Shown here: positions 1-64,000 of the stretch, one piece after another
Numbering within the stretch: the first letter of the stretch is position 1
Layout of the letters: each line of letters starts with the position of its first letter
Assembly (NCBI GenBank): GCA_035632635.1
Contig: DASQGL010000068.1
Coordinates: forward strand, 10,895 to 74,894
Length of the DNA stretch: 64,000 nt
Reading direction: 5' to 3'
From: Candidatus Limnocylindrales bacterium
GTDB taxonomy: Bacteria; Chloroflexota; Dormibacteria; CF-121
Translations under genes and position numbers: made by a program
Notes under the pieces: model-generated
The model's input: only the letters and a program-made list of their open reading frames with translations
The model's database searches: none
Told to the model about the DNA's origin: nothing

Positions 1-4
1 CCCG

Positions 5-517
5 GTGACCGGGCGCTGGAGCCTGGCCCAATCGACCGGCGGACTGAGCAATGAGCTCAATCAACCGGATCCATTGTCCGCGGCCCAGCTGCTCGACACC
101 GCGAAGTCGGTCACCGATCTCGGCGATACGACACTCGCGGGCGTCGCCGTGCATCATTACCGGCTCACGCCGGACCGGTCGAAGCTGATCGCCAAGCTGC
201 AGAGCCTGCCGGCGCTCAAGAACAATGCCCAGGCCCAGCAGGCGTTCACCCAGATCCTGAACGGCGGGACGATGACCCTCGAGGTGTGGTTCGGGAAGAG
301 CGACCACCTGGTGCGGCGGCTCGTGTCGGACGCGACGCTGACGTTCGACCTCGGACAGCTGATGCAGGCACTCGGCACCGGCCGCGGCACGCAGGGGACA
401 CCCTTGCCCCATACGACGGTGGCGCCCGGTGCGGCATCCCAGGTGGTGGCCCACCTCCAGATCGACTACCACGACTTCAACACGCCGGTCACGGTCACGG
501 TCCCCCAGGTCGGCTGA
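5..517 (+). CDS. Hypothetical protein, C-terminal fragment (gene starts before the window); possibly a secreted or lipoprotein-like fold
   Basis: Open frame running in from the window edge with no start codon in the window. The 170-aa translation has no motif I recognise. It ends 38 nt before rpe. Confidence 0.35.
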   Translation: MTGRWSLAQSTGGLSNELNQPDPLSAAQLLDTAKSVTDLGDTTLAGVAVHHYRLTPDRSKLIAKLQSLPALKNNAQAQQAFTQILNGGTMTLEVWFGKSDHLVRRLVSDATLTFDLGQLMQALGTGRGTQGTPLPHTTVAPGAASQVVAHLQIDYHDFNTPVTVTVPQVG

Positions 518-554
518 GCCGGTCCCGCTCCCGCGCAGCGACTAGAATCGGCCG

Positions 555-1196
555 GTGATCGTCGCTCCGTCGCTGCTGTCGGCGGACTTCAGCCGCCTGG
601 GCGAGGAATGCGCGGCCCTCGAGCAGGCAGGCGCGGACTGGATCCATTTCGACGTGATGGACGGCCACTACGTGCCGCCGATCACGATCGGACCGCGGGT
701 GGTCGAGCACTGCCGGCGCTGGTCGAAGCTGCCCTTCGACGTGCACCTGATGATCGAGGATCCGGAGCGGCACATCAACGCCTTCCGAGATGCCGGCGCG
801 ACGAGCCTGTCGGTCCACGTGGAGGCGGTCACCCACATCCACCGGGTGCTGCTCCAGATCCGGGAGGCCGGCATGCGTCCGGGTGTGTGCCTCAACCCCG
901 GGAGCCCGCTGGGGCGCGTCGAGCCGGTGCTCCAGGAGGCGGACGTGCTGGTCATGATGAGCGTCAACCCGGGGTGGGGCGGCCAGCCCTTCATCGAGAG
1001 CAGCCTGGATCGCATCGCCCAGGCGCGCGCCATGCGCGACCGGCTGAACCCGCGGCTCGAGATCGAAGTCGACGGCGGCGTCACGGCGTCGACCGGCCGG
1101 CAGTGCGCCTTAAGAGGGGCCACGGTGCTGGTGGCCGGGCACTACGTCTACAGCCACCCGCAGGGGAAGGCTGCCGCGATCGCCGAACTGCGCTAG
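555..1196 (+). CDS. rpe: Ribulose-phosphate 3-epimerase
   Basis: 213 aa. N-terminus MIVAPSLLSADF...HFDVMDGHYVPP and the MMSVNPGWGGQ motif are typical of Rpe. Confidence 0.9.
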   Translation: MIVAPSLLSADFSRLGEECAALEQAGADWIHFDVMDGHYVPPITIGPRVVEHCRRWSKLPFDVHLMIEDPERHINAFRDAGATSLSVHVEAVTHIHRVLLQIREAGMRPGVCLNPGSPLGRVEPVLQEADVLVMMSVNPGWGGQPFIESSLDRIAQARAMRDRLNPRLEIEVDGGVTASTGRQCALRGATVLVAGHYVYSHPQGKAAAIAELR

Positions 1197-1202
1197 CCCG
1201 CG

Positions 1203-1904
1203 CTACTCGCTCGTCGGCAGGTGGAAGTACATCGACTGGATGCCGACCCGGCCGGGGCCTGTGAAGCGGTTCCAGATCAGGTTGCCGCTGCCGCCGAACA
1301 TGCCGGTCCGAAGTCCGAACGTCTGGGTGTCCATGCGGACCTGTACGTCGCGGTAGATCCAGCCGCCCGGCTCCACGTCGATCTGCTCGTTGGCGGCCAG
1401 CGTCTTTTCGAACACGTTGCCGTAGCCGTGCAGCCAGACGACGCCCTCCTGATTTCCGGCATCGAAGCGGTCGACGAAGAAGCCGGTGGATGCGAACAGC
1501 ATGTTGCTCACGCCTTTGACCCGGTTGAAGGTGTACTCGAGGTTGCCGGTCGCGGCAAGGAACTGGTGCTCGCGGACGAGGATCCCGGTGCCCGGATGCA
1601 GGTGAATCGGGAATACGTGGCCGGCGCCGTCGCGCGAGAAGGCGACCTCCCCGGGGCCCTGGGCTTCGGTCATGAAGATGGGCATGCCGGCGATCATCCG
1701 CTTGAACGCGCCTTTGACGCTCTTGAGGCCGATGTTCAACGGCGGGTCTTTCCAGAGGACGACGTGGTGCTCGAAGAAGATGGGGACGGTGCCGTCGAGC
1801 CAGGTGTGCAGCACGGGGACCAGCTCGCCGTCGATCCGGTAGCGGACGCCCGGCGCCTGGCCCTCCTCGAGCTTCGTCGGGAGCAGCTGCGGCGGACTCT
1901 GCAT
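1203..1904 (-). CDS. AIM24/DUF124 (TIGR00266) family protein
   Basis: 233 aa. Overall similarity to the AIM24/DUF124 family as I remember it, with no diagnostic catalytic motif. Convergent with rpe. Confidence 0.55.
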   Translation of the reverse strand: MQSPPQLLPTKLEEGQAPGVRYRIDGELVPVLHTWLDGTVPIFFEHHVVLWKDPPLNIGLKSVKGAFKRMIAGMPIFMTEAQGPGEVAFSRDGAGHVFPIHLHPGTGILVREHQFLAATGNLEYTFNRVKGVSNMLFASTGFFVDRFDAGNQEGVVWLHGYGNVFEKTLAANEQIDVEPGGWIYRDVQVRMDTQTFGLRTGMFGGSGNLIWNRFTGPGRVGIQSMYFHLPTSE

Positions 1905-1920
1905 CCGGGGAGCGGCTCGC

Positions 1921-2100
1921 CTACTTGGCGGCGGTGCGCAGGCAGCGGGTGCAGACCATGGCGGTCTGCCGTCGCCCCTTGATCACGACCTGCGCCTTGT
2001 GGAGATTGGGCATGAACCGGCGCTTCGTCCGCACCTTCGAGTGACTGACGTTGTGGCCGTACTGGGGCCCTTTTCCGCAAAGATCGCAGCGTTTCGCCAT
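1921..2100 (-). CDS. rpmB: 50S ribosomal protein L28
   Basis: The C-terminal 59 aa of the listed ORF read [59 protein letters not shown], a canonical L28. The ATG at 2100 (minus) has AAGGA 5 nt upstream. The remaining N-terminal 59 aa of the listed ORF are over-extension. Confidence 0.9.
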
Positions 2101-2173
2101 TTGAATCCTTGAGTTCGTGCCCCGCTGATGACGTATGATGGGGGGCGAAATCAGCGTCCCAATATAACACACG

Positions 2174-2578
2174 ATGGAGAAAACCAAGGCAACCCCACGG
2201 CGGATGGGCAAGCCCAAAACGCTGATCCAATCCCGGGACCTCGGCCGGATCGAGGTGTCGCGCCGGGTGGTTGCCACGATCGCCGGCCATGCCGCGGTCT
2301 CCTGCTATGGCGTGGTCGGAATGGCGGCCCAGGGCCTGCGGGACGGGCTCGCCGAGCGCCTGCATCGGGACAACATTCATCGCGGGGTCGAGGTCGAGGT
2401 CCGGGAGGACGGAGTGGCGATCGCGCTCTACGTCATCGTCGAGTTCGGAACCCGCGTCTCCGAGGTCGCGAACAACCTGACCAATGCCGTGCGCTACGCG
2501 GTGGAGCGGACGCTGGGCCTGGCTGTGGTCGAGGTCAACATCAACGTCCAGGGCATCCATGTGAGCGGCGGCGCCTGA
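2174..2578 (+). CDS. Asp23/Gls24 family (alkaline shock protein-like)
   Basis: 134 aa with Asp23-family signature. Sits in the conserved rpmB–Asp23–YloV–DegV–recG arrangement, divergent from rpmB. Confidence 0.8.
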
Positions 2579-2609
2579 CCTGGCCGCCACACCACGTCCA
2601 TCCGCTGCC

Positions 2610-4217
2610 ATGCCCATAACCCGCTGCGACGGTCACCTGCTCAAGGAAGCCCTGCTCGGCGCCGTCGCCTGGCTCACGGTCAATCGGGAGGAGGTCGACA
2701 GCCTGAACGTCTTCCCGGTGCCGGATGGCGATACGGGCACGAACATGCTGCTCACGCTGCAGTCCGCCGTGGAGGCGATCCGGGATCTCGACGATCCTGA
2801 CCTGAGCCTCACCGCGAAACGCGCCGCCCACGGCGCCTTGATGGGAGCGCGCGGCAACTCGGGAGTCATCCTGTCGCAGGTCTTTCGGGGGTTTGCCACG
2901 GCGGTCGCCGACCAACCCGCCGTGGACGCCCGGGGGCTGGCGGCCGCCTTCTCGAACGGCGCGACGGTCGCCTACCGGGCGGTGATCAAGCCCACGGAGG
3001 GGACGATGCTGACCGTTGCCCGCGAGGCCGCGAAAGCCGCCACCGACCGCGCTGCGCAGTCGGATGACCTGACCGAGACCGTGCGGGCCGCGGCCGAAGG
3101 CGCGAGCGCCGCAGTCGAGCGGACGCCCACCCAGTTGAAGATCCTCCAGGATGCCGGCGTCGTGGATGCCGGCGGCTTCGGCCTCCAGGTGATCCTGGAG
3201 GGCTTTCTCAAGCGCATGCGGGGGGAAGACCTCGAGCGCCTGGAGAAGCCCGTGACCCACCACGCGCTCCCCAGGACGGTCGCCTCACCTGAGGAGGGGT
3301 GGGGCTATTGCACCGAGTTCATCATCAACGGGGATGACCTGCCGGTGGAGCAGGTTCGCCAGGAGATCGTCCGGCGTGGCCAGTCTGCGCTGGTGGTCGG
3401 TGATGAGACCGCCATCAAGGTGCACGTCCACACGCACGAGCCGGCCGCGGTCATCGGGTACGCCAGCGGCGTCGGCACGCTGAGCCGCCTCAAGGTGGAC
3501 GACATGTCGGCCCAGCATCACCGCCTCCAGGGGGATGGCGGCAAGCGGCTGAACGATCTGAAGCCGCTTGCGGTGGTCGCCGTGGCCAGCGGCGAGGGGA
3601 TCCGGCGCATCCTGGAGAGCCTGGGTGTGGACGGGGGCGTCCCGGGTGGCCAGACGATGAACCCCTCGACCCAGGATCTGCTCGCGGCGGTCGAGGCCGC
3701 CCCCGCGCCCGAGGTGCTGCTGCTTCCCAACAACGCGAACGTGATCCTGACCGCCCAGCAGGTGCCGGCGCTCAGCCGCAAGCGCGTCCGCGTCGTGCCC
3801 TCCCGCTCCCTGCCCCAGGGGATCGCCGCCCTGCTCGCCTTCGATTTCGGCGCCGGGCTGGAGGCCAATGGCGCCGCCATGGCGGCCGCGCTCGACCAGG
3901 TGCGGACGATCGAGGTCACGCGCGCGATCCGCAAGAGCGAGGTCAACGGGCTGACGATTGCGGAGGGCGACGTCATCGGTCTGCTCGACGACCAGATCGT
4001 CGCGGCCGGCCGGTCGGCCCCCGAGGTCGTCGAACGCGTCCTGAGCACGATGTCGGTCGAGGATGGACAGACCGTGACGATCTACGCCGGCGCCGACGCG
4101 CCCGAGGAGGAGCGCCAGGCGGTGGTCGCGGTCGTCGAGCGTCGATGCCCGGCCGCGACCGTGGAGCTGCAATCGGGCGGCCAGGCGCTCTACCCGTACA
4201 TCCTCGCGGTCGAGTGA
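2610..4217 (+). CDS. yloV: DAK2 domain fusion protein YloV
   Basis: 535 aa with an N-terminal DAK2-type region (FPVPDGDTGTNM) and a C-terminal YloV-type domain. Conserved partner of Asp23. Confidence 0.85.
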   Translation: MPITRCDGHLLKEALLGAVAWLTVNREEVDSLNVFPVPDGDTGTNMLLTLQSAVEAIRDLDDPDLSLTAKRAAHGALMGARGNSGVILSQVFRGFATAVADQPAVDARGLAAAFSNGATVAYRAVIKPTEGTMLTVAREAAKAATDRAAQSDDLTETVRAAAEGASAAVERTPTQLKILQDAGVVDAGGFGLQVILEGFLKRMRGEDLERLEKPVTHHALPRTVASPEEGWGYCTEFIINGDDLPVEQVRQEIVRRGQSALVVGDETAIKVHVHTHEPAAVIGYASGVGTLSRLKVDDMSAQHHRLQGDGGKRLNDLKPLAVVAVASGEGIRRILESLGVDGGVPGGQTMNPSTQDLLAAVEAAPAPEVLLLPNNANVILTAQQVPALSRKRVRVVPSRSLPQGIAALLAFDFGAGLEANGAAMAAALDQVRTIEVTRAIRKSEVNGLTIAEGDVIGLLDDQIVAAGRSAPEVVERVLSTMSVEDGQTVTIYAGADAPEEERQAVVAVVERRCPAATVELQSGGQALYPYILAVE

Positions 4218-4235
4218 GGTCCATATACTGCTGAC

Positions 4236-5066
4236 GTGGTCCGGATGGTCACGGATTCCACCGCGGACATCCCCAAGGATGTCCAGCAGGCGCTCGACAT
4301 CACCGTGGTCCCCCTCAACGTCCACATCGGTGAGGAGGTCTTCCGAGACCGCGTCGACCTGAGCGGCGATGAATTCTTTCGACGGCTGGGGCAATCCGCG
4401 GCCCTGCCCAAGACATCGCAGCCGTCGGTCGGGGCCTTCGAGGAAACCTATCGAGGGCTGCTCGCGCAGGGGCACGACGTCGTGGCCGTGCTCCTCTCAG
4501 CCAGGGTCTCCGGGACGTACAACGCCGGGCTGACCGCGGCGCAGGCCGTGGCGCCTGATCGCATCGAGGTGATCGACTCGCAGATGGCGTCGATGGCGCT
4601 CGGCTTCCTGGTGCTCGAGGGTGCCCGGCTGGCGCGCGCCGGCAAGAGCCGCCGTGAGGTGGCCGACCACGTCCGGGCGCTGGTGCCCAAGGCGCGGGTG
4701 ATCGCGGCCATCGACACGCTGACCTACCTGCAGCGCGGCGGCCGGATCGGCAAGGCGCAGGCCCTCCTCGGCTCGCTGCTCAACGTCAAGCCGCTGATCA
4801 CCCTGAAGGACGGAGAGGTGCAGCCGCTCGGTCGCGCCCGCAGCCGCGCCCAGGCGCTCGACCGCCTGGTGCAGTTGCTGGAGCGGGACGGGGCGATCAC
4901 CCACCTCGCCATCCTGCACGGCGGTGCCCGGGCCGATGCCGAGCGCCTGCGCGAGCGGGTCGCGCCGCACTATCCTGGGCTCGACATCTCGTTTGCGGAG
5001 ACCGGCCCGGTGCTCGGGACGCACACCGGTCCCGGGGTGATCGGGTTCACCTACCTCGTGAAGTAG
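4236..5066 (+). CDS. DegV family fatty-acid-binding protein
   Basis: 276 aa with a DegV-like N-terminus (VTDSTADIP...). GTG at 4236; an alternative ATG lies at 4245. A TATACT hexamer sits 6 nt upstream of the GTG. Confidence 0.85.
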   Translation: MVRMVTDSTADIPKDVQQALDITVVPLNVHIGEEVFRDRVDLSGDEFFRRLGQSAALPKTSQPSVGAFEETYRGLLAQGHDVVAVLLSARVSGTYNAGLTAAQAVAPDRIEVIDSQMASMALGFLVLEGARLARAGKSRREVADHVRALVPKARVIAAIDTLTYLQRGGRIGKAQALLGSLLNVKPLITLKDGEVQPLGRARSRAQALDRLVQLLERDGAITHLAILHGGARADAERLRERVAPHYPGLDISFAETGPVLGTHTGPGVIGFTYLVK

Positions 5067-7117
5067 TGGTCGCAACCCGGAGCCTCGATCAGCCCGTCAC
5101 GACGCTGGCGGGAATCAGTAGCGCATATCAGGCTCGCCTGCGACGCCTCGGCGTGGAGACCGTCCGGGATCTGCTGCTCCTCTACCCGCGCCGCCACAAA
5201 GACCTGAGCCAGGTGACCGCGATCGCCGCGGTCCAGCCGGGTGAAGAGACGACGGTGCGGGGCCGGATCACCGTGGTCACCGCCGGTCAGACCTCACGCA
5301 AACACATGAAGCTGACCAAAGCGAGCCTGATCGACGATTCAAAGCGTGTGCTCCAGCTCGTCTGGTTCAACCAGCCGTGGGTCGCCAAGAGGCTCCACGT
5401 CGGCGACGAGGTCTACGTGGCGGGCGAGGTGGAGTGGGCCGGCGGCCTCGTCATGCGCAACCCCGACTACGAGCCCGCGTCGCAGGCCCCCATGCATGCA
5501 GCGCGGATCGTTCCCATCTACCCGCAGACCGAAGGCCTGACCTCGCGCTGGCTCCGCCCGAAGATCGAGGCCATCCTGCCCCTGGCCGCCCAGCTCGAGG
5601 AGTTCCTGCCGGAGGAGATTCGCGCCCGGCGCCGGCTGCCGGATCGGGCGGAGGCGGTGCGCGAAGTGCACTTCCCGCGATCGGCCGCGGCGCTCGAGGC
5701 GGCGCGCCATCGCCTGGCCTTCGAAGAGATGTTCCTGCTGCAGCTGGGCGCCCAGCGCGAGAAGCGGGCGCGTCAGGAGCAGGCTGCGCAGCCCATCCCC
5801 TTCGATCAGCCGGCGGCGCGTGCCTTCGTGGCGGCACTGCCGTTCAGGCTGACGAATGCCCAGCGACGGGCGGCCTGGGAGATCCTCCAGGACATGGCCC
5901 GGCCGGTGCCCATGAACCGCCTCCTGGAAGGAGACGTCGGGTCGGGGAAGACGGTGGTCGCGACCATGGCCATGCACCATGCCGCCCAGGCCGGGTTTCA
6001 GTCGGTCCTGCTGGCACCCACGGAGATCCTCGCCCGGCAGCACGCGGATGTCGTCGAATCGATCCTCCGGCCGTTCCAGATCCCGGTCGGCCTGCTCCTC
6101 GGGAGCACGCCGCACACCCAGCGCGCGCCGATGCTGGCCGCGCTCAAGGCCGGCAGCCTGGCGATCGTGGTCGGGACCCACGCCCTGATCGAGGAAGGCG
6201 TCGAGTTCCAGCGCCTGGCGCTGACGATCGTGGACGAGCAGCAGCGGTTTGGGGTGGCTCAGCGGGCCGCCCTGCGCGACAAGAGCCGCCGGGTGCCTCA
6301 CTTCCTCTCGATGACGGCCACCCCGATCCCGCGGACGCTCGCGAAGACCGCCTTCGCCGACCTCGACATCTCCGTCATCGACGAGATGCCGCTGGGCCGC
6401 AAGCCGGTCAACACCCGGCTCGTGCCACCGCAGGAGCGCCGGCAGGCCTACGAATTCGTCCGCGCCGAGGTTTCGGCCGGCCGCCAGGTCTTCGTCGTGT
6501 GTCCGCTGATCCAGGAGTCGGACAAGCTGGGGGTCCGCTCCGCGACCCAGGAGCTCGAGAAGCTGCAGCGGGAGGTCTTCCCCGACCTGGCCTCGCGCAT
6601 CGCGCTCCTGCACGGCCGGCTCAAGACCGCGGAGAAGGAGGCCGTGATGGAACGTTTCCAGCGCGGCGAGCTCGCCATCCTCGTGGCGACCTCGGTGGTG
6701 GAGGTCGGGGTCGACATCCCGAACGCGAGCGTGATGATGGTGGAGGATGCCGAACGTTTCGGGCTGGCTCAGCTGCATCAGTTCCGCGGCCGGGTTGGTC
6801 GCGGCGTGCACGAGTCGACCTGCCTGCTCTTCACCGAGGCGGAGGATCCGCAGGCGCGCGAGCGGCTGATGGCGCTCGTCAAGCATCAGAGCGGGTTCGA
6901 CCTGGCCGAGGTCGACCTTCGCCTGCGCGGCTTCGGCGACCTCTACGGCACGCTCCAGCACGGCCGCGAGTTCAGCGTCGAAACTCTGCTCGATGCCGCC
7001 TTGATCAAGGACGCCCAGGACGAGGTCGCCCGCCTCCTCGACCGCGACCCGGCTTTGAAGGGGGAGCCGGCGTTGCGCCGCCACCTCGCGGGCCGGCGGG
7101 TGTTTGCCCTGGATTGA
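5066..7117 (+). CDS. recG: ATP-dependent DNA helicase RecG
   Basis: 683 aa with a wedge/OB N-terminus, Walker A (GDVGSGKTVVA) and helicase motifs through QLHQFRGRVGRG. Confidence 0.92.
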   Translation: MVATRSLDQPVTTLAGISSAYQARLRRLGVETVRDLLLLYPRRHKDLSQVTAIAAVQPGEETTVRGRITVVTAGQTSRKHMKLTKASLIDDSKRVLQLVWFNQPWVAKRLHVGDEVYVAGEVEWAGGLVMRNPDYEPASQAPMHAARIVPIYPQTEGLTSRWLRPKIEAILPLAAQLEEFLPEEIRARRRLPDRAEAVREVHFPRSAAALEAARHRLAFEEMFLLQLGAQREKRARQEQAAQPIPFDQPAARAFVAALPFRLTNAQRRAAWEILQDMARPVPMNRLLEGDVGSGKTVVATMAMHHAAQAGFQSVLLAPTEILARQHADVVESILRPFQIPVGLLLGSTPHTQRAPMLAALKAGSLAIVVGTHALIEEGVEFQRLALTIVDEQQRFGVAQRAALRDKSRRVPHFLSMTATPIPRTLAKTAFADLDISVIDEMPLGRKPVNTRLVPPQERRQAYEFVRAEVSAGRQVFVVCPLIQESDKLGVRSATQELEKLQREVFPDLASRIALLHGRLKTAEKEAVMERFQRGELAILVATSVVEVGVDIPNASVMMVEDAERFGLAQLHQFRGRVGRGVHESTCLLFTEAEDPQARERLMALVKHQSGFDLAEVDLRLRGFGDLYGTLQHGREFSVETLLDAALIKDAQDEVARLLDRDPALKGEPALRRHLAGRRVFALD

Positions 7118-7307
7118 CCGGCCCCGCCCGCGGCCCGTCCTGCGACCGGGAACCTGGCCGTCCGAGCGCCCGCCCGACGGCGGAGAGCAGGTACCCGGTC
7201 AGCATTCCAAAGCCGATGGGGAGGACGAAGGCCAGGGCGATTCCGATGAGCAGGGCTAGGAGGTCGATGGCGGCCCGCTCTTCATCGCGCGATAGCCTGT
7301 AGGCGAC

Positions 7308-7868
7308 ATGCCACGCTCCGGCACGCGCGTCCAGGCGGGTACCCACCGCGGTCGGACGCTGCGCACGCGGCCCGGGCCCGGGACCCGGCCGACCACGGCG
7401 CTGGTCCGCGAGGCGATCTTCAACATCATCGGCGAAAGCATACGCGGTGCGCGCGTCCTCGATCTGTTCGCCGGCAGCGGGAGTGTCGGCATCGAGGCGC
7501 TCTCGCGCGGCGCGGAGCGGGTCACCTTCGTGGATAGCGAACGGACGTGTGTTAACATCGTGTCCGAAAATTTGGCATCGACGGGGTTCGCCCAGCGTGC
7601 CCGGGTTGCGTGTGCCGAAGCCACGGACTGGCTGAGGGCACACCACGACGACCTCTCCGACTTCAACCTCATCGTGGTCGATCCCCCCTACCACGACGCC
7701 GTGCTGGACCGCGTGTTGACGGCGCTCGATGCGGCGCCGCTCCGGTCGCAGGCGCTGGTCCTCGTCGAGCACCATCGATCGGATCCGCTCCCGCCGCTGC
7801 AGCGGCTGACCTCGGTGCGCAGCCGGGACTACGGGACCACCCGCCTCTCCTTTCTCCGCTCGCCATGA
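7308..7868 (+). CDS. rsmD: 16S rRNA (guanine966-N2)-methyltransferase
   Basis: Contains GTRPTTALVREAIFNII, LDLFAGSGSVGIEALSRGA and VDPPY motifs. Overlaps coaD by 4 nt. Confidence 0.85.
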   Translation: MPRSGTRVQAGTHRGRTLRTRPGPGTRPTTALVREAIFNIIGESIRGARVLDLFAGSGSVGIEALSRGAERVTFVDSERTCVNIVSENLASTGFAQRARVACAEATDWLRAHHDDLSDFNLIVVDPPYHDAVLDRVLTALDAAPLRSQALVLVEHHRSDPLPPLQRLTSVRSRDYGTTRLSFLRSP

Positions 7869-8359
7869 CGGTCGCCCTCTACCCCGGCAGCTTCGACCCG
7901 CTGACCCACGGACATGTCGATGTGGTCGGTCGCGCCAGCGACATCTTCGACAAGGTCATCATCGCCGTGCTCGAGAACCCGCAGAAACGGCCGCTCTTCA
8001 CCATCGAGGAGCGGGTCGACATGGTCCGGCACAGCGTCGCCGGGATGGCGCGGGTCGAGGTCTCGACCTACCGCGGCCTGACCATCGATGCGGCCCGCGA
8101 ATTCGGGGCCACGGTGATCGTCCGCGGCCTTCGGGCCGTCTCCGACTTCGAGAGTGAATTCCAGATGGCGCTGATGAACCGGCGCCTTCGACCGGAAGTC
8201 ACCACCGTCTTCATTCCCACCAGCCTGCGCTACCTGTTCCTCAGCTCCAGCCTGATCAAGGAGCTCTCGGCCTTCGGCGGCGACGTTTCGGAATTCGTCC
8301 CAGCCCACGTCGTGGCTCCGCTCAGAGAACGGCTGGGCCACCGAGGAGAAGCCAGATGA
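7865..8359 (+). CDS. coaD: Phosphopantetheine adenylyltransferase
   Basis: Starts MTVALYPGSFDPLTHGHVDVV, with the classic T/HxGH motif. The listed ORF 7610..8359 is over-extended at the 5' end; the ATG at 7865 fits CoaD. Confidence 0.9.
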   Translation: MTVALYPGSFDPLTHGHVDVVGRASDIFDKVIIAVLENPQKRPLFTIEERVDMVRHSVAGMARVEVSTYRGLTIDAAREFGATVIVRGLRAVSDFESEFQMALMNRRLRPEVTTVFIPTSLRYLFLSSSLIKELSAFGGDVSEFVPAHVVAPLRERLGHRGEAR

Positions 8360-8829
8360 ACATCCAGGAAGCCGTCGACGGACTCGAGTACCTGATCGGG
8401 CACAGCCGGCAGATCCCGCTGACCCGAACGGTGGTCATCGACCAGGAGGAAGCGCTGCAGCTGATCGACAACCTGCGGCTCGCGCTTCCCGATGAGATCA
8501 AGCAGGCGCGCTGGACTCTGCAGGAGCAGCAGCGCCTGCTGTCGGAGGCGCAGGCGGAAGCGGCTCGCATGATCAGCCAGGCGGGCGAGCGGGCGCAGAC
8601 CATGATCGGGCAGCAGGAGCTGTCGCGCCGCGCGGAAAGACAGGCGGAGACGATCTTGCGCGAGGCCACCGCGCGGGCCGACGAGGTCCGGCGGGCGGCG
8701 GATGCGTATGCCTGGGAGGTCATGCAGAACCTGGAGGCGCAGCTGCTCAAGACGGTGGCCACCGTGAAGAAGGGCGTCGAAGCGCTCCGGAAGCCCGAGC
8801 GCGTCTCCGAGCTCGCCCAAAGACGGTAG
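8356..8829 (+). CDS. Hypothetical coiled-coil protein (ATP-synthase-b/FliH-like helical pattern)
   Basis: 157 aa, predicted highly helical with Q/E/A/R-rich heptads. 4-nt overlap with coaD. Function unknown. Confidence 0.5.
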   Translation: MNIQEAVDGLEYLIGHSRQIPLTRTVVIDQEEALQLIDNLRLALPDEIKQARWTLQEQQRLLSEAQAEAARMISQAGERAQTMIGQQELSRRAERQAETILREATARADEVRRAADAYAWEVMQNLEAQLLKTVATVKKGVEALRKPERVSELAQRR

Positions 8830-8945
8830 TCACCCGGCTTTTCGGCAGGCTTCGGGGATTCAGCCCCGCGGCCCGCCAGTTCCTGCTCTTCTCCTTCCTC
8901 ACCTTCACGGCCGGGACGATCTTCAGCCTGGTCTTCAACCTCTAT

Positions 8946-10055
8946 ATGAGTGCGCTCGGCTTTCGCAACGACGTCATCGGTATCTTCAACGCCCTGCCGG
9001 CGGTCGGCCTGATCGCGGTCGGGCTTCCCGTCGCCGCGCTGGCCGACCGGATCGGATACCGCGTCTTCGTACTCGGCTCGAGCGGCGTCGCCACGCTCGC
9101 CGCCATCGTCCTGGCGTCCTGTGGCGCCCGGCTGGCGGCGGTGCTCGCCGCGGGCACGTTCGCGCTCGGCCTGACCGTTCTCCAGCTGCTCGGCGTCCCG
9201 CTGCTCGCCCAGCTCAGCTCCCCGTCCGAGCGCGTGCTCCTCTTCTCGGTGAACGAGGCGCTCGCCTGGGCCGGCACGCTGTTGGGCAACCTGATCGGCG
9301 GCGCCCTGCCCGAAGCGGCCGCCCGCGTCACGCACGAGCCGGCGGCCTCGACGTCCTCGCTGCGCGCCGCCTTCGTGGCGACGGCGGCCCTCCTGCTGAT
9401 CGCGCTGCCGATCGGGGTGCGGCTGTCGGCGGCCGGCGGGCTCCGGCCCTCCGAGGTCTTTCCCCTGCGCGACATGGTGCGGGTCGATCTCGGGCGATTC
9501 GCACGGCTCCTGGGGCCGCAGTTGTTGCTCGGGCTGGCCGCCGGGATGCTGCTGAACTTCATCCAGCTGTTCCTGGCCCAGCGCTTCCACCTCGGCCCGG
9601 GGCCGATCGGGTTGGTCCTCGCCGGCGTGGCGGCGCTGACCGCGGCCACGTCGCTGATCGCCCCGGCGGTGAGCCGGCTGCTGGGGCTGCCGCGCGCGAT
9701 CGGCATCGCTCAGGTCCTCGGTTTCCCGCTCGTGCTCGGACTGGCGTTCGCGATGAACCTGCCGCTCGCGGTTGCCATCCTGGCGCTCCGGCAGGTCATC
9801 CTCAACCTGCAGTCGCCGCTCGTCCTCGCCTTCGGGATGAGCTACGTGGAGGCGCGGCAGCGAGCCCGGCTGGCGATCGCCCAGGAGGTGGCCTTCGGCA
9901 TCGGGTTCGGCGGGATCGGCCCGCTGCTCAGCGGGGTCCTCCAGGTCCGAGGTGGCTATCAGCTCGCCTTCAGCGTCAGCGCCGCCTTCTACCTGCTCGC
10001 CGGCCTGAGCTTTCTCGCGATCTTCGGCCGCGCTCAGCCGGCGCGACGCGCCTGA
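8946..10055 (+). CDS. MFS transporter. The listed start is the first canonical start; TM1 is encoded upstream from about 8829.
   Basis: 12-TM-like hydrophobic pattern. The upstream in-frame stretch encodes FLLFSFLTFTAGTIFSLVFNLY (a TM1-like segment) with no ATG/GTG/TTG. Confidence 0.7.
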   Translation: MSALGFRNDVIGIFNALPAVGLIAVGLPVAALADRIGYRVFVLGSSGVATLAAIVLASCGARLAAVLAAGTFALGLTVLQLLGVPLLAQLSSPSERVLLFSVNEALAWAGTLLGNLIGGALPEAAARVTHEPAASTSSLRAAFVATAALLLIALPIGVRLSAAGGLRPSEVFPLRDMVRVDLGRFARLLGPQLLLGLAAGMLLNFIQLFLAQRFHLGPGPIGLVLAGVAALTAATSLIAPAVSRLLGLPRAIGIAQVLGFPLVLGLAFAMNLPLAVAILALRQVILNLQSPLVLAFGMSYVEARQRARLAIAQEVAFGIGFGGIGPLLSGVLQVRGGYQLAFSVSAAFYLLAGLSFLAIFGRAQPARRA

Positions 10056-10083
10056 CCGGCGGGATCCTGCCCGCCGTGCCCGT

Positions 10084-10089
10084 ATAATG
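10084..10089 (+). promoter_or_regulatory. TATAAT -10 hexamer 8 nt upstream of the rpmF ATG (leaderless-type geometry)
   Basis: An exact consensus hexamer in a 70% GC background; no SD between it and the ATG. Confidence 0.35.
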
Positions 10090-10097
10090 GGGCCCCT

Positions 10098-10274
10098 ATG
10101 GCCCTCCCCAAGACTCGCTACGCCCATGCGCGCCAGGGCGAACGCCGCGCCCACCTGGCGTTGAAGCGCCCGCGACTCGTCGACTGCCCGCAGTGCCATC
10201 GGCCGAAGCGGCCGCACACGATCTGCCGGAACTGCGGGTATTACGACGGTCGCGAGGTCATCAAGACCGACTAG
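10098..10274 (+). CDS. rpmF: 50S ribosomal protein L32
   Basis: 58 aa, below the ORF-track size cutoff: MALPKTRYAHARQGERRAHLALKRPRLVDCPQCHRPKRPHTICRNCGYYDGREVIKTD. A TATAAT hexamer sits 8 nt upstream of the ATG. Confidence 0.85.
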   Translation: MALPKTRYAHARQGERRAHLALKRPRLVDCPQCHRPKRPHTICRNCGYYDGREVIKTD

Positions 10275-10331
10275 CCGGATCCCGCCACGGTCGCCTTCCT
10301 GTTTCCGGGTCAGGGCGCCCAGTTCGTCGGG

Positions 10332-11216
10332 ATGGCGCGCGACCTGATCGAGCAGGACCCAGACGCCGCCGCGCTGCTGGCTGCGGCAGAATCCCGAATT
10401 CAGCTCCCGCTGCGCCGGCTCATGCTCGAGGGACCGGAGGAGCTGCTCCAGCGGACCGAGCACGCGCAGCCGGCGATCGTCTTCCACTCTCTGGCCCTGC
10501 TCGCCAGGCTGACCGCCGCGGGATGCCGGCCGGATGCCGTCGCCGGGCACAGCCTGGGAGAGTTCGCCGCGCTCGACGCCGCCGGCGGACTCGAGGCGCT
10601 GCCGGCGATCGAGGCGGTCGCGGCGCGCGGCCGGGCGATGGCGGCGGCGAGTTCCCCGGGCAGCGGCATGGCGGCCGTGCTCGGCCTGCCCGACGAGGTC
10701 GTCGAGCAGATCCTGGCCGGGCAGGCCGGTCACGACCTCGTGGTGGCCGCGAACTTCAACGCACCGGGGCAGGTCGTCATCTCGGGGACGGACGCCGGGA
10801 TCCGGGCGGTGACGCCGGCGCTCGAGAGGGCGGGTGCCAAGCGGATCCTGCGGCTCTCGGTCAGCGCCGCGTTCCACTCGCCCCTGATGGAGCAGGCCGC
10901 CTCGGCCTTCCGGCAGGCCTGGGCGGGGATCCCCCTCGTCCGGCTGACGGTTCCCCAGGTCTTCAACGCGGATGCGCAGGTTCACAAGGAGGCCGCGGAA
11001 GTCCGCGACCTGCTGGTCCGCCAGCTCACCGGACCGGTCCGCTGGACCGCCTGCGTCAGGCGGCTGTGGGGGCTGGGCGTGCGGACCTTCGTCGAAATCG
11101 GCCCCAAGCGGACGCTCACCCCGCTGGTCAAGAAGATCGAGCCCGCGGCGTCCACCTACAACGTCGAGGACCTGCACAGCCTGGACGCATTCGTGGAGAT
11201 GGCCCGTGCCAGCTGA
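10332..11216 (+). CDS. fabD: Malonyl-CoA:ACP transacylase. 10332 is the first canonical start; the conserved N-terminus begins about 10287.
   Basis: GHSLGEFAA active-site motif. The VAFLFPGQGAQ motif lies upstream of the ATG, in frame with and directly after the rpmF TAG stop. Confidence 0.85.
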   Translation: MARDLIEQDPDAAALLAAAESRIQLPLRRLMLEGPEELLQRTEHAQPAIVFHSLALLARLTAAGCRPDAVAGHSLGEFAALDAAGGLEALPAIEAVAARGRAMAAASSPGSGMAAVLGLPDEVVEQILAGQAGHDLVVAANFNAPGQVVISGTDAGIRAVTPALERAGAKRILRLSVSAAFHSPLMEQAASAFRQAWAGIPLVRLTVPQVFNADAQVHKEAAEVRDLLVRQLTGPVRWTACVRRLWGLGVRTFVEIGPKRTLTPLVKKIEPAASTYNVEDLHSLDAFVEMARAS

Positions 11217-11958
11217 GCCGCTCCATGGCCAGGTCGCGCTCGTCACCGGGGCGAGCCGGGGTATCGGGCGTGCCATCGCCCTCGCGCTCGCCGCGGCCGG
11301 GTCCAACGTCGCGATCGGCTATCGAAGCCGCGCCGATGAGGCCGAGCGCGTGTTGCGGCAGGTGGCGGAGCTGGGCCGGGAGGCCATCATCCTGCCCGGC
11401 GACGTCGCCGATCCGGTGGTCCCGGCCGCGCTGGTGGAAGCGGCGGTCAAGCGGTGGGGGCGGCTCGACGTGCTGGTCAACAACGCCGGCATCACGCGCG
11501 ACAACCTGGTCATGCGGATGAGCGAGGCCGACTGGGACGCGGTGATCGCGACCAACCTCAAGGCGCCGTTTCTGGCCTGCAAGGCGGCGCTGAGGCCCAT
11601 GCTCAAGCAGCGCTATGGCCGGATCGTCAACGTGTCCTCACTGGCGGGGGTGGCCGGCAACGCGGGGCAGGCGAATTACAGCGCGGCCAAGGCCGGCTTG
11701 ATCGGCCTGACGCGGGCGCTCGCCCGCGAGGTCGGCTCCCGCAACATCACGGTCAACGCGGTCGCCCCCGGATTCATCGAGACCGAGATCCTGAGTGGGC
11801 TGCCGGCCGACATCCTGGAGCGGGCCAGGCAGGCCGCCGCCATCCCCCGGCTGGGCACCCCCGAGGACGTGGCCCACGCCGTCCTCTTCCTGGCCTCGCC
11901 GCAGGCGTCCTACATTACGGGCCAGGTGCTCGGGATCGACGGCGGGCTCCCGATGTGA
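11206..11958 (+). CDS. fabG: 3-oxoacyl-ACP reductase
   Basis: GTG at 11206 gives (M)[20 protein letters not shown], plus NAG and YSAAK SDR motifs. Overlaps the fabD stop by 11 nt. Confidence 0.85.
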
Positions 11959-12008
11959 GGGAGTCCAGCAGCTTTCGCCCCGGTGCTCGCGAGCGCCTGC
12001 GCCCCCGC

Positions 12009-12014
12009 TACAAT
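12009..12014 (+). promoter_or_regulatory. TACAAT -10 candidate for an internal acpP promoter
   Basis: Lies 32 nt upstream of the acpP ATG and is followed by an AAGGGG SD. Confidence 0.3.
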
Positions 12015-12046
12015 CGTTCCGCGCCATCAAACGAAAGGGGATCGGC

Positions 12047-12295
12047 ATGGACGGAAGCAATTACGAGAAGTTCAAGGGCATCGTCGCCGAGCAGCTCGGC
12101 GTCGAGCCCGAGCAGGTCACGCCCGACGCATCGTTCGTAGACGACTTGAACGCCGACTCGCTCGATCTCGTCGAGCTGATCATGGCGTTCGAGGAAGAAT
12201 ACAGTTTGGAGATCTCTGACGAGGACGCCGAAAAGATTCAGACCGTCGGGCAAGCCTGGGACTACGTCCAGGAAAAGCTCGGCATCACCACCTAA
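12047..12295 (+). CDS. acpP: Acyl carrier protein
   Basis: 82 aa with the [11 protein letters not shown] (DSL) motif. SD AAGGGG 7 nt upstream and a TACAAT -10 at 12009. Confidence 0.92.
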
Positions 12296-12464
12296 GTCAC
12301 CGAAGCCGCCCGCGGCCGAGGGAGAAGACCCGCTCGCCAATCTGCAGCGAACGCTGAGGGTCCGCTTCCACGACCAGTCGCTGCTGCGGCAGGCGCTGAC
12401 GCATCGTTCCTACAACAACGAGCATCCGGAGAGCGGGCTCCAGGACAATGAGCGCCTCGAGTAC

Positions 12465-13067
12465 TTGGGAGACGCCGTGCTCGAGCTGATCGCGGCCGAG
12501 CACCTGTTTCACACCTACCAGACGTCTGACGAGGGCGAACTGACCCGGCTCCGGGCCTCGGTTGTCAACACGAAGAGCCTGGCGCGCCTCGCGTCCCGGT
12601 TGAGCCTGGGTGACTACCTGCTGCTCGGCAAGGGCGCCCACAAGACGGGCGCGCGATCGCTGCAGTCGATCCTGGCGAACACGTTCGAGGCGGTCATCGG
12701 CGCCATCTTCCTCGACCAGGGGTACCGCTCCGCCTACCGCCTGTTCAGCCGGAGCCTGATCGATGTCCAGGCCTGGCCGGATGACAACTACAAGGGCAGG
12801 CTGCAGGAGGTGACCCAGGAGCGGTTCCTGACGACCCCGCAGTACGACATCGTCTCCGCCTCCGGCCCGGGGCACCGCCGCGAGTACGTGGCCGAGGTCA
12901 CCTTCGGCGGCGCGACCCAGGGTACCGGCCGGGGCCGGACCAAGCGCGCGGCCGAGCAGCTGGCGGCGCGCGAGGCGCTCGCCGGCCTGGGTGCGCTGGA
13001 GCCGGTGCCGCACACGGCCGATGACGCGGTCCTCGACGCGGTCGCCGGCCAACCCGCTCGGAGTTAG
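12465..13067 (+). CDS. rnc: Ribonuclease III. 12465 (TTG) is the first canonical start; the true N-terminus is upstream, about 12342–12351.
   Basis: The ERLEYLGDA signature and dsRBD are present. The conserved FHDQSLLRQALTHRSY...ERLEY is encoded upstream of the TTG, with no canonical start between the TGA at 12177 and 12465. Confidence 0.85.
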   Translation: MGDAVLELIAAEHLFHTYQTSDEGELTRLRASVVNTKSLARLASRLSLGDYLLLGKGAHKTGARSLQSILANTFEAVIGAIFLDQGYRSAYRLFSRSLIDVQAWPDDNYKGRLQEVTQERFLTTPQYDIVSASGPGHRREYVAEVTFGGATQGTGRGRTKRAAEQLAAREALAGLGALEPVPHTADDAVLDAVAGQPARS

Positions 13068-13317
13068 CCGGTCGCGCGAGTGAGCCGTGCGAGCCGCGCT
13101 TTCGCGCGAGCAGCGCCGGCGCGGGAGGAGCGAGGCGCGGGGCAGGCGAGCGGCGTCACCGGTTGGCGGCGAGCGCCTCGCGGAGCTCCGGACGCGCCAT
13201 GGCGCGGATAGGTTGTGCTTTAATGCACGCGTGACCCGCGCCGCGGTCCACGCTCACGTTTTCAATGGCGCGATGGCTGAGCACGAGCTCGCCTCCTGGA
13301 TGACCCTTCATCGATAG

Positions 13318-16300
13318 ATGTATCTGAAGTCCATCCGCGTCCAGGGCTTCAAGACCTTCGCCCGTCGCACCGACCTGCCATTCAGTCGGGGCATCACGGC
13401 GATCGTGGGTCCGAACGGCAGCGGGAAATCCAACCTGGTCGACGCCATCCGCTGGGCGCTCGGTGAGCGCAATGCGCGCGGGCTGCGGGGCCACCGGATG
13501 GAAGACGTGATCTACGCCGGCGGTCCGGGGAAGTCCGCGGTCGGCATGGCCGAAGTCACACTCCTGATCGACAACGCGGACCAGCGGCTGAACGTCGAGT
13601 TCACCGAGGTCGAGGTGGCCCGCCGCCTCTACCGCTCGGGCGAGAGCGAATACCTGGTCAACGGCGCCCGCGCCCGGCTGCGCGACATCGATGCCTTGCT
13701 CGCGTCAACCGGCCTGCGGCAGGACGGCTACGCGGTCACGGCGCAAAACGACATCGACTACGTCATCCAGGCGGCCCCCGCCGTGCGCCGCGAGCTGATC
13801 GAGGAAGCCGCCGGCGTCCGGCGCCTGCGCGACCAGCGTCAGGAGGCGGTCACCCGGCTCGCCGAGGCCGAGCGCGACATGCGTCGGGCCCGCGACCTGC
13901 TCGAGGAGCTGACGCCGCGGGCGCAGGAGTTGCGCGCCCAGGCGCTGGCGGCGCAGGAGTACCAGGCGACCGCCGAGCAGCTCAAGGCGCTTCAGGGCAG
14001 CCTGTTGAAAGACGCCTGGCGCAAGGCGATGGTGCAGCTCCGGCGGGCGCGAAGCCGGGAACAGTCGGCCGCGTTCAAGCAGGCCGAGGCCGCCGCCGCG
14101 CTTGCGGACTTCGAACCGCGCTACGCCGAGCATCGCGACGCCCTCCTGCGTGCCCGCGAGGCGCGCTGGAGCCATCAGCAGGGGCTCGCGGAGAGCCGCC
14201 TTCGCCTGGCCGAAAGCGAGCACCAGGTCCGGATCGCCGACGAGCGGGCGCAAGCGGTGGCGCAGGCCCTGCAGGTCGCCCATCAGGAGCTCGAACGGCT
14301 GACCGCGTCGGAGCGGGCCGGGAGTCGGGTCGTCGAGGAGCTGGAACGCTCGGTCGACGCCCTGCGTGAGCAGCTCGAGGCCGCGCGCGCCGCGGCCGCG
14401 GCCGGACTCATGGACGAGAGCCGGTCGGCCGCGTCGCACCGGCGGCTGGAGGACGTGCGAGCCGAGCTGCTGCGGCGCCGCCAGGACCTCCACCGGGAGC
14501 GGCTGGCGATGCAGGCTGAGAGCCGCCAGCTGGAAGGGCGGAGCCTGTTCCTGCACGAGCAGCGGCAGAACCTGCTGGACGAGATCCAGGCATGGGCCCA
14601 ACGCCAGGACGAGCTCGAGCGTGAGCTCGAAGACCGCGCCCGCGCCGTCGAGGGGGTCCAGGAGGATCTGCGGCGCCGCCGGCTTCACCTGGATCAGCTC
14701 GAGCGGCGGCTCGACGAGGAGACCGTGGCGTACACGGAGCTGGAGCGCGAGGCCGCGGAGAGCGGCGCGCAGCGCCAGGCGCGTGAGGCGGAGGTCGGCG
14801 GCCTGCGGCTGCTCCAGGAGCGCATGCAGCAGGCCAGCCCGCTCGGCGAGCGCGCCGGTGCGCAGCTCCGCCGCCTGGTCGAGATGCTGGCGGTTCAGCC
14901 ACCCCATCGGGCGGCGGTCGAGGCCGTGCTCGAGGGACTCCTCTCCGGATGGGTCACCGCGGATCCGGTGGTGGTCGACTGGGCGGTCGGCCTGATCGCC
15001 TCCACCGAGGGGCCGCGCGAGACGGTGCTCTTCGATCCTGGGTGGGCGCGCGACCTCGGCGTGCCCCCCGGTCTGCGCAGCCTGCGATCCGTGATCGAGG
15101 CGCCGCCTTCGCTCGATGCGCTGCTCAGCCACCTGCTCGAGCGGGTCGTCCTGGTCGACAGCCTGGCTGAGGCCCGCGCCGTCCTGCAGGCAGCGCCCGA
15201 GCTCCAGGCCGTGACCGTCGACGGGGAGCTGCTCACGGCATGGTGCTATCGCGGTGGTCGCACCGATCGGGCTCCGCTGCAGGCGCACGCCCAGCTCCGT
15301 GAAGCCGAAGACGCCTGGCGACAGGCCGTCGCGGCCGACGAGCAGGCGCGCCGGCGGCTCGATGCCGCCCGGGTGGCGCTGGAGATGGTTCGAGGCGAAC
15401 GCGCCGCAGCGGCGGCGGAGCTGGATCGCGAGCGCGGCCACCACGGCGAGCTGGCCGGCCGGCTGGCCGCCGTGCGCGCGGCCGCCGAGCGCGATGCCGA
15501 GCAGGGACGGCGGCTCGAGGACCAGCTGAACCGCATCGCCACGCTGGTGGAGCAGACGGAAGGCGCGCTCGCCGAGGTCCGCCGCCGGCAGGACGAGGCG
15601 GCGCGCTCCGAGGAGGCGAGCGTTGAGGAGCTCCCGCTCATCGAGTCGGCCCTCGAGGCCGCCGCGGCCGAGCTCGCGCAAACGCTGAAGAGACGTCAGG
15701 ACCTGGAGCTGCGCGCCGCGCTGCTGGACCAGCGCCAGGACGATCTGCTTCGACAGCTGGGCCGGGCGCAGGAGGTCTGGCGCTCGCACGGCGACGACCT
15801 GGCCCAGCGCGCGGCCGCCGCGGCCGAGCTGGAGGCGCAGCCGGCGCGGCTCACGGAGGATCGCGCCGCCTCGATCCGGCGGCTCGAGGAGGCCCGGCTC
15901 GAGCTGGCGGCGCTGGACGCGGTGCCCCTGCCCGACGCGAGCGCGCTGTCCGCCATGGAGGCCCAGGTTCGCGAGGATGAGCAGCGCAACGTGAGCCTCC
16001 AGGTGGAATGCGCCCACACGGATGATGCGCTCTCCGCGGCCAGGGTCGAGGTCGAGACCGCGCAAGCGGAGGTGGATCGCTGCGCCCACGCGCTCCGCGA
16101 GGATCCACAGGCGCTGAGCGAGGAGGACGCGGGCGCCGAGGTCGACTGGCAGAAGACCGAGCGCGAGGTATCTCGCCTGCAGCGGCGGCTCGATGCCATG
16201 GGAGCCGTCAACCTGCTGGCGCCCGAGGAATACGCGCAGGTCAACGACCGCTGCCAGAGTCTGCAGAGCCAGCTCGACGATCTCGAGGCCGCCGCGACTC

Positions 16301-16833
16301 AGCTCGTCGAGCTGCGCAAGCGCCTCGAGCACGAGATCGATGAGCGGTTCCGCACCGTCTTCCAGTCGGTGGCCATCAACTTCCAGGAGTTCTTCGGCGA
16401 GCTCTTCCCGGGTGGGCGGGCGACGCTGCGGCTCGAGGATCAGGTCGAAGATCCGCTGGATGAAGGGGTTGAGATCCTGGCACAGACCCCCGGCAAGCGG
16501 CTGCAGCCGCTGACCCTGCTCTCGGGTGGGGAGCGGGCGCTCACCGCGCTTGCCTTCCTGTTCGCGCTGCAGGCGGTGAATCCGAGCCCGTTCTACGTGC
16601 TCGACGAGGTGGACGCCGCGCTCGACGATGCCAATGTGGTCCGGTTCAACCGGGTGCTGAGCCGGCTCGCGCGCGACCAGCAGTTCCTGGTGGTCACCCA
16701 CAATCACTCCACGATGGCGCAGGCGGAAGTCCTCTACGGGGTGACCCTGGGCGAGCACGGCGTCTCGCGCATCGTCTCGGTCCGGCTGCAGCAGGACGAG
16801 GCCGTCCCGCGGCTCAGTGAACGCAGCGCCTGA
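13318..16833 (+). CDS. smc: Chromosome segregation protein SMC
   Basis: 1171 aa. N-terminal Walker A (GPNGSGKSN), long coiled coils, hinge, and a C-terminal LSGGE signature. Confidence 0.95.
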
Positions 16834-17773
16834 GGCCGCCTCCGAAAAGCCAAAAAGCGGCTTCTGGAGGCGTTTCGGCGAGAGCCTCGAAGCCGGGCGG
16901 CGTGCCTACGTCGCCGATCTCAAGGAGGTCTTCGGGCGTCCGGCGCTGGATCCAGGCTTCTGGGACGACCTGGAGGCGACGCTGCTCGCCGCTGATTGCG
17001 GCGTGCCGGTCAGCACCCGCGTGGTGGAACAGCTGCGGGCCGAGGCGGCCGGCGCCCATCTCCGCACCCCGCAGGACGCGCTCGTCTACCTGAAGCAGAC
17101 GCTGGCCGCGCAGATGGCGCCACGCTTAAGGCAGCTCACCCTGGACGGGCAGCCGTCGGTGATCCTCGTGGTCGGCGTCAACGGATCGGGCAAGACGACC
17201 ACGATCGGCAAGCTCGCCTACTGGCTGCGCGCGCGCGGCCACACGCCGCTGCTCGCCGCCGCGGACACGTACCGTGCCGCCGCTATCGACCAGCTGCGGC
17301 TCTGGGCGCAGCGGGCCGGCGTGGAGATCGTCGCGCACCAGCCGGGCGCCGATCCCGGGGCGGTCGCCTTCGACGCCGTGGAGGCGGCCCGGGCACGCCA
17401 CGCGGACGTCGTCCTCGTGGATACCGCCGGACGGCTGCACACCCGCACGGATCTGATGGACGAGCTGCGCAAGGTGCGGCGCGTTGTTCAACGCCTCGAT
17501 CCGAAGGCGCCCCAGGAGGTGCTGGCGGTGCTCGACGCCCATGTCGGCCAGAACTCGGCCCAGCAGGTCAAGGTCTTCGCCGACGCGATCGGGCTCACCG
17601 GCGTGGTGGTGACCAAGCTGGACGGCAGCGCTCGGGCGGGGGTCGTCCTGAGCATCGAGGAAGATCTCGGCGTGCCGACTAAACTGGTGGGGATCGGCGA
17701 AGACCTCGAGGACCTGGACGCCTTCGAACCCGTTGAGTACCTGGACGCGCTCTTGCGCATGGAGGGGAGATGA
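16817..17773 (+). CDS. ftsY: Signal recognition particle receptor FtsY
   Basis: NG domain with [20 protein letters not shown] and TKLDG motifs. Confidence 0.9.
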
Positions 17774-18039
17774 AGCCGCCGAAGACGAATGGGGCGTTCG
17801 TCAAGCTGGTGACCGCAAGCGGGATGGCGGAAGCCGACCTGTGGAAGGCCGTACTCGAATCCGCCGGCATCACGGTCTTCTACCGCGACGAAGCCCTGGG
17901 CTCGCTGCTCGGGGTGACGTCCGACACGCTCGGCGAGGTCGATCTCTGGGTTCCCCGGGAGGATGCGGCCCGGGCGCTCGAGGTCCTCCAGGACGAGCGG
18001 ATCGATGCCGGCGCGGACGAGGAGGGGACCGAGGGCTGA
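17770..18039 (+). CDS. DUF2007-like small protein (putative signal-transducing, PII-like fold)
   Basis: 89 aa, 4-nt overlap with ftsY. Predicted βαββα-type pattern. Confidence 0.45.
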   Translation: MKPPKTNGAFVKLVTASGMAEADLWKAVLESAGITVFYRDEALGSLLGVTSDTLGEVDLWVPREDAARALEVLQDERIDAGADEEGTEG

Positions 18040-18182
18040 CCGTCCTGCTGTACGGGCTCGTGGTGATCGCCGGGCTGGTCGCGCTGGCCGTGGGCGTCGT
18101 GCTCCTCCTCTGGCTGATCCAGCTCGTGCTGGGCGCCGCCGAGCGCGGCGACTAGCGGCGTTCCCTATACTGTCAAGGAGTA

Positions 18183-18515
18183 ATGCTTGACAGAACGCGG
18201 CGCCATCAGCGCCGGCTGCGCCTGCTCGACCTGTACGGCTCCCTGCTGACGGATCATCAGCGGCGGATCCTCCACCTCGCCTGGGAAGAGGATTGGTCGT
18301 ACGGCGAGATCGCCGAGCGTGAGCAGGTCAGCCGCACGGCCATCTACGACCTCGTGCGCCGGACCGGGCTGACGCTCGAGACCTACGAGCGCAAGTTGCG
18401 GCTCGACCGGGAGCGCGCGCTGCGCGCCCGGTCGCTGGATCACCTGCGGCGGCGGCTCTCGACCCTGGAGCGGCAGGTCGGGGCGCTCCACCGCCTGATC
18501 GAGAAGACGGCGTAG
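18183..18515 (+). CDS. ylxM: YlxM/UPF0122 putative DNA-binding protein
   Basis: 110 aa with an HTH-like core (WSYGEIAEREQVSRTAIYD). Conserved position immediately upstream of ffh. TATACT -10 at 18166. Confidence 0.8.
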   Translation: MLDRTRRHQRRLRLLDLYGSLLTDHQRRILHLAWEEDWSYGEIAEREQVSRTAIYDLVRRTGLTLETYERKLRLDRERALRARSLDHLRRRLSTLERQVGALHRLIEKTA

Positions 18516-18527
18516 GGTGCCCGCCTG

Positions 18528-19877
18528 ATGTTCGACTCCCTGAGCGATCGCCTGAACCAGGCCTTCAAGAAGTTCACCGGCCGGGGCACCCTGAGCGAGG
18601 CCGACGTCGACGCCGGCCTGCGCGAGGTGCGCCTGGCGCTGCTCGAGGCCGACGTCAACTACAAGGTCGCGCGGGACTTCACGGCCAGGGTCCGCGACCG
18701 CGCGGTCGGGGCCGAGGTCATGGAGAGCCTGACCCCCGGCCAGCAGCTGGTCAAGATCGTGCACGAGGAAATGGTGGCCCTGCTCGGCAAGGACCGCGTC
18801 CCGCTGGCCTATGCGCCCTCCCCGCCGACCGTGATCGTGCTCGCGGGACTCCAGGGCTCGGGCAAGACGACGACCGCGGGCAAGCTGGCCCTCTACGTCC
18901 GCCGGGAAGGGCACCGTCCCTTGCTGGTCTCCACGGACGTGCGCCGGCCGGCGGCCATGGAGCAGCTTGAAGTCCTGGCCAGCAGCCTGGGGCTGCCCGC
19001 CTTCGCTCCCCGCGGCGAGACGGCGGTCGGCATCGCGCAGCGCTCGCTCGACGAGGCCCGTCGTGTCAACGCGGACGTCGTGCTGGTCGACACGGCCGGG
19101 CGCCTGCAGGTTGAGACGGAATTGCTCGACGAGCTCGCCGCGATCGTCGCCGCGGTTCCCAGCCGGCACCGGATCCTCGTCCTCGATGCGATGACCGGGC
19201 AGCAGGCGGTCGCCGTCACCACGGCCTTCAAGGCGAAGGTCCCCCTGACCGGGGCGATCCTGACCAAGGCGGATGGCGACGCCCGCGGCGGGGCCGCGCT
19301 CTCCCTGCGCGCGGTGACCGAGATCCCGATCCAGTTCGTCGGCGCCGGCGAGAAGCTGCAGGACCTCGAGCCCTTCTATCCGGACCGGATGGCCTCTCGC
19401 ATCCTCGGGATGGGCGACGTCATGACGCTGATCGAGAAGGCGCAGGAGCACGTCGACGAGCGCCAGGCTCGCGACATGGAGAAGCGGCTGCGCCAGGGTC
19501 GGCTCACGCTCACCGACTTCATGGAGCAGCTCAAGCAGGTCAAGAAGATGGGGCCGCTCGAGGGGCTGATCGGCATGCTGCCCGGCGCGGGCCGGGTCAA
19601 AGATCTCGCCGGCGCGCTCCCGGATGACGCTCAGCTCCGCCAGATGGAGGCGATCATCCTCTCCATGACTCCGCTCGAGCGGGAGCGGCCGGAGCTCATC
19701 GACGGCAGCCGCCGGCGGCGGATCGCGCGCGGGGCCGGGACGGATCTCGCGTCGGTCAACCGGCTGCTCAAGGGGTTCGCCCAGATGCAGCAGCTGATGA
19801 AACGGTTCGGCAAAGGCAAAGGCAGAGGCAAGGGTTTGCGGGGACTCCCGATCGACCCCGCGCAATTACTCAAGTGA
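18528..19877 (+). CDS. ffh: Signal recognition particle protein Ffh
   Basis: MFDSLSDRLNQAFKK N-terminus, GLQGSGKTTT, and an M-domain with a Gly/Met-rich tail. Confidence 0.95.
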   Translation: MFDSLSDRLNQAFKKFTGRGTLSEADVDAGLREVRLALLEADVNYKVARDFTARVRDRAVGAEVMESLTPGQQLVKIVHEEMVALLGKDRVPLAYAPSPPTVIVLAGLQGSGKTTTAGKLALYVRREGHRPLLVSTDVRRPAAMEQLEVLASSLGLPAFAPRGETAVGIAQRSLDEARRVNADVVLVDTAGRLQVETELLDELAAIVAAVPSRHRILVLDAMTGQQAVAVTTAFKAKVPLTGAILTKADGDARGGAALSLRAVTEIPIQFVGAGEKLQDLEPFYPDRMASRILGMGDVMTLIEKAQEHVDERQARDMEKRLRQGRLTLTDFMEQLKQVKKMGPLEGLIGMLPGAGRVKDLAGALPDDAQLRQMEAIILSMTPLERERPELIDGSRRRRIARGAGTDLASVNRLLKGFAQMQQLMKRFGKGKGRGKGLRGLPIDPAQLLK

Positions 19878-19890
19878 CGAAGGAGGGTAC

Positions 19891-20235
19891 ATGTCGGTCA
19901 AGATTCGGCTGCGACGGATAGGCGCGAAGAAACATCCCTATTACCGGCTGGTGGTGGCGGACACGCGATCGCCCAGGGACGGCAAATTCATCGAGATCCT
20001 CGGCACCTACGATCCGATGACCGAACCGGTCAAGCTTTCGATCGATCAGGACAAGGTGAAGGCGTGGCTGCAGAAAGGGGCGCGTCCGTCCGACACCGCC
20101 CGCGCATTCCTGATCAAGCAGGGACTGCTGCCCAAGGAGTCGGCGCGCAAGCGTCCGACGAAACCGCCGAAGGCGGCCGCCTCCACCCCGGCGACCACCG
20201 CGCCCGAGGGGACGGCAAAGGTGGAGGGCGCCTGA
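19891..20235 (+). CDS. rpsP: 30S ribosomal protein S16
   Basis: MSVKIRLRRIGAKKHPYYRLVVAD. GGAGGG SD upstream. Confidence 0.95.
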   Translation: MSVKIRLRRIGAKKHPYYRLVVADTRSPRDGKFIEILGTYDPMTEPVKLSIDQDKVKAWLQKGARPSDTARAFLIKQGLLPKESARKRPTKPPKAAASTPATTAPEGTAKVEGA

Positions 20236-20472
20236 GTGTACGACTACACCGAGCTCGTCAGCTTCATCGTCAAGTCGATCGTGTCGAAACCGGATGACGT
20301 CAAGGTCACGCTCGTCGAGGGCGATCGCACGAACCGCGTCGAAGTGGCGCTCGCGCCCGAGGACGTCGGGAAGGTGATCGGCCGGGGTGGTCGCAACATC
20401 GACGCCATCCGATCGGTTATCCGGGCGGCGGCGCTCAAGAACCACGACCGGGTCATGGTCGAGATCGTGTGA
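20236..20472 (+). CDS. KH-domain RNA-binding protein (YlqC-like)
   Basis: 78 aa with the KH motif VIGRGGRNI. Conserved slot between rpsP and rimM. Confidence 0.8.
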   Translation: MYDYTELVSFIVKSIVSKPDDVKVTLVEGDRTNRVEVALAPEDVGKVIGRGGRNIDAIRSVIRAAALKNHDRVMVEIV

Positions 20473-20975
20473 CGTCACAGCCGGCGGAGCCGGCGCTGCG
20501 AGTCGGGCGCGTGCTCAAGGTGCACGGGCTGGACGGCGCGGTTCGAGTGGAATCGCTGACCGATTTCCCGGACCGGTTCCGCAAGGGGGCCCAGCTGGAC
20601 GCCGCCGGACGCCGGCTCACGATCGCGGCGGCCGTGCCCGGGGACGGGGTCCTGATCGTCCGCTTTGCCGAGATCGCCGACCGCACCGCCGCGAGTGCCC
20701 TGCAGGGTGCCTACCTGACCGTGCCGCTGGAGGACGCGCGCACGCTCCCGGCCGATCGTTTCTATCACTTCCAGCTGGTCGGGCTCCAGGTCGTCAAGGC
20801 CCAGACCGGAGAGCCGCTCGGTCGGGTCGCGGAAGTGCTCGAGTATCCCGCCAATGACGTGCTGCGCGTGACCGCGGGCGCGGCTGAGGTCCTGGTGCCG
20901 ATGGTACGGGGGATCGTCCAGTCGATCGATCTCGAGCGCGGGCGGATCGTGGTCGATCTCCTCGAGGAAGAATAG
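20469..20975 (+). CDS. rimM: 16S rRNA processing protein RimM
   Basis: GTG start overlaps the KH-protein stop. [18 protein letters not shown]-barrel pattern. Confidence 0.9.
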
Positions 20976-21649
20976 TGCAGTTCGAGGTTCTGACCCTGTT
21001 CCCCGAGCTGTTCCCCGGCCCGCTGGCCCATGGGGTGACCGGGCGGGCCCTGACCTCGGGACGGGTCGGGCTCGAGGTGCACAACCTGCGCGACTACGCC
21101 CACAACCGTCATCGCCAGGTCGATGACGTCCCGTACGGGGGCGGGGCGGGAATGGTGCTCAAGCCGGAGCCGATCTTCGAAGCGGTCCGGGCGCGCCGGG
21201 GATCCGGTCCGGTGATCCTGCTCAGTCCCGCCGGTGAGGTCTTCACCCAGCGGCTGGCCCAGGAGCTCGCCGCCCAGCCCGACTGCTACCTGATCTGCGG
21301 CCGGTACGAAGGCGTGGATGCCCGGGTGGCCGACCACCTGGTCGACCGTGAGATCTCGATCGGCGACTACGTCCTGACCGGAGGCGAGCTGGCGGCGCTG
21401 GTCGTGATCGACGCGGTCAGCCGGCTGCTCGAAGGCGTCCTTCACGGCGTCGATTCCCCTGCCGACGAATCGTTCGCCCAGCCTCTGCTGGAATACCCGC
21501 ACTACACGCGTCCCCCGTCCTTCGAGGGCCTCAGGGTCCCCGAGGTGTTGCTCTCCGGCCATCACGCGGAGATCGCGCGCTGGCGGCGGGCGCAGGCCGA
21601 GGAACGCACCCGCCGCCGCCGCCCGGATCTGCTCGGCCGGCCGGAGTAG
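20975..21649 (+). CDS. trmD: tRNA (guanine37-N1)-methyltransferase
   Basis: [13 protein letters not shown]... and GGGAGMV motifs. 1-nt overlap with rimM. Confidence 0.95.
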
Positions 21650-21669
21650 GTCTGGTATCCTAAGCAGCC

Positions 21670-22083
21670 GTGTCGAACCTGATCGATCTCCTGAACAAGG
21701 AGACGGAGCGCGAGAAGCTCCCCAGCCTGACCCCCGGTGACACCGTCAAGGTGCACGCCCGCGTCGTCGAGGGCAACCGCGAGCGGGTCCAGATCTTCGA
21801 GGGGGTCGTGATCGGCTGCCGGGGCGCCGGCGCCAAGCAGACGTTCACGGTGCGCCGCATCGCACACGGCGTCGGCGTCGAACGGAGCTTCCTCCTGCAC
21901 TCACCCCGGATCGACCGGATCGACGTCGTCCGTCACGGCAAGGTCCGCAGGGCCAAGCTGTACTACCTTCGGGGCAAGGTGGGACGGGGAGCCCGTATCC
22001 AGGAGAAACGCCAGGCCATTGCACAGAGCGGCGCTGCCAGCCGAGAAGCCGAAACCGAAACGCCCGAAGCCTCGGAAAGCTGA
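21670..22083 (+). CDS. rplS: 50S ribosomal protein L19
   Basis: GTG start. FRPGDTVKV-like N-terminus and the RRAKLYYLR motif. Confidence 0.9.
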
Positions 22084-22735
22084 CCGCGACCTCTGGGTCT
22101 TCGAGCGGCAGGCTTTCAGCCTCGGCTATGCCGCGGTTGCCGGCGTCGACGAGGCCGGACGCGGACCATGGGCCGGCCCGGTGGTGGCGGCGGCCACCAT
22201 CATGCGGCCCTACTTCCAGTGCGAGGGCATCGATGACTCCAAGCTGCTGACCGCGGAGGAGCGCGATCACTATTACGGACGCATCCTGGAGGGCGCGGAA
22301 GCCTGGGGCGTCGGCATCGTGGAGGTGGACGAGATCGATCGGGTCGGCGTCGCCCGCGCCAACCGGTGGGCGATGGCCCTGGCCGTGCAGCGGCTCGGAC
22401 GCCGCATCGACTATCTCCTGGTCGACGGGTTCCTGCTTCCTGAGGCGATCGTCCCCCAGCTGCCGATCGTCAAGGGTGACCGGCGCTCGATTTCGATCAT
22501 GGCCGGCGGGATCCTGGCCAAGGTGACGCGCGACCGGCTGATGATTCGCCTCGCGCAGCAGTTTCCCGGGTACGGCTTCGAGCATCACAAGGGCTATCCG
22601 GCGCCGGAGCACCTCGCGGCCATGGACCGGCACGGCTTGACCCCGATCCACCGGCGCTCCTTCGTCTCCATTCGCACCCGGGCCGCCCTCGAGGCCGAGG
22701 CCTATGCCGAAAGACGGGCGGGCGCTTGGCGTTAG
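22019..22735 (+). CDS. rnhB: Ribonuclease HII. Start uncertain: 22019 overlaps rplS by 65 nt, and there is no canonical start between the rplS stop and the conserved core.
   Basis: [20 protein letters not shown] catalytic motif. Confidence 0.85.
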
Positions 22736-23066
22736 CGGCGAGGCCCTCGCCGCGGAACATCTGCGCGGTCTGGGCTATCGCATCCTCGGGACCGACGTGC
22801 GCACGCCGCTCGGGCAGCTCGACCTGATCGCCCAGGACGGGGACACCCTGGTCTTCGTCGAGGTCAAGGCTCGGGGCGGCGTGGCCTTTGGCCTTCCGCA
22901 GGAGGGTGTCGGCGCCCACAAGATTCGGAAGCTCCAGCAGCTGGCCCGCTACGTCCTCCAGCGACACCCGCACCCGGGTCCGGTGCGCTTCGACGTCATC
23001 GGGCTCGTCGTCAGGGGCGGGCGCGTCCTGCGCCTGGACCACATCAAGAACGCGATCGACAGCTGA
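22704..23066 (+). CDS. yraN: YraN/UPF0102 family endonuclease
   Basis: 120 aa with GEIDLIA-like (GQLDLIA) and FVEVK motifs. Confidence 0.8.
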   Translation: MPKDGRALGVSGEALAAEHLRGLGYRILGTDVRTPLGQLDLIAQDGDTLVFVEVKARGGVAFGLPQEGVGAHKIRKLQQLARYVLQRHPHPGPVRFDVIGLVVRGGRVLRLDHIKNAIDS

Positions 23067-23072
23067 CTGGCG

Positions 23073-23672
23073 CTAAGGATCCGTGCGCCAGAGCGCGAGG
23101 AGCTGGTGGAGGATCCACCCGGTCAGGCCCCAGATGACGTCGTCGCCCACCGTGTAGTAGTGGATCCGATGGCTGCGACCCTGCCAGGTGCGCAGCTGCT
23201 CGTGGTGCAGGCCGGGGTCCAGGAGCACGTCGACCGGCGCGAGGAAGACGCTCTTGACCTCGGTGGGGGCGGGACGGAGGTCGTCCGCCGATCCGTCGAC
23301 GTGCCCGACGTAGGGACTGACGACGAAGCCGCTGACCGCGGAAAACGCGTCGTCGAGCTCACCGATGACGTCGACGCGACCGGGATGGAGGCCGATCTCC
23401 TCGGCGGCCTCGCGCAGGGCGGTCTGAAGCAGCGTGTCGTCCCCCGGCTCGTGCTGGCCGCCCGGAAAGGAGATCTGGCCCTTGTGGGTGAGCACCGTCT
23501 CGGTCCGCCTGGTGAAGAGGATGTGCGGGCGGTCCTTTACGCTGAAGATCGGGACGAGCACCCCCGCGCGCAGCAGGGGCGGTGCCGCCTCCAGCTTCTC
23601 GGTCACGCGACCGCTGAGGACCCGCCGCAGGCGATCGACGCCGTGCTGGGTACCGGCCAGGTTCAGGTCCAC
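23073..23672 (-). CDS. NUDIX hydrolase (CoA pyrophosphatase type)
   Basis: Nudix box FPGGQHEPGDDTLLQTALREAAEEIGL. The listed ORF runs to 23813, but the extra N-terminus is R/A/G-rich low complexity. GTG at 23672 gives a typical ~200-aa protein. Confidence 0.75.
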   Translation of the reverse strand: MDLNLAGTQHGVDRLRRVLSGRVTEKLEAAPPLLRAGVLVPIFSVKDRPHILFTRRTETVLTHKGQISFPGGQHEPGDDTLLQTALREAAEEIGLHPGRVDVIGELDDAFSAVSGFVVSPYVGHVDGSADDLRPAPTEVKSVFLAPVDVLLDPGLHHEQLRTWQGRSHRIHYYTVGDDVIWGLTGWILHQLLALWRTDP

Positions 23673-23848
23673 GACTCGAACGAGATCGGGATGGTGTGCC
23701 CGCAGCGCGTGCAGACCCAGCCCTGCCCGCGCCGGAGGATCATCCGGCCGTCTTTCAGGCGCACCTGCTGATCGGGACCCCGAAGCCGCTCCCAGGCGGG
23801 CATGTGCTTGCACTGATCGCAGGTCACCGGGGGAGGATTCACGCGCAT
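23663..23848 (-). CDS. Small zinc-ribbon protein (CxxC-x28-CxxC)
   Basis: 61 aa, MRVNPPPVTCDQCKHM...WVCTRCGHTI. GATAAT 5 nt upstream of the ATG on the minus strand. It overlaps the over-extended NUDIX ORF in another frame. Confidence 0.45.
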   Translation of the reverse strand: MRVNPPPVTCDQCKHMPAWERLRGPDQQVRLKDGRMILRRGQGWVCTRCGHTIPISFESWT

Positions 23849-23855
23849 GCTCGGA

Positions 23856-24431
23856 TTATCCCCGTTCGGCCCGATCCGAATCGGGGTCCGCGTCGAGCCG
23901 GCGGAGCACCCGGGCCGGATTGCCGGCCGCGATCACGTCGGGCGGCACGTCCTCGAAGACGGCGGCATGGATGCCGATCACCGCGTTGCGCCCGATCCGC
24001 ACGCCCGGCGCGATCACCACCTGTCCGCCGATCCAGGCGCCGTCCTCGATGATGGTCGGCTTGGGCGGCGCGAAATCGCCGTCCGCCGCCCCCTGGACGG
24101 AGACGTCGTCGTGGTCGCGGACCTCGCAGGAGCCGAGCACGCAGTCGGCGCCGACCTCGATCCGCCCTGCCGCGATCAGGGTGCAGCCGTTCATCCGGGT
24201 GCGTGCCCCGATGCGGATCACCGCCTCCTTGCGCGTGGTGACCAGCCGGTTGACCTCGGCGTGCGACCACGCGTTCACGTCGCCCCCCAGCTCGACCCGG
24301 CCCGGACCACTGATCCTGAGCCGGCCGTTGCCCAGCAGCCCCGGGCCCAGCGCCACCCGGCGGCCGGGTCGCCGGTAGGGGAGGGTGGTCAGCCATCCGA
24401 GCACGCGGGCGGCGTCGCGGCGACCTATCAT
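23856..24431 (-). CDS. Hexapeptide-repeat (LbH) acetyltransferase, maltose/galactoside O-acetyltransferase-like
   Basis: Hexapeptide repeats (IGARTRMNGCTLIAAGRIEVGADCVLG...IGGQVVIAPGVRIGRNAVIG). ATG at 24431 (MIGRR...). The longer listed ORF over-extends into the divergent promoter. Confidence 0.75.
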   Translation of the reverse strand: MIGRRDAARVLGWLTTLPYRRPGRRVALGPGLLGNGRLRISGPGRVELGGDVNAWSHAEVNRLVTTRKEAVIRIGARTRMNGCTLIAAGRIEVGADCVLGSCEVRDHDDVSVQGAADGDFAPPKPTIIEDGAWIGGQVVIAPGVRIGRNAVIGIHAAVFEDVPPDVIAAGNPARVLRRLDADPDSDRAERG

Positions 24432-24464
24432 TGTCTTCGCATATATACGAAATCGTGTATCATC

Positions 24465-25982
24465 GTGGGCGAGGTGCTGGGACGGGCGCTGACCGGGACG
24501 GTCAACGGTCTGGAGGGGGTCCGGATCGATGTCGAGGCGGACATCGCCCAGGGGCTGCCCGGGTTCCACATCGTGGGACTGGCCGATCGCGCGCTCCAGG
24601 AGGCCCGGGAGCGGGTCAAGATCGCGATGAACAACAGCGAGATCGAGTTTCCGGCCCTCAAGGTCACGGTCAACCTGGCCCCCGCCCAGCTACCCAAGGA
24701 GGGAAGCGGCTTCGACCTGGCGATCGCGGTCGCGATCATGAGCGCGAAGCTCGGGTGCCCGCTGCCGGTCGGGGCGGCGTGGCTGGGCGAGCTCGCGCTC
24801 AACGGTGAGGTGCGAAGCGTCCGGGGCGTGCTCGCCATTATCGGGCACCTGGCCCGGGCCGGGGCCCGCCGCTTCTACGTCCCGGCCGCCAACCTGATCG
24901 AAGCGCGCCTGGCCACGATCTTCCCCGTCCACCCGGTGCGGGACCTCCGGCAGGTCAAACGGCATCTCGTGGAGGGGACGCCGCTGCTCGAGCCCGACCC
25001 GGCCTCGGCCGAGACGACGCCCCCAGGCACCGACACCGTCGACCTGGCGGAGGTTCGCGGCCAGGCGCTCGCCAAGCGGGCGCTCGAAGTCGCGGCGGCC
25101 GGAGCGCATCATCTTTTAATGGTGGGGCCGCCGGGCGCCGGCAAGACCCTGCTGGCACGCACCGTGCCGGGGATCATGCCACCGCTCAGCCCGGCGGAGG
25201 CGCTCGAGGTGACCACGATCGCCTCCTGCGTCGGGCTGCTCCCTCCGGGAGGCGGGTTGCGCACCGAGCCCCCGTTCCGCTCGCCGCACCACACGATTTC
25301 GACCGCCGCCTTGATCGGCGGCGGGCCGATGTGGCCGCGGCCCGGCGAAGTCACGAGGGCGCATCGGGGGGTTCTCTTCCTGGACGAAATCAATGAGTTC
25401 CGGCGGGATGCTCTCGAGGGCTTGCGCCAACCGCTCGAAGAGGGCCGGCTCGTCCTCGGTCGGACGCGAGGGCACAGCACGCTCCCGGGTCGGTTCCTGC
25501 TCATCGCCGCCGCCAATCCATGCCCCTGCGGCTTCGCCGGAGATCCCCGGCGCCCGTGCGAATGCACGCCGCCGCTTCGCCAGCGATATCGGGCGCGCCT
25601 GTCCGGCCCGATCCGCGACCGGATCGACTTGCAGGTGCTCGTTCCCCGGCCCGCCTCGGCCGACCTGCTGCGGCAGGGCGAGCCCGGCGAGGAGAGCGCG
25701 CTGGTGCGCGACCGGGTGCGCGCGGCGCGAGCCCGCCAGGCGGCGCGACGGCCGGACGGTCCGCTGAACGGGGCGCTCTCCGGCGTGCAGCTGCGGCGCG
25801 ACGCCCGCCTCGACGAGGCGGGAATCGTCCTGCTCGAGCGGGCGGCCGAGCGTCTCCACCTGAGCGGGCGGGCGGTTCACCGCGTGGTCCGCGTCGCGCG
25901 GACGATCGCGGATCTGGCCGCCGTCGACGAGATTCGGGCCGTGGACGTCGCGGAGGCTCTCCAATTTCGCGAGACCGGCTGA
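24465..25982 (+). CDS. comM: Mg-chelatase-like AAA+ protein ComM/YifB
   Basis: N-terminal Lon-like domain, Walker A (GPPGAGKT), and a C-terminal EALQFRE motif. GTG at 24465; the upstream part of the listed ORF is an antisense artefact. Confidence 0.85.
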   Translation: MGEVLGRALTGTVNGLEGVRIDVEADIAQGLPGFHIVGLADRALQEARERVKIAMNNSEIEFPALKVTVNLAPAQLPKEGSGFDLAIAVAIMSAKLGCPLPVGAAWLGELALNGEVRSVRGVLAIIGHLARAGARRFYVPAANLIEARLATIFPVHPVRDLRQVKRHLVEGTPLLEPDPASAETTPPGTDTVDLAEVRGQALAKRALEVAAAGAHHLLMVGPPGAGKTLLARTVPGIMPPLSPAEALEVTTIASCVGLLPPGGGLRTEPPFRSPHHTISTAALIGGGPMWPRPGEVTRAHRGVLFLDEINEFRRDALEGLRQPLEEGRLVLGRTRGHSTLPGRFLLIAAANPCPCGFAGDPRRPCECTPPLRQRYRARLSGPIRDRIDLQVLVPRPASADLLRQGEPGEESALVRDRVRAARARQAARRPDGPLNGALSGVQLRRDARLDEAGIVLLERAAERLHLSGRAVHRVVRVARTIADLAAVDEIRAVDVAEALQFRETG

Positions 25983-26848
25983 TCCTCGACCGCGGCCAGC
26001 CCGGCTATCCGGAGCTGCTCGCGGAGATCCCCGACCCGCCCGACCGGCTGTACCTGCGGGGCGTGATGCCGGCCGGGGTCATGATCGCGATCGTCGGCTC
26101 GCGCCGGGCGACTCCGTACGGGCTTCGGGTTGCACAGACGCTCGCCCGCGACTTCGTTCGGGCGGGCGCCGTCGTCGTCAGCGGCCTGGCCCGGGGCATC
26201 GATGCGGCCGCCCACGAGGGCGCGATCGAGGGGGGCGGCAAGACCGTGGCGGTGCTCGCCACCGGACTCGACCCCGTGTATCCGCCCGAGCACACCGCGC
26301 TCGCCGACCGGGTGGCGCGCCACGGCGCGCTGCTGAGCGAGGTGCCCGATGGGACCGTGCCCTTGCCGGGCCGGTTCCCCATCCGCAACCGGATCATCAG
26401 CGGGCTCAGCCGTGGACTCGTGATCGTGGAGGCAGCCGCACGCAGCGGTGCGTTGATCACGGCCCGCATGGCGCTCGAGCAGGGGCGCGAAGTCTTCGCG
26501 GTGCCCGGCAGCATCGAGAATCCGATGACGGCCGGAACCCATGCGCTGATTCAGGATGGCGCGGCGCTCGTGCAGAGCGCGGAGGACGTGCTGCGCGTCA
26601 TGGGTGAGCTTCCCCTCGTGCACGCGCACACTCGCGCGCGCGTACGCGCGAGCGCGGGGCCCCGGGAGCCCGAATTGGCCGCCGTTTGGGAGTTGCTCGA
26701 CTGGGTAGAACCCCGCCATCATGATGAATTGGCGGCTTTGCTCGGACTCCCGGTGCAAGAAGTGAGTCGCCGCTTGACTTTGCTGGAGATGGGCAACTAT
26801 ATAATCGGCGACTGCGGTGCCGTGACTCGCCGCCCACACATGAGCTGA
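25964..26848 (+). CDS. dprA: DNA processing protein DprA/Smf (Rossmann + C-terminal winged helix; no N-terminal SAM domain)
   Basis: GYPELLAEIPDPPDRLYLRG and IAIVGSRRATPYG motifs. The conserved region begins before the first canonical start (GTG 26063 / ATG 26066). A candidate ATT at 25964 has a GGAGG SD 7 nt upstream. Confidence 0.8.
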   Translation: MSRDRLILDRGQPGYPELLAEIPDPPDRLYLRGVMPAGVMIAIVGSRRATPYGLRVAQTLARDFVRAGAVVVSGLARGIDAAAHEGAIEGGGKTVAVLATGLDPVYPPEHTALADRVARHGALLSEVPDGTVPLPGRFPIRNRIISGLSRGLVIVEAAARSGALITARMALEQGREVFAVPGSIENPMTAGTHALIQDGAALVQSAEDVLRVMGELPLVHAHTRARVRASAGPREPELAAVWELLDWVEPRHHDELAALLGLPVQEVSRRLTLLEMGNYIIGDCGAVTRRPHMS

Positions 26849-26852
26849 ATCC

Positions 26853-29189
26853 ATGGCGAACTCTCTGATCATCGTTGAATCCCCGGCCAAGGCAAAGACG
26901 CTTGGCAAGTTCCTGGGGCGCGAATACGAGATCCGCGCCTCCATGGGCCACGTTCGCGATCTCCCCAAGAGCAAACTCGGGATTGACGTCGATCATGGTT
27001 TCGCGCCCGAATACGTGACGATCCCCGGGAAAGAGGCGACCATCAAGGATCTCAAGGCGGCAGCCCGGAAGGCGTCGACCATCTTGCTGGCCTCCGATCC
27101 CGATCGCGAGGGTGAGGCGATCGCCTGGCATCTCGCCAGCGTGCTCCAGCTGGCGGAGCCGAGGCGAATCGAGCTCCACGAGATCACTCCCAATGCGGTG
27201 GAACGGGCGCTCAAGGAGCCGCGCCCGATGAACCAGGACCTGGTGGATGCGCAGCAGGCACGACGGGTGATCGATCGCCTCGTCGGATACAAGCTGAGCC
27301 CGATGCTCTGGAAGAAGGTCCGCAAGGGTCTGAGCGCCGGCCGCGTGCAATCCGTCGCGGTCCGCCTCGTCTGTGAGCGTGAGGCCGAGATCGACCGCTT
27401 CCAGCCGGTGGAGTCGTGGACGCTCGATGCCATGCTTTCGAAACACGGGCAGAGCCGCATCTTCCCGGCACGCCTGTATGGGCTGCGAGCCGGGGGCGAG
27501 AAGCTCGAGGTCAAAGACGAGCCCCAGGCGCGCACGATCATGGCCCAGCTCGAGGGCGCCACCTACCAGGTGTTGAGCGTCGAAACCAAGGACAGCGTTC
27601 GCAACAGCCTTCCGCCGTACCGCACCAGCACGTTGCAGCAAGATGCCTCGACCCGGCTCCGCATGAAGCCCGGGCGCACCATGCGGGTGGCGCAGGATCT
27701 GTATGAGGGCGTCGATCTCGGGGCTCAGGGGCCGGTCGGGCTGATCACCTACATGCGCACGGATTCCTTCCGTATCTCGGACGAGGCCGCATCCGCGGCA
27801 CGGGGATTCATCCAGGAGCAGTACGGCCCCACCTACGTGCGGCGCGAGAAACCCGACTGGAAGGCCAAGGGATCGGTGCAGGACGCGCACGAGGCGATCC
27901 GTCCGACCGACGTCCAGCGAACGCCGGACAGTGTCAAGAACTTCCTCGCGCCCGACCAGTTGAGGCTGTACCGGCTGATCTGGCAACGATTCCTCGCCAG
28001 CCAGATGTCAGCGGCGCGCTTCGCCCAGACCCGGGCCGACATCGGTGCTGGCGACTACGTGTTCCGAGCCAGCGGATCGGTGCTCGTCTTCGACGGCTTT
28101 TACGCCGTGTGGGAGCGCGACCAGGACAACGACGAGGAGAAGGAACTGCCCCCGCTGACGGCCGAGGAGCTGCTGGCCCTGCACGAGCTGAAGCCGGAGC
28201 AGCACTTCACGCAGCCGCCGCCCCGCTATTCGGAGGCGTCGCTGATCAAGGCGCTGGAGGAGCTCGGCATCGGCCGGCCCAGCACGTACGCGCCGACGGT
28301 CGACGTGATCCAGGCGCGGCACTACGTCCAGCAGATCGAGCGCCGGCTTCGCCCGACCGAGCTGGGGAAGACCGTCAACGCCTGGCTGATCGAGCACTTC
28401 CCCGACATCGTCGACGTGTCCTTCACCGCCGAGATGGAGGAGGAGCTGGACGACGTCGAGGAGGGCCGGCGGGAGTGGGTCCCGATCGTGCGCGAGTTCT
28501 ACCGGCCGTTCGAGCAGACCCTCGCGAAGGCCGAGTCCAGCGAGAAGGTCAGGGTTCCCCTGCGGGAGACCGGCGAGGACTGTCCCAAGTGCAAGCAGGA
28601 GGGGCGGACCGGACGGCTCGTCTACCGGATGAGCCGGATCGGCGAATTCGTCGGCTGCAATCTGTGGCCGGAGTGCGACTACATCCAGGGCAAGGACGGC
28701 CAGGACAAGAGCGCGGCGCCGACGCCGACCGGCGAGATGTGCCCGACCTGCGGCAAGCCGCTGGTCAATCGGACCGGTCGTCGCGGGCCGTTCGTCGCCT
28801 GCTCCGGATATCCGAAGTGCAAGTACGTGAAGCGCGAGATCCAGCCCGCGGACGTGGTGGAAGGCCGGGTCTGCCCGAAGTGCGGCAAGACGCTGCTCAA
28901 CCGCACCGGCCGCTTCGGGAAGTTCGTCGGGTGCTCCGGCTATCCGGAGTGCCGCTACCTGGAGCCGGGCGCCAAGACGGCGGTAGCGCCGCCTGATCCG
29001 AGCACCTTCCTCAAAGACGACCCCTGTCCGCGATGCGGGAAACCGCAGGTCATGCGCCAGGGTCGCTACGGCGATTTCAAGAGCTGCTCCGACTACCCGA
29101 ACTGCAAGCCGGAGCGGAAGGGGCGCGCCGCCGGCGCCTCCACCCCGCGACCGCGGCGGACGCGCAAGCCGCCGCTGCCCGCCGCGTAG
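26853..29189 (+). CDS. topA: DNA topoisomerase I with multiple C-terminal zinc ribbons
   Basis: TOPRIM N-terminus (LIIVESPAKAKT), and four C4 zinc ribbons (CPKCK..., CPTCGK..., CPKCGK..., CPRCGK...). Confidence 0.95.
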   Translation: MANSLIIVESPAKAKTLGKFLGREYEIRASMGHVRDLPKSKLGIDVDHGFAPEYVTIPGKEATIKDLKAAARKASTILLASDPDREGEAIAWHLASVLQLAEPRRIELHEITPNAVERALKEPRPMNQDLVDAQQARRVIDRLVGYKLSPMLWKKVRKGLSAGRVQSVAVRLVCEREAEIDRFQPVESWTLDAMLSKHGQSRIFPARLYGLRAGGEKLEVKDEPQARTIMAQLEGATYQVLSVETKDSVRNSLPPYRTSTLQQDASTRLRMKPGRTMRVAQDLYEGVDLGAQGPVGLITYMRTDSFRISDEAASAARGFIQEQYGPTYVRREKPDWKAKGSVQDAHEAIRPTDVQRTPDSVKNFLAPDQLRLYRLIWQRFLASQMSAARFAQTRADIGAGDYVFRASGSVLVFDGFYAVWERDQDNDEEKELPPLTAEELLALHELKPEQHFTQPPPRYSEASLIKALEELGIGRPSTYAPTVDVIQARHYVQQIERRLRPTELGKTVNAWLIEHFPDIVDVSFTAEMEEELDDVEEGRREWVPIVREFYRPFEQTLAKAESSEKVRVPLRETGEDCPKCKQEGRTGRLVYRMSRIGEFVGCNLWPECDYIQGKDGQDKSAAPTPTGEMCPTCGKPLVNRTGRRGPFVACSGYPKCKYVKREIQPADVVEGRVCPKCGKTLLNRTGRFGKFVGCSGYPECRYLEPGAKTAVAPPDPSTFLKDDPCPRCGKPQVMRQGRYGDFKSCSDYPNCKPERKGRAAGASTPRPRRTRKPPLPAA

Positions 29190-29220
29190 GCGGGCGCCGG
29201 TTTCCCCAGCCCGTCCCCGA

Positions 29221-29248
29221 TTGAGGGCGGCAGGGGGTGGGGTATACT
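29221..29248 (+). promoter_or_regulatory. Candidate sigma-A promoter for the rpsB-tsf-pyrH-frr operon (TTGAGG – 16 nt – TATACT)
   Basis: The best -35/-10 pair in the window, inside a 184-nt intergenic region, leaving a ~118-nt 5' UTR (possible S2 autoregulatory leader). Confidence 0.5.
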
Positions 29249-29373
29249 ACCGGTCGCCAAATACGCACGTCTCCTGACGGCCTGACGGGGTGCCTGCGCG
29301 CCGGGTAAGCGCCAGGTCCGCCGGCCGGATGACGGAGGCGGAAGCAAAACCATTCAGGAGGTTGTTACCCGCG

Positions 29374-30213
29374 ATGCCACTCGTCACACTGAAGCAGCTC
29401 CTCGAGGCCGGCGTGCATTTCGGCCACCAGACCAGCCGCTGGAATCCCAAGATGAAGCGGTACATCTTCACCGCCCGCAATGGGATCCACATCATCGACC
29501 TGCAGCAGACCGTGCGCCTGCTCGATGACGCCTGCAACTGGGTCAAGGACGTGGTCGGCACGGGCAAGCTCGTGCTCTTCGTCGGCACCAAGAAGCAGGC
29601 CCAGGAGTCGATCGAGCTCGAAGCCCGGCGCTCCGGGATGCCGTATGTCAACCATCGCTGGATGGGCGGCATGCTGACCAACTTCCCGGTCATGCGCCGG
29701 CAGATCGAGCGCCTCAACAGCCTGCGCGCCATCAAGAACAACGGCGGGTTCACGGGCAGCAAGAAGACGATCACGCAGCTCGAGGAAGAGCTGCAGCGGC
29801 TGGAGCGGTTCTTCGGCGGGATGGCCGAGATGAAGAAACTGCCCGGCGCGATCTACGTCGTCGATCCGCGCAAGGAGCACATCGCGGTGACCGAGGCCCG
29901 CAAGCTGGGCATCCCGATCGTCGCCATCGTCGACTCGAACTGCGACCCCGACGAGATCGACAAGGTGATCCCGGGCAACGATGACGCGATCCGGGCCGTG
30001 AAGCTGATCACGAGCAAGGTGGCGGATGCCGCTCTCGAGGCGCGCCAGCTGATCAGCCCTGAAGAGCTGGCCGCTGCGCCGGAGGCCCCGGTCAGCGAAT
30101 TCCGGATCGACGAGGATGAAGAGGAAGACGAGGACGAGAAGGGCTTCGCTGGTATGCCGGAGATCGACGAAGCGGAGTTCTACGAGGATGAAGCCCTCGA
30201 CGATGAGAAGTGA
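29374..30213 (+). CDS. rpsB: 30S ribosomal protein S2
   Basis: [35 protein letters not shown] 13 nt upstream. Acidic C-terminal tail. Confidence 0.95.
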
Positions 30214-30214
30214 T

Positions 30215-32146
<1,932 letters not shown>

Positions 32147-32157
32147 CGGCCTCTCCG

Positions 32158-32880
32158 ATGGCTCAGCTCCCGCCCCCGGAGCACGTCGCCATCATCATGG
32201 ACGGGAACAACCGGTGGGCCAGGCAGCGGTTCCTTCCCCGGGCCATGGGACACAAGGCGGGCATCGATGCCATCCGCCCCGTGGCCGAGGCCTGCGATCG
32301 GCTGGGGATCCGCGTGCTGACCGTCTACGCCTTCTCCACCGAGAACTGGAACCGTCCTCCCGACGAGGTCGCGGCGCTGATGGAGCTGTTCAGTGAGACC
32401 ATCCGGCGCGAGGTCGACGACTGCATCCGCCGCGGGGTCGAGATGCGATTCTGCGGCCGGCTCGGCGAGCTTCCGCCGGCGCTCCAGGATCAGATGCGGC
32501 TGGCGACCGCGCGGACCCGGCCGAACGCCCGCGCCGTGCTCAACGTCGCCGTGAACTACGGGGGCCGGCAGGAGATCGTGGATGCGATTCGGGAGATGGC
32601 CCAGGAGGGCATCGACCTGAGCCGGCTCGACGAGACCATGGTCGCGCGCCACCTGTACACCCACGGCCTGCCCGATCCGGACCTCATCATCCGGACTGCC
32701 GGCGAAATGCGGCTCAGCAACTTCCTGCTCTGGCAGGCGGCCTATGCGGAGTTCTACAGCACGCCCACGCTCTGGCCGGATTTCGGTGAGTCCGAGCTGA
32801 TCGACGCCGTGGCGGCCTACCACCGGCGCACCCGGCGATTCGGATCGCGCCCCGAGGAGATTCCCCATCGAGGCCGCTGA
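32158..32880 (+). CDS. uppS: Undecaprenyl pyrophosphate synthase
   Basis: HVAIIMDGNNRWA and the RLSNFLLWQ motif. Confidence 0.95.
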   Translation: MAQLPPPEHVAIIMDGNNRWARQRFLPRAMGHKAGIDAIRPVAEACDRLGIRVLTVYAFSTENWNRPPDEVAALMELFSETIRREVDDCIRRGVEMRFCGRLGELPPALQDQMRLATARTRPNARAVLNVAVNYGGRQEIVDAIREMAQEGIDLSRLDETMVARHLYTHGLPDPDLIIRTAGEMRLSNFLLWQAAYAEFYSTPTLWPDFGESELIDAVAAYHRRTRRFGSRPEEIPHRGR

Positions 32881-32920
32881 CCGGAAGGCCGAGCCGCCGC
32901 CGCCGAAACCGCGGGCGAGC

Positions 32921-33727
32921 ATGCTGCCGAGGATCGCGAGCGCGGCCCTCCTGATCGCGGCTCTGCTGGCCGTCCTGCTGCTGGGGTCGCTCTGGGTCTA
33001 CGCCGCCCTCGCGGTCGTGCTGGCGGCCGGGCTGCTCGAATTCTGGTCGCTCACCCGGCACCTGCAGGCGCCGGCGCCGCTGTGGATCCTGTTTCCGCTC
33101 GCCTATGCGTTCCTGCTGCGGGCTCGCCTGCCCGCGTGGCTGGGCCTCGAGGTGCTGCTCGCGGCCGCGACCGCCCTGGGGCTCAGCGCCATGGTCTTCC
33201 TGCGCGAGTGGCGGAACAGCCTGATCCGCTGGGCGCTCGCGGTGGGCGGCAGCCTGTACCTCGGCTTCCTGCTCAGTTACTACGCGGCGCTCTATGAGCT
33301 GCATCAGCCCGACCCCAACCACCTCGGCTTCGGGCTCGTCATCTTCGTTCTCGGGGCTGTCTGGATCGGCGATACGGCGGCGCTGCTGGTGGGCACCAGG
33401 TACGGCCGGCACCGGTTCTTTCCCCGGATCAGCCCGCGCAAGAGCGTCGAGGGGGCGGTCGCCGGGCTGGTGGCCAGCACCCTGCTCTTCACGATCTTCG
33501 GGCCGATCGTCAACCTGTGGTTTCCCCACAATGTCCTGCTCGGCCTCCTGATCGGGTCATTCGCCCAGGTGGGTGACCTGATCGAGTCGCAGATCAAGCG
33601 CAGCGCCGGCGTGAAGGACGCGAGTCACCTCATTCCCGGCCATGGCGGCATCCTGGACCGCATCGACTCCATCCTCCTTGTGGGTGCGCTGGTCTACTAC
33701 TACCTCCGGGTCATGCAGCTCGCGTGA
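32921..33727 (+). CDS. cdsA: Phosphatidate cytidylyltransferase
   Basis: Polytopic membrane protein with SxxKRxxGxKDxxxxIPGHGGxxDRxDS. Confidence 0.85.
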   Translation: MLPRIASAALLIAALLAVLLLGSLWVYAALAVVLAAGLLEFWSLTRHLQAPAPLWILFPLAYAFLLRARLPAWLGLEVLLAAATALGLSAMVFLREWRNSLIRWALAVGGSLYLGFLLSYYAALYELHQPDPNHLGFGLVIFVLGAVWIGDTAALLVGTRYGRHRFFPRISPRKSVEGAVAGLVASTLLFTIFGPIVNLWFPHNVLLGLLIGSFAQVGDLIESQIKRSAGVKDASHLIPGHGGILDRIDSILLVGALVYYYLRVMQLA

Positions 33728-33772
33728 CCTCGATGCAATGACCGTCGGCCAGCTCCGTTACTCGGCCGGGCG

Positions 33773-34942
33773 ATGACGCAGGCCCGCCGTTCGCCAGTGC
33801 GACTCGCGCTCCTGGGCGCGACCGGCTCGATCGGCCGCCAGGTGTGCGACCTGGTCGATCGACATCCGGATCGATTCGTCCTGCACGCCCTGATCGCCGG
33901 GCACGATGAGACGGCCTTGCGCGAGCTGGCCCGGCGCCATCCGCAGGCCCATTCCCTGCTGGCCTACCCACCTGCCGGCTCCGAGGTGGATGCCGCTCGC
34001 GCGATCGCCGAGACGGTGCAGGATCCCGAGGTCGACGTCGTGATCGTGGCGGCTGCCGGCGCGACCGCGCTGGCGCCGACGCTCGCCGCCCTGGATGCGG
34101 GCAAGGACGTCGCGCTCGCCACCAAAGAGGTCCTGGTCATGGCGGGTGAGCTGGTTCGCGATCGGATGCGGCGTCATGGGAGCCGCCTGCTGCCCATCGA
34201 CAGCGAGCACAGTGCGATCTGGCAGTGCCTGTGGGGCGAGCGCCACGAGAGCGTGCGCCGGCTGATCCTGACGGGATCGGGTGGCCCGTTTCTGCGGCGC
34301 CCGCTCGACACCCTCAGCGCGGCGACGATCACGGACGCCCTGGCCCACCCACGCTGGAAGATGGGCCGCAAGATCACCATCGACTCGGCCACGATGATGA
34401 ACAAGGGCCTGGAGGTGATCGAGGCTCATTTCCTGTTCGACATCGCCTACGAGGCAATCGACGTAGTGGTGCATCCGGAGAGTGTCGTGCACTCGATGGT
34501 CGAGTTCCGCGACGGGAGCGTGAAGGCCCAGCTGGGCGTCGCCGACATGCACCTGCCGATTGCCGTCGCCCTCGCCTATCCGGAGCGGCTCGACGCGGTC
34601 GTGCCGGCTCCCGACCTCGGCGCGCTGAACCGGTTGACCTTCGAAGCCCTCGATGGGCAGCGGTTTCCCGCGGTCTCACTGGCGCGCGACGCCGGCCGGC
34701 GGGGCGGGAGCGCCCCCGCGGTGCTCAACGCGGCGAACGAAGCCGCCGTCGCCCTCTTCCTGAGCGGCCGGATCCGCTTTCCCGACATCGTCTCCCTGGT
34801 GGAGGCGGCGCTTTCCGCCATGCCGGCGGCCACGGAGGACTCCCTCGACGCCCTGGTGAACGCCGACACATGGGCTCGCCGGCACGTCCGCGAACTCGCC
34901 GGCGTCTTGACGCCGCCGCCGGCGGGTAAGCTGCCCCTATGA
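33773..34942 (+). CDS. dxr: 1-deoxy-D-xylulose 5-phosphate reductoisomerase
   Basis: [16 protein letters not shown] motif and LATKEVLV. Confidence 0.95.
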
Positions 34943-35967
34943 ATCCGGTCTTCCTCGCGATCCTGGTGGCGCTCGTCTTCACCGCGATCGTCGTCGTCCA
35001 CGAATCGGGCCACTACCTGACCGCGAAGGCGGCGGGCATCCGGGTCGATCAGTTCAGCGTCGGATTCGGGCCGATGATCGTGGGGCGGAAGATCGGGGAG
35101 ACGTTGTATGCGATTCGTGCGGTCCCCCTCGGCGGCTTCGTCAAGCTCGCCGGCATGGACGGTACCGACGAAGCCGGTCCCCGCAGCTTCAACGCCCATC
35201 CGCTCTGGCAGCGCTTCATCGTCATCGTGGCCGGGTCCGTCTTCAACTTCGCGCTCCCGGTCTTGCTCTTCAGCGTGCTGCTCACCATCGGCTCCCCGGT
35301 GCGGGTCGACCAGGTGGATCCCGGGACGCCGGCGGCGCAGGCCGGGATCCAGCCGGGCGATGTGATCAAGGCGGTCAACGGGCACCCCGTCGAGCAGCTG
35401 AGTGAGCTGCGCTCGGCGGTCAACGCCAGTCAGGGCGCGCCCCTGCAGGTGGAGGTCCTGCGGAACGGCAGGCGCGAGACCTTCACGGTGACGCCGGTTC
35501 AGGGCCTCAAGGGGGCGACCGGCTACGCGCTCGGCGTCGGCGTCTCGGGCGGGCTGAAACCGATGGGACCCGTCCAGGCTGTCGGTGCCTCCGTCAAGGA
35601 GGTCGGCGTGCTGATCGGCGGCACCTTCTCCGGCCTGTACGAGCTGGCCACGAACAAGCAGCTGGGCGGCTTCCTGGGCCCGAATGGCGTCCGCGGACCG
35701 GTGGGGATCGTCAAGCAGACGGCGACCGAAGCCCAGGGTGGCGGCACCACCCTGACCTTCTGGGTCGGCTTCTTGAGCCTGAGCCTGGGGCTCGTCAACA
35801 TCCTGCCCTTCCCGGCGCTGGATGGGGGACGGGCGGCATTCCTGGTCCTGGAAGCCATTCGCGGCCGCCCGGTCGACCCGGCCCGAGAGCAGATGGTCCA
35901 TTACGTCGGATTGGCCATCCTGTTCGCGTTGATCGGGTTGGTGACGTATAACGACGTCTTGAGGTAA
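34939..35967 (+). CDS. rseP: RIP zinc metalloprotease RseP (site-2 protease with PDZ)
   Basis: HESGHYL and a C-terminal LDGG motif, with a PDZ domain in between. ATGA overlap with dxr. Confidence 0.85.
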
Positions 35968-35997
35968 GCGGAAACTGGGTACAACAGGAATCGGAGC

Positions 35998-37092
35998 ATG
36001 AAGCCACGCCGCAAGTGTCAGCCGGTCCGCGTCGGAGACGTCGTGGTTGGCGGGGCGGCGCCGATCGTCGTGCAGTCGATGTGCAAGTCGGACACGCGCG
36101 ACGTCAAGGCGACCCTGGACGAGATCGCCCGGCTCAAGGACGTCGACTGCAAGATCGTTCGGGTGGCCGTTCCCACCCGGGAAGCGGCCGAAGCGATGAT
36201 CGAGATCAAGCGCTCCTCGCCGCTGCCGATCATCGCCGACATCCACTACGATTACCCGCTTGCGCTGGCCGCGCTCGACGCGGGCGTTGATGGCCTGCGG
36301 CTGAACCCCGGCAACATCCGCGATCCGGAGAAGGTCAAGGAGATCACCAGGAAGGCGAAGGAGCGCGAGGTTCCGATCCGGATCGGCGTCAATGCCGGCT
36401 CGCTGCCCGGCCGGGCCAAGGAGGGCGAAGGCCACCGGCCGCCCATGCAGGAAGTCGTGGACGCGATGGTCAGCGCGGCGCTCGGGCACATCCGGATCCT
36501 CGAGGCGCTCGACTTCAATCAGATCAAGGTCTCGATGAAGGCCTCGGACCCGCCCACCATGATCGCGGCCAACCGAGCGCTCGCCGACAAGATCTACTAT
36601 CCGCTCCATCTCGGTGTCACCGAATCGGGACCGCCGCGCACCGGGTCGGTCAAGAGCGCAGTCGGGATCGGGGTCCTGCTGGAGGAGGGGATCGGCGACA
36701 CGATCCGGGTTTCGCTGGCGGGCGACTCGGTGGAGGAGGTCGAGGTCGCCTACGGGATCATCAACGCGCTTTCCGAGAAGCAGACCGGGCCAAACCTGAT
36801 CGCCTGTCCCATGTGCGGCCGGCTGGAGATCGACATGCTGCCCATGGTCGCCGAGGTGGAGAAGGCGTTGAAGCGGATCAAGCGTCCGATCAACGTGTCG
36901 GTCATGGGCTGCGTCGTCAACGGACCCGGCGAGGGGCAGCATGCCGACATCGGCATCGCCGGTGGCAAGAACAAGGGCATTCTGTTCAAGCACGGCAAGA
37001 TCGTGGGCACCTACCCGGAGAAGGAGCTCGTCCCCGCCCTGCTCCGCGAGCTGGACGCGATCGCCGCCGAAGACGCCAAGCTCGCGAGCTAG
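35998..37092 (+). CDS. ispG: 4-hydroxy-3-methylbut-2-enyl diphosphate synthase
   Basis: VVQSMCKSDT and a C-terminal CPMCGR...GC cluster. Confidence 0.95.
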   Translation: MKPRRKCQPVRVGDVVVGGAAPIVVQSMCKSDTRDVKATLDEIARLKDVDCKIVRVAVPTREAAEAMIEIKRSSPLPIIADIHYDYPLALAALDAGVDGLRLNPGNIRDPEKVKEITRKAKEREVPIRIGVNAGSLPGRAKEGEGHRPPMQEVVDAMVSAALGHIRILEALDFNQIKVSMKASDPPTMIAANRALADKIYYPLHLGVTESGPPRTGSVKSAVGIGVLLEEGIGDTIRVSLAGDSVEEVEVAYGIINALSEKQTGPNLIACPMCGRLEIDMLPMVAEVEKALKRIKRPINVSVMGCVVNGPGEGQHADIGIAGGKNKGILFKHGKIVGTYPEKELVPALLRELDAIAAEDAKLAS

Positions 37093-37166
37093 GCAGGAGC
37101 GAGCCGCAGGCGCGGCGCTTTCAGCCGGGACCCCGCGACTACCCGGTCGGTATACTCAGCGGTCAC

Positions 37167-38582
37167 GTGAGCATCAAAAAGCAGTCCGAGGACTTCCCGG
37201 GCTGGTACCAGGACGTCGTCCGCAAGGCGGAGCTGGGCGATTACGCACCGGTGCGCGGGTGTATGGTCATGCGTCCCCTCGGCTACGGGCTGTGGGAGAA
37301 CATCCAGCGCGCGCTCGACGATCTCTTCAAGAAGACGGGTGTCGAGAACTGGTACTTCCCGGCGCTGATCCCGCTCAGCTTCCTGGAGAAGGAGAAGGAG
37401 CACGTGGAGGGCTTCGAGCCCGAGTTCGCCATGGTGACTCGGGGTGGGGGCAAGCAGCTCGAGGAACCGCTCGTGCTCCGGCCGACCTCCGAGACGATGA
37501 TTGCGACCGTGCTGCGCGACTACATCCACTCCTATCGCGATCTGCCGGTGCTCACCAATCAGTGGAACAACGTCTTCCGCTGGGAGCTGCGGACTCGCCT
37601 GTTCCTGCGCACGATGGAGTTCCTCTGGCAGGAAGGGCATACCTTCCACGAGACCGGCGAGGAAGCCGAGCGCCAGGTCCTGGAGAAGCTCGAGTGCTAC
37701 CGCCTGATCTCAGAGGACTGGTGCGCCATCCCGGTCTTTACCGGCCGCAAGTCGGAGACCGAGAAGTTCGCCGGGGCCCAGTATTCGATGGCGATCGAAG
37801 GCATGATGCGGGATGGCAAGGCGTTGCAGATGGGGACCTCACACTTCTTCGGCCAGAACTTCACTCGGGCTTACGACCTCACCTTCACGGGGCGGACGAA
37901 CGAGCTCCAGCATCCTTTCTCGACGAGCTGGGGGATGTCGACCCGCATGGTCGGGGCGATCGTGATGGCCCACGGAGACGACACCGGCCTGCAGCTGCCG
38001 CCGCGCATCGCGCCGATCCAGGTCGTGGTCGTCCCGATCTTCCGGACGGACGCCGAGCGCGCCCAGATCGAGGCCGCACTCGCGCCGATCCTGAGCGGGC
38101 TTCCCGGCATCCGGGTCCGGACCGACTGGCGGGATGAGCGGCCCGGCTTCAAGTTCAACGAATGGGAGCTGAAGGGGGTCCCGCTGCGCCTGGAGATCGG
38201 TCCCCGGGACCTGGCCAAAGGCGAGGTGACCCTGGTCCGGCGGCTGGATCGGGCCAAGGAGCCGGTCGCGATCGCGCAGCTGAAGGACGTCATCCCCGCC
38301 AGGCTGGACGAGATCCAGTCCGCGCTGCTGGCCCGCGCGCGGGCGTTCCGTGACGAGCACACGGTCCGGCTGGCGTCGCTGGACGAGATGGTCCGCTTCT
38401 TCGAATCCTCGCCGGGCTTCGTGATCACCCCATGGTGCCAGGACGCGGCGTGCGAGCTCAAGGTCAAGGGACTGACCCAGGCGACGACCAGGGTCCTGCT
38501 CGATGACCCGCCGGCGGGCCAGGTCTGCGCCGTCTGCGGGCGTCCGGCGACCGCGACGGTGGTCTGGGCCAAAGCGTACTAG
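37167..38582 (+). CDS. proS: Prolyl-tRNA synthetase, archaeal/eukaryotic-like type
   Basis: GTG start gives (M)SIKKQSEDFPGWYQDVVRKAELGDYAPVRGCMV, plus class II motifs and the short (~470 aa) architecture. TATACT 9 nt upstream. Confidence 0.9.
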   Translation: MSIKKQSEDFPGWYQDVVRKAELGDYAPVRGCMVMRPLGYGLWENIQRALDDLFKKTGVENWYFPALIPLSFLEKEKEHVEGFEPEFAMVTRGGGKQLEEPLVLRPTSETMIATVLRDYIHSYRDLPVLTNQWNNVFRWELRTRLFLRTMEFLWQEGHTFHETGEEAERQVLEKLECYRLISEDWCAIPVFTGRKSETEKFAGAQYSMAIEGMMRDGKALQMGTSHFFGQNFTRAYDLTFTGRTNELQHPFSTSWGMSTRMVGAIVMAHGDDTGLQLPPRIAPIQVVVVPIFRTDAERAQIEAALAPILSGLPGIRVRTDWRDERPGFKFNEWELKGVPLRLEIGPRDLAKGEVTLVRRLDRAKEPVAIAQLKDVIPARLDEIQSALLARARAFRDEHTVRLASLDEMVRFFESSPGFVITPWCQDAACELKVKGLTQATTRVLLDDPPAGQVCAVCGRPATATVVWAKAY

Positions 38583-38648
38583 CGTTCGCTTAAAGAGAGG
38601 GGACTTCGGGGATAATCCCCTACACAGCCACAGAGAGGAACCCCGACC

Positions 38649-40799
38649 ATGCAATTCGCCGATCTGCTGACCCGGGTCAGCTACCTGCCCCCGGCCGACG
38701 TCGAGTTCCTCTCGCGCGCCTACGAAGCTGCGGCCAGCGCGCACCACGACCAGAACCGCCTCTCGGGCGAGAAGTTCATCGAGCACCCGCTCAGCGTGGC
38801 CGCCATCCTGGCCGACCTGCAGCTGGACCGGGACACGCTGGCCGCGGCCATTCTCCACGACACCGTGGAAGACACCCACCTGACCGTCCAGGATCTCGAG
38901 CACAGCTTCGGGGGAACCGTAGGCAAGCTGGTGGCGGGGGTGACGAAGCTCGACCGGATCTCGTTCCGCAGCCAGGAGCAGGCCCAGGCCGAGAACGTCC
39001 GCAAGATGCTCGTCGCCATGGCCGAGGATGTGCGGGTCGTGTTGATGAAGCTGGCCGATCGGCTGCATAACATGCGGACCGTCAACTTCCTTCCGGAGGC
39101 GCGCCGGCGGGCGATGGCCCAGGAGACGCTCGACATCTACGCGCCGCTGGCGCACCGCCTCGGGATGTGGAACATCAAGTGGGAGCTCGAGGACCTCTCC
39201 TTCGCCCAGCTCCATCCGGACGAGTATGCCGACATCGTCAAGCACATCGCCCGCAAGCGCCGGGAGCGCGAGGCCTACGTCAAGGACATCATGGACATCC
39301 TGGAGCGGGAACTGGCGGCGGTCGGGATCGCGGCCGAGACGAGCGGCCGGCCCAAGCACGTATACAGCATCGCGAACAAGATGGCGCTCGGCAAGGAGTT
39401 CGACGAGATCTACGACCTGTCGGCCATCCGGGTGCTGACCGATTCGATCAAGGATTGCTATGGCGCCCTCGGCGTGATCCATGCGCTCTGGAAACCGATC
39501 CCGGGGCGCTTCAAGGACTACATCGCCATGCCCAAGTCGAACGGCTACCAATCGCTCCATACGACGGTGGTCAGCCAGACCGGGGAGCCGATGGAGATCC
39601 AGATTCGCACCCACGAGATGCACCGCACTGCCGAGTGGGGCGTGGCGGCGCACTGGGCTTACAAGGAGGGCGGCAAGGACAACCGCAAGATGGATCAGCG
39701 CTTCGCCTGGCTTCGGCAGCTCATGGAGTGGCAGAAGGAGGTGCTCGACGCCGAGACGTTCGTGGACGCCGTCAAGGTGGACGTGTTTCGGGACGAGGTC
39801 TTCGTCTTCACTCCGCGCGGTGACGTCCTGGCCCTGCCCAGCGGCGCGACGGCCGTGGACTTCGCCTACCGGATCCACACCGAGGTCGGTCACCGATGCA
39901 TCGGGGCCAAGGCGAACAGCCGGATGGTGCCGCTCGACTACCCGCTGCAGAACGGCGACATCCTCGAGATCCTGACCTCGAAGGGGCCGCACGGTCCCAG
40001 CCGCGACTGGCTGGCCTTCGTCAAGACGGCCGGGGCGGCGCAGAAGATTCGCGGCTGGTTCAAGAAGGAACGGCGGGAGGAGAACGTCGCCAAGGGGAAG
40101 GAGCTTCTCGACAAGGAGTTCCGCCGCATGCAGCAGCGGACGCTGGCCTCCCTCGGCGACGAGCGGGTGCTCGCGCTGGCGGCAGAGTTTCATTTCCAGG
40201 ACCTGAATGATTTCTTCGCCGCCGTCGGCTACGGGGACGTCAGTCCCCATGCGGTGCTGCTCAAGTACATTGCCGCGACGGAGCCTGCCGAACCCGCGGC
40301 CGGCGAGTTCCCGCTCATCCCGCTCGTCCCCCAGTTCAAACCGACCGGCGAGCTGCGCGTCAAAGGCGAGCGGGGCGTGCTGACCCAGATCGCGCGCTGC
40401 TGCAAGCCGGTGCCCGGCGACCCGATCACGGGCTACATCACCCGGGGCAAGGGCATCAGCGTCCATCGCACCACCTGCAAGAACGTCCTGAACGTCCTCA
40501 ACCAGGAGCGGCGCGTCGATGTGGAGTGGGACACGGGCGGGCGCCAGCTGTACCCGGTCGCGATCAAGATCGAGGCCTGGGATCGGACCGGACTGCTGCG
40601 CGACATCGCGACCGTGATCGCCGAGAACAAGATCAATCTGACCGGCGCCGAGGTCCAGGTCTACGACGACAAGACCGCCGTGATCTCCACGACCGTGGAG
40701 ATCAGCAGCCTGACCCAGCTCAGCCGTCTCATGGAGCGGCTGGAAACGGTCAAGGACGTGCACACGGTCGCCCGAGAAGGGAACCTCGCCGCGAGCTAG
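38649..40799 (+). CDS. relA: Bifunctional (p)ppGpp synthetase/hydrolase RelA/SpoT
   Basis: HD domain (HDTVEDT), synthetase domain, TGS and C-terminal ACT regions. GATAAT -10 at 38611 and SD GAGAGG. Confidence 0.95.
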   Translation: MQFADLLTRVSYLPPADVEFLSRAYEAAASAHHDQNRLSGEKFIEHPLSVAAILADLQLDRDTLAAAILHDTVEDTHLTVQDLEHSFGGTVGKLVAGVTKLDRISFRSQEQAQAENVRKMLVAMAEDVRVVLMKLADRLHNMRTVNFLPEARRRAMAQETLDIYAPLAHRLGMWNIKWELEDLSFAQLHPDEYADIVKHIARKRREREAYVKDIMDILERELAAVGIAAETSGRPKHVYSIANKMALGKEFDEIYDLSAIRVLTDSIKDCYGALGVIHALWKPIPGRFKDYIAMPKSNGYQSLHTTVVSQTGEPMEIQIRTHEMHRTAEWGVAAHWAYKEGGKDNRKMDQRFAWLRQLMEWQKEVLDAETFVDAVKVDVFRDEVFVFTPRGDVLALPSGATAVDFAYRIHTEVGHRCIGAKANSRMVPLDYPLQNGDILEILTSKGPHGPSRDWLAFVKTAGAAQKIRGWFKKERREENVAKGKELLDKEFRRMQQRTLASLGDERVLALAAEFHFQDLNDFFAAVGYGDVSPHAVLLKYIAATEPAEPAAGEFPLIPLVPQFKPTGELRVKGERGVLTQIARCCKPVPGDPITGYITRGKGISVHRTTCKNVLNVLNQERRVDVEWDTGGRQLYPVAIKIEAWDRTGLLRDIATVIAENKINLTGAEVQVYDDKTAVISTTVEISSLTQLSRLMERLETVKDVHTVAREGNLAAS

Positions 40800-40977
40800 G
40801 GTCCGGTTTCGAGGTTCCGAAGCCGAGCCGCGGCGCGGCCGGGGAGGCTGCCGTCATCGGTTCGTGACGCTGCCGCGACCTGCCGGGGACGAGTCGGCCG
40901 CTGAGCGTCCTTCGAGAAACGGCCGCCGTAACTGAGCGGCCCTAGCATCGGAATGCCCCCTGGAATGGGCTTAGATT

Positions 40978-41850
40978 ATGGCTGCGAACTGGCGTGCCGT
41001 GCGGAGACTCGCGAGCCTGCTCGGCGTTGGGGTGGGGCTGCTCGCCATCTTCGGCGTGATCGCGCTGGCCGCGCTGCGGCCGGCCGACGGGTACGCCTGG
41101 GTGCAGGTCCCGCAACTCGCCCCCGACACGCGGCTGGACGCCGGTCTTGCCACCCAGCCGCTGGCCGCCAGCGTGGTCGCCGAGGCGCTGGCGGACCGGG
41201 CGCTGATCGGGGCGACGGTCCAGCCCCAGGGTCCCGTTGTTCCTCCCATCCTGACCGTTCCGGCGCCGGCGAGCCCTGCCCTGCCCCCGGCGGCGCCCTC
41301 GGCGCGGCCCACGTTGCCGCCGGCGCCGATGCCCACGCCGACGCCGCGACCGACGCCGGCGCCCACGCCGACCCCGGCGCCCACGCCGACGCCCAGGCCC
41401 ACGCCGACGCCCGCGCCCACGCCGGCGCCCCGGCCCACCCCGACGCCGCGACCGACGCCGGCGCCGACGCCCACGCCCACGCCGACCCCCACCCCGACGC
41501 CGCGACCGACGCCGACGCCGGCGCCAGGCCCGTTCCGGCTGACCTGGGCCGGCGAGCTGGTCGTGCTCCAGGGTCCGGGGCAGAGCAAGCGTTGCGCGTC
41601 GAGCACGGTGACCGCCAGCGGCGCCTTCGCGACCAACGGCGTCGGCGGCACGGTCCAGTACCACTGGGTGCGCATCACCAGCTCGGGAAGTGAAGACGAA
41701 CCGGTGCACACCGTCGTGATCGCGGCGGGTGACCGCCAGGTCCACACCGTCGTGCCCGACAGCTGGACGCCGCCCTCGTCGGGGAGCGAGCAGCTCGTCT
41801 TCACCGCGCCCGTCTACACGGTGCCGGCGCAGTCATGGACGTGCCGGTGA
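40978..41850 (+). CDS. Membrane-anchored protein with a Pro/Thr-rich repeat linker and a small extracytoplasmic Cys-containing domain
   Basis: One N-terminal TM, about 70 aa of (PTPxP)n, and an ~110-aa C-terminal domain. Overlaps the downstream diguanylate cyclase gene. Confidence 0.6.
41329..41524 (+). repeat. Tandem imperfect ACGCCG/ACGCCC-type nucleotide repeat encoding the PT-rich linker
   Basis: ccacgccgacgccgcgaccgacgccggcgcccacgccgacccc... repeated about 15 times, with period ~6–15 nt. Confidence 0.7.
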
Positions 41851-41867
41851 GGCCGCCCGCGATTCGA

Positions 41868-44513
41868 ATGCCGGCGATGAGGATCCGGACGCAGATCATT
41901 CTGCCCTTCCTCCTGCTCATGATCATCCTGGGCATCGTCGGCACCTACCTGGCCACGAGCCTGGTCGCATCCTCACTCGAGCGGCGGATCGGCGACCAGC
42001 TGGTCATGTCCGAGGATGCGGCGCTCAACGAAGCGGTGCGGGTCCAGGGGCAGCAGCTGGCGGGGATCCGACTGATCGCCAACACGGAGGGCGTGGGGGC
42101 CGCGGTCGCCAGCTCGAACGCCGCCGTCCTCAAGCAGCTGATCGTGCCCCTCGAGGTCAACAACCGCCTCGGCGGCATCAAGGTCTTCGACGCCCAGGGC
42201 CGCACCATTCTCGAAGTCGACCAGCCGGACCCCTCCAACCCGAGCGGCCTCGTCTTCGCGAGCGGGACGGATCTCTCCCATGACGCCATCGTCCGCCCGG
42301 TCCTGGCCGGCGCATACGACGCGCTGGGCGACAAGTACCTCGGTTTCTCCGGCGCACCGGTCACGGCCCTGGCGGCGACCGGCCCGGTCCTGAACGGCGA
42401 CCGCGTCGTGGGCGGGGTCATGATCCTGACCCCGCTGAGTACGTTGCTCGGGGACATGCGCAGCCATTCGCAGGCCGCCGTGGGCCTCTTCGATCGCGGC
42501 GGTCACGTTCTCGGGTCGACGCTGACGGGCATCCGAACGCTGGACGACCACACGCGGGCCTTCCTCGACCTCGCCTCGCCGGGCCGGGCGCAGCGCTCAA
42601 CCGTCCAGGTGGCGGGGCAGGCGTATGAGATCCAGTACACGAACTTCTATCTCCGGCAGCGCCCGGTCGGATACCTCGCGGTCGGGCTCTCCCGCGCCGC
42701 GGTGATCTCCGCGGGCCTGCAATCGGCGCTGCAGATGACCATCCTGTTCGCGGCGGTCGTCCTCCTGCTGCTGGTCATCGGCTACCTTCTGGCGCTCCGC
42801 CTGACCGCCCCCATCGAGGCGCTGGTCGCCGGCACCCGGGCGGTGGCCCGCGGCGATCTGAGCCGGCGCATCACCCTGCAGCGAGGCGATGAGCTCGGCG
42901 AGCTGGCCACCGCGTTCAACCTGATGAGCAGCGAGCTCGAGGAACGCACCCGCTCCCTGAACGAGCAGATGCGGCGCCTGGCCGTCCTCTACCAGTCGAG
43001 CCAGGGGATCGGGCGCGAGAGTGGGCACGGGGCGATCGCGGAGGCGATCCTGACGGTTGCCCTCAAGGCGCTCGGTCTCGACCAGGCAGTCCTGGTCTCG
43101 CGGGGCACGGAAAGCCAGGTGCTGGAGGTCGGCGCGGCGGTGGGGTTCGCCGCACCGGCGGTGGGGCGCCTGCGCCGGCTGACGCCGGCCGAGCTGGACG
43201 AGGGGTTGGAGCTGACCCCGGGTGCGCCGCCGGAGCGGGTCGCGAACCTGCCCGATGAGGCGAGGCCTGTCCTGCGGCTGGTCGGCGAGCTCGGCGGCCT
43301 CGAGCAGGCGATCCTCGTGCCCCTGGTTCGCGGCGACCGCAATGCCGGCTATCTGCTGGCCGGCGTCCCGACCGGTCGCAACCTGGCCGCGGCGGATCTC
43401 GAACTCCTCGAGACGATCGGGACCGAGATGGCCCTGACGCTGGAGAATGCCGAACTCAAGAAGACGACGGAGCTCCAGGCTCACCGGCTGGACCAGGCAA
43501 TCGTCGCCCTCGAGAAGATCTCGCAGGCGTTGACCGCGGTGACCGTGGGAACCGACACCCTCCTGCGCGCCGTCGCCCGAGCGGCATCCGAAATCCTCGA
43601 GGTCCCGTATGCCTCGATCCATCTGCGCAAGCCCGAGTGGCGCAAGCATTTCCCCGACGTCATCGTGGGCTGCTCCACCCGGCGTGAGCTGGCCGGGGTC
43701 CGGCTCAGCGGGCAGGAGGTTGCCCGGCGGATCGATCGGCCCGACCAGTTGCTGCAGCTGGACCTCACCGCGGAGAGCGCCACCGCCGGCGCTCGGCGGA
43801 TCGGCCTGATCGAGGCGATCGGCGTCCCCATGGCGCTCAACGGGGAGATCGCCGGCGTGCTCGTCGTGCATCTGCGCGCCGCCCGGCGATTCGCCCGCAG
43901 CGAAACGCGCGTCCTGCAGACGCTTGCCAACCAGGCGGTGATCGCGATCGACAACGCGGAGGCATACGAAACGACCCGGCAGCTCGCGACGACCGACTCC
44001 ATGACCGGGGTGGCCAACCACCGTGAGTTCCAGGCGCGCCTCGATCGCGAACTCACCCGAGCCCGGCGATCGCGGGAACCGATGGCCCTGCTCATGTGCG
44101 ATGTCGACCATTTCAAGGAGATCAACGACACGGCCGGCCACCCGGCAGGCGACGCGGTCCTGCGCTATCTGACCCAGCACGTCCTCATCCCGATGGTGCG
44201 CCCGAAGGACCTGGTCGCCCGCTACGGCGGCGACGAGTTCGTCATCCTCCTGCGCGGAGCCGATGGGCGGGCCGCGGCGGCGATTGCGGAGCGGATCCGG
44301 CGGGCGTTTGCAGATCAACCACTCGAATATGAAGGCCGGGTGCTGACCAACCTCTCATTGAGCCTGGGGCTCGCCACCTTCCCCAGGGATGGGGAGACGC
44401 GCGAGGCGCTCGTGCAAGCCGCCGACCAGGCCCTCTACGTCGCCAAGCGCAGCGGACGCAACCGCGTCGCCCGCAGCGACGACGCCCTGCCCCCGGAGTC
44501 GCTCGCCGGGTAA
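41868..44513 (+). CDS. Sensor diguanylate cyclase (TM – periplasmic Cache-like – TM – HAMP – 2×GAF – GGDEF)
   Basis: HAMP (LRLTAPIEALVAGTRAVARGDLSRRI), GGDEF domain with intact RYGGDEF and DHFKEIND. Alternative starts at 41835 and 41877. Confidence 0.85.
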   Translation: MPAMRIRTQIILPFLLLMIILGIVGTYLATSLVASSLERRIGDQLVMSEDAALNEAVRVQGQQLAGIRLIANTEGVGAAVASSNAAVLKQLIVPLEVNNRLGGIKVFDAQGRTILEVDQPDPSNPSGLVFASGTDLSHDAIVRPVLAGAYDALGDKYLGFSGAPVTALAATGPVLNGDRVVGGVMILTPLSTLLGDMRSHSQAAVGLFDRGGHVLGSTLTGIRTLDDHTRAFLDLASPGRAQRSTVQVAGQAYEIQYTNFYLRQRPVGYLAVGLSRAAVISAGLQSALQMTILFAAVVLLLLVIGYLLALRLTAPIEALVAGTRAVARGDLSRRITLQRGDELGELATAFNLMSSELEERTRSLNEQMRRLAVLYQSSQGIGRESGHGAIAEAILTVALKALGLDQAVLVSRGTESQVLEVGAAVGFAAPAVGRLRRLTPAELDEGLELTPGAPPERVANLPDEARPVLRLVGELGGLEQAILVPLVRGDRNAGYLLAGVPTGRNLAAADLELLETIGTEMALTLENAELKKTTELQAHRLDQAIVALEKISQALTAVTVGTDTLLRAVARAASEILEVPYASIHLRKPEWRKHFPDVIVGCSTRRELAGVRLSGQEVARRIDRPDQLLQLDLTAESATAGARRIGLIEAIGVPMALNGEIAGVLVVHLRAARRFARSETRVLQTLANQAVIAIDNAEAYETTRQLATTDSMTGVANHREFQARLDRELTRARRSREPMALLMCDVDHFKEINDTAGHPAGDAVLRYLTQHVLIPMVRPKDLVARYGGDEFVILLRGADGRAAAAIAERIRRAFADQPLEYEGRVLTNLSLSLGLATFPRDGETREALVQAADQALYVAKRSGRNRVARSDDALPPESLAG

Positions 44514-44533
44514 CCGGTAAGCTGGGCAGTCGT

Positions 44534-45802
44534 ATGCGCGTCGCTCAACGTCCCCGTGGGACGCAGGACATCCTGCCGGCCGAGCAACCGTACTGGCTCG
44601 ACATGACGCGCACCGCCGAGGCGCTCGCCGCGGCGGGGGGCTACCAGCGGATCGATACGCCGATCTTCGAGGCCACCGAGTTGTTCGTCCGCACCGCCGG
44701 CGATACCTCCGACCTCGTGACCAAGGAGATGTACACGTTCGTCGATCGCGGCGGCCGCTCGATGACCCTGCGCCCGGAGGGAACGGCGCCGGTGGTCCGG
44801 GCGTATTTCGACGCGGGCTTTCACCGTGAGCGCCAGCCGGTGCGCCTCTACTACGTCGGCCCGTTCTTCCGCTATGACCGGCCCCAGGCTGGCCGCTTTC
44901 GACAGTTTCATCAGTTCGGCGTCGAGGTGATCGGCGATCCGAGTCCGGACCTCGATGTGGAGGTCATCGCGCTCGGTTGGGATTGGTACGCGCAGCTGGG
45001 CATCCGGGGTGTGAGCCTGCAACTGAACAGCATCGGCGACGCCGAATGCCGGCCGCGCTACCGCGACGCGCTGCGCCAGTACTACCAGCCGTACCTGCAG
45101 ACGCTCGCGGCGGAGGACCGAGCGCGCTTTGAGCGCAATCCCCTGCGACTCCTCGATTCCAAGGATCCGGATTCCGCGGCCCTCCACGCGGGGTCGCCGC
45201 AAACCCTCGATTTCCTGTGTCCGGCATGCCGCGAGGCGTTCGAACGGGTGCAGGCCGGGTTGCGAGGGCAGGGGATCCCGTTCACGATCAACCCGCGTCT
45301 GGTCCGGGGTCTGGATTACTACACGCGCACCGCGTTCGAGTACTGGCACGAGAGCCTGAGCGGGGCGCAGAATTCGCTGGGCGGCGGAGGCCGGTATGAC
45401 GGCCTGGCCCAGGATCTCGGCTATCCGTCGACCCCGGGCGTCGGTTTCGCGCTGGGACTCGAACGGACAGCCAGCATCCTGCGAGCGGCCGGGTCGGTGC
45501 CGGGCGTGTACGGTATCGCGGTCGAGGCCGCGGCGCGCCCGGCGCTTCGGGCACTCACGCGCGAGCTGCGCGAGCGGGGAGTCGCCGTCGTGACGGATCT
45601 GACGGATGCCCGCCTGGACGCCAAGCTGAAGCGCGCCGTCCGGCTGCGGATGGCGCTGGCATTGCTGGTCGGCCTGCAGGAGGACGGGGCGGACCGCGTG
45701 ACGGTCAGAGATCTACGGGTGAAGAGCCAGCGCTCGGTTCCGCGAACGCAGCTGCTCGACAGCGTCCTTCAGGCATTGCGCCCGCGGCCGGTGCCGGCAT
45801 GA
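44534..45802 (+). CDS. hisS: Histidyl-tRNA synthetase
   Basis: GTQDILP, MTLRPEGTA and FRYDRPQAGR motifs. Confidence 0.95.
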   Translation: MRVAQRPRGTQDILPAEQPYWLDMTRTAEALAAAGGYQRIDTPIFEATELFVRTAGDTSDLVTKEMYTFVDRGGRSMTLRPEGTAPVVRAYFDAGFHRERQPVRLYYVGPFFRYDRPQAGRFRQFHQFGVEVIGDPSPDLDVEVIALGWDWYAQLGIRGVSLQLNSIGDAECRPRYRDALRQYYQPYLQTLAAEDRARFERNPLRLLDSKDPDSAALHAGSPQTLDFLCPACREAFERVQAGLRGQGIPFTINPRLVRGLDYYTRTAFEYWHESLSGAQNSLGGGGRYDGLAQDLGYPSTPGVGFALGLERTASILRAAGSVPGVYGIAVEAAARPALRALTRELRERGVAVVTDLTDARLDAKLKRAVRLRMALALLVGLQEDGADRVTVRDLRVKSQRSVPRTQLLDSVLQALRPRPVPA

Positions 45803-47604
45803 GCCTGACCGAGCGCACGCCTGGCGGCGCCCTGCGGGCGGTCGATGCCGGGACGACGGTCCAGGTCTATGGCTGGGTGCACCGTCGCCGGGACCTGGGG
45901 GGCCTGATCTTCCTCGATCTGCGCGACCGGAGCGGCATCGTCCAGGTCAAGGTCGATCCAGCCCACAAACCGGCCCACGCCGCAGCCCAGGACCTACGCC
46001 TCGAGTACGTCGTGCGGGTGCGGGGCAGGGTGGTCCGCCGTCCGGACGGAACGGAGAACCGAGAGCTGCCGAGTGGGGAGATCGAGATCGACGCGGAAGA
46101 GGTGTCCATCCTGAACCGGTCGAAGACGCCGCCATTCGCGATCAACGAAGACCGTGCGGTGGACGAGCAGCTGCGGCTTCGGTATCGCTATCTCGACCTG
46201 CGGCGGCCCCACATGGCGGCGAACCTGCGACTGCGGCACCGGGTGGTCAAGGCGGTCAGGGACTTCCTCGACCAGGAGGGGTTCACCGAGGTCGAGACTC
46301 CGGTGCTGATCCGATCGACCCCGGAAGGAGCCCGCGACTACCTGGTGCCCAGCCGGCTGCATCCGGCGCATTTCTACGCGCTCGCGCAATCGCCGCAGCT
46401 CTACAAGCAGCTGCTGATGGTGGCGGGAATGGATCGGTACTTCCAGGTCGTCCGCTGCTATCGCGATGAAGACCTGCGCGCCGACCGGCAGCCGGAGTTC
46501 ACCCAGCTCGATCTCGAGATGTCGTTCGTCCAGGAGGACGATGTGCTCGACGTGATCGAGCGCTCCTTCGGGCACGTGTGGAGGTCGGTGCTGGGGATCG
46601 AGATTCCGGTTCCGATCCGGCGGATGACCCACGCGCAGGCGATCGCCCGCTACGGGGTGGACAAGCCGGACCTTCGCTACGGGCTCGAGATCGAAGAGTT
46701 GACCCCCACGTTCAGCGAGACATCCTTCCAGGTCTTCCGGCAGGTCATCACGGCGGGGGGTGTGGTGCGCGGGATCCGGGTCCCGGGGGGCGGCTCGCTC
46801 GGACGCCACGACCTCGACGCGCTCACCGAGGTGGCGAAGGGTGCGAGGGCGAAGGGGCTGGCCTACTGGTACCGCGACGCCTCCGCCTGGCGGTCGCCGA
46901 TCGCGAAGCACTTCACCGAGTCGGAGCTCGGGGCCCTGGGATCGCGTACCCAGGCCGCGCCCGGCGACCTGGTCGTGGCGGTGGCCGACCGGGCCGAGAT
47001 CGCGGCCCCGGCGCTCGGAGCAGTCCGCAGGGCTCTCGCCGAACGGCTGGGACTGATCCCGGCGGGTCGCTTCGAGTTCGTCTGGGTCACCGACTTCCCC
47101 CTCTTCGAGGTGGCGCAGGACACGGGCGAGATCACCGCCGCACACCACCCGTTCACCTCGCCGAACCCGGCCGATCTCGACCTGATGGAGCGGGAGCCGC
47201 TCAAAGTTCGCGCGCGCGCCTATGACCTCGTGCTCAACGACACCGAGCTCGGGTCGGGAAGCATCCGGATCCACGACCCCGCGCTGCAGCAGCGGGTTTT
47301 CAAGGGCCTGGGGATGACGGAGGAGTCGGCCCGGCAGCGATTCGGCTTCCTGCTCGACGCCTTCGAGTACGGCGCGCCCCCTCACGGAGGCTTCGCCTAC
47401 GGGATCGATCGGGTCGTCATGCTGGCGGCGGGCCAGGAGACGATTCGTGAGGTGATCGCGTTTCCGAAGAACCAGCAGGCCGAGGAGCCGATGACCAGCG
47501 CGCCGGCCCCGATCGATCCCCGCCAGCTACGCGAGCTGGGGCTCGAGCTGCGCACGCCGCCCACGCGGCCCGACCAGCACCGGGATTCCCAGCAGGGATC
47601 GTAA
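45799..47604 (+). CDS. aspS: Aspartyl-tRNA synthetase
   Basis: OB-fold N-terminus, QSPQLYKQLLM, FRDEDLRADRQPEFTQLD, and a GLDR tail. ATGA overlap with hisS. Confidence 0.95.
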   Translation: MSLTERTPGGALRAVDAGTTVQVYGWVHRRRDLGGLIFLDLRDRSGIVQVKVDPAHKPAHAAAQDLRLEYVVRVRGRVVRRPDGTENRELPSGEIEIDAEEVSILNRSKTPPFAINEDRAVDEQLRLRYRYLDLRRPHMAANLRLRHRVVKAVRDFLDQEGFTEVETPVLIRSTPEGARDYLVPSRLHPAHFYALAQSPQLYKQLLMVAGMDRYFQVVRCYRDEDLRADRQPEFTQLDLEMSFVQEDDVLDVIERSFGHVWRSVLGIEIPVPIRRMTHAQAIARYGVDKPDLRYGLEIEELTPTFSETSFQVFRQVITAGGVVRGIRVPGGGSLGRHDLDALTEVAKGARAKGLAYWYRDASAWRSPIAKHFTESELGALGSRTQAAPGDLVVAVADRAEIAAPALGAVRRALAERLGLIPAGRFEFVWVTDFPLFEVAQDTGEITAAHHPFTSPNPADLDLMEREPLKVRARAYDLVLNDTELGSGSIRIHDPALQQRVFKGLGMTEESARQRFGFLLDAFEYGAPPHGGFAYGIDRVVMLAAGQETIREVIAFPKNQQAEEPMTSAPAPIDPRQLRELGLELRTPPTRPDQHRDSQQGS

Positions 47605-47713
47605 GGTCGGGCGCAATTCGCGCGGCACCCTGTAACCGGGGATTTTCGCGGCTGTTACCGGCGCGAACGCGGCGCCACCTGCGATGTAAGGTACGCAACT
47701 TACAGTAGTGCCC

Positions 47714-48592
47714 ATGAACGCCGCACTCATCAGCAAATCCGTCGGAGGGGTGGCCGTCGCCTCCGGCCTCGTGCTGGCCACGTCCGTCTGTGGATTTGCT
47801 CAGGATGCTGCCGTCGCACTCGGCGCCGCCGCCACCACGCCGCTGACCGCCCTCTATTCGAATCCGCCTGCGGGTGCGGTGACCCTCGCGGGCAAGCCGT
47901 TCGTGGTGGGCAACTTCGACTGGCTGGCCGCCGGTCAGACCGGGACGTTCGCGGCCTCGTACGCGGGGCCGACCGCGGTCTCGGTGCTGATCAACAGCTC
48001 GTATACGGCCGCCACCTACGCCGGCTACAAGGTCGGCACCGTGCAGCTCACCTTCACCGACGGAACGACCCAGTTCGTCGACCTGGTGGAGGGCAGCAAC
48101 GTCCGTGAGTGGCTGATCGGGGCCGGCAATACCGTCAACACCGTGACCGATCCGTCCAACACGAACGCGTGGACGGGCTTCAGCGGGAGCACGACGGCCG
48201 TGATCGACATGCTGACCATCGCGGTGCCGTCATCCACCAAGACGCTGGCCAGTGTGACCGTGAACAATACCGACACGACCGGATGGGGAATCCATCTCCA
48301 GGTCTACGGGATCTCGATTGCGTACACGCCGCCCGCTCCGGTGACGACGCCCGTGACCACGCCGGTGACGACGCCGGTGCCGGTGACCGGCGACCAGCAG
48401 GGTAACCACGAGGGCCAGCATCGGGACGGCGCATCCCCGAAACTGACGCCGAAGCCGCATGCGACGCCCGCGGTGCGGGTCACATCGACGACCAGCCAGA
48501 ACGACAAGCACGGCGACGCCGATCACCGGGGTGGCCCTGGCGGCCAGAACCAGGACCAGGGTGACGGCCAGCACCATCGGGACGCCGTCTAA
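47714..48592 (+). CDS. Secreted hypothetical protein with a (VTTP)3 linker and a His/Asp/Gln/Gly-rich C-terminal tail
   Basis: Signal peptide (MNAALISKSVGGVAVASGLVLATSVCGFAQDAA). TACAGT 7 nt upstream of the ATG at 47714; the GTG at 47708 is an alternative. Terminator follows. Confidence 0.6.
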   Translation: MNAALISKSVGGVAVASGLVLATSVCGFAQDAAVALGAAATTPLTALYSNPPAGAVTLAGKPFVVGNFDWLAAGQTGTFAASYAGPTAVSVLINSSYTAATYAGYKVGTVQLTFTDGTTQFVDLVEGSNVREWLIGAGNTVNTVTDPSNTNAWTGFSGSTTAVIDMLTIAVPSSTKTLASVTVNNTDTTGWGIHLQVYGISIAYTPPAPVTTPVTTPVTTPVPVTGDQQGNHEGQHRDGASPKLTPKPHATPAVRVTSTTSQNDKHGDADHRGGPGGQNQDQGDGQHHRDAV

Positions 48593-48606
48593 ACACTGAA
48601 GTCCAG

Positions 48607-48639
48607 GAGGCCCGGCCGGCGCCGGGCCTCTTCTTTTTC
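48607..48639 (+). terminator. Rho-independent terminator
   Basis: Perfect 10-bp stem gaggcccggc/gccgggcctc with loop cggc, followed by ttcttttt. Confidence 0.65.
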
Positions 48640-48668
48640 GCCCGACGCGGTAGAGTGGGGGCGAGTCT

Positions 48669-48947
48669 TTGCACCCCGTCCCAGCCATTCCGCCCGCCGT
48701 CGTCCTCGGCGCCTTCCTGGTCCTGCTCGGCACGCAGGTGGCGTACCTGATCGCGCCCGCCCGGGCGAGCTACCTGGTGCGCCTTGGCGCGAGCGCGGTC
48801 GCCGTCGCGGCCGGCGAACTGGCCGGCTGGGGCGGGCTCGGGGCGCACCTGCAGGTCGGCCAGCTGCACCTCTACCAGGACGTCCTGCTCCTGGCCCTGG
48901 CTCAGATCGCGCTCGCCCGCTGGCGGCGGCCGCTGTCGACCGGGTAG
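48669..48947 (+). CDS. Small hydrophobic membrane protein (hypothetical)
   Basis: 92 aa, TTG start, two hydrophobic segments. A weak hairpin plus TTT follows. Could be spurious in high-GC DNA. Confidence 0.3.
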   Translation: MHPVPAIPPAVVLGAFLVLLGTQVAYLIAPARASYLVRLGASAVAVAAGELAGWGGLGAHLQVGQLHLYQDVLLLALAQIALARWRRPLSTG

Positions 48948-49011
48948 CCCGGGCGGGCTCGGCGGCGCCGCTCGGGTTTAGGAGGCTGTCCGGTAAGGTA
49001 GAACGAAAGCT

Positions 49012-49362
49012 GTGCAGGGCGTGTGGCAATGGGGAGTGCTGCTGCTGGGTGTCGGTTTCTTCTTGCTCAGCCTCGTCGCCTGCTATATCCTGCTCAACCT
49101 GACCCGGAGCCTGCGGACCGTTGAAGCGATCCTGGCCGTGACCCTCGATGAGGTCAAGGTCGCCCTCCCGGAGATGCGCCACAGCGTGGTCCAGATCGAC
49201 GACATGGTCACCAGCGTGAACGAGAAGTTCATGGCGGCAGATCGGGCGGTGGATGCGACCGGGGCCGCGATCACCGGGTGGCGCGACCGGCTCCGGGAGC
49301 GCTTCGACGGTTTGTCCGCCTGGACCAGGAGCCGGGGCGGCAAGAAGGAGAACAGCGTATGA
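49012..49362 (+). CDS. DUF948-like membrane protein (N-terminal TM + helical domain)
   Basis: 116 aa, ATGA-coupled to the downstream anti-sigma gene. AGGAGG upstream but distant. Confidence 0.55.
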   Translation: MQGVWQWGVLLLGVGFFLLSLVACYILLNLTRSLRTVEAILAVTLDEVKVALPEMRHSVVQIDDMVTSVNEKFMAADRAVDATGAAITGWRDRLRERFDGLSAWTRSRGGKKENSV

Positions 49363-49856
49363 AGGAGAGCCACAGCCGGGCGCACAGCGCGCCAACCGGG
49401 CATGTCCAAACCCCCGCCGCCGCCTCCGCCGCGCTCATCACCGAGATGAAGCTGCCCGCGGTCGAGGACTACATCCTGGCGGCGAAGCGGGCAGCCGGCG
49501 CCCTCGGCCTCGTGGTCGGCTTCTCGCTGCAGGAGATCGATGAACTGAACATCGCCGTGACCCAGGCTTGCGAGAACGGGATCGCGGCGGCCAACGAGCA
49601 ATGGGGTCGCGGCAACGGACAGCTCAAACTGCTCTTCAAGACCCAGCCTCGCCGCCTCGAGGTCGAGGTGCGCAGCGTTCCGCCCCGGGCGGTGGAGCTG
49701 CAGCAGGCGGTTCGCCAGGCCCGCCGCGAACAGGAATTCGACTACGAGACGGTTGGCGTCAATATGATCCGTCTCTTCGTCGATGAGCTCCGGTACCATC
49801 GGGACCATCAGACGGGAGTCATGCGGATGAGGATGGTCAAATACCTGATCGAGTAG
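49359..49856 (+). CDS. RsbW/SpoIIAB-like anti-sigma factor with degenerate ATP-binding motifs
   Basis: The N-terminus aligns with RsbW (EDYILAAKRAAGALG...DELNIAVTQACENGI). The DxGxG and GxGL boxes are not recognisable. AAGGAG SD 8 nt upstream. Confidence 0.7.
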   Translation: MKESHSRAHSAPTGHVQTPAAASAALITEMKLPAVEDYILAAKRAAGALGLVVGFSLQEIDELNIAVTQACENGIAAANEQWGRGNGQLKLLFKTQPRRLEVEVRSVPPRAVELQQAVRQARREQEFDYETVGVNMIRLFVDELRYHRDHQTGVMRMRMVKYLIE

Positions 49857-49984
49857 CCCGTCCGGCTTCGCAACCGACCGTTCGTCCCAACCGCGATCTC
49901 GCCCGCCGGCTTTTCCTCAAGTACCAGAAGACCAGGGATCCGAAGGTCCGCCAGCAGCTGGTCGAGCTCTTCAACAACCTGGTC

Positions 49985-50635
49985 GTGTTCCTGGCCAAGA
50001 AATTCCAGAACCGCGGTGAGCCCCTCGAGGACATCGTGCAGGTCGGGTATATCGGCTTGCTCCAGGCCATCGAGCGGTTCGAGCCGCAGCGGGATCTCGA
50101 GTTCTCGACCTTCGCCACGCCGACCATCGTGGGCGAGATCAAGCGCTACTTCCGGGACAAGAGCTGGGCGGTGAAGGTGCCCCGTCGCCTCCAGGAGACG
50201 ATGCAGAAGGCCGACCTGGCGCAGCAACGCCTCCAGGCACGCCTTGGCCGGCAGCCCTCGGTTGCGGAGATCGCGAAGGAGCTCGACCTTCCGCCCGAGG
50301 AGGTGCTCGCCGCCCAGGAGGCGAGCCCGGCTCAGCACACCGTCTCCTTCGAGAGCACCGGGCCGGCCGCCAGTGACGAGGATGGCCTGCAGCTGACCGA
50401 ACGCCTGGGCCGCGAGGACGAGAACCTGGACAAGGTCGAGCTGAAAGACCTGCTCGACCAGGCGATGGCGCACCTGACGCCGCGGGAACGGCGGATCATG
50501 TACCTGCGGTTCGTCGACGAGCTCCCCCAGGCGGAGGTCGCGAAACGGCTCGGAATCTCCCAGATGCACGTGTCCCGGCTCCAGCGGGCTGCGGTCGAGC
50601 ACCTGAAGCGAGAGCTGCCCGTCTCCGCCCGCTGA
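49985..50635 (+). CDS. RNA polymerase sigma factor, SigB/SigF (group 3) type. 49985 (GTG) is the first canonical start; region 1.2/2.1 is encoded upstream from about 49860.
   Basis: Regions 2–4 present: FSTFATPTIVGEIKRYFRDKSWAVKVPRR, and region 4 LGISQMHVSRLQRAAVEHLK (as in B. subtilis SigB). Confidence 0.85.
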   Translation: MFLAKKFQNRGEPLEDIVQVGYIGLLQAIERFEPQRDLEFSTFATPTIVGEIKRYFRDKSWAVKVPRRLQETMQKADLAQQRLQARLGRQPSVAEIAKELDLPPEEVLAAQEASPAQHTVSFESTGPAASDEDGLQLTERLGREDENLDKVELKDLLDQAMAHLTPRERRIMYLRFVDELPQAEVAKRLGISQMHVSRLQRAAVEHLKRELPVSAR

Positions 50636-50696
50636 GCGGGGCCGGTCCGGGACACTCGCTACAATTTCGGCAGGCGCGCGGAAAGCTGCGCCGGTC

Positions 50697-53240
50697 ATGA
50701 CAAGCGCCGAGATCCGCCAGCGTTTTCTCAACTTCTTCAAAGAGCGGGACCACCAGGTGCTGCCCAGCTCCTCCCTGATCCCGTTCGATGATCCGACCCT
50801 GTTGTTCACGAGCGCCGGCATGGTCCAGTTCAAGCCGTACTTCCTCGGGCAGAAGACCCCGCCCTATCCCCGCGCGGTCACCGTCCAGAAGGTGTTCCGC
50901 ACCGTGGACATCGAGGTGGTCGGGCACGACGGCCATCACCTGACCTTCTTCGAGATGCTGGGCAACTTCTCGTTCGGCGACTACTTCAAGGAGAAGGCGA
51001 TCCCCTACGCCTATGAGTTCCTCACCCGTGAGCTCCAGCTCGATCCGGAGCGCCTGTGGGCCGGCATTCACGAGGAGGACGATGAGAGCTTCGACATCTG
51101 GGTCCGGACCGGCATTCCGCCGGAGCGGATCCGCCGCTTCGGCGATCAGTACAACTTCTGGGCGGCCGGCCCGACCGGCCCCTGTGGTCCCGACTCGGAG
51201 ATCCATTACGACTGGGGCGAGGAATACGGGTGCGGCCGGCCGGACTGCGGGCCCAACTGCGAGGACTGTGACCGCTTCCTCGAGATCTGGAACCTCGTCT
51301 TCATGCAGTGGGACCGTGACGAGAGCGGCACCCGCAGGCCCTTGAAGCGGAAAGGGATCGACACCGGGATGGGGCTGAACCGGATCACCCAGGTGGTCAG
51401 CGGGAAGCGCAGCGTCTTCGAGACCGATATGTTCACGCCGCTCATCGCCCACTTCGAGCACCTGGCCGCGAAGTCGTACGGCTCGAGCCCCGAGGTCGAC
51501 GTCTCGCTGCGCGTGCTCGCCGATCACAGCCGGGGGGCGTCCATGCTGGTCGCGGACGGGGTGGTCCCGTCGAACGAGGGGCGAGGCTACGTCTTGAGGC
51601 GCCTGATTCGTCGCGCCATGGTCCACGCCCGGCGGCTCGGGACGGGGGAGGGCCTCTCGTCGGCGGTTCCGGTCGTCGAGGAGCTGCTGGGCGAGGCCTA
51701 TCCGGAGCTGACCCAGAAGAGCCGGCAGATCGCACAGACGCTTCGCGCGGAGGAAGATCGATTCGCGATCGCCCTGCGCGCCGGGATGGAGCGCCTCCAG
51801 GGCCTGCTCGACCAGGGCCGGCTGACCCCCGAGGAGGTGTTCTACCTCCACGACACGCTCGGCTTCCCGATCGAGCTCACCCGGGAGCTTGCCGCCGAGC
51901 GGGGCATCACGGTCGACATGGCGGCCGTGGCGGCGCTGATGCAGGGACAGCGAGAGCGCAGCCGGGGCGCCGGTGGTGCCTTCCAGGGACCGGTCGCGAA
52001 GACCGCGACGCGGTTCATCGGCTATGACGGCCTGGCGGCCGACACCGTCATCAGCGAGCTCTTCGAGGTGTCGGGGACGCCGGACCAGGCTGACGTCTTC
52101 CTGGAGGAGACGCCCTTCTACGCGGAGCGCGGCGGGCAGACGGCGGATGCCGGCTGGCTGACCTGGAGCGGTGGGGAGGGGGAGGTGCTCGACGTCCAGG
52201 CCCAGGGCGAGGCGATCCGGCACCGCGTCCGGATCAAGGGGCGGCGGCCCGGCGAACGCGAGCCGGTCCACGCGGAGGTCGACCGCCCGCGCCGGATGGC
52301 CGTCGCGCGGCACCATTCCGCGACCCACCTGCTGCACCGGGCCCTGCGCCAGGTGCTCGGCGAGGAGGCGACCCAGGCCGGCTCCGCCGTCCTCCCCGAG
52401 CACGCCACCTTCGACTTCCGGTTTCCCCGCGCGCTCACCCCACAGGAGCTGGATCGGGTCGGAACCCTGCTCAACGACAAGATTCGCGAGGACCTGCCCC
52501 GGCGCGTCGAGGAGATGCCGCTGCAGGAGGCGGTCCGCAGCGGCGCGGTCGCCCTCTTCGACGAGAAGTACGGGGAGCGGGTCCGGGTGGTCTCCTTCGG
52601 CGACTGGGCCCGGGAGCTCTGCGGGGGCACCCACGTCGAGCGAAGCGGCCAGATCGGCCTGGCGCTGCTCTCATCCGACCGGTCGATCGGGACCGGGATC
52701 CGGCGGATCGAGATGCGGGCGGGCGAGGCCGCCTATCGCCAGGTCCGGATGGAGGAGGGGGTGCTGCACCGTCTGGCCGAGGCGCTCAAGGGCACGCCCC
52801 TGGAGCTCCCCGGGAAGGTCGAGACGCTCCAGGGCGAGCTCAAGCGCCTGGAGAAGGAGGCGGCCACCCTCAAGCAGCGGCTCGCCACGGGCGGCGCCGC
52901 CCGGGTGGACGAGGCCGAGGTCTCGGGCGTGAAGATCCTGCTCCAGGTCGTCGATCCCGACGAGCGGGACCTGAAAGTGTACTTCGATCACCTGCTCCAG
53001 CGGGCGCCCAAAGGCGGGGTGGCCCTCGTCGTTGGCGGGCAGCGCTACGCGGTCAAGGTGGGCGGGCTCAACGGCCGCCTCCAGGCCAACGATGTGATCC
53101 AGGCCTTCCGCCAGGTGGTGGGGGGCAAAGGGGGCGGGCGCGGCCCCGTCGGGGAGGGTGGAGGCATCGATCCACAGCGCGTGGCGGAGGGCTTCCGGTC
53201 GATCCAGGCGCTCGTCCTTCAGCGGCTGGGGGGCGCCTGA
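50697..53240 (+). CDS. alaS: Alanyl-tRNA synthetase
   Basis: FTSAGMVQFKP motif, editing domain (HSATHLLH, CGGTHV), and a C-terminal DHHA1-type tail. Confidence 0.95.
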   Translation: MTSAEIRQRFLNFFKERDHQVLPSSSLIPFDDPTLLFTSAGMVQFKPYFLGQKTPPYPRAVTVQKVFRTVDIEVVGHDGHHLTFFEMLGNFSFGDYFKEKAIPYAYEFLTRELQLDPERLWAGIHEEDDESFDIWVRTGIPPERIRRFGDQYNFWAAGPTGPCGPDSEIHYDWGEEYGCGRPDCGPNCEDCDRFLEIWNLVFMQWDRDESGTRRPLKRKGIDTGMGLNRITQVVSGKRSVFETDMFTPLIAHFEHLAAKSYGSSPEVDVSLRVLADHSRGASMLVADGVVPSNEGRGYVLRRLIRRAMVHARRLGTGEGLSSAVPVVEELLGEAYPELTQKSRQIAQTLRAEEDRFAIALRAGMERLQGLLDQGRLTPEEVFYLHDTLGFPIELTRELAAERGITVDMAAVAALMQGQRERSRGAGGAFQGPVAKTATRFIGYDGLAADTVISELFEVSGTPDQADVFLEETPFYAERGGQTADAGWLTWSGGEGEVLDVQAQGEAIRHRVRIKGRRPGEREPVHAEVDRPRRMAVARHHSATHLLHRALRQVLGEEATQAGSAVLPEHATFDFRFPRALTPQELDRVGTLLNDKIREDLPRRVEEMPLQEAVRSGAVALFDEKYGERVRVVSFGDWARELCGGTHVERSGQIGLALLSSDRSIGTGIRRIEMRAGEAAYRQVRMEEGVLHRLAEALKGTPLELPGKVETLQGELKRLEKEAATLKQRLATGGAARVDEAEVSGVKILLQVVDPDERDLKVYFDHLLQRAPKGGVALVVGGQRYAVKVGGLNGRLQANDVIQAFRQVVGGKGGGRGPVGEGGGIDPQRVAEGFRSIQALVLQRLGGA

Positions 53241-54508
53241 TGCTGAAGCTCAAACAGCGGTTCAAGCGGATGCGGCGAGGCCAGGAGTACGCCAACCTCT
53301 ATACGGCGCTCGATATCGGGACCGAGTACATCAAGGCGCTCGTGGTGCGCCGGGAAGGCCGCAACGGCGTCGTGCTGGGCGCCTCGCGGGAGCGTCAGGC
53401 GTTTGCCGACATGCAGGCGGGTGTGCCCTCCGACATCCAGGGCATCATCGAGACCTGCGACAGGGCGATGTCCCGGGCGGAGGACATGTGCGACACGATC
53501 CCGGGCCAGGCCGTGATCGGGATCGCCGGCGAGCAGGTCAAGGGGTTCAGCACGTCGGTCACCGTGCCGCGGGCGGACCCGCAGCTGAAGATCAACGAGG
53601 TCGAGCTGATGCAGACGCTGCAGCTGGTCGAGAAGCGGGCCATGCGCGAGGCGCGCCACCTGATGAGCCTCGAGCTGGGCGTCCCCGACGTCGACGTCAA
53701 GCTGATCAACTCGGCGATCACCAACGTCCGGATCGACGGGTTCGCGGTCACGAACCCACTGGATTTCCAGGGCAAGCAGATGATCGTCACGGCTTTCAAC
53801 ACCTTTGCGCCCCTGACGCAGATCGGCGCCCTGCAGACGATCGCGTCGGAGCTGGATCTCGAGCTGGTGGCGGCCGTCGCGGAACCGTATGCGATGGCGC
53901 GCTGCGTCGCGACCGACGAGGTCTATGACTTCGGGGCCATCTTCATCGACATCGGCGGGGGCACGACCGATGTCGCGCTCGTGCGCAACGGCGGCATCGA
54001 GGGAACGCGGATGTTCCCGATCGGGGGCCGGGTCTTCACGAAGAAGCTGGCCGCTCGCTTCAGCCTGTCCTTTCAGGACGCCGAGGCGGTCAAGCTCCGG
54101 CATTCGAAAGGCGAGCTGCCCCAGGGGCAGGAGGAGCGGGTGCGCCAGGTGCTGTCGAAGGACGCAGAGGTCCTGGTCGAGGGTGTCGCGATCACCCTCC
54201 AGGAGATGGCGAAGGGCGATCGGCTGCCCCACGCGATCTACCTCGCCGGAGGGGGAAGCGCCCTGCCGGAGGTTCGCCAGCAGCTCGAGGCCTTCGAGTG
54301 GACCCGGCTGCCGTTCGGGCGTGCCCCGGTGATCGGCGTGCTCCGGCCGCAGGACGTGCGCGGCATCTACGATTCGACCGGGTTGCTCCTCGACCAGCAG
54401 GACATCACGCCCATGGGGCTCGCCTTCCACGCCATCCAGCAGGGCGCCGGCGAGGACGGCCCCCTGCACACGGTCATGCGCAAGGTCCTCAAGGCGATGA
54501 AGGTATGA
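53240..54508 (+). CDS. Actin-fold ATPase, divergent FtsA/PilM-like
   Basis: Phosphate-1 ALDIGTEYIKALVV, phosphate-2 IFIDIGGGTTDVALV, adenosine motif IYLAGGGSALP. 422 aa. Not in a division/cell-wall cluster context. Confidence 0.7.
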   Translation: MLKLKQRFKRMRRGQEYANLYTALDIGTEYIKALVVRREGRNGVVLGASRERQAFADMQAGVPSDIQGIIETCDRAMSRAEDMCDTIPGQAVIGIAGEQVKGFSTSVTVPRADPQLKINEVELMQTLQLVEKRAMREARHLMSLELGVPDVDVKLINSAITNVRIDGFAVTNPLDFQGKQMIVTAFNTFAPLTQIGALQTIASELDLELVAAVAEPYAMARCVATDEVYDFGAIFIDIGGGTTDVALVRNGGIEGTRMFPIGGRVFTKKLAARFSLSFQDAEAVKLRHSKGELPQGQEERVRQVLSKDAEVLVEGVAITLQEMAKGDRLPHAIYLAGGGSALPEVRQQLEAFEWTRLPFGRAPVIGVLRPQDVRGIYDSTGLLLDQQDITPMGLAFHAIQQGAGEDGPLHTVMRKVLKAMKV

Positions 54509-54557
54509 GCGCCGAAGGTTACACCGTAACCGCTCGACAGACGATGCCGTTTGCGGT

Positions 54558-56222
54558 ATGACTGACGGCGGCGAGCGACCGATCTTGGCGACGGAGAGTG
54601 AAATGAAGACGCTGGCGAAGTTGCTCTACGTGGAGGCGGACGAGGAGGTGACTGACCTCGTCGACCGGCTCCGCGCCCTCCAGGACGAGGACGCGGTCAG
54701 CTTTGTCGTGCCCGATCGGGCCCGCGCGCTCCAGAGCCCGATGTCGTTCCGGCTGCTCAAGCGCTACGCCGACGCCTACGGGAAGCACGTGAACCTGATC
54801 AGCTCGGACCCGCGCCTCCAGGCGCTGGCGCTGGAGTCCGGCTTCTCCGCCTACCCGACGCTCGCCGCCTACGAGTCCGGGGCGGAGGTCCACCGTCCGG
54901 GAGAGAGCGCCGACTCGGCCCAGGCGGAAGGGCCGGTTGGGGCGGCGGCTGCCGTCGCGGTCGCCGAGCCGGTCCTGGCCGGCGTCGCCGAGTCCGCCGC
55001 TCCGCCGTACGCCCGGACCCGGACGCAGGACGTCGTCTCCGCGCCGCCGCGCAAGCCGGTGGCCGCGCCCGCGGACCGCGGGCGGGTCGTCAAGCCTCCG
55101 CGCGACAGGCGGCTGTTCGCGATCGGCGGGGGCGTCGTCGCGCTGCTGGCGCTCGTCTTCGCGGTGCTGTTTGTGCCCACGGCCGACGTGCGCCTGACCG
55201 TGACTGGGACGCCGCTCAAGACCGACATGCAGCTGATCGGGCAGCCCAACCCGGTGTCGGGCACGATCGACCACTTCCCAACCCAGGCGATCAGCGCCAC
55301 GGAGAGTCTCACCGCGCAGGGCACCGCCACCGGTCAGAAGCAGATTCCGGCGATAGCGGCGACGGGCCAGGTGGTCTTCAAGAACAACTCACACTTCGTC
55401 GTTCAGTTCCCACGCAATACCGAAGTAGGCGCCGGAGGAAATGTGAGATTCCGGACGCAGGCCGCGACCGAGTTCCTCTTACCGGGTAGCTCCTCCAAGA
55501 GCATTCCGATTACGGCCGAGAACGCCGGCGCGAGTGGCGACGTCGCTGCAAACGCGATAACGATCATCTATCCGACGGATCAGACTCAAGACTTCGCCGT
55601 CAACAATGCGCAAGCGACCGGCGGTGGTGCCGATCAGCGCGTCGCCACGGTCATCCAGCAATCGGACATCGATGCCGTGAGCCAGGCGCTCACCTCGCAG
55701 CTCAACCCGAAGGTCCAGGACGACCTGAACGGCAAGGCGAAGGGGCAGCACCTGATCGCCCCGGACCAGCCGAAGGTTCAGACACAGACGGATCACCAGC
55801 TGGGCGACGAGACCGCGAACTTCAACATGACCATGACGATCACGGCGAGCGGCGTCACCTTCGACAACGCCCAGGTCACCAGGCTGCTGCGCGACGCGCT
55901 CCAGCGCAAGGTGCCGGTCGGCTCGCAGCTGCTCCAGGACCCGCAGCAGACCTCCTACGACGTCGCCCAGGCCACAAGTGACGGCAACGTGACGCTCAAC
56001 GGCCACGCGTCCGGCTACACGGTGATCGTCTTCTCCCAGGAGGCGATGCGGGCGCACATGAAGGGCCACTCGCCGTCGTCCGCACGGGCGTTCCTGCAGG
56101 GCCTGCCGAACGTGGTCGACGTCAACCTGCGCCAGGATCCGATCGGCCTCCCGTGGCTGCCGTTCTTCTCCTCCCACATCACGATCCACATCCAGGAGGT
56201 CACCGGGACCGCGTCTCCGTGA
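54558..56222 (+). CDS. Single-pass membrane protein: N-terminal cytoplasmic α/β domain, A/P-rich linker, TM, and a ~330-aa T/Q/N-rich extracytoplasmic β-rich domain
   Basis: TM LFAIGGGVVALLALVFAVLFV at ~aa 200. Follows the FtsA-like gene 49 nt downstream. GTGA-coupled to ruvX. Confidence 0.6.
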   Translation: MTDGGERPILATESEMKTLAKLLYVEADEEVTDLVDRLRALQDEDAVSFVVPDRARALQSPMSFRLLKRYADAYGKHVNLISSDPRLQALALESGFSAYPTLAAYESGAEVHRPGESADSAQAEGPVGAAAAVAVAEPVLAGVAESAAPPYARTRTQDVVSAPPRKPVAAPADRGRVVKPPRDRRLFAIGGGVVALLALVFAVLFVPTADVRLTVTGTPLKTDMQLIGQPNPVSGTIDHFPTQAISATESLTAQGTATGQKQIPAIAATGQVVFKNNSHFVVQFPRNTEVGAGGNVRFRTQAATEFLLPGSSSKSIPITAENAGASGDVAANAITIIYPTDQTQDFAVNNAQATGGGADQRVATVIQQSDIDAVSQALTSQLNPKVQDDLNGKAKGQHLIAPDQPKVQTQTDHQLGDETANFNMTMTITASGVTFDNAQVTRLLRDALQRKVPVGSQLLQDPQQTSYDVAQATSDGNVTLNGHASGYTVIVFSQEAMRAHMKGHSPSSARAFLQGLPNVVDVNLRQDPIGLPWLPFFSSHITIHIQEVTGTASP

Positions 56223-56650
56223 GGATCCTCGCGATCGATCCGGGCAGCGTCCGCCTCGGGCTTTCCCTGAGCGACCCCTCCGGTGTCATCGCGCAGCCCC
56301 TTAAGGTGCTCCGCCGGCGCTCTCCGCAGGAGGACCTGGCCGCTCTCAAGAAGCTCGTCGACGAGTACCGGGTCGAGCGGATCGTTGTGGGCCTGCCGCG
56401 ATTGATGAATGGTACCCTGGATGTCGCGGCGCGGGATGCGCAGGCATTTGGCGCGCAGGTGGAACGGGCGACCGGGACGCCGGTGGCATACTGGGACGAA
56501 CGCCTGACCACGGTGGCGGCGGAACGGCACTTGATCGCACAGGGCGCCCGCCGGCACAAGCGCCGGTCGAGCGTCGATGAGGTCGCGGCGACGCTGTTGC
56601 TGCAGGGATACCTCGATTACCAGGCTGGCCGCAGGGAAGGAGACGGATGA
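56219..56650 (+). CDS. ruvX: Holliday-junction resolvase-like RuvX/YqgF
   Basis: GTG start gives (M)RILAIDPGSVRLGLSLSD; RNase H-like fold. The listed ORF start at 56153 is over-extended. Confidence 0.9.
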   Translation: MRILAIDPGSVRLGLSLSDPSGVIAQPLKVLRRRSPQEDLAALKKLVDEYRVERIVVGLPRLMNGTLDVAARDAQAFGAQVERATGTPVAYWDERLTTVAAERHLIAQGARRHKRRSSVDEVAATLLLQGYLDYQAGRREGDG

Positions 56651-56937
56651 TGCCACAGGGAATCGAACCAAACGGCGAAGTCCAGACCATCGAGCTGGTC
56701 AACGAGAAGACCGGCGAGGAGGAGAGCTACCTGGTCCACGACGTCGTCGAGATCGAGGGAGAGACCTACTACGTCCTGCAATCGGAGACGGACGAGGAGC
56801 GCGTCCTCATCCTGCGGCGTGACGGCGAAGCGCTGGTCACACTCGACGAGGAAGAGCACGATCGGGTCGTCGAGCAGCTCGAAGCCTTCGAGGAGGAGGA
56901 GGACGATCTGGAAGAGGACGGCGAGGCCGACGACTGA
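56647..56937 (+). CDS. DUF1292 (YrzB-like) acidic protein
   Basis: 96 aa with an E/D-rich tail. Conserved ruvX–DUF1292–mltG order. Confidence 0.75.
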   Translation: MMPQGIEPNGEVQTIELVNEKTGEEESYLVHDVVEIEGETYYVLQSETDEERVLILRRDGEALVTLDEEEHDRVVEQLEAFEEEEDDLEEDGEADD

Positions 56938-56962
56938 GTTCGTGGATGCGCTCGTCGACTGA

Positions 56963-58042
56963 ATGACCGCCTCGCCGCGTTCGTCCGGTGGGATGCGGGC
57001 TCCCATGCCCCGCTCCCGGGGCCGGACCTGCTTGCAGCTCGTCCTGGTGCTCCTCTTCCTCCTGCCCGCCATGATCGGCATCCCGGCCGTGATCGGGTAC
57101 GCCTACGTCGATCACCAGCTCCATCAGCCGGCCAACCCGGGCAGCAACAAGGCGCGTTTCGTGATCCCGCCGGGCGCGTCCTTCGCCCAGGTGGCCGAGA
57201 CGCTCCACCAGGTCGGCCTCATCGACAACCCGCTGGTGTTCCGGCTCTACGCGCGATACAGGCACCTCGATCGGACCGTCGAAGCGGGCGCCTATCAGCT
57301 CAGCCACAACCTGAACATGCAGCAGATCCTCACGGCACTGCAGACCGCCATCCCTGAGGAGATCTTCATCACGATCCCCGAGGGTTTCACGATCCAGAAG
57401 ACCGCCCAGAAGCTCGACCAGGGCGGGCTGATCAAGGGCCAGGACTACCTCGATCTGGCCCAGCATGGCCAGTTCAACTACGACTTCCTGCAGGGCCGGC
57501 CGCCCGGGTCGAGCCTCGAAGGCTTCCTCTTCCCGGAGACCTACCTCGTGCCGCGCAACGCGACCGCCCGGCAGCTGATCACCCTCCAGCTGGACGAGTT
57601 CGGCCGGAACTGGACGGCAGCCCGCAAGGCGGAGGCGGACAAGCGCAAGCTGACCGTGCTTCAGATCGTGACGCTCGCCTCGATCATCGAGCGCGAGGCC
57701 CGCTTCGACGCCGACCGGCAGCTCGTGGCCAGCGTCTTCTACAACCGCCTTGCGATCAATATGCCGCTCCAGGCGGATGCCACCGTGCTCTACGCAAAGG
57801 GGGTCTGGCAGTCGAGCGTGACGCTCGATGACCGCAAGGTCGACTCCCCCTACAACACGTATCTGCATGCGGGGCTTCCTCCGGGACCGATCGCGAACCC
57901 CGGACTCAAAGCGATCGACGCCGCGCTCGAGCCGGCGCAAAGCACCTACCTCTACTACCTCTCCGACCCCCAGGGACACAACCACTACGCCACCACCTAC
58001 GACCAGTTCGTCCAGCTCCTCCACCAGTACGGCCTCCAGTAG
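56963..58042 (+). CDS. mltG: Endolytic murein transglycosylase MltG (YceG-like)
   Basis: N-terminal TM, a LysM-like region, and FPETYLV...LYA...YNTY motifs. Confidence 0.9.
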   Translation: MTASPRSSGGMRAPMPRSRGRTCLQLVLVLLFLLPAMIGIPAVIGYAYVDHQLHQPANPGSNKARFVIPPGASFAQVAETLHQVGLIDNPLVFRLYARYRHLDRTVEAGAYQLSHNLNMQQILTALQTAIPEEIFITIPEGFTIQKTAQKLDQGGLIKGQDYLDLAQHGQFNYDFLQGRPPGSSLEGFLFPETYLVPRNATARQLITLQLDEFGRNWTAARKAEADKRKLTVLQIVTLASIIEREARFDADRQLVASVFYNRLAINMPLQADATVLYAKGVWQSSVTLDDRKVDSPYNTYLHAGLPPGPIANPGLKAIDAALEPAQSTYLYYLSDPQGHNHYATTYDQFVQLLHQYGLQ

Positions 58043-58076
58043 GCCCTGGGGCGACGCCCGGCGGCGGGGCCGCCGC

Positions 58077-58898
58077 GTGCTGTTGCTGGGCGATTCGGCG
58101 AGCGCCGCCTACTCCGCCCGCCTGCACAACGCGGCTTTCGAGGCGGCCGGGCTCCCGGCGCGATTCGAAGCCCGGCGGGTGCGCCCCCACGAGTTGAAGG
58201 CGACCGTGGATGCGCTCCGGCAGGACGGTGAGCTCATGGGGGCCAGTATCACCGCTCCCTTCGGGACCGCGATCATCCCGTTCCTGGACGGGCTCGGGCC
58301 CGAGGCGCGTGCCTGCGGCAGCGTGACGACGCTCAGTTACCGGGCCGGGGCGCTGGTGGGATGGAACACGGATGGCACGGCGTTCTTGCAGGCGCTGGAG
58401 GACGCCGAGATCGACGCCGACGGCCGCGACGTCGTCATCGTCGGGGCCGGCGCGGCCGCCCGCAGCATCGCCAGCGTGCTGCGCGATTCCGCCCAGCGGG
58501 TCTGGATCGCGGCCCAGGACCTGGGGCAGGCCGAGCGCCTCTGCCAGGACCTCCAGATCGCGGCCGGCGGGGCGGTGGCGATGGATGCCCTGCCGCTCAT
58601 CCTGCGCAAGGCGACCCTCGTGATCAACGCCACCCCGGTGGGAGGGGACGGGCATAGCCTCGTGTTCCCGGTCCAGTGGCTCCGGGCGAACCAGGTCGTG
58701 ATCGACCTGCTGTACAATCCGCCGCTGACCCCGTTGGTCCGGAGCGCCCGCGGCCGGGGCGCCCGGGCGATCAACGGGCTGACCATGCTGCTGCACCAGG
58801 GCCTTGCCTCGTTCGAGATCTGGACCGGCTCTCCGGCCCCCGAAACCGCCATGCGCGCCGCGCTGGAGCGGGCCGCGGTGCTGGGCCCGGCCACATGA
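58077..58898 (+). CDS. aroE: Shikimate dehydrogenase
   Basis: LHNAAFEAAGL, GWNTDGTAF, VVIVGAGAAARS and LLYNP motifs. GTG at 58077. Confidence 0.85.
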   Translation: MLLLGDSASAAYSARLHNAAFEAAGLPARFEARRVRPHELKATVDALRQDGELMGASITAPFGTAIIPFLDGLGPEARACGSVTTLSYRAGALVGWNTDGTAFLQALEDAEIDADGRDVVIVGAGAAARSIASVLRDSAQRVWIAAQDLGQAERLCQDLQIAAGGAVAMDALPLILRKATLVINATPVGGDGHSLVFPVQWLRANQVVIDLLYNPPLTPLVRSARGRGARAINGLTMLLHQGLASFEIWTGSPAPETAMRAALERAAVLGPAT

Positions 58899-59581
58899 GC
58901 CGGCTGCTGGTTGCGGCGGGCTGGGCGGGGGCGGGGTTGCTGGTCGGCCTCGCGGTCAACGTCTTCTCCTCATGGCAGGCCGGGATCGAGGCCAGATCCG
59001 ATCCCGAGCTCGATCCGGTGATGCGGCCCTGGGAGGTCGCGATCGCCCCGGCACTCTGTGCCGCGCTGTTCGGCATCTTCGCCTGGCGGATCGGATGGGG
59101 CGTGCTCCTGCTGATCGACTCGGTCTACGTCGCCATCCTGGTCCAGGTTTTCGCCTTCGACCTCAAGCACCGCTATATCCTCGATGTCGTGATGCTGCCC
59201 GGCTGGCTCGTCGCCCTGGCCCTGGCGTTCGTCACGCCCTGGACCCCCGGACTCAGCTGGCCCGCCCCGGACTGGCGCACCGCGGTGCTCGCGGCGGTGA
59301 TCGCCGGTCTGGTGTTCTTCGTCCTCTTCTTCGTCGGGACCTGGATCTTCGGCCAGGAGGCCTTCGGCTTCGGCGACGTCAAGCTGGCGGTGTTCATCGG
59401 CCTGTGCACGGGATTGACCGACCTGCGGATGGTGCACGCGCTGCTGGCCGGCGTCTACATCGGCGGGGCGGTGGCGGTGATCCTGCTCCTCACCCGCCGG
59501 GCCCGCATGCGCCAGGCGGTTCCCTATGGCCCCTTCCTGGTTGCCGGCACCGTTCTGACCCTCCTGCTCCAGCGGCCATGA
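58895..59581 (+). CDS. A24-family prepilin peptidase (peptidase domain only)
   Basis: 8-TM protein with the two catalytic Asp regions, including FGFGDVKL. ATGA overlap with aroE. Confidence 0.8.
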   Translation: MSRLLVAAGWAGAGLLVGLAVNVFSSWQAGIEARSDPELDPVMRPWEVAIAPALCAALFGIFAWRIGWGVLLLIDSVYVAILVQVFAFDLKHRYILDVVMLPGWLVALALAFVTPWTPGLSWPAPDWRTAVLAAVIAGLVFFVLFFVGTWIFGQEAFGFGDVKLAVFIGLCTGLTDLRMVHALLAGVYIGGAVAVILLLTRRARMRQAVPYGPFLVAGTVLTLLLQRP

Positions 59582-60063
59582 ACGCGAGAGATCTCCTGCC
59601 TGGCGAGCGGATGCTGATGACGGCCCGGCAGCACTGGGTCGTGCTCCTCCGCCCGTTCGCCGTCACCGGGATCGCCGTCGCGGTGATCCTGGTCCTGCTC
59701 GTGCTGCTCCCCCTCAAAGGTGAGCTGCGGGTCCTGTTCCTGCTGGCCGCCCTGCTGCTCGGGATCCTCCTCCTCAACCTCTATTACTGGCGCTGGCGCG
59801 CCCACGAGTACGTGGTGACCGACCAGCGCGTCATCCTGAACGAAGGCGTCCTGGCCCGCTTCTCGCGGTCGATCGCGATCGACCGCATCCAGGACCTGAC
59901 CGTCTACCAGGGGCTGTGGGGCCGCACCTGGGGATTCGGGGACGTCGAGCTCGAGTCGGCGGGGCGGGACGGCGGCGAGTGGCTGAAGGTCGTGCCCCGC
60001 CCGCAGCAAGTCCGCAACGTGATCTTCACCCAGATCGACGCTCGCCGCCGTTCCAGCCCGTAG
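59578..60063 (+). CDS. Bacterial PH-domain (DUF304/YdbS-like) membrane protein
   Basis: Two TM segments then a PH-like β region (YVVTDQRVILNEGVL...). ATGA overlap with the peptidase gene. Confidence 0.6.
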   Translation: MNARDLLPGERMLMTARQHWVVLLRPFAVTGIAVAVILVLLVLLPLKGELRVLFLLAALLLGILLLNLYYWRWRAHEYVVTDQRVILNEGVLARFSRSIAIDRIQDLTVYQGLWGRTWGFGDVELESAGRDGGEWLKVVPRPQQVRNVIFTQIDARRRSSP

Positions 60064-60105
60064 TGGTATCATGCCGACGCCTTCAGCAGGGGCGGTGAAA
60101 CTTCC

Positions 60106-60663
60106 ATGGTGGGTCCCAATGAATTCCGCAACGGCATGACGATCGAATGGGAGGGTGAGCCCTACATCGTGCTGCAGTTCCAGCAGAGCCAGCTTGGCCG
60201 CGGCGACACATTCTTCCGGACCAAGCTGAAGCATCTGCGGAGCGGCGCCATCATCGAGCAGAAGTTCCGGGACAAGGACCGATTCCCGCGCGTTCGGATC
60301 GAACGCGTGCCGATGCAGTATCTCTACAGTGATGGCGACCGCCATTTCTTTATGGACAGCCAGACCTATGACCAGATCCCTCTCAGTGATGAGCAGCTGG
60401 GCGACGCCCTCAAGTATCTGAAGGAGAACGCTCCCATCGAAGTGCTCATGTACGAAGGTGCGCCGCTCGGCGTAGAGTTGCCAACGACGGTGGATCTGAA
60501 GGTGACCCAGACGGCGCCCGGGTTCAAAGGGGACACTGCCGCGGGCGGCGGGAAGCCCGCGACCCTGGAAACGGGCCTCATCCTGAACGTGCCCTTCTTC
60601 GTCAACACCGGGGACGTGATCCGGGTGGATACGCGCACCGCGTCGTACGTGGAGCGGGTCTGA
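60106..60663 (+). CDS. efp: Elongation factor P
   Basis: EFRNGMTIEWEGEPYIV...KPGKG-type loop; 185 aa. Confidence 0.95.
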   Translation: MVGPNEFRNGMTIEWEGEPYIVLQFQQSQLGRGDTFFRTKLKHLRSGAIIEQKFRDKDRFPRVRIERVPMQYLYSDGDRHFFMDSQTYDQIPLSDEQLGDALKYLKENAPIEVLMYEGAPLGVELPTTVDLKVTQTAPGFKGDTAAGGGKPATLETGLILNVPFFVNTGDVIRVDTRTASYVERV

Positions 60664-61013
60664 TGGCCGAGCGGGGGCTCGGGTCGGTCAAGGTGGCCAA
60701 CGAGGTCATCGCCCACATTGCCGCGCTCACCGCCGGCCAGGTCCAGGGCATCGCCGGCCTGTACCATGCCGGGGCCCGGGATGGACACCGGGCGCTGCCG
60801 CCCCAGGCCGGCTACAAGGGCGTGCGCGTCGACATGACCAACGACAGCTTGCGCCTCGAACTGTTCCTGATCGTCGATCACTCCGCCCACGTCCCGACGG
60901 TGGCCGCCGAGGTTCAGCGCCAGGTGGCGGATGCGATCGACAAGATGCTGGGCATCGAGGTCCGCCAGGTGGATGTCTTCATCGGCGATGTGCGTTTTCT
61001 CGGAGATCAGTAG
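60663..61013 (+). CDS. Asp23/Gls24 family protein (second paralog, YqhY-like slot upstream of nusB)
   Basis: 116 aa with Asp23-family pattern (VANEVIAHIAALTAGQVQGIAGL...). Confidence 0.75.
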   Translation: MAERGLGSVKVANEVIAHIAALTAGQVQGIAGLYHAGARDGHRALPPQAGYKGVRVDMTNDSLRLELFLIVDHSAHVPTVAAEVQRQVADAIDKMLGIEVRQVDVFIGDVRFLGDQ

Positions 61014-61052
61014 ACGGGCAGGCGACACCTGGCCCGGGAGCTCGCGCTGAAG

Positions 61053-61418
61053 GTGCTCTTCGAGCTGGAGGGTGATGGCAACGATCCCGAGCGTTCGCTC
61101 GCCTATCACGTCAAGGAGGCCCGTGCCGACACCCAGGTGACCGAGTTCGCGCGGCTGCTGATCCAGGGGGTCCTCGAGCATCGCGGCGAAATCGACCGGG
61201 AGCTGAGCCAGGCCTCGCAGAACTGGGGCCTCGACCAGATGGCCAAGGTGGAGCGAACGCTGCTGCGGATCGCCACGTTCGAGATCCGGTTCCTGCCCAG
61301 CGTGCCGCTCAAGGCCGCGATCAACGAGTCGATCGAGCTCGCCAAGACGTTTGGCGGACCGGATTCGGGAAAGTTCGTGAACGGCATTCTGGGCAAGATC
61401 GCCGAGCAGCCCCGCTGA
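61053..61418 (+). CDS. nusB: Transcription antitermination factor NusB. 61053 (GTG) is the first canonical start; the conserved N-terminus begins at about 61014, directly after the upstream TAG.
   Basis: (TG)RRHLARELALKVLFELE aligns with the NusB N-terminus; the rest is typical. Confidence 0.85.
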   Translation: MLFELEGDGNDPERSLAYHVKEARADTQVTEFARLLIQGVLEHRGEIDRELSQASQNWGLDQMAKVERTLLRIATFEIRFLPSVPLKAAINESIELAKTFGGPDSGKFVNGILGKIAEQPR

Positions 61419-61627
61419 TGCAGGACGACGTCGACGCGATGACCTACGAGGAGGCGGTCACCGAGCTCGAGCGTGCGGTCGCCCTGTTGGGCCGCGAGCA
61501 GGACGACCTGGAGCTCGCGGTTCGCACCTATGAGCGCGGCCTGGCCCTGGCGCGGCGGTGCGCGCGCCTCCTCGACGACGCCAGGCTGAGGCTGGACCAG
61601 ATCATCGAGCCGGGGGCGCCGGCATGA
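61418..61627 (+). CDS. xseB: Exodeoxyribonuclease VII small subunit
   Basis: 69 aa: MTYEEAVTELERAVALLGREQDDLELAVRTYERGLALARRC. Confidence 0.85.
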   Translation: MQDDVDAMTYEEAVTELERAVALLGREQDDLELAVRTYERGLALARRCARLLDDARLRLDQIIEPGAPA

Positions 61628-62067
61628 GCGCGCTCATCCACAACCCGTACTTCGTCGTACCGATGATCGCCTGGGCGATCGCGCAGCTGGGCAAGGTGAT
61701 CGTCGATTCCGTGCTCGCTCACCGCCTCAGCATCCGGCGGCTGGCGACGGCCGGCGGGATGCCGAGCTCCCACAGTGCGCTCGTCGTCTGCCTGACGACG
61801 GTGATCGCCCGCCTCCAGGGGGTGCAGAGCGCGCTCTTCGCCCTGTCCGTGATCTTCTCCGCGGTCGTGATGTACGACGCCACCGGTGTCCGGCGGGCCG
61901 CCGGCCAGCAGGCGATGATCTTGAACCGCCTCCTCGACGACCTCTTCATCGCCCACCAGGGCATCCGCCAGGAGCGCCTGCGCGAGCTGCTCGGCCACAC
62001 GCCGATCGAGGTCATCGCCGGCGCGCTGCTGGGCATCGTCATCGGATGGGGACTGACGCCTCGCTGA
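61624..62067 (+). CDS. DUF212 / acid-phosphatase-vanadium-haloperoxidase-related membrane protein (YuiD-like)
   Basis: Polytopic, with GMPSSHSA and a second His motif (FIAHQG). ATGA overlap with xseB. Confidence 0.65.
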   Translation: MSALIHNPYFVVPMIAWAIAQLGKVIVDSVLAHRLSIRRLATAGGMPSSHSALVVCLTTVIARLQGVQSALFALSVIFSAVVMYDATGVRRAAGQQAMILNRLLDDLFIAHQGIRQERLRELLGHTPIEVIAGALLGIVIGWGLTPR

Positions 62068-62792
62068 CCCGGGTGCGCCTCGACCAGGCGCTCGTCCTGC
62101 GGGGGCTCGTCGCCTCGCGCGAGCGCGGCCAGGCGCTGATCCAGGCGGGCCTGGTGCTGGTCGCGGGCGTGCGGGGCAGCCGCCCGGACCAGCTCGTCAG
62201 CCCGGACGTCGAGCTGGCGATTGAGGGAAGCCGGACCTACGTGAGCCGGGGCGGCGAGAAGCTGGCCGCCGCGCTCGACGCCTTCGGCTTCGACCCGGCT
62301 GGTCGCGTGGGCCTCGATGTGGGCGCCTCGACCGGCGGGTTCACGGACGTCTTGCTCCGCCGTGGCGCGGCCGGCGTCATCGCGCTCGATGTCGGGTACG
62401 GGCAGCTGGCCTGGGCGCTCCGGCAGGATCCCCGGGTGACCGTGCTCGAGCGCGTCAACATTCGCGAGCTGGAGCACCTCCCGCGCCCTGCCGACTTCGC
62501 CGTCATCGACGTCTCCTTCATCTCGCTCCGGCTCGTCCTCCCGCGCGTCGCCGCCCTGCTCGATTCGCCGGGCGACGTGATCGCGCTGGTCAAGCCGCAA
62601 TTCGAGGTCGGCAGGGGACAGGTGGGGAAGGGAGGGATCGTGCGGCGCCCCGAGCAGCACGAGGCGGTGCTGCAGGGGCTGCGGGCCTTCGCCACGGGCC
62701 TCGGCTATGCGGTGATCGGGGAGTGCCCCTCGCCGATCCTGGGCGCTCGGGGCAACCGCGAGTTCTTTCTGTTCCTTCGACCTACAGGGTGA
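62046..62792 (+). CDS. tlyA: TlyA family rRNA 2'-O-methyltransferase (hemolysin A-like)
   Basis: S4 domain N-terminus (RLDQALVLRGL), YVSRGGEKL, and FtsJ-like fold motifs. Confidence 0.85.
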   Translation: MGTDASLTRVRLDQALVLRGLVASRERGQALIQAGLVLVAGVRGSRPDQLVSPDVELAIEGSRTYVSRGGEKLAAALDAFGFDPAGRVGLDVGASTGGFTDVLLRRGAAGVIALDVGYGQLAWALRQDPRVTVLERVNIRELEHLPRPADFAVIDVSFISLRLVLPRVAALLDSPGDVIALVKPQFEVGRGQVGKGGIVRRPEQHEAVLQGLRAFATGLGYAVIGECPSPILGARGNREFFLFLRPTG

Positions 62793-63282
62793 ACCGGCGC
62801 ACGTAGGGATGCGGTCGGAGCGGCAACCCGAGCGCCGCCGCGAATCCCTTGAGATCGTGCTGGAGGGCGGCCCACGGGGCAAGCGTGATGTGAAACGCGG
62901 TCCGCCCGTCCCGGCGGACGAAGCGGCACTCCACCGCGCCGCGAAGAGGCGACCCGTACTGGATCTCGGCCAGCTCGGACCGCGGACAGCTGGTCGTCCG
63001 GCCCATCCAGCGGCGGGTGACGGAGGTGGCATCGGCGGTGACCACCGTGCTCCGGTTGGCGGCCACCATCAAGCCGGTGATCCCCGCCACGGCCGCCGTC
63101 ACCAGGGGAATCACGGCCAGGAAGATGAACAGCAGGCCGGAGCTGCCGGTCATGACCGCCAGCAGGCTGCCGAGGACCCCGATCAGGATCGGATAGAGCA
63201 GCACCTTGATCACGGCGAAGTGGATGCTCCACTGGTATGGGCGGAGAACGAGCAGGCTGGGCGGGGCGGTGGGCTCAGGCAC
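62782..63282 (-). CDS. Hypothetical membrane protein (2 TM + small soluble domain; possibly bacterial PH-like)
   Basis: 166 aa, convergent with tlyA (11-nt overlap). No recognisable catalytic motif. Confidence 0.45.
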   Translation of the reverse strand: MPEPTAPPSLLVLRPYQWSIHFAVIKVLLYPILIGVLGSLLAVMTGSSGLLFIFLAVIPLVTAAVAGITGLMVAANRSTVVTADATSVTRRWMGRTTSCPRSELAEIQYGSPLRGAVECRFVRRDGRTAFHITLAPWAALQHDLKGFAAALGLPLRPHPYVRRFTL

Positions 63283-63354
63283 GGCGATCGGACTAAGTAT
63301 GGATCGAGCCGTGGAGGGGTGACCGGGGGCTCATGGCATCATTACGGGGTTCCG

Positions 63355-64000
63355 ATGCAGGACGCAGTCGGGGTCATCCTCCACCCGCAGATCAAGGAAG
63401 ACACGCCCCCCATCCCCGAGGCCCGCGCCCGGCTCGAGCGCGAAGGTCTCCGGGTCTGGATGCACCGCGCCCATCGCAAGGATCCCAGCGACGCACTGGC
63501 CGAGGACCTGGGGCGGACGCGGCTCCTGATCTCGGTCGGCGGCGACGGGACGCTGCTCTGGACGGCGCGCCACGCCGCGGCCCATCGGGTCCCGATCCTC
63601 GGCGTCAACCACGGCCGGCTCGGGTTCCTGGTCCCCGTCCCCATGGCGCAGCTCGTGGTCGCGATCGAGCGCTGGCTGCGCGGCGACTTCGAGACCCAGG
63701 CCCGAACCCTGCTGGGAGCCGACGTCGAAGGGGTGCCGAACCGGCACCTGGCGCTCAACGACGTCGTGGTGCACAAGGGCGTCGACTTCAACTTGATCCG
63801 GATCGAGCTGGAGATCGACGGGCGCCCCGCCGGCGCGTTCGACGCGGATGGCGCCGTGGTCTCGACGGCCACCGGGTCGACCGGGTACGCCCTCTCCCTG
63901 GGCGGGCCGATCCTCAGCCCCGACGTGCGGGACATCGTCTTCCTGCCGCTGAACCCGCACAGTCTCTTCAACCGGGCGGTCGTGCTGCCGGAACGGGCCC
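63355..64000 (+). CDS. nadK: NAD+ kinase, 3'-truncated by the window end
   Basis: My own translation from the ATG at 63355: MQDAVGVILHPQ...LISVGGDGTLLWT...NDVVVHKG...STATGSTGYALSLGGPI. Confidence 0.85.
   Translation, partial: MQDAVGVILHPQIKEDTPPIPEARARLEREGLRVWMHRAHRKDPSDALAEDLGRTRLLISVGGDGTLLWTARHAAAHRVPILGVNHGRLGFLVPVPMAQLVVAIERWLRGDFETQARTLLGADVEGVPNRHLALNDVVVHKGVDFNLIRIELEIDGRPAGAFDADGAVVSTATGSTGYALSLGGPILSPDVRDIVFLPLNPHSLFNRAVVLPERA

Follow-up and report, generated by a model that had tools for sequence, protein, structure and literature searches.

The rpmF–fabD junction in the window (the whole stretch of 64,000 nucleotides analysed here) raises the question of where, and at which codon, translation of the malonyl-CoA:ACP transacylase FabD begins, as the first canonical start codon follows the conserved N-terminus instead of preceding it. 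The window host is a soil bacterium, Dormibacterota-like. Judged from the window and its relatives, there is a good probability that fabD is a complete, functional gene translated from the near-cognate codon ACG at 10287, 12 nt past the rpmF stop. Near-cognate initiation is the best reading of fabD, probably in coupling with the termination of rpmF translation.

The FabD N-terminus and the first canonical start

The features of the junction, all on the forward strand, are as follows.

10083–10088 (+): TATAAT box similar to a -10 element (consensus resemblance only), 9 nt upstream of the rpmF ATG
10098–10274 (+): rpmF, encoding ribosomal protein L32 (58 aa), with the stop codon TAG at 10272–10274
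10275–10286 (+): 12-nt spacer from the rpmF stop to the proposed fabD start, containing an out-of-frame ATC at 10279–10281
10287–10289 (+): ACG, proposed fabD initiation codon, which would give (f)Met-VAFLFPGQG
10287–11216 (+): fabD, encoding malonyl-CoA:ACP transacylase (about 309 aa), with the stop codon TGA at 11214–11216
10299–10301 (+): CTG, alternative near-cognate fabD start, judged unlikely since its column is variable in relatives
10302–10316 (+): FPGQG motif of FabD, the oxyanion-hole Gln region, aligned to solved FabD structures
10332–10334 (+): ATG, first canonical start in the fabD frame, downstream of FPGQG and chosen by gene callers

The upstream gene is identified as rpmF by Pfam Ribosomal_L32p (PF01783, E = 3.5e-20, profile positions 1–55 of 56), while an exact-sequence look-up of the window's L32 returned no match. 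The L32 C-terminus (...REVIKTD) is followed by TAG at 10272–10274 and, in the same frame, by the codons CCG GAT CCC GCC ACG GTC GCC TTC CTG TTT CCG GGT, continuing as CAG GGC GCC CAG TTC GTC GGG ATG, so that the translation of the frame beyond the rpmF TAG is PDPATVAFLFPGQGAQFVGM. No ATG, GTG or TTG occurs in the fabD frame between the rpmF TAG and the ATG at 10332. Both the sequence and the ORF translation therefore bear out the sequence-only reading, which had described a FabD N-terminus lying in frame after the rpmF TAG with no start codon, and a first ATG located past the conserved motif. A run of 19 codons lacking a canonical start has a chance of about 0.4 and is not improbable; the significance of the junction is the conserved, catalytically required FabD N-terminus upstream of the first canonical start.

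The identity of FabD is supported by the TIGR00128 profile (fabD equivalog), which scores 266.3 bits against a cutoff of 260.9 and aligns its positions 3–288 of 290 with ORF residues 6–290, as well as by a match to Pfam Acyl_transf_1 and by PDB FabD matches down to E = 2.7e-58. Residues 3–4 of the solved FabD structures align with ORF residues 6–7, and both FLFPGQGAQ (10296–10322) and, further downstream, AGHSLGEF, with the active-site Ser motif GHSLGE, align to solved FabDs. The Gln of FPGQG is an oxyanion-hole residue, and the motif is part of FabD only if translation begins upstream of the ATG at 10332. At its 3' end, fabD is overlapped by the fabG start (GTG at 11206).

The use of the ATG at 10332 by gene callers yields shortened FabD models of 288–295 aa. 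In a database of 5.8 billion proteins, 111 of the 120 closest FabD models start at an internal Met (beginning M[AGT]RDL) and are without FPGQG. A contig scan with FabD gave mostly Bacteroidota matches, because the word QGAQFVGM is shared, and two useful relatives.

The missing start could reflect a sequencing or assembly indel, the decay of fabD to a pseudogene or production of FabD only from the ATG at 10332. One extra base would bring the out-of-frame ATC at 10279–10281 into frame, and the ATG at 10332 is the start that gene callers pick; against this, the junction is the same in an independent assembly of another read set (L161, run SRR6788486), which differs by 5 SNPs over 2343 nt (99.79% identity, no gaps). 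A canonical start is moreover missing in 25 of 26 relatives (the exception, L104, having an ATG) and for the 111 of 120 database models, the ORF is intact with a TIGR00128 score above the cutoff, and the product of the ATG at 10332 would be without FPGQG. This group of explanations has a very slim chance of being correct, and sequence error, which had been named as the observation that could overturn the sequence-only reading, is excluded by the identical junction in L161. An assembly indel was also ruled out by the independent Logan assemblies L161, L162 and L171.

The out-of-frame ATC at 10279–10281 is possibly a displaced remnant of an ancestral ATC start. Its use together with a frameshift was considered and rejected: its frame closes after 22 codons, and neither a slippery site nor a structure is present. 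No stable secondary structure was found at the junction (MFE z-score of -0.25 for 10245–10335), and an Rfam scan of 9900–12600 returned a single match, a chance one.

The start column among related junctions

The junction was compared across 28 rows (26 relatives as well as the window and its re-assembly L161), among which 22 different spacers occur. Each row contains exactly one candidate codon, located 5–6 codons before the F of FPGQG; 20 loci have ATC at this position and 3 have ATT, ACG is found in the window/L161 and in L173, and ATG in L104, a member of a more distant branch and the only relative with a canonical start. The spacers of the relatives are 2–17 nt long and variable in sequence, with indels that are not multiples of three, while the sequence downstream of the candidate codon has a constant length and differs mostly by synonymous substitutions (e.g. 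ACC/ACA, GTC/GTT). A near-cognate codon in a single column thus marks the boundary between an indel-prone spacer and a fixed-length coding sequence. The comparison with orthologous junctions that the sequence-only reading had proposed accordingly places an ATG at the equivalent position only in L104, the codon being mostly ATC or ATT elsewhere.

In the window, the ACG at 10287 is the sole near-cognate codon between the rpmF TAG and the CTG at 10299, lies 5 codons before the F of FPGQG and aligns with Met1 of Thermus thermophilus FabD (2cuy_A). Its column is occupied by ATC in the closest relative L172 (FabD 75% identical) and by ACG in L173 (FabD 71% identical), where fabD is in a frame other than that of rpmF and no ATH is present; L173 represents a lineage independent of that of the window. 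The conserved, required coding sequence that precedes the first canonical start is bounded upstream by a stop, the in-frame rpmF TAG being 5 codons upstream of VAF. Eleven relatives, together with the window and L161 (13 of 28 rows), have an in-frame rpmF stop a few codons upstream of the candidate codon, at a distance of 3 codons in most of them, 2 in L172 and 4 in the window, and in these 13 rows no other start is therefore possible. The earlier proposal of a start other than ATG, GTG or TTG shortly after the TAG, with ACG at 10287 favoured, gains support from the column shared with L172 and L173, and ACG itself is most likely the codon used at fabD, as judged from the alignment.

The position of fabD in the rpmF frame after the TAG, seen in the window and in 12 of 27 related junctions, could alternatively be taken to indicate that the TAG is read through or recoded, giving an L32–FabD fusion in which FabD has no start of its own. 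Across the 27 related junctions, however, the frame of fabD relative to rpmF is 0, +1 or +2 in 12, 5 and 10 cases, leaving 15 of 27 out of frame, and the rpmF stop is TAA in L002 and L174; together, these observations exclude the read-through raised by the sequence-only reading as a conserved mechanism. In addition, TAG ends 12 of 33 confident genes at normal C-termini, and L32 with a 33-kDa extension could presumably hardly fit the ribosome. Read-through or recoding of the TAG is thus extremely improbable, and reassignment of TAG was rejected on the same frame and stop-codon evidence.

A nearer competitor, unlikely but not negligible, is initiation at the CTG at 10299 (Leu of FLFPGQG), which would produce MFPGQGAQ... 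(N-terminal peptide MFPGQGAQFVGMAR) with a shortened first β-strand. CTG outranks ACG as a near-cognate start in E. coli (bioRxiv 10.1101/063800), the window and most relatives have the codon in this column, and two NCBI models of relatives (P0100 and P0108) begin MFPGQG. Nevertheless, the column is CTC in L172, L173 and L174 and CTT in L002, and the preceding (T/L)(V/L)AF is conserved with synonymous changes and a fixed length and is therefore translated; these upstream residues are also included in all solved FabDs and in TIGR00128.

Under the preferred start at 10287, ACG would be read by the initiator tRNA as (f)Met, giving M-VAFLFPGQG, with Met presumably incorporated; the expected N-terminal peptide is (f)M-VAFLFPGQGAQFVGMAR or T-VAFLFPGQGAQFVGMAR. 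In E. coli, AUC, AUU, AUA and CUG initiate at about 1–2% of AUG and the remaining codons, including ACG, at 0.1–1%, and an N-terminal Met has been seen on ACG-initiated GFP (bioRxiv 10.1101/063800). Values of about 0.1–2% of AUG output would imply either that very low FabD output is wanted, from a gene placed right behind that of a ribosomal protein, or that the lineage initiates differently.

The occurrence of ATC or ATT at the fabD start across the wider Dormibacterota-like clade would make the weak non-AUG start an old, conserved trait, in which ATH may have been replaced by ACG in the sublineage of the window. The spacer of the window is unique to it and its 99.8% twin, and within the species the coding boundary is not mappable by conservation. 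As a further counterpoint, ACG is a very poor initiator in E. coli, about 3–10 times weaker than AUC.

Probable coupling to rpmF termination and known systems

Ribosomes are most likely delivered to fabD by translational coupling. A ribosome that finishes the abundantly translated rpmF would reinitiate a few nucleotides downstream at fabD, and the weak fabD start would set FabD output far below that of L32; we infer both this dependence of fabD initiation on rpmF termination and the expression-tuning role of the weak start. Placing a weak start directly against the stop codon of a heavily translated gene would offer a simple means of holding two products of one transcript at very unequal levels. 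The stop-to-start distances, 12 nt at fabD in the window and 2–17 nt in the relatives, lie within the limit used here for coupling (overlap or within about 20 nt), and two other genes of the window are placed similarly, nusB at 0 nt from the upstream stop and an MFS transporter gene overlapping it by 7 nt. Distances of 0–17 nt are within the range where termination–reinitiation still works; reinitiation drops steeply with distance and was 40–80% lower at +14 nt in the tested E. coli pairs (PMC10666635).

The arrangement resembles described termination–reinitiation coupling (PMC6728339, PMC10666635) in that the downstream start lies a few nucleotides from the upstream stop and the window genes may have no independent strong ribosome-binding site. 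The described cases, however, restart at ATG or GTG, mostly in 4-nt or 1-nt overlaps, whereas the codon here would be ACG or ATC. At fabD in the window, the Shine-Dalgarno sequence is reduced to a GGA trinucleotide alone, 7 nt upstream, and no consistent motif is present in the relatives, with AGGA at -4 in L173 and AGG or nothing in the others. Unlike fabD with its GGA at -7, nusB has GGAG at -8.

The closest precedent is found in Deinococcus, where conserved ATC and CTG starts of housekeeping genes were proven by N-terminal proteomics, the non-canonical starts including dnaA (ATC), rpsL (CTG) and infC (ATA) (PMC2830850). As proposed for the window, near-cognate starts were found there on essential genes, were recognized by a conserved N-terminus upstream of any canonical start and had led to heterogeneous mis-annotation across the lineage (PMC2830850). 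The Deinococcus lineage is also high in GC and rich in leaderless mRNAs (PMC4007540). In contrast, the gene here is fabD, the trait is seen in another phylum, in more than 100 sequence clusters, and the window species probably uses ACG, which is not among the codons considered in PMC2830850.

The ATC and ATT of most fabD relatives belong to the same AUH class as the starts of infC and pcnB. In E. coli and many other bacteria, infC (AUU/AUA) and pcnB (AUU) have weak near-cognate starts that keep their output low. The infC start serves an IF3 autoregulatory loop, and no such logic is evident for fabD, whose start, unlike those of infC and pcnB, lies 2–17 nt behind a highly translated ribosomal-protein gene with no consistent Shine-Dalgarno sequence. 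ACG at the start of a conserved protein is likewise known from eukaryotic viruses and cells (e.g. AAV VP2) and, through ACG-to-AUG editing, from plant organelles. These cases require eukaryotic scanning and eIF2, or C-to-U editing, neither of which, to our knowledge, is known in bacteria.

The linkage of rpmF to fatty-acid synthesis genes recalls the E. coli rpmF-plsX-fabHDG-acpP cluster, with the order fabD-fabG-acpP kept. The E. coli cluster is co-transcribed, and the rpmF and fatty-acid genes of the window are probably co-transcribed as well. Unlike in E. coli, plsX and fabH are absent between rpmF and fabD, fabD abuts rpmF, and rnc directly follows acpP. The TATAAT box suggests that an rpmF-fabD-fabG-acpP-rnc transcript may be leaderless or near-leaderless, and the same layout (TATAAT, 9 nt, ATG) is present in L001.

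Other genes without a canonical start in the window

Five of about 57 genes in the window lack a canonical start, namely fabD, nusB, the MFS transporter gene, rnc and a SigB-like sigma factor gene. The corresponding features, apart from those of fabD, are listed below.

8823–8825 (+): ACG, proposed start of the MFS transporter gene (8823–10055), overlapping the TAG (8827–8829) of the upstream gene as ACGGTAG
12296–12464 (+): 5' part of rnc (RNase III), with no ATG, GTG or TTG in any frame
49841–49984 (+): 5' part of the SigB/F-like sigma factor gene, with no canonical start
61011–61016 (+): Asp23 stop TAG (61011–61013) and ACG (61014–61016), the proposed nusB start, with GGAG 8 nt upstream

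The geometry noted at fabD was said to recur between Asp23 and nusB, and it does: the TAG is followed directly by ACG where orthologues have ATG or GTG. The nusB frame after the Asp23 TAG reads ACG GGC AGG CGA CAC CTG (TGRRHLARELALKV), and its first canonical start (GTG at 61053) is downstream of the conserved Arg-rich N-terminus. In nine orthologous loci, the column of the ACG at 61014 is occupied by ATG or GTG, within the sequence ATG GGx CGx (L164–L170) or GTG GGT AG(G/A) (L163 and L175), encoding MGRRHLARELALKV; an independent assembly, L171, reproduces the junction exactly. In terms of its sequence, nusB is a cleaner case than fabD. Two Asp23–NusB fusion proteins (P0060 and P0081) look like chimeric assemblies and were set aside.

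In the MFS transporter gene, the first canonical ATG (8946) is inside TM1, while homology to the 412-aa MFS protein of L174 begins 33 codons upstream of it, and full-length homologues align from query residues 3–10. The start column reads ATG GTC... in L174 versus ACG GTA GTC in the window.

The conserved RNase III N-terminus (DPLANLQRTLRVRFHDQSLLRQALTHRS...NERLEY) is encoded within 12296–12464, and position 1 of TIGR02191 corresponds to the CTG at 12342; candidate starts of rnc are this CTG, the ACG at 12351 or an upstream start overlapping acpP. CTG was rejected as a conserved rnc start, the column being CTC or CTT in 8 of 17 loci. A complementary pattern of CTG/ACC versus CTC/ACG is suggestive and perhaps represents only 3–5 independent lineages. 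A +1 frameshift from acpP into rnc was considered because the frame relation of the two genes is conserved in 17 loci, with length changes in multiples of three only (+9 nt in the window, -9 nt in L104); the acpP stop region is not conserved (ACC ACC TGA/TAA versus AGC TAA) and offers no re-pairing for such a shift. For the sigma factor gene, whose first GTG (49985) is inside region 2, the candidates are a rare ATA at 49841 or the GTT at 49880, a position occupied by ATG or GTG in relatives. No near-cognate codon is conserved at one column in either rnc or the sigma factor gene, so that near-cognate initiation does not so far account for all of the window's cases.

More broadly, start selection may be relaxed or re-tuned across the lineage, such that several per cent of operon-internal genes start at ATC, ATT, ACG, ATA or CTG and ACG is a regular initiator in the window species (fabD, nusB and the MFS transporter gene); we consider this a tentative possibility, on balance doubtful. 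It could be based on altered discrimination by IF3 or the initiator tRNA, on an ACG-reading initiator tRNA or on 70S reinitiation being obligatory and requiring little codon–anticodon match. If true, standard gene callers would systematically truncate or miss proteins of this uncultured phylum. In the window genome, the N-termini of rnc, nusB, the MFS transporter and the sigma factor are likewise lost from gene models, and metabolic reconstructions, structure predictions and family alignments of Dormibacterota-like MAGs inherit such truncated proteins, which callers restricted to ATG, GTG and TTG cannot repair. We found no described case of a housekeeping gene with an AUH start kept across a phylum-level clade, nor of a sublineage in which three or more genes carry ACG in the start position, and no literature on Dormibacterota start codons was found.

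A mechanism dedicated to making ACG efficient, either C-to-U editing of ACG to AUG or an extra ACG-reading initiator tRNA, is very unlikely. Initiation at ACG is inefficient with the standard machinery, and within 64 kb three genes have this codon in their start column even though CTG and ATC are commoner; the relatives, on the other hand, carry ATC or ATT, for which no special mechanism is required. In the literature on ACG starts, the top 30 of 162 matches concern eukaryotes, viruses or organelles, with no bacterial ACG start among them, and we know of no ACG-editing or ACG-initiator-tRNA mechanism in bacteria. No tRNA gene or editing enzyme was found within the 64-kb window. Among internal codons, ACG accounts for 1.96%, CTG and ATC being 2–3 times commoner.

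The rpmF–fabD junction

The identities of both genes are secure: rpmF matches Pfam L32p over profile positions 1–55 of 56, and fabD matches the equivalog TIGR00128 at 266.3 bits (cutoff 260.9), with ORF residue 6 on profile position 3.

10098–10274: rpmF, ending ...REVIKTD before its stop codon TAG (10272–10274)
10287: candidate fabD start, ACG GTC GCC TTC CTG TTT
11206: fabG start, an ordinary GTG overlapping the fabD stop

The rpmF TAG is followed in frame by CCG GAT CCC GCC ACG GTC GCC TTC CTG TTT CCG GGT CAG GGC GCC CAG TTC GTC GGG ATG, translated as PDPATVAFLFPGQGAQFVGM, and the earliest ATG, GTG or TTG in the fabD frame is ATG 10332. The sequence-only reading had described a FabD N-terminus running on from the TAG without a start codon, and a first ATG located after the FPGQG motif; sequence and coordinates are as it described, and the profile matches agree. 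That 19 codons in a row include no canonical start is unremarkable in itself, being expected often enough by chance. The telling point is that the conserved FabD N-terminus, including FPGQG, lies upstream of the earliest canonical start. Residues 3–4 of solved FabD structures align to ORF residues 6–7 of the window, which places Met1 of the Thermus thermophilus enzyme (2cuy) on the window ACG and that of the E. coli enzyme two codons 5′ of it.

A sequence error, which the sequence-only reading had considered, is not borne out. An independent re-assembly (L161; Logan assembly, run SRR6788486) is 99.79 % identical to window positions 9123–11465, with 5 SNPs and no gaps, and its junction, GACCGACTAGCCGGATCCCGCCACGGTCGCCTTCCTGTTTCCGGG, is the same as that of the window, which rules out an assembly or sequencing artefact behind the missing start. 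The gene caller used on L161 put the FabD start at ATG 10332, yielding a 294-aa model without FPGQG. Such truncation prevails among the 120 closest FabD cluster representatives (61–100 % identity; P0082–P0201) from a collection of 5.8 billion proteins: 111 start at an internal Met (M[AGT]RDL..., 288–295 aa) and lack FPGQG, five start with M[AT]L(D/A)(G/D)TAFLFPGQG and form an ATG-bearing branch, two are called at a Leu codon (MFPGQG; P0100 and P0108, both NCBI models) and two have artefactual extensions. To judge from these sequences, the missing canonical fabD start is a clade-wide trait, and annotations are therefore systematically truncated. One model of this set, P0095, begins MCIRDR..., apparently a translation of non-genomic sequence at the end of a contig.

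Comparison of orthologous junctions

Junctions of 26 relatives were obtained from a genome collection (L001, L002), a metagenome scan with L32 (L081–L104) and the closest FabD homologues (L172, L173 and L174, with FabD identities of 75, 71 and 67 %). The closest genomes come from MAGs that carry the name Candidatus Dormibacterota or, in older records, 'Chloroflexi bacterium'. With the window and L161 added, the 26 junctions give 28 rows with 22 distinct spacer sequences. No ATG, GTG or TTG is found between the rpmF stop and FPGQG in any row except that of the more distant L104, and every row offers a single candidate codon, placed 5 or 6 codons ahead of the FPGQG Phe. This codon is ATC at 20 loci, ATT at three and ATG only in L104; ACG is shared by the window and L161 and occurs independently in L173. 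The comparison, suggested together with the sequence-only proposal that fabD starts at ACG 10287, favours that proposal: the codon is column-identical to ATC in L172 (ATC CTC GCC TTC CTC TTC) and to ACG in L173 (ACG CTC GCC TTC CTC TTT).

The sequence 5′ of the candidate codon is variable, with length changes that are not multiples of three and a stop-to-start spacer of 2–17 nt, while 3′ of it length is fixed and synonymous changes are many (ACC/ACA, GTC/GTT). The coding boundary is thus predicted to fall on the candidate codon, as mapped by conservation in the relatives' spacers, the window's own spacer having no close enough relatives. Where fabD shares the rpmF frame, an in-frame stop sits 3 codons 5′ of the candidate codon at most loci, 2 in L172 and 4 in the window, so no other codon can be the start. 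CTG 10299 is an unlikely alternative, being CTC or CTT in L172–L174 and L002 and so not conserved.

Read-through of the TAG, the alternative raised by the sequence-only reading, would agree with the in-frame arrangement of the window. Across 27 related junctions, the fabD frame relative to rpmF is 0 in 12, +1 in five and +2 in 10, and two relatives end rpmF with TAA, which rules out read-through as a conserved mechanism; without a conserved frame, the junctions lack the signature of read-through recoding.

In the window, CCGGATCC contains an ATC (10279–10281) that is shifted by one base from the fabD frame and resembles the CCG ATC of relatives; a net insertion of 5 nt may have displaced the ancestral ATC start, ACG then taking its place. 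L174 has FPSQG in place of FPGQG, and in its 6855–10912 segment fabD is followed by an ORF of no assigned family and a DDE transposase, not fabG-acpP; this fabD may be a rearranged or degenerating copy.

Other genes without canonical starts

About 57 stop-to-stop ORFs of the window were scanned against NCBIfam and Pfam, and for most genes a canonical start codon coincides with the beginning of the family profile. The 33 confidently assigned genes start with ATG (23), GTG (9) or TTG (1) and stop with TGA (18), TAG (12) or TAA (3). Five genes (fabD, nusB, an MFS transporter, rnc and a SigB/F-like sigma factor) are exceptions, all directly 3′ of another gene at distances of −7 to about +46 nt.

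61011–61013: Asp23 stop codon TAG
61014–61016: proposed nusB start ACG
49841: candidate sigma-factor start ATA
49880: candidate sigma-factor start GTT

At Asp23–nusB the same geometry recurs, as had been noted from the sequence. The 5′ end of nusB, ACG GGC AGG CGA CAC CTG, reads TGRRHLARELALKV, and nine orthologous loci carry ATG GGx CGx... or GTG GGT AG(G/A)..., encoding MGRRHLARELALKV, so the ACG occupies exactly the start column. It recurs in the independent assembly L171, and GGAG lies 8 nt 5′ of it; in the closest relative, L175 (Asp23 91 % identical), a nusB GTG lies 9 nt after the Asp23 TAG. Two database proteins, P0060 and P0081, in which an N-terminal part of Asp23 is joined to a C-terminal sequence that is unrelated or from NusB, were rejected as genuine fusions and seem to result from chimeric assembly.

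The earliest canonical start of the MFS transporter, ATG 8946, lies inside TM1, and an orthologue of 412 aa is already homologous from 33 codons before it. With a query started at 8823, full-length homologues found among 1.84 billion representatives align from query residues 3–10. The homologues would place the start about 34–40 codons before ATG 8946, where ACG 8823 is the sole plausible codon. Its surroundings, ACG GTA GTC, correspond to the ATG GTC... start of L174, and it overlaps the upstream TAG (ACGGTAG). Internal codon shares are 1.96 % for ACG, 3.97 % for ATC and 5.84 % for CTG, and a random draw of three ACGs at orthologous start columns is unlikely by this post hoc estimate.

For rnc, the first ATG, GTG or TTG after the acpP stop (12295), whichever frame is read, is TTG 12465, already within the catalytic ERLEYLGD motif of RNase III; 17 related loci (among L001, L002 and L081–L104) likewise have none of these codons in any frame before this motif. 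No single near-cognate is conserved across these loci and the window: eight loci have CTC or CTT in place of CTG 12342, with ACG three codons later, so that the LQRTL segment contains CTG in some loci and ACG in the others. Residues 5′ of CTG 12342 (D/E-D/E-P-L-x-x) seem to be translated, given third-position substitutions. The rnc frame relative to acpP is invariant, with length changes in 9-nt steps only; a start that overlaps with acpP, or coupling of an unusual kind, may explain the pattern.

The earliest canonical start of the sigma factor, GTG 49985, lies inside region 2. At the position of GTT 49880, its relatives begin with [M/V]RPNR. The in-frame ATA 49841 (very rare, 0.03 % of codons) overlaps the 3′ end of the upstream gene, apparently an anti-sigma kinase gene, where a rare AAA Lys codon gives rise to it. 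Among database models of close relatives, the N-termini differ widely (214–276 aa).

Initiation mechanism and implications

Near-cognate initiation, from ACG in the window and from AUC or AUU in its relatives, is the best-supported reading. Measured in E. coli, initiation reaches about 1–2 % of the AUG level at AUA, AUC, AUU and CUG and 0.1–1 % at the remaining codons, ACG among them; the N-terminus of ACG-initiated GFP was Met, with traces of Thr (bioRxiv 10.1101/063800). In Deinococcus, another high-GC lineage with many leaderless mRNAs, conserved ATC (dnaA) and CTG (rpsL) starts have been proven by N-terminal proteomics (PMC2830850).

The compared junctions show no consistent Shine–Dalgarno motif before fabD, and at the window junction neither unusual folding (z = −0.25) nor an Rfam element was found. 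Since starts lie 0–17 nt from the upstream stop, we infer that terminating ribosomes would reinitiate locally; reinitiation is efficient only over such short distances (PMC10666635). TATAAT at 10083–10088 lies 9 nt before the rpmF ATG, and rpmF looks leaderless. L32, a ribosomal protein, is abundant; with a weak restart codon, FabD output could be kept at a small constant fraction of L32 output.

A Shine–Dalgarno motif of at least 4 nt at usable spacing is present at only about a third of inspected window starts, and the sequence suggests frequent leaderless mRNAs. Many first genes of apparent operons have −10-like hexamers (TAGAAT, TATACT, TATAAT, TAAGCT) 6–10 nt upstream of the start codon and lack a Shine–Dalgarno motif.

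540–555, 4221–4236, 10083–10098, 34925–34939, 44516–44534: −10-like hexamers upstream of first genes

Since infC, pcnB and the Deinococcus genes have the same kind of start, fabD represents no new category. What is new is fabD as the gene concerned, with the trait spread over a phylum-level clade of uncultured bacteria, and ACG as the putative start codon; the top hits of a literature search on ACG starts were only eukaryotic, viral and organellar examples. The density of non-canonical starts, five of about 57 genes in 64 kb, is also new. A more far-reaching but rather doubtful reading is that start-codon selection has been relaxed or re-tuned throughout the lineage, perhaps by means of machinery specific to ACG.

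Follow-up and report, generated by a model that had tools for sequence, protein, structure and literature searches.

The rnc gene in the 64-kb stretch of DNA analysed here (the window) has no in-frame canonical start codon between its upstream stop and its conserved N-terminus and, judged by conserved alignment columns, the same is true of 38 relatives. Comparative data suggest that its start is CTG 12216, which lies within acpP, the gene upstream. We propose that rnc is an intact and expressed RNase III gene, co-transcribed with acpP, and that its translation would start at a near-cognate codon lying, in the +1 frame, within the 3′ portion of acpP: CTG 12216, possibly with ACG 12219 and ACG 12225. 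To this explanation as a whole we give a probability of roughly 0.55. The evidence is wholly comparative and suggests a new variant of known non-AUG initiation. All features described lie on the + strand.

The RNase III gene and the 5′ extent of its translation

The rnc frame is closed 5′ by TGA 12177-12179 and is open from 12180 to 13067. Our frame scan agrees with the original prediction that its first ATG, GTG or TTG is TTG 12465-12467, the Leu within the catalytic signature NERLEYLGD (12447-12473). The codons 5′ of this TTG encode ...EDPLANLQRTLRVRFHDQSLLRQALTHRSYNNEHPESGLQDNERLEY, which the prediction took to be an RNase III N-terminus. Profile matches bear this out: TIGR02191 (NCBIfam, RNase III) scores 231.6 bits (cut-off 166.25) over profile positions 1-217 of 219, with position 1 at the Leu codon 12342, and the codons upstream of it are conserved. 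The product also passes the thresholds of PF14622 (Ribonucleas_3_3, 138.8 bits) and PF00636 (Ribonuclease_3, 92.8 bits), and PF00035 (dsrm, 52.7 bits, cut-off 23) identifies a C-terminal dsRBD. The E, D and N residues of the catalytic domain are invariant in a 27-sequence alignment. With its catalytic domain and signature followed by a C-terminal dsRBD, the rnc product is a bacterial class 1 RNase III. In a structure model of the 283-aa form, pLDDT exceeds 85 for most of residues 39-263; helix 1 is confidently predicted at residues 39-47, counted from 12216 (residue 39 = 12330), and the alpha-beta-beta-beta-alpha element of the dsRBD occupies residues 192-257. Codon-type conservation from codon -41, the domain matches and the model together place the conserved stretch of rnc, which covers the RNase III domain and the dsRBD, at 12324..13067, stop codon included. 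Purifying selection is strong over the whole RNase III protein. A run of 41 real codons lacking ATG, GTG and TTG has an expectation of ~11% at the genome's codon usage, so the oddity is the absent start and not the run as such.

The comparison set consisted of 38 related Dormibacterota loci and the window; start-region counts were made on 37 sequences, and codon-level comparisons on 35 unique orthologues. Alignment of related loci, named in the original prediction as a check, showed that all 38 share the arrangement, with no indels, and no column 5′ of TTG 12465 holds a conserved canonical start. In the 35 orthologues, positions 1 and 2 of codons -41 to -29 (12324-12362) are invariant and position 3 is free, with summed entropies over codons -39..-29 of 2.5, 0.4 and 12.8 for codon positions 1, 2 and 3; as far as codon -1, positions 1 and 2 remain nearly invariant and the third free. 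Since codons -41 to -29 are conserved in the manner of protein, they would be translated, and comparison thus shows rnc translation to reach at least as far 5′ as 12324. The claim that translation must start 5′ of 12465 at a non-canonical codon holds up: no canonical start is available and the codons from 12324 onward are conserved.

Further upstream, variation extends to all three positions of codons -47 to -42. The aligned related loci hold no conserved near-cognate codon between the acpP stop and 12324, and the window clade has neither a conserved start-type or near-cognate codon within 25 nt of the acpP stop nor an NTGA overlap. The rnc frame is the +1 frame of acpP in 37/37 sequences and is open from within acpP. 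Two relatives (L029 and L038) carry an in-frame TGA four codons 5′ of CTG 12216, which sets a 5′ bound on the rnc start. Ten relatives (10/37) have a canonical GTG at -44 nt, which could be their true start.

A candidate start embedded in acpP

The acpP gene (12047..12295) encodes an acyl carrier protein of 82 aa; it opens with ATG 12047 after AGGGG, has a DSLD motif at 12155, is called with a PP-binding domain in relatives and ends with TAA at 12293..12295 (TGA in most relatives). The proposed main rnc start, CTG 12216..12218, lies 77 nt before the first base of this stop and is present in 37/37 sequences. A Shine-Dalgarno-like GGAG (12208..12211) lies 4 nt 5′ of the CTG and 7 nt 5′ of ACG 12219, and xTG GAG is invariant in 35/35 sequences. 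Across the window, GGAG or GGAGG precedes several canonical starts, and many genes are without any SD. Beside the CTG, ACG AGG ACG (12219..12227) contributes two further near-cognates, ACG 12219 and ACG 12225, as possible alternative or additional starts; ACG is found at -74 and -68 nt in 37/37 sequences. Both require that acpP codons 21 and 23 be GAC, as they are in 35/35 sequences; in the sister clade these codons are GAT.

At acpP codon 20, whose third base supplies the T of CTG 12216, 30 unique sequences read CCT and 5 read TCT; the T is retained even when the acpP residue switches between Pro and Ser. In the window CCT makes up 3.4% of Pro codons, TCT 1.4% of Ser codons and ATA 0.4% of Ile codons. 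The proposed embedded initiation region, acpP codons 12-21 (12191..12220; GAG GAA GAA TAC AGT TTG GAG ATC TCT GAC), has the lowest synonymous entropy (0.23 bit) and the rarest codons of any 10-codon stretch of acpP across the 35 unique orthologues. Downstream of CTG 12216, synonymous variation in acpP is about what it is elsewhere in the gene, and the rnc tail is weakly constrained. Conservation of CTG 12216 goes beyond what coding in the overlapping frame and codon bias account for.

The frozen rare codons could have another role. An RNase III autoregulatory hairpin was considered as their cause and rejected, covariation being near nil: RNAalifold on 22 sequences found no conserved RNA fold spanning the end of acpP and the beginning of rnc (covariation term -0.2 kcal/mol), with double changes at only 2/36 predicted pairs. 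The region between acpP and rnc yielded no promoter-like and no + strand terminator-like site. A TANNNT box 5′ of CTG 12216 occurs in the window and in one relative (L001) but not in the rest of the clade.

The sister clade, whose RNase III is 73-78% identical, starts rnc at a TTG that overlaps the acpP stop (TTGA). At the corresponding acpP sites it uses the ordinary codons ATC TCC and GAT, so there is no +1 CTG or ACG there. The phase of rnc relative to acpP moves from -1 in the sister clade to +1 in the window clade. This comparison shows the ancestral rnc start to have been the TTG overlapping the acpP stop, which the window clade lost. The acpP-rnc pair would then illustrate how a gene survives the loss of its start, a new weak start being recruited inside the upstream gene through silent changes.

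A start at 12216 would give RNase III a predicted N-terminal tail of 36 codons (12216..12323), basic and rich in Ser and Pro, made up of the 80-nt overlap with acpP and a 28-nt spacer. The spacer would encode SPKPPAAEGEDPLANLQR; among relatives it measures 19, 22, 25 or 34 nt, always in frame with the acpP-embedded CTG. The tail is disordered in the model (pLDDT <50, residues 1-35) and poorly conserved in amino-acid sequence, and in no orthologue does it contain an in-frame stop. Frame maintenance and this absence of stops make up the support for its translation, the latter coming almost free in GC-rich sequence; the former comprises three length changes (roughly p=0.04), one of which is a GCC triplet-repeat expansion.

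We propose that, once the window clade had lost the TTG overlapping the acpP stop, ribosomes came to initiate at CTG 12216, and perhaps also at the adjacent ACG 12219 and ACG 12225, served by GGAG 12208-12211 and the A/T-rich stretch of rare codons. The CTG would be decoded as Met by initiator tRNA, and the product of 283 aa would comprise the disordered basic tail of ~36 residues, then the RNase III domain (from 12324) and lastly the dsRBD. With acpP expressed at a very high level, a weak start within it may keep the ratio of RNase III to ACP low, which we infer to be its rationale. NCBI annotates proteins of two relatives as starting at this CTG (TMD38525.1/TME46508.1; P0001, MTRTPKRF...), an algorithmic call and not independent evidence. 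The spacing of GGAG to the CTG is merely 4 nt and the 7-nt spacing favours ACG 12219; a start within a heavily translated ORF, in another frame, should also work poorly. On the other side, near-cognate starts appear to occur at other genes of the same genome, and rnhB likewise begins inside the preceding gene, rplS, with a basic tail.

Other explanations for the missing start

Other near-cognates in the acpP overlap could serve instead, singly or in parallel: ACG 12264, within reach of ribosomes that have just completed acpP, or, in a subgroup, the GTG at -44 nt. ACG 12264 lies 29 nt before the acpP stop and is present in 36/37 sequences, the GTG in 10/37. In the same genome, fabD has no start available other than ACG and nusB has ACG in place of ATG, and the other near-cognate starts of the window lie within ~15 nt of an upstream stop. 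However, ACG 12264 is a free by-product of the preferred Tyr codon TAC followed by Val, which makes its conservation uninformative; it is missing from L001 and no SD-like motif stands ahead of it. The GTG is absent from most of the clade, and neither codon accounts for the rare codons frozen across codons 12-21 of acpP. We regard this explanation as unlikely.

Termination-reinitiation in which post-acpP ribosomes restart in the spacer (12296-12323) on a codon that is not even near-cognate is improbable. Stop/start overlaps of the ATGA, GTGA and TTGA types couple neighbouring genes by termination-reinitiation (Huber et al. 2019, PMC6728339), and the TTGA of the sister clade, the ancestral state of the acpP-rnc pair, is such a classical setting. 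The spacer is short and its phase relative to the acpP stop constant, and codons that are not near-cognates still support initiation in E. coli, at 0.01-1% of the AUG level (bioRxiv 10.1101/063800). Unlike those overlap systems, rnc of the window clade keeps no start-type codon at the acpP stop, and classical overlap coupling therefore cannot apply to it. No spacer codon is conserved in any form, and codons -47 to -42 vary throughout; efficient reinitiation on arbitrary codons has no known mechanism, and the constrained block in acpP would be left unaccounted for.

Initiation at CTG 12342 or ACG 12351, 3′ of GAGGGAGAAG, was the original prediction and we now consider it quite improbable. Both codons exist, and the purine-rich GAGGGAGAAG is found at 12318-12327, 15-24 nt 5′ in the window, as had been described; what fails is their role as the main start, conservation beginning already at 12324. 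It is true that no relative lacks a near-cognate or canonical codon in the interval -35 to -29, and some database proteins (P0003, P0004) are called from a TTG or GTG in that region. But over codons -41 to -33 conservation is of the protein type, third positions being free, which places the beginning of translation 5′ of 12342. The aligned codons are synonymous mixtures: at CTG 12342..12344 any Leu codon occurs in relatives (CTG/CTC/CTT/TTG/CTA), and ACG 12351..12353 is ACG in 29/39 and otherwise ACC, ACT, ACA or GCG. As CTG accounts for 53% of Leu and ACG for 42% of Thr codons, their presence at 12342 and 12351 is expected by chance. The GAGGGAG stretch is missing in most relatives, and both codons fall within the confidently predicted helix 1, ACG 12351 at its end.

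It is very improbable that ribosomes undergo a programmed +1 frameshift where acpP ends, or close by, and so make an ACP-RNase III fusion at low frequency. In prfB (RF2), the +1 shift depends on a slippery codon of the CUU-U type and an SD-like stimulator 3 nt upstream. The acpP-rnc arrangement shares with prfB a downstream frame that is +1 (in all 37 sequences) and open across the in-frame stop of the upstream frame, from inside acpP and with its phase kept across indels; prfB and antizyme are also called to mind by a shift at the stop codon (ACC TGA G). Unlike prfB, rnc/acpP has no slippery codon and no stimulator, its stop and context vary, and two unrelated proteins are concerned rather than one. 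The acpP frame ends in ACC or AGC, followed by TGA or TAA and then G or A; the resulting junctions (ACC TGA G, ACC TAA G, AGC TAA G, ACC TGA A) would re-pair poorly and are not conserved. The sequence before the stop, GAR AAG CTC GGM ATC ACC ACC, holds no GGAGG-like element 3 nt 5′ of the shift site. The constrained acpP block lies 75-100 nt before the stop and is not slippery (ATA CCT GAC or ATC TCT GAC), and the sister clade makes a separate RNase III from its own TTG.

A sequencing or assembly error, entertained in the original prediction, or an rnc pseudogene might be suspected of a single metagenome-derived sequence whose RNase III is absent from the protein database whereas its DprA is present, but this reading is effectively refuted by comparison: the same arrangement recurs at 38 orthologous loci in other genomes, an independent 99.6%-identical assembly (L129) differs by 6 SNPs and 0 gaps over 1545 nt, with CTG where the window has TTG 12465, and the protein is under strong purifying selection throughout.

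Candidate near-cognate starts in the window, and known systems

Five further genes of the window, fabD, nusB, dprA, an MFS transporter and a sigma factor, also appear to have no canonical start, which with rnc makes six candidate near-cognate genes. At least six had been predicted, and in these five a conserved N-terminus or Pfam domain does lie 5′ of the first canonical start; rnhB, the suggested addition, was rejected as a seventh case, an in-frame TTG (22019) preceding its conserved part. For fabD the only near-cognate available is ACG 10287..10289, in an ORF that opens 7 codons before FLFPGQG; its orthologues have ATC, ATT, CTG or ACG at the start codon, and 27/39 have no canonical start. 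The putative nusB start, ACG 61014..61016, directly follows the upstream TAG and aligns with ATG in three relatives; its start region is identical in an independent assembly (L128). For dprA the start would lie at CTG ATC (25979..25984), where the CTG overlaps the comM stop (CTGA) and the conserved ILDRGQPGYP... precedes the first GTG; relatives begin MIL... or MII... here, and in the NCBI record of the same protein (HYM50142.1) the ATC is taken as the start.

The MFS transporter has its MFS_1 domain and first transmembrane segment 5′ of its first ATG (8946), and from the window sequence alone its candidate start is ACG 8823..8825, overlapping the upstream stop (ACGGTAG). In the sigma factor, Sigma70_r2 begins 5′ of the first GTG (49985) and the candidate start, ATA 49841..49843, precedes the upstream stop by 12 nt; at the site of GTAG in the window, relatives show TTGA or CTGA overlaps. 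In dprA (CTGA), nusB (TAG ACG) and the MFS gene, a near-cognate would thus replace the canonical codon of a stop/start overlap. The ATG (49446) called for an rsbW-like gene is probably an internal Met, ATG 49358 lying upstream. Because back-extrapolation of start columns from tblastn is unreliable with N-terminal indels, controls were confined to gap-free N-termini.

Relaxed start-codon selection may, tentatively, be a genome-wide trait of this Dormibacterota lineage, a suggestion to which we give less than even odds: about 1 gene in 10 would start with CTG, ACG, ATC, ATT or ATA, ACG being regular, and all such genes would be operon-internal and adjoin or begin within the preceding gene. If true, start codons would turn over fast between species (nusB, ATG to ACG; dprA, (A/G/T)TG to CTG; fabD, ATC/ATT/CTG/ACG/ATG), and the fidelity of IF3, initiator tRNA or the 30S P site would be altered or heavy use made of post-termination ribosomes that escape IF3 proofreading. 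If the proportion of 6 in ~60 genes extends to the whole genome, the lineage would offer a natural setting in which to study what determines start-codon stringency, and would show how protein ratios within operons, such as abundant ACP versus scarce RNase III, are tuned by near-cognate starts. We found no literature linking Dormibacterota with start-codon usage.

In E. coli, the weak AUU starts of infC and pcnB hold the output of regulatory or low-abundance proteins down, and that of infC belongs to the IF3 autoregulatory loop. The rnc case resembles these genes in a proposed near-cognate start that would keep output low; the comparative data on rnc give no sign of autoregulation of the IF3 type. 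We know of no natural ACG start annotated in E. coli and, to our knowledge, ACG is not among the table 11 start codons. An assay of all 64 codons in E. coli gave 1-2% of AUG for CUG, AUA, AUC and AUU and 0.1-1% for the ACG class, with a Met N-terminus (Hecht et al., bioRxiv 10.1101/063800).

In Deinococcus, N-terminal proteomics identified non-canonical starts in dnaA (ATC), rpsL (CTG) and infC (ATA) (Baudet et al. 2010, PMC2830850). As there, the genes concerned are housekeeping genes with a conserved N-terminus 5′ of any ATG, GTG or TTG and near-cognates kept among relatives, in a high-GC genome apparently rich in leaderless mRNAs, and their starts are mis-annotated automatically. Unlike the peptide-backed Deinococcus starts, those in the window are proposed from comparison; the rnc start would lie 80 nt inside the upstream gene in another frame, and ACG is apparently used too. 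The frequency also differs, at ~6/60 genes in the window versus 4 genes reported for the entire D. deserti genome.

Gene callers restricted to ATG, GTG and TTG yield an RNase III of 195-200 aa without the catalytic Glu residues (for example P0011, P0019 and a 196-aa call on L129), and the length that NCBI assigns to the rnc product varies from one relative to another, at 281, 236 and 239 aa. The same mis-calling of starts would affect fabD, nusB, dprA and other Dormibacterota genes, and metabolic and phylogenomic inferences depend on such calls. Dormibacterota are an abundant soil phylum, and the genomes found here are all metagenome-derived. Rfam and tRNA scans of the 64-kb window gave no matches, initiator tRNA and 16S rRNA included. 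Exact-protein look-ups recorded no independent copies of truncated nusB, truncated rnc, smc or P0241; those of P0121 and ACP found independent copies.

The rnc reading frame and its missing start codon

In the window, which is 69% G+C, genes for an MFS transporter, rpmF, fabD, fabG, acpP, rnc, smc and ftsY follow one another on the + strand, with neither a promoter nor a + strand terminator found between acpP and rnc. The rnc frame, which is the +1 frame of acpP (12047-12295, + strand), opens after TGA 12177-12179 and extends on the + strand from 12180 to 13067. Pfam finds both the catalytic domain and the dsRBD in its product. A frame scan agrees with the original prediction that the first ATG/GTG/TTG is TTG 12465, the Leu codon within the NERLEYLGD signature (12447-12473, + strand), and the match to TIGR02191 begins upstream of it; position 1 of this RNase III profile aligns with codon 12342. 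A run of 41 coding codons free of ATG, GTG and TTG has an expectation of about 11% at this genome's codon usage, so the oddity is the absent start codon and not the run as such.

Species-representative genomes yielded 41 loci encoding RNase III with 77-93% identity, all from metagenome-assembled genomes labelled Candidatus Dormibacterota, Limnocylindria or, in older names, 'Chloroflexi CF_'. The signature is present in 38, and the alignment of orthologues that had been proposed as a check reveals no conserved ATG/GTG/TTG column upstream of it in these 38 loci. In the 35 orthologues with a common spacer length, codons -41 (window 12324) to -1, numbered back from the signature Asn, are almost invariant at positions 1 and 2 and free at position 3; across codons -39 to -29 the summed entropy is 2.5, 0.4 and 12.8 bits at the three positions. 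This is the pattern of a translated segment, (D/E)(D/E)PLQKLQRTLRV. In spacer codons -47 to -42 the variation extends to all three codon positions. The start is very probably non-canonical and upstream of 12324, which bears out the expectation of a non-canonical start upstream of TTG 12465.

The two codons put forward for that start, CTG 12342 and ACG 12351, are unlikely to be the main one. Conservation already begins at 12324, and in aligned relatives the two positions hold mixed sets of synonymous codons, for Leu and Thr respectively. An AlphaFold2 prediction for the 283-aa form, built on an alignment of 27 sequences (mean pLDDT 79), places both codons (residues 43 and 46) within helix 1 (residues 39-47, 12330-12356, pLDDT ~93); residues 1-35 have pLDDT below 50. 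As 53% of the window's Leu codons are CTG and 42% of its Thr codons ACG, the presence of both is expected by chance.

Candidate start codons within acpP

Between the acpP stop and 12324 the related loci contain no conserved near-cognate codon. The acpP-rnc spacer measures 19, 22, 25 or 34 nt, and the phase of rnc relative to acpP is constant in all four (roughly p = 0.04; one length change is a GCC repeat expansion), which is a weak sign that the rnc frame is continuous from within acpP. There, CTG at -77 nt from the acpP stop (12216), ACG at -74 (12219) and ACG at -68 (12225) are in the rnc frame in 37/37 sequences. An in-frame TGA lies four codons 5' of the CTG in two relatives and bounds any start on that side. 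CTG 12216 depends on T as the third base of acpP codon 20, which is retained despite an amino-acid change (30 unique sequences have CCT, 5 have TCT). The codons here are rare ones: in the window CCT supplies 3.4% of Pro codons, TCT 1.4% of Ser codons and the preceding ATA 0.4% of Ile codons. In a sliding window, acpP codons 12-21 (12191-12220) have the least synonymous variation and the most rare codons in the gene; no covarying RNA structure was found that accounts for this constraint. An invariant GGAG lies 4 nt upstream of CTG 12216 and 7 nt upstream of ACG 12219. From these patterns we place the rnc start in the 12216-12227 cluster with a probability of about 0.55.

A sister clade, sampled as four unique loci with RNase III 73-78% identical, has a TTG rnc start that overlaps the acpP stop (AGT TGA) in -1 phase. 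Its corresponding acpP codons are ordinary ones, ATC TCC, then GAC or GAT (codon 21) and GAT (codon 23), and no +1 CTG or ACG occurs there in the four loci. The silent acpP changes that give rise to CTG ACG AGG ACG are thus found in the clade that lost the canonical start. The comparison supports three points: rnc has no canonical start, it is translated at least from 12324 on, and the CTG lies in a conserved, atypically encoded context that is correlated with the loss of TTG.

We infer the following scheme. acpP and rnc would be co-transcribed, and a minority of ribosomes would initiate within acpP at CTG 12216 or the adjacent ACG codons, read the +1 frame across the acpP stop and spacer, and make an RNase III whose tail is basic and disordered. 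The weakness of this initiation would keep the ratio of RNase III to ACP low. Similar N-terminal tails are common in RNase III proteins of more distant Dormibacterota, which have ATG starts. The layout proposed for rnc and acpP is also that of rnhB (22019-22140), which has a TTG start 65 nt within rplS (ribosomal protein L19) in a different frame and gives RNase HII a basic, Lys/Pro-rich tail.

Use of another near-cognate codon in the acpP overlap is improbable, though the best placed of the alternatives. ACG 12264 is found in 36/37 sequences, but it comes for free from TAC followed by GTN. The canonical GTG at -44 nt, within acpP and in the rnc frame, occurs in only 10/37, a single subgroup (L015, L016, L018, L020, L025, L026, L031, L033-L035) in which it arises where GGT, a rare Gly codon, precedes GCC; it may be a later, stronger replacement start, with the CTG/ACG cluster still kept. 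Reinitiation on an arbitrary spacer codon is a still poorer candidate, for which the relatives offer no conserved codon. A +1 frameshift at the acpP stop is very improbable, since slippery codon, conserved stop context and stimulator are all absent there. Sequencing or assembly error, which the original prediction had left as an option, and a pseudogene are both excluded by the 38 loci that share the feature, by codon-type conservation with strong purifying selection over the whole length of rnc, and by L129, an independent Logan assembly (SRR6788486) of a strain with 99.6% identity to the window, which differs over the 1545 nt spanning fabG, acpP and rnc by 6 substitutions, one of them TTG 12465 to CTG, and no gap.

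Public gene calls for the clade's RNase III reflect the missing start. Many are 195-200 aa (P0011, P0018-P0020; L129 929-1519) and begin at a Val or Leu codon past the ERLEYLGD motif, so that the catalytic residues are lost. For this gene the NCBI calls have lengths between 236 and 281 aa. In two relatives the NCBI pipeline annotates rnc from the acpP-embedded CTG (P0001, TMD38525.1/TME46508.1; 281 aa, MTRTPKRF...); in others RNase III is annotated from scattered TTG/GTG codons or truncated to 195-210 aa.

Other genes without a canonical start

Stop-to-stop translations of about 60 window genes were checked against Pfam or NCBIfam. Six have a conserved N-terminus upstream of any canonical start, namely rnc and, as had been claimed, fabD, nusB, dprA, the sigma factor and the MFS transporter; rnhB leaves the list, with TTG 22019 available. 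All six are operon-internal, and their candidate starts lie no more than 80 nt ahead of an upstream stop or 15 nt past it. Ten control genes (rpmF, fabG, acpP, smc, hisS, aspS, a DUF948 gene, alaS, efp, asp23) keep an ATG/GTG/TTG start column in the same relatives.

fabD lies directly 3' of rpmF (10272-10300; compared in L001-L047). plsX, usually found between these genes, is absent. A canonical fabD start is lacking in 27/39 loci. The ORF of 13 loci begins no more than seven codons ahead of FLFPGQG, leaving a single near-cognate, mostly ATC and otherwise CTG or ACG; three loci with longer open frames have ATT at the same column, which is ACG 10287 in the window and ATG or GTG in a few relatives. 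Locus L018 reads TAA GCG ATC..., so ATC must serve as its start.

In nusB, ACG 61014 immediately follows the upstream TAG (61011-61016), and the aligned codon is ATG in three relatives at 83% identity (from the L048, L051, L056 set). Nearly all of the best 120 database homologues are full length (133-152 aa). The only truncated call among them, P0121 (121 aa, 98% identical), comes from an independent assembly (L128) whose DNA is identical at this point, including TAG ACG. This looks like a recent, tolerated ATG-to-ACG change.

For dprA, the candidate start CTG 25979 overlaps the comM stop (CTGA; 25979-25984), at the position where relatives' proteins begin MIL... or MII...; NCBI starts the window protein (HYM50142.1) at the next codon, ATC, and it has no extension ahead of the DprA domain. 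For the MFS transporter, the first transmembrane segment is encoded upstream of the first ATG (8946), and the candidate start, ACG 8823, overlaps the upstream stop in the window sequence (ACGGTAG, 8823-8829, + strand). The sigma factor start region (49841-49860, + strand), downstream of an RsbW-like kinase gene, was compared with L051, L053, L055, L056 and L060. It has a TTGA overlap in L055, CTGA in L053, and GTAG in the window and three relatives. The sole near-cognate, a candidate start, is a conserved ATA four codons upstream of GTAG that arises from AAA, a rare Lys codon within the kinase gene.

Relation to known near-cognate initiation

Near-cognate initiation is established, as for infC with AUU in E. 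coli, and the rnc case is ordinary in principle. Starts at ATC (dnaA), CTG (rpsL) and ATA (infC) were shown in Deinococcus by N-terminal proteomics (PMC2830850). In E. coli, CUG, AUA, AUC and AUU initiate at 1-2% of AUG and the ACG class at 0.1-1%, with N-terminal Met (bioRxiv 10.1101/063800). Stop/start overlap coupling is well described (PMC6728339). Unlike these cases, the rnc start would have shifted into the upstream gene, in another frame, via silent substitutions; the window differs in its high density of such genes and in the apparent use of ACG. We found no literature on start-codon usage in this phylum. The finding affects how genes are annotated in a major uncultured soil phylum, and its interest would grow should near-cognate starts prove as frequent across the genome as in the window.

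Many canonical-start genes in the window have no Shine-Dalgarno motif (for example upstream of 555, 7308, 10098, 21670, 34939 and 44534), having instead a TANNNT box (TAGAAT, TATAAT, TAAGCT, TATCCT) 6-10 nt ahead of ATG/GTG. These boxes suggest that leaderless mRNAs are frequent here, as they are in Deinococcus and Actinobacteria. A 573-codon ORF (54501-56222) with a weak Baseplate_J-like Pfam match (41.5 bits) is unexpected in its context, flanked by an FtsA/PilM-like gene and housekeeping genes.

What the first reader, a model, noticed from the sequence alone, without database searches (positions are those of the whole stretch)
49012..50635. Stress-sigma module with an apparently kinase-dead RsbW-like anti-sigma factor and no STAS anti-anti-sigma
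Three ATGA/short-gap coupled genes:
- a DUF948-like single-TM protein (116 aa);
- a 166-aa RsbW/SpoIIAB-like protein;
- a SigB/SigF-type sigma factor.

The RsbW-like protein keeps the N-terminal sigma-binding/dimerisation region and the N-box Asn (AVTQACENGI). I cannot find the DxGxG (G1) or GxGL (G2) ATP-lid motifs that RsbW/SpoIIAB use to phosphorylate RsbV/SpoIIAA. For example, where RsbW has GGLGLYLM this protein reads TVGVNMIRLF. No STAS-domain gene is adjacent.

A 116-aa membrane protein occupies the slot where the ~110-aa anti-anti-sigma normally sits. This suggests a partner-switching system rewired so that a membrane protein, not a phosphorylatable STAS protein, controls a pseudokinase anti-sigma.

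Upstream in the same direction are a His-rich secreted protein and a small membrane protein.
Basis: partly seen in the sequence, partly recalled or inferred. Interest (0 to 1): 0.6.

Follow-up and report, generated by a model that had tools for sequence, protein, structure and literature searches.

The report
Kinase-dead RsbW-like anti-sigma operon
This is a stress-type sigma factor operon, conserved across the uncultured soil lineage Dormibacterota, whose RsbW-like anti-sigma factor has lost its kinase motifs (as mycobacterial UsfX has); the idea that the neighbouring membrane protein replaces the usual STAS partner remains unproven.

Summary
Positions 49012-50635 carry a DUF948-like membrane protein, a 165-aa RsbW/SpoIIAB-fold protein and a SigB/F/G-type sigma factor.

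- **Kinase motifs are lost across the family.** The catalytic Glu is Gln, the G1 DxGxG box is RSVPPR, and G2 keeps one Gly. The ATP lid is a variable, disordered stretch.
- **No STAS gene is nearby.** None was found in the 64-kb window or within about 6 kb of the module in 87 related loci. Whole genomes could not be searched.
- **Kinase-dead RsbW homologues are already known.** Mycobacterial UsfX/RsbW1 is one, and its STAS antagonists are encoded elsewhere in the genome.
- **A sigmaB/F-type promoter is conserved.** GTTT-N15-16-GGGTAT occurs at 82 of 84 distinct loci. It precedes DUF948 where that gene is present (46 loci) and lies upstream of the anti-sigma gene where it is absent (38 loci).
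- **DUF948 is therefore not part of the conserved core.** Its Bacillus homologue YtxG/FacZ is a SigB-regulon envelope protein.

Verdict: a lineage-specific member of the known kinase-inactive anti-sigma class. The membrane-protein rewiring idea is possible but weakly supported.

One extra point: in this clade the sigma gene has no ATG/GTG/TTG start, and it overlaps a 32-nt invariant element at the anti-sigma 3' end.

The parts
48976..49004 (+). SigmaB/SigF-type promoter-like motif GTTTAG-N14-AGGTAG(AAC). The -10-like hexamer ends 10 nt before the DUF948 GTG, so the mRNA has a very short leader or none.
   Evidence: The motif is conserved in position in all clade members (alignment). GTTT-N14-18-GGTA was found in the expected place in 82 of 84 distinct loci across the lineage, with almost no other hits in those loci. 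A strict version was expected 0.145 times in the shuffled window and was found twice.
49012..49362 (+). DUF948-like (FacZ/YtxG-like) protein of 116 aa, with an N-terminal membrane anchor and a helical cytoplasmic part. First gene of the operon.
   Evidence: Pfam DUF948 E=1.8e-6, below the gathering score. Hydropathy peak over residues 3-30. Conserved at 68-83% identity within the clade. Present in 46 of 84 distinct loci.
49359..49856 (+). RsbW/SpoIIAB-fold anti-sigma factor of 165 aa that lacks the N-box Glu, the G1 box and most of the G2 box. Predicted pseudokinase.
   Evidence: Pfam HATPase_c_2 above the gathering score. AF2 pLDDT 82, with a disordered lid at residues 117-127. Top Foldseek hits are RsbW, SpoIIAB and UsfX. 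Motif table.
49825..49856 (+). Invariant 32-nt element GGATGAGGATGGTCAAATACCTGATCGAGTAG at the anti-sigma 3' end. It contains an SD-like GAGGA (49829-49833), ATA (49841-49843) and GTA (49853-49855) in the sigma frame, and the TAG stop.
   Evidence: The last 8 sense codons and the TAG stop are invariant in 19-20 of 20 distinct sequences, against about 1-1.8 bits of codon entropy elsewhere in the gene. No Rfam family reached its threshold and the fold has no excess stability, z=+0.55.
49841..50635 (+). SigB/SigF/SigG-family sigma factor. It would be 264 aa if started at ATA 49841. The conserved coding region certainly extends upstream of the first canonical start, GTG 49985.
   Evidence: TIGR02980 at 270.8 bits, with Sigma70 regions 2, 3 and 4. 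Upstream in-frame conservation with only 3-nt indels. 89-97% identical within the clade, which is more conserved than AlaS or AspS.
48669..48947 (+). Small multi-hydrophobic membrane protein (92 aa). A syntenic neighbour upstream of the promoter, detected at most related loci, and probably a separate transcription unit.
   Evidence: phmmer hits in most loci. No Pfam family.
48605..48642 (+). Intrinsic terminator after the His-rich 294-aa protein gene (47708-48592).
   Evidence: 12-bp stem with 9 GC pairs, followed by a T-run.

Best explanation
This is an operon for a stress-type (group 3, SigB/SigF-like) sigma factor. It is transcribed from a sigmaB/F-type promoter that the encoded sigma probably recognises itself, which would give positive feedback.

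The second gene encodes an RsbW/SpoIIAB-fold protein that has lost the residues needed to bind and hydrolyse ATP. It most likely acts as a purely stoichiometric anti-sigma factor, holding the sigma as a dimer. Mycobacterial UsfX/RsbW1 works this way.

Sigma translation is coupled to the end of the anti-sigma gene. In this clade it uses a non-canonical start inside a 32-nt invariant element. The best candidate is AUA at 49841, 7 nt after GAGGA. A weak start of this kind would keep sigma below anti-sigma.

The first gene encodes a DUF948 (FacZ/YtxG-like) membrane-anchored protein. It is a lineage-specific co-transcribed passenger or regulon member, not an obligatory switch component.

The signal that frees sigma is not encoded in the locus. 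By analogy it would be an unlinked antagonist, a STAS protein or an RsbW paralogue, or turnover of the anti-sigma.

- **Shown:** gene content, motif loss, fold, conservation, promoter motif, start-codon anomaly.
- **Inferred:** binding to sigma, autoregulation, the AUA start, the nature of the input.
For: - **Domains.**
- **Family-wide motif loss.** E to Q in the N-box, Asn variable, G1 replaced by RS(V/I)PPR, G2 reduced to one Gly or none, and a lid of variable length.
- **Fold.** AF2 model with pLDDT 82 and a disordered lid. Best structural matches are RsbW 6m36/6m37, SpoIIAB 1l0o/1th8 and Mtb UsfX 8ih8/8jzt. The family profile hits RsbW at E=3.7e-18 and UsfX at 0.02.
- **Sigma contact retained.** The Arg that contacts sigma and STAS in RsbW (R23) aligns with the invariant K43-R44.
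- **Conserved pairing.** The anti-sigma gene lies next to sigma, at the same hisS-aspS...alaS site, at all but a few truncated loci of the 87.
- **Promoter.** The motif is present at 82 of 84 distinct loci. It sits upstream of DUF948 when that gene is present (44 of 46) and upstream of the anti-sigma gene, downstream of any DUF948 position, when it is absent (38 of 38).
- **Precedent.** In mycobacteria a kinase-negative RsbW1/UsfX is co-transcribed with sigF from a SigF-dependent promoter. In M. smegmatis that promoter lies upstream of an unrelated small gene, chaB. The STAS antagonists RsfA and RsfB are unlinked (PMC7693655).
- **DUF948 identity.** It is the FacZ/YtxG family (PMC10914604), and ytxG/ytxH are in the B. 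subtilis SigB regulon (PMC7824861).
- **Sigma start.**
Against: - No experiment or complex prediction shows that this protein binds the sigma.
- Whole genomes could not be searched, so an unlinked STAS antagonist is assumed by analogy, not seen.
- In every clade a conserved small membrane-protein gene lies immediately upstream of the anti-sigma gene. A pure 'passenger' view does not explain this.
- The DUF948-to-anti-sigma ATGA overlap is the kind of coupling often seen between interacting partners.
- AUA is a very weak start codon in the organisms where it has been measured.
- A related clade (L040 type) has the same GAGGA but GTA at that position, with CTG overlapping the stop. The start assignment is therefore uncertain.
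Confidence: 0.6

Rival explanations
1. The small membrane-anchored protein encoded just upstream (DUF948 here; other small single-pass proteins in other clades) is the input module. It binds or tethers the pseudokinase anti-sigma at the membrane and takes the place of a phosphorylatable STAS anti-anti-sigma.
For: - DUF948 is the first gene after the sigmaB/F-type promoter and overlaps the anti-sigma start as ATGA. This is the position of rsbV in the Bacillus sigB operon.
- Every clade has a conserved small single-pass membrane-protein gene directly upstream of the anti-sigma gene. These are DUF948, an s53/s40 family (HHalign probability 95.7% between clades 2 and 3), s78 and s50.
- No STAS gene lies within about 6 kb at any of 87 loci.
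- The canonical STAS-facing lid is degenerate.
Against: - DUF948 is absent from 38 of 84 distinct loci that keep the promoter, anti-sigma and sigma core.
- The small proteins fall into at least three families with no detectable relationship.
- In clades 2 and 4 the conserved promoter lies downstream of, or inside, the small-protein gene, so that gene is outside the feedback unit.
- The characterised function of DUF948 is envelope and division control through GpsB, and in Bacillus it is a SigB target.
- Unlinked STAS antagonists are the rule for the known kinase-dead homologue.
Confidence: 0.15
2. There is no dedicated antagonist. Sigma activity is set by the relative synthesis and stability of the anti-sigma and sigma. 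A weak, coupled sigma start gives excess anti-sigma, and stress-induced proteolysis or dilution of the anti-sigma frees sigma, amplified by the autoregulated promoter.
For: - The conserved non-canonical or overlapping sigma start and the invariant 32-nt element suggest tightly tuned stoichiometry.
- The core of promoter, anti-sigma and sigma is the only invariant part across the lineage.
- From my own knowledge, SpoIIAB is controlled partly by ClpCP proteolysis.
Against: - No degradation tag or protease link was seen.
- The family ends directly after the last beta-strand, with no C-terminal tail.
- All characterised RsbW-type systems use an antagonist.
Confidence: 0.12
3. The protein is still an active ATP-binding kinase with unusual motifs, phosphorylating an unlinked STAS protein. 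This is what public annotations imply, for example 'serine/threonine-protein kinase RsbW' and 'ATP-binding protein'.
For: - The Pfam HATPase_c_2 hit is above the gathering score.
- JGI and NCBI names imply a kinase.
- The N-box Asn is present in this particular sequence.
Against: - The catalytic Glu is Gln in nearly the whole family.
- The adenine-binding Asp of G1 is Ser, and the G1 glycines are Pro and Arg.
- G2 keeps at most one Gly.
- The Asn is not conserved among relatives.
- The lid varies in length and is predicted to be disordered.
- The NCBIfam RsbW score is far below its cut-off.
Confidence: 0.03

Closest known systems
Mycobacterial UsfX/RsbW1-SigF operon (M. tuberculosis Rv3287c-Rv3286c; M. 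smegmatis chaB-rsbW1-sigF)
   Same: - An RsbW-fold anti-sigma without kinase activity or motifs.
- Encoded directly upstream of, and co-transcribed with, a SigF/SigB-type sigma.
- Driven by a sigma-dependent GGTTT...GGGTAT-type promoter. In M. smegmatis this promoter sits upstream of an unrelated small gene.
- No STAS gene in the operon (PMC7693655).
- UsfX structures 8ih8 and 8jzt are among the fold matches.
   Different: - Not orthologous. The family profile matches B. subtilis RsbW much better (E=3.7e-18) than UsfX (E=0.02).
- The degenerate motifs differ. UsfX keeps the N-box Glu and has lost the Asn; here the Glu is Gln.
- Mycobacteria have identified STAS antagonists (RsfA, RsfB) and an RsbW3 antagonist. 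None is known here.
- The first gene here is a DUF948 membrane protein.
B. subtilis RsbV-RsbW-SigB core (and SpoIIAA-SpoIIAB-SigF)
   Same: - Best sequence and structure match for the anti-sigma.
- Same gene order for anti-sigma and sigma.
- An internal sigmaB-type autoregulatory promoter in front of a gene of about 110 aa that precedes the anti-sigma.
- The promoter consensus GTTTaa-N12-14-GGGTAT resembles the motif found here.
   Different: - RsbW and SpoIIAB are active kinases with intact N, G1 and G2 boxes.
- The upstream gene in Bacillus is a phosphorylatable STAS protein. Here it is a membrane-anchored DUF948 protein with no STAS similarity.
- The kinase motifs are lost here.
FacZ/YtxG (DUF948) of Firmicutes, and the ytxGHJ general-stress operon
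   Same: - An N-terminal membrane anchor with a cytoplasmic helical region.
- A sub-threshold Pfam DUF948 match.
- In B. subtilis, ytxG and ytxH belong to the SigB regulon (PMC7824861).
- In one Dormibacterota clade, DUF948 is followed by a weakly YtxH-like gene before the anti-sigma. This echoes the ytxG-ytxH order.
   Different: - The Pfam score is below the gathering threshold.
- The protein is shorter (116 aa against about 140-150 aa).
- No GpsB-binding tail was examined.
- Here the gene is physically inside the sigma operon.

Membership tests
RsbW/SpoIIAB-type anti-sigma serine kinases (GHKL, Pfam HATPase_c_2) | Bergerat-type alpha/beta fold with an N-terminal beta1/alpha1 dimerisation and sigma-binding region | tested here: met
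   AF2 model with pLDDT 82. Foldseek top hits are RsbW, SpoIIAB and UsfX at E=1e-10 to 1e-7. Pfam HATPase_c_2 scores 30.9 bits against a gathering score of 27.4.
RsbW/SpoIIAB-type anti-sigma serine kinases (GHKL, Pfam HATPase_c_2) | N-box with catalytic Glu and Mg-binding Asn (E-x-x-x-N) | tested here: not met
   The Glu is Gln in the window and in most relatives. The Asn is present here but is S, K, A or another residue in relatives.
RsbW/SpoIIAB-type anti-sigma serine kinases (GHKL, Pfam HATPase_c_2) | G1 box DxGxG (adenine-binding Asp) | tested here: not met
   'ADEGDS' in RsbW and 'RDEGLG' in SpoIIAB align with 'RSVPPR'.
RsbW/SpoIIAB-type anti-sigma serine kinases (GHKL, Pfam HATPase_c_2) | G2 box GxxGxG/GxG and an ordered ATP lid | tested here: not met
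   'GGLGL' aligns with 'ETVGV'. Many relatives have 'LAL' or 'VAV' with no Gly. The lid varies in length and has pLDDT<50.
RsbW/SpoIIAB-type anti-sigma serine kinases (GHKL, Pfam HATPase_c_2) | Curated equivalog score (NCBIfam RsbW, SpoIIAB) | tested here: not met
   36 bits against a cut-off of 145 for RsbW, and 23 bits against 135 for SpoIIAB.
RsbW/SpoIIAB-type anti-sigma serine kinases (GHKL, Pfam HATPase_c_2) | Adjacent STAS substrate or antagonist gene | tested here: not met
   None in the window or in 87 loci. The rest of the genome could not be tested.
Kinase-inactive RsbW-type anti-sigma factors (UsfX/RsbW1 class) | RsbW fold with loss of kinase motifs, encoded next to and upstream of a SigF/SigB-type sigma | tested here: met
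   The class is described in PMC7693655.
Kinase-inactive RsbW-type anti-sigma factors (UsfX/RsbW1 class) | Sigma-dependent (GGTTT-N16-17-GGGTAY-like) promoter in front of the operon | tested here: met
   The motif is conserved at 82 of 84 distinct loci. Recognition by this sigma is inferred, not tested.
Kinase-inactive RsbW-type anti-sigma factors (UsfX/RsbW1 class) | Physical binding and inhibition of the cognate sigma; release by unlinked STAS antagonists | not testable with these tools
   No multimer prediction or genome-wide search was available.
Kinase-inactive RsbW-type anti-sigma factors (UsfX/RsbW1 class) | Orthology to UsfX | tested here: not met
   The profile matches UsfX at E=0.02 over the N-terminal half only, against E=3.7e-18 for RsbW. 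The loss of kinase motifs appears to be independent.
DUF948 (FacZ/YtxG) | Pfam PF06103 match at or above the gathering score | tested here: inconclusive
   E=1.8e-6 and 28.5 bits against 37.2. A clade-3 homologue scores 29.5 bits.
DUF948 (FacZ/YtxG) | A single N-terminal transmembrane helix followed by a cytoplasmic coiled-coil or helical region | tested here: met
   The hydropathy window exceeds 1.6 only over residues 1-34. The architecture is as described for FacZ. Coiled coil was not computed.
STAS anti-anti-sigma (RsbV/SpoIIAA) | STAS fold or Pfam STAS match for the gene in the 'rsbV slot' | tested here: not met
   The DUF948-like protein gives no STAS hit at E<=1. The STAS seed profile gives nothing at E<=10.
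SigB/SigF/SigG group-3 sigma factors | TIGR02980 above its cut-off, with regions 2, 3 and 4 | tested here: met
   270.8 bits against 234.35. Sigma70_r2, r3 and r4 are all present.

The most novel reading that the evidence does not exclude
In Dormibacterota, the STAS anti-anti-sigma has been replaced by small membrane-anchored proteins encoded immediately upstream of the anti-sigma gene (DUF948/FacZ-like here, weakly YtxH-like or other single-pass proteins in sister clades). These proteins would bind or tether a pseudokinase RsbW-like anti-sigma. Envelope status would then control a SigB/F-type sigma directly, without phosphorylation.
Probability: 0.15. Interest if true: 0.75.

Novelty: new member of a known kind. 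Interest (0 to 1): 0.4.

Why it matters
**What the finding gives**
- It defines a lineage-wide, highly conserved alternative-sigma module in an uncultured soil phylum known for persistence. The sigma is more conserved than AlaS or AspS.
- It corrects public annotations that call the anti-sigma a kinase or an ATP-binding protein.
- It supplies a likely promoter consensus for finding the regulon.
- It shows that kinase loss in RsbW-type anti-sigma factors probably happened independently of mycobacteria.

**If the membrane-protein link were real**
- It would be a new input logic for partner-switching systems.

**The sigma start**
- The conserved absence of a canonical sigma start codon, together with a 32-nt invariant element, is a testable case of non-canonical, coupled translation initiation.

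Tried and rejected
- **Programmed -1 frameshift giving an anti-sigma::sigma fusion.** The sigma frame is -1 relative to the anti-sigma frame. I rejected this as unlikely. There is no X XXY YYZ slippery site (GUC AAA UAC). Sister clades have ordinary overlapping GTGA or TTGA stop-starts.
- **An RNA structure or known RNA family in the invariant 32 nt.** The only Rfam hits are far below their gathering scores (c-di-GMP-II-GAG at 25 bits against 40, and a Pyrobaculum sRNA). The fold z-score is +0.55.
- **GTG 49985 as the sigma start.** Rejected. About 45 conserved N-terminal residues lie upstream, and length differences between the anti-sigma stop and the conserved sigma N-terminus are multiples of 3 (48, 51 or 54 nt).
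- **STAS searches.** I ran Pfam on 24 small ORFs, phmmer with RsbV and SpoIIAA, and a four-seed STAS HMM with filters off at E<=10. All were negative.
- **Extending beyond the window.** An exact-protein look-up returned only a 4.3-kb contig.
- **Iterative HMM for the 92-aa protein.** It drifted into overlapping AspS-frame ORFs and was discarded.
- **Calling the clade 2/3 small proteins YtxH.** Only 4 of 19 hit at E<=0.1, with a best E of 0.006 and all below the threshold. I kept this as a lead only.
- **RsbV-contact residues of RsbW (PMC7340262).**
  - R23 and D42 equivalents are conserved (K43/R44 and D/E62).
  - K44, E49 and Y118 equivalents are not.
  - This is inconclusive, because the same helix also binds sigma.
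- **Literature on Dormibacterota sigma or sporulation genes.** Nothing relevant was found.
Full report
**What is there**

The window is high-GC DNA (about 68-70%). The 165-aa protein is 100% identical to an NCBI MAG protein labelled Candidatus Limnocylindrales. Its relatives come almost entirely from MAGs labelled Dormibacterota/Dormibacteraeota or 'Chloroflexi bacterium'.

On the + strand there are three genes:
- A 116-aa gene at 49012-49362.
- A 165-aa gene at 49359-49856. Its ATG overlaps the upstream TGA as ATGA.
- A sigma-factor reading frame that ends at 50635.

The database matches are as follows:
- The first protein hits Pfam DUF948 with E=1.8e-6 and 28.5 bits, below the gathering score of 37.2.
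- The second hits HATPase_c_2 at 30.9 bits, above the gathering score of 27.4. Its NCBIfam RsbW and SpoIIAB scores fall far below their cut-offs.
- The third hits TIGR02980 (SigB/F/G) at 270.8 bits, above its cut-off, with sigma-70 regions 2, 3 and 4.

**The anti-sigma-like protein is a conserved pseudokinase**

The RsbW part is confirmed by the PDB alignment. The alignment shows:
- N-box 'SEACTNAVQHA' becomes 'TQACENGIAAA'.
- G1 'ADEGDS' becomes 'RSVPPR'.
- G2 'GGLGL' becomes 'ETVGV'.
- The lid is shorter.

A search of 1.84 billion cluster representatives found only 102 clusters at E<=1e-3.
- The roughly 45 closest clusters nearly all share the degenerate pattern. They have (A/T)QAC in the N-box, a variable residue in place of the Asn, no DxGxG, and usually 'LAL' or 'VGV' in place of GxG.
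- Their lids vary in length and are rich in charged residues.
- Only the most distant hits have canonical SEACNNAxxHA, DxGxG and GGLGL motifs.

These losses are fixed and under selection, so this is not a decaying gene.

The structure prediction agrees.
- An AF2 model built from the family alignment has pLDDT 82, with a disordered stretch at residues 117-127 where the ATP lid should be.
- Its best PDB matches are RsbW (6m36/6m37), SpoIIAB (1l0o, 1th8, 1tid, 1til) and M. tuberculosis UsfX (8ih8 with RsfB, 8jzt with SigF).
- The family profile matches RsbW at E=3.7e-18 and UsfX at only 0.02. The kinase loss therefore looks independent of the mycobacterial one.

Helix alpha1 keeps an invariant Lys-Arg (K43-R44) at the position of RsbW R23.

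**Conservation and context**

A scan of one genome per species returned 153 loci, of which 80 were kept. Almost all come from Dormibacterota-type MAGs, and one is a complete 3.3-Mb chromosome.

Every locus long enough to judge is at the same chromosomal site:
- GGDEF protein, hisS, aspS, then optionally the 294-aa protein, then the 92-aa membrane protein.
- Next one or more small membrane-protein genes, then the anti-sigma, then sigma.
- Finally alaS and an ftsA/pilM-like gene.

These are orthologues that have diverged to 36-45% identity across the lineage.

The sigma is more conserved than AlaS or AspS. Within the clade it is 89-97% identical against 67-83% for the synthetases. Across the lineage it is about 55% identical against 44-54%.

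**No STAS nearby**

None was found in three tests:
- Pfam on 24 small ORFs of the window.
- phmmer with RsbV and SpoIIAA.
- An unfiltered four-seed STAS profile at E<=10 over all 10,306 six-frame ORFs of the window and 87 loci.

Whole genomes could not be searched with the tools and caps available. 'No STAS in the genome' is therefore untested.

**A conserved sigmaB/F-type promoter**

Aligning the region upstream of DUF948 across the clade revealed GTTT(A/G)(A/G)-N14-(N)GGTA(G/C)AAC. In the window this lies at 48976-49004.

Across the whole lineage the looser motif GTTT-N14-18-GGTA occurs once, at the expected place, in 82 of 84 distinct loci. In most clades it is the textbook GTTT-N15-16-GGGTAT(G/C). 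It almost never occurs elsewhere in those loci. A strict version was expected 0.145 times in the shuffled window.

The motif resembles two known consensus sequences:
- B. subtilis sigmaB, GTTTAA-N12-14-GGGTAT (from my own knowledge).
- Mycobacterial SigF, GGWWT-N16-17-GGGTAY (PMC7693655).

Its position tracks gene content exactly:
- In the 46 distinct loci that have DUF948, it lies upstream of DUF948 in 44. The other two are L077, which is cut off just upstream, and L080, where no match was found.
- In all 38 loci without DUF948, it lies upstream of the anti-sigma gene.
- In the Dormibacteria-type clade it ends 11 nt before the anti-sigma ATG, which suggests a leaderless mRNA.
- In clade 2 it lies 100-220 nt upstream of the anti-sigma start.

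In clade 2 the motif is embedded in the coding sequence of a small membrane protein. There, unusual GGT and TAT codons are kept in all seven sequences.

The invariant core is therefore promoter, anti-sigma and sigma. DUF948 is an add-on in two of the four clades.

**What DUF948 is**

The family is FacZ/YtxG. It has an N-terminal membrane helix, a cytoplasmic coiled coil and a disordered tail. It acts in envelope and division-site control through GpsB (PMC10914604).

ytxG and ytxH are listed in the B. subtilis SigB regulon (PMC7824861). In clade 3 the operon reads DUF948, then a weakly YtxH-like gene, then the anti-sigma, then sigma. This echoes the ytxG-ytxH order.

These facts favour DUF948 as a co-expressed target or effector gene.

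One result points the other way. Each clade has a conserved small single-pass membrane-protein gene directly upstream of the anti-sigma gene:
- DUF948 in clade 1.
- s53/s40 in clades 2 and 3, which are mutually homologous (HHalign probability 95.7%).
- s78 in 23 loci and s50 in 5-6 loci.

At least three of these families have no detectable relationship to one another.

**Comparison with known systems**

Kinase-negative RsbW homologues are established.
- M. smegmatis RsbW1 and M. tuberculosis UsfX bind SigF and do not phosphorylate RsfB.
- They are co-transcribed with sigF from a SigF-dependent promoter. In M. smegmatis that promoter lies upstream of the unrelated gene chaB.
- They are antagonised by the STAS proteins RsfA and RsfB, and by RsbW3, all encoded elsewhere (PMC7693655).

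The Dormibacterota module has the same architecture and logic but a separate origin. I therefore file it as a new, lineage-specific member of the kinase-inactive RsbW-type class. It works like UsfX-SigF but is not an orthologue of it.

**The sigma start codon (an extra finding)**

In the window's clade, about 30 distinct species-level sequences have no ATG, GTG or TTG in the sigma frame upstream of the conserved N-terminus (...VRPNRDLARRLFLKYQ...).

The spacer between the anti-sigma stop and that region differs only by multiples of 3 nt (48, 51 or 54). The region is therefore coding, and it is phased with the stop.

Sister clades have ordinary overlapping starts: GTGA, TTGA, or TTG 7 nt before the end of the stop codon. 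Two other groups (L040/L044 and L036/L037) have CTGA.

Here the junction is GAG-TAG, so the homologous codon is GTA (49853). The only near-cognate codon is ATA (49841), 7 nt after GAGGA (49829-33).

The 32 nt GGATGAGGATGGTCAAATACCTGATCGAGTAG are essentially invariant. The last 8 sense codons and the TAG stop show essentially no variation in 20 distinct sequences. They include the rare codons AGG and AAA in a genome with about 85-90% GC3. Elsewhere in the gene codon entropy is about 1-1.8 bits.

No Rfam family or stable fold explains the element. I infer an overlapping translation-initiation region with a weak non-canonical start (AUA, less likely GUA). It would be coupled to anti-sigma termination and would hold sigma below anti-sigma. 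The exact start is not established.

**Verdict**

The pseudokinase is real and there is no local STAS gene. 'Rewired to a membrane protein' is not required by the data, and the distribution of DUF948 weakens it. Interest is moderate.

Noticed in passing
window 49787-49985 (element 49825-49856): The sigma gene has no ATG/GTG/TTG start upstream of its conserved N-terminus in this clade. A 32-nt stretch at the anti-sigma 3' end is invariant at synonymous sites across about 30 species. It contains GAGGA, an in-frame ATA, and GTA overlapping the TAG stop. Gene callers truncate the sigma to 216-224 aa.
   Followed up: partly
window 26684-26709 (+): A second strict match to the sigmaB/F-type promoter motif (GTTTGGGAGTTGCTCGACTGGGTAGA). 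It lies inside the 3' end of the 442-aa ORF at 25520-26848 and about 145 nt upstream of a 778-aa ORF whose N-terminus looks like topoisomerase I. It could be an internal promoter or a chance match.
   Followed up: no
L039-L044 and L007 (for example L040 5859-5885): In this clade the conserved promoter motif is embedded in the coding sequence of the small membrane protein s40 (G-F/L...G-Y-L). The rare GGT and TAT codons are kept in all seven sequences, which suggests nucleotide-level selection for an internal promoter.
   Followed up: partly
L049-L051 (for example L050 6435-7324): In these genomes about 750-890 nt separate the anti-sigma and sigma genes. The gap holds an opposite-strand 288-aa ORF with no Pfam hit, so the otherwise universal stop-start overlap is broken.
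   Followed up: no
window 48976-49014; L078 6005-6045: The -10-like element ends about 10 nt before the first start codon (the DUF948 GTG here, the anti-sigma ATG in Dormibacteria-type genomes). This implies leaderless or near-leaderless transcripts. Other clade members have a leader of about 50 nt with a GGGAGGA SD.
   Followed up: partly
window 60663-61013: An Asp23-family gene sits between efp and nusB, the position of B. subtilis yqhY. yqhY appears in the SigB-regulon list of PMC7824861.
   Followed up: no
window 47708-48642: The 294-aa protein has a signal-peptide-like N-terminus, a TPV-repeat and His/Gln/Asp-rich C-terminus, and no Pfam family. It is duplicated in tandem in some relatives (L018, L020, L029, L034, L036) and is followed by a strong terminator.
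   Followed up: no
window 41835-44513 and 54558-56222: The conserved flanks of the module are a dCache/HAMP/GAF/GGDEF protein upstream of hisS, and, after the ftsA/pilM-like gene, a protein of about 550 aa. The homologue of that protein in L001 carries a Pfam Baseplate_J hit.
   Followed up: no
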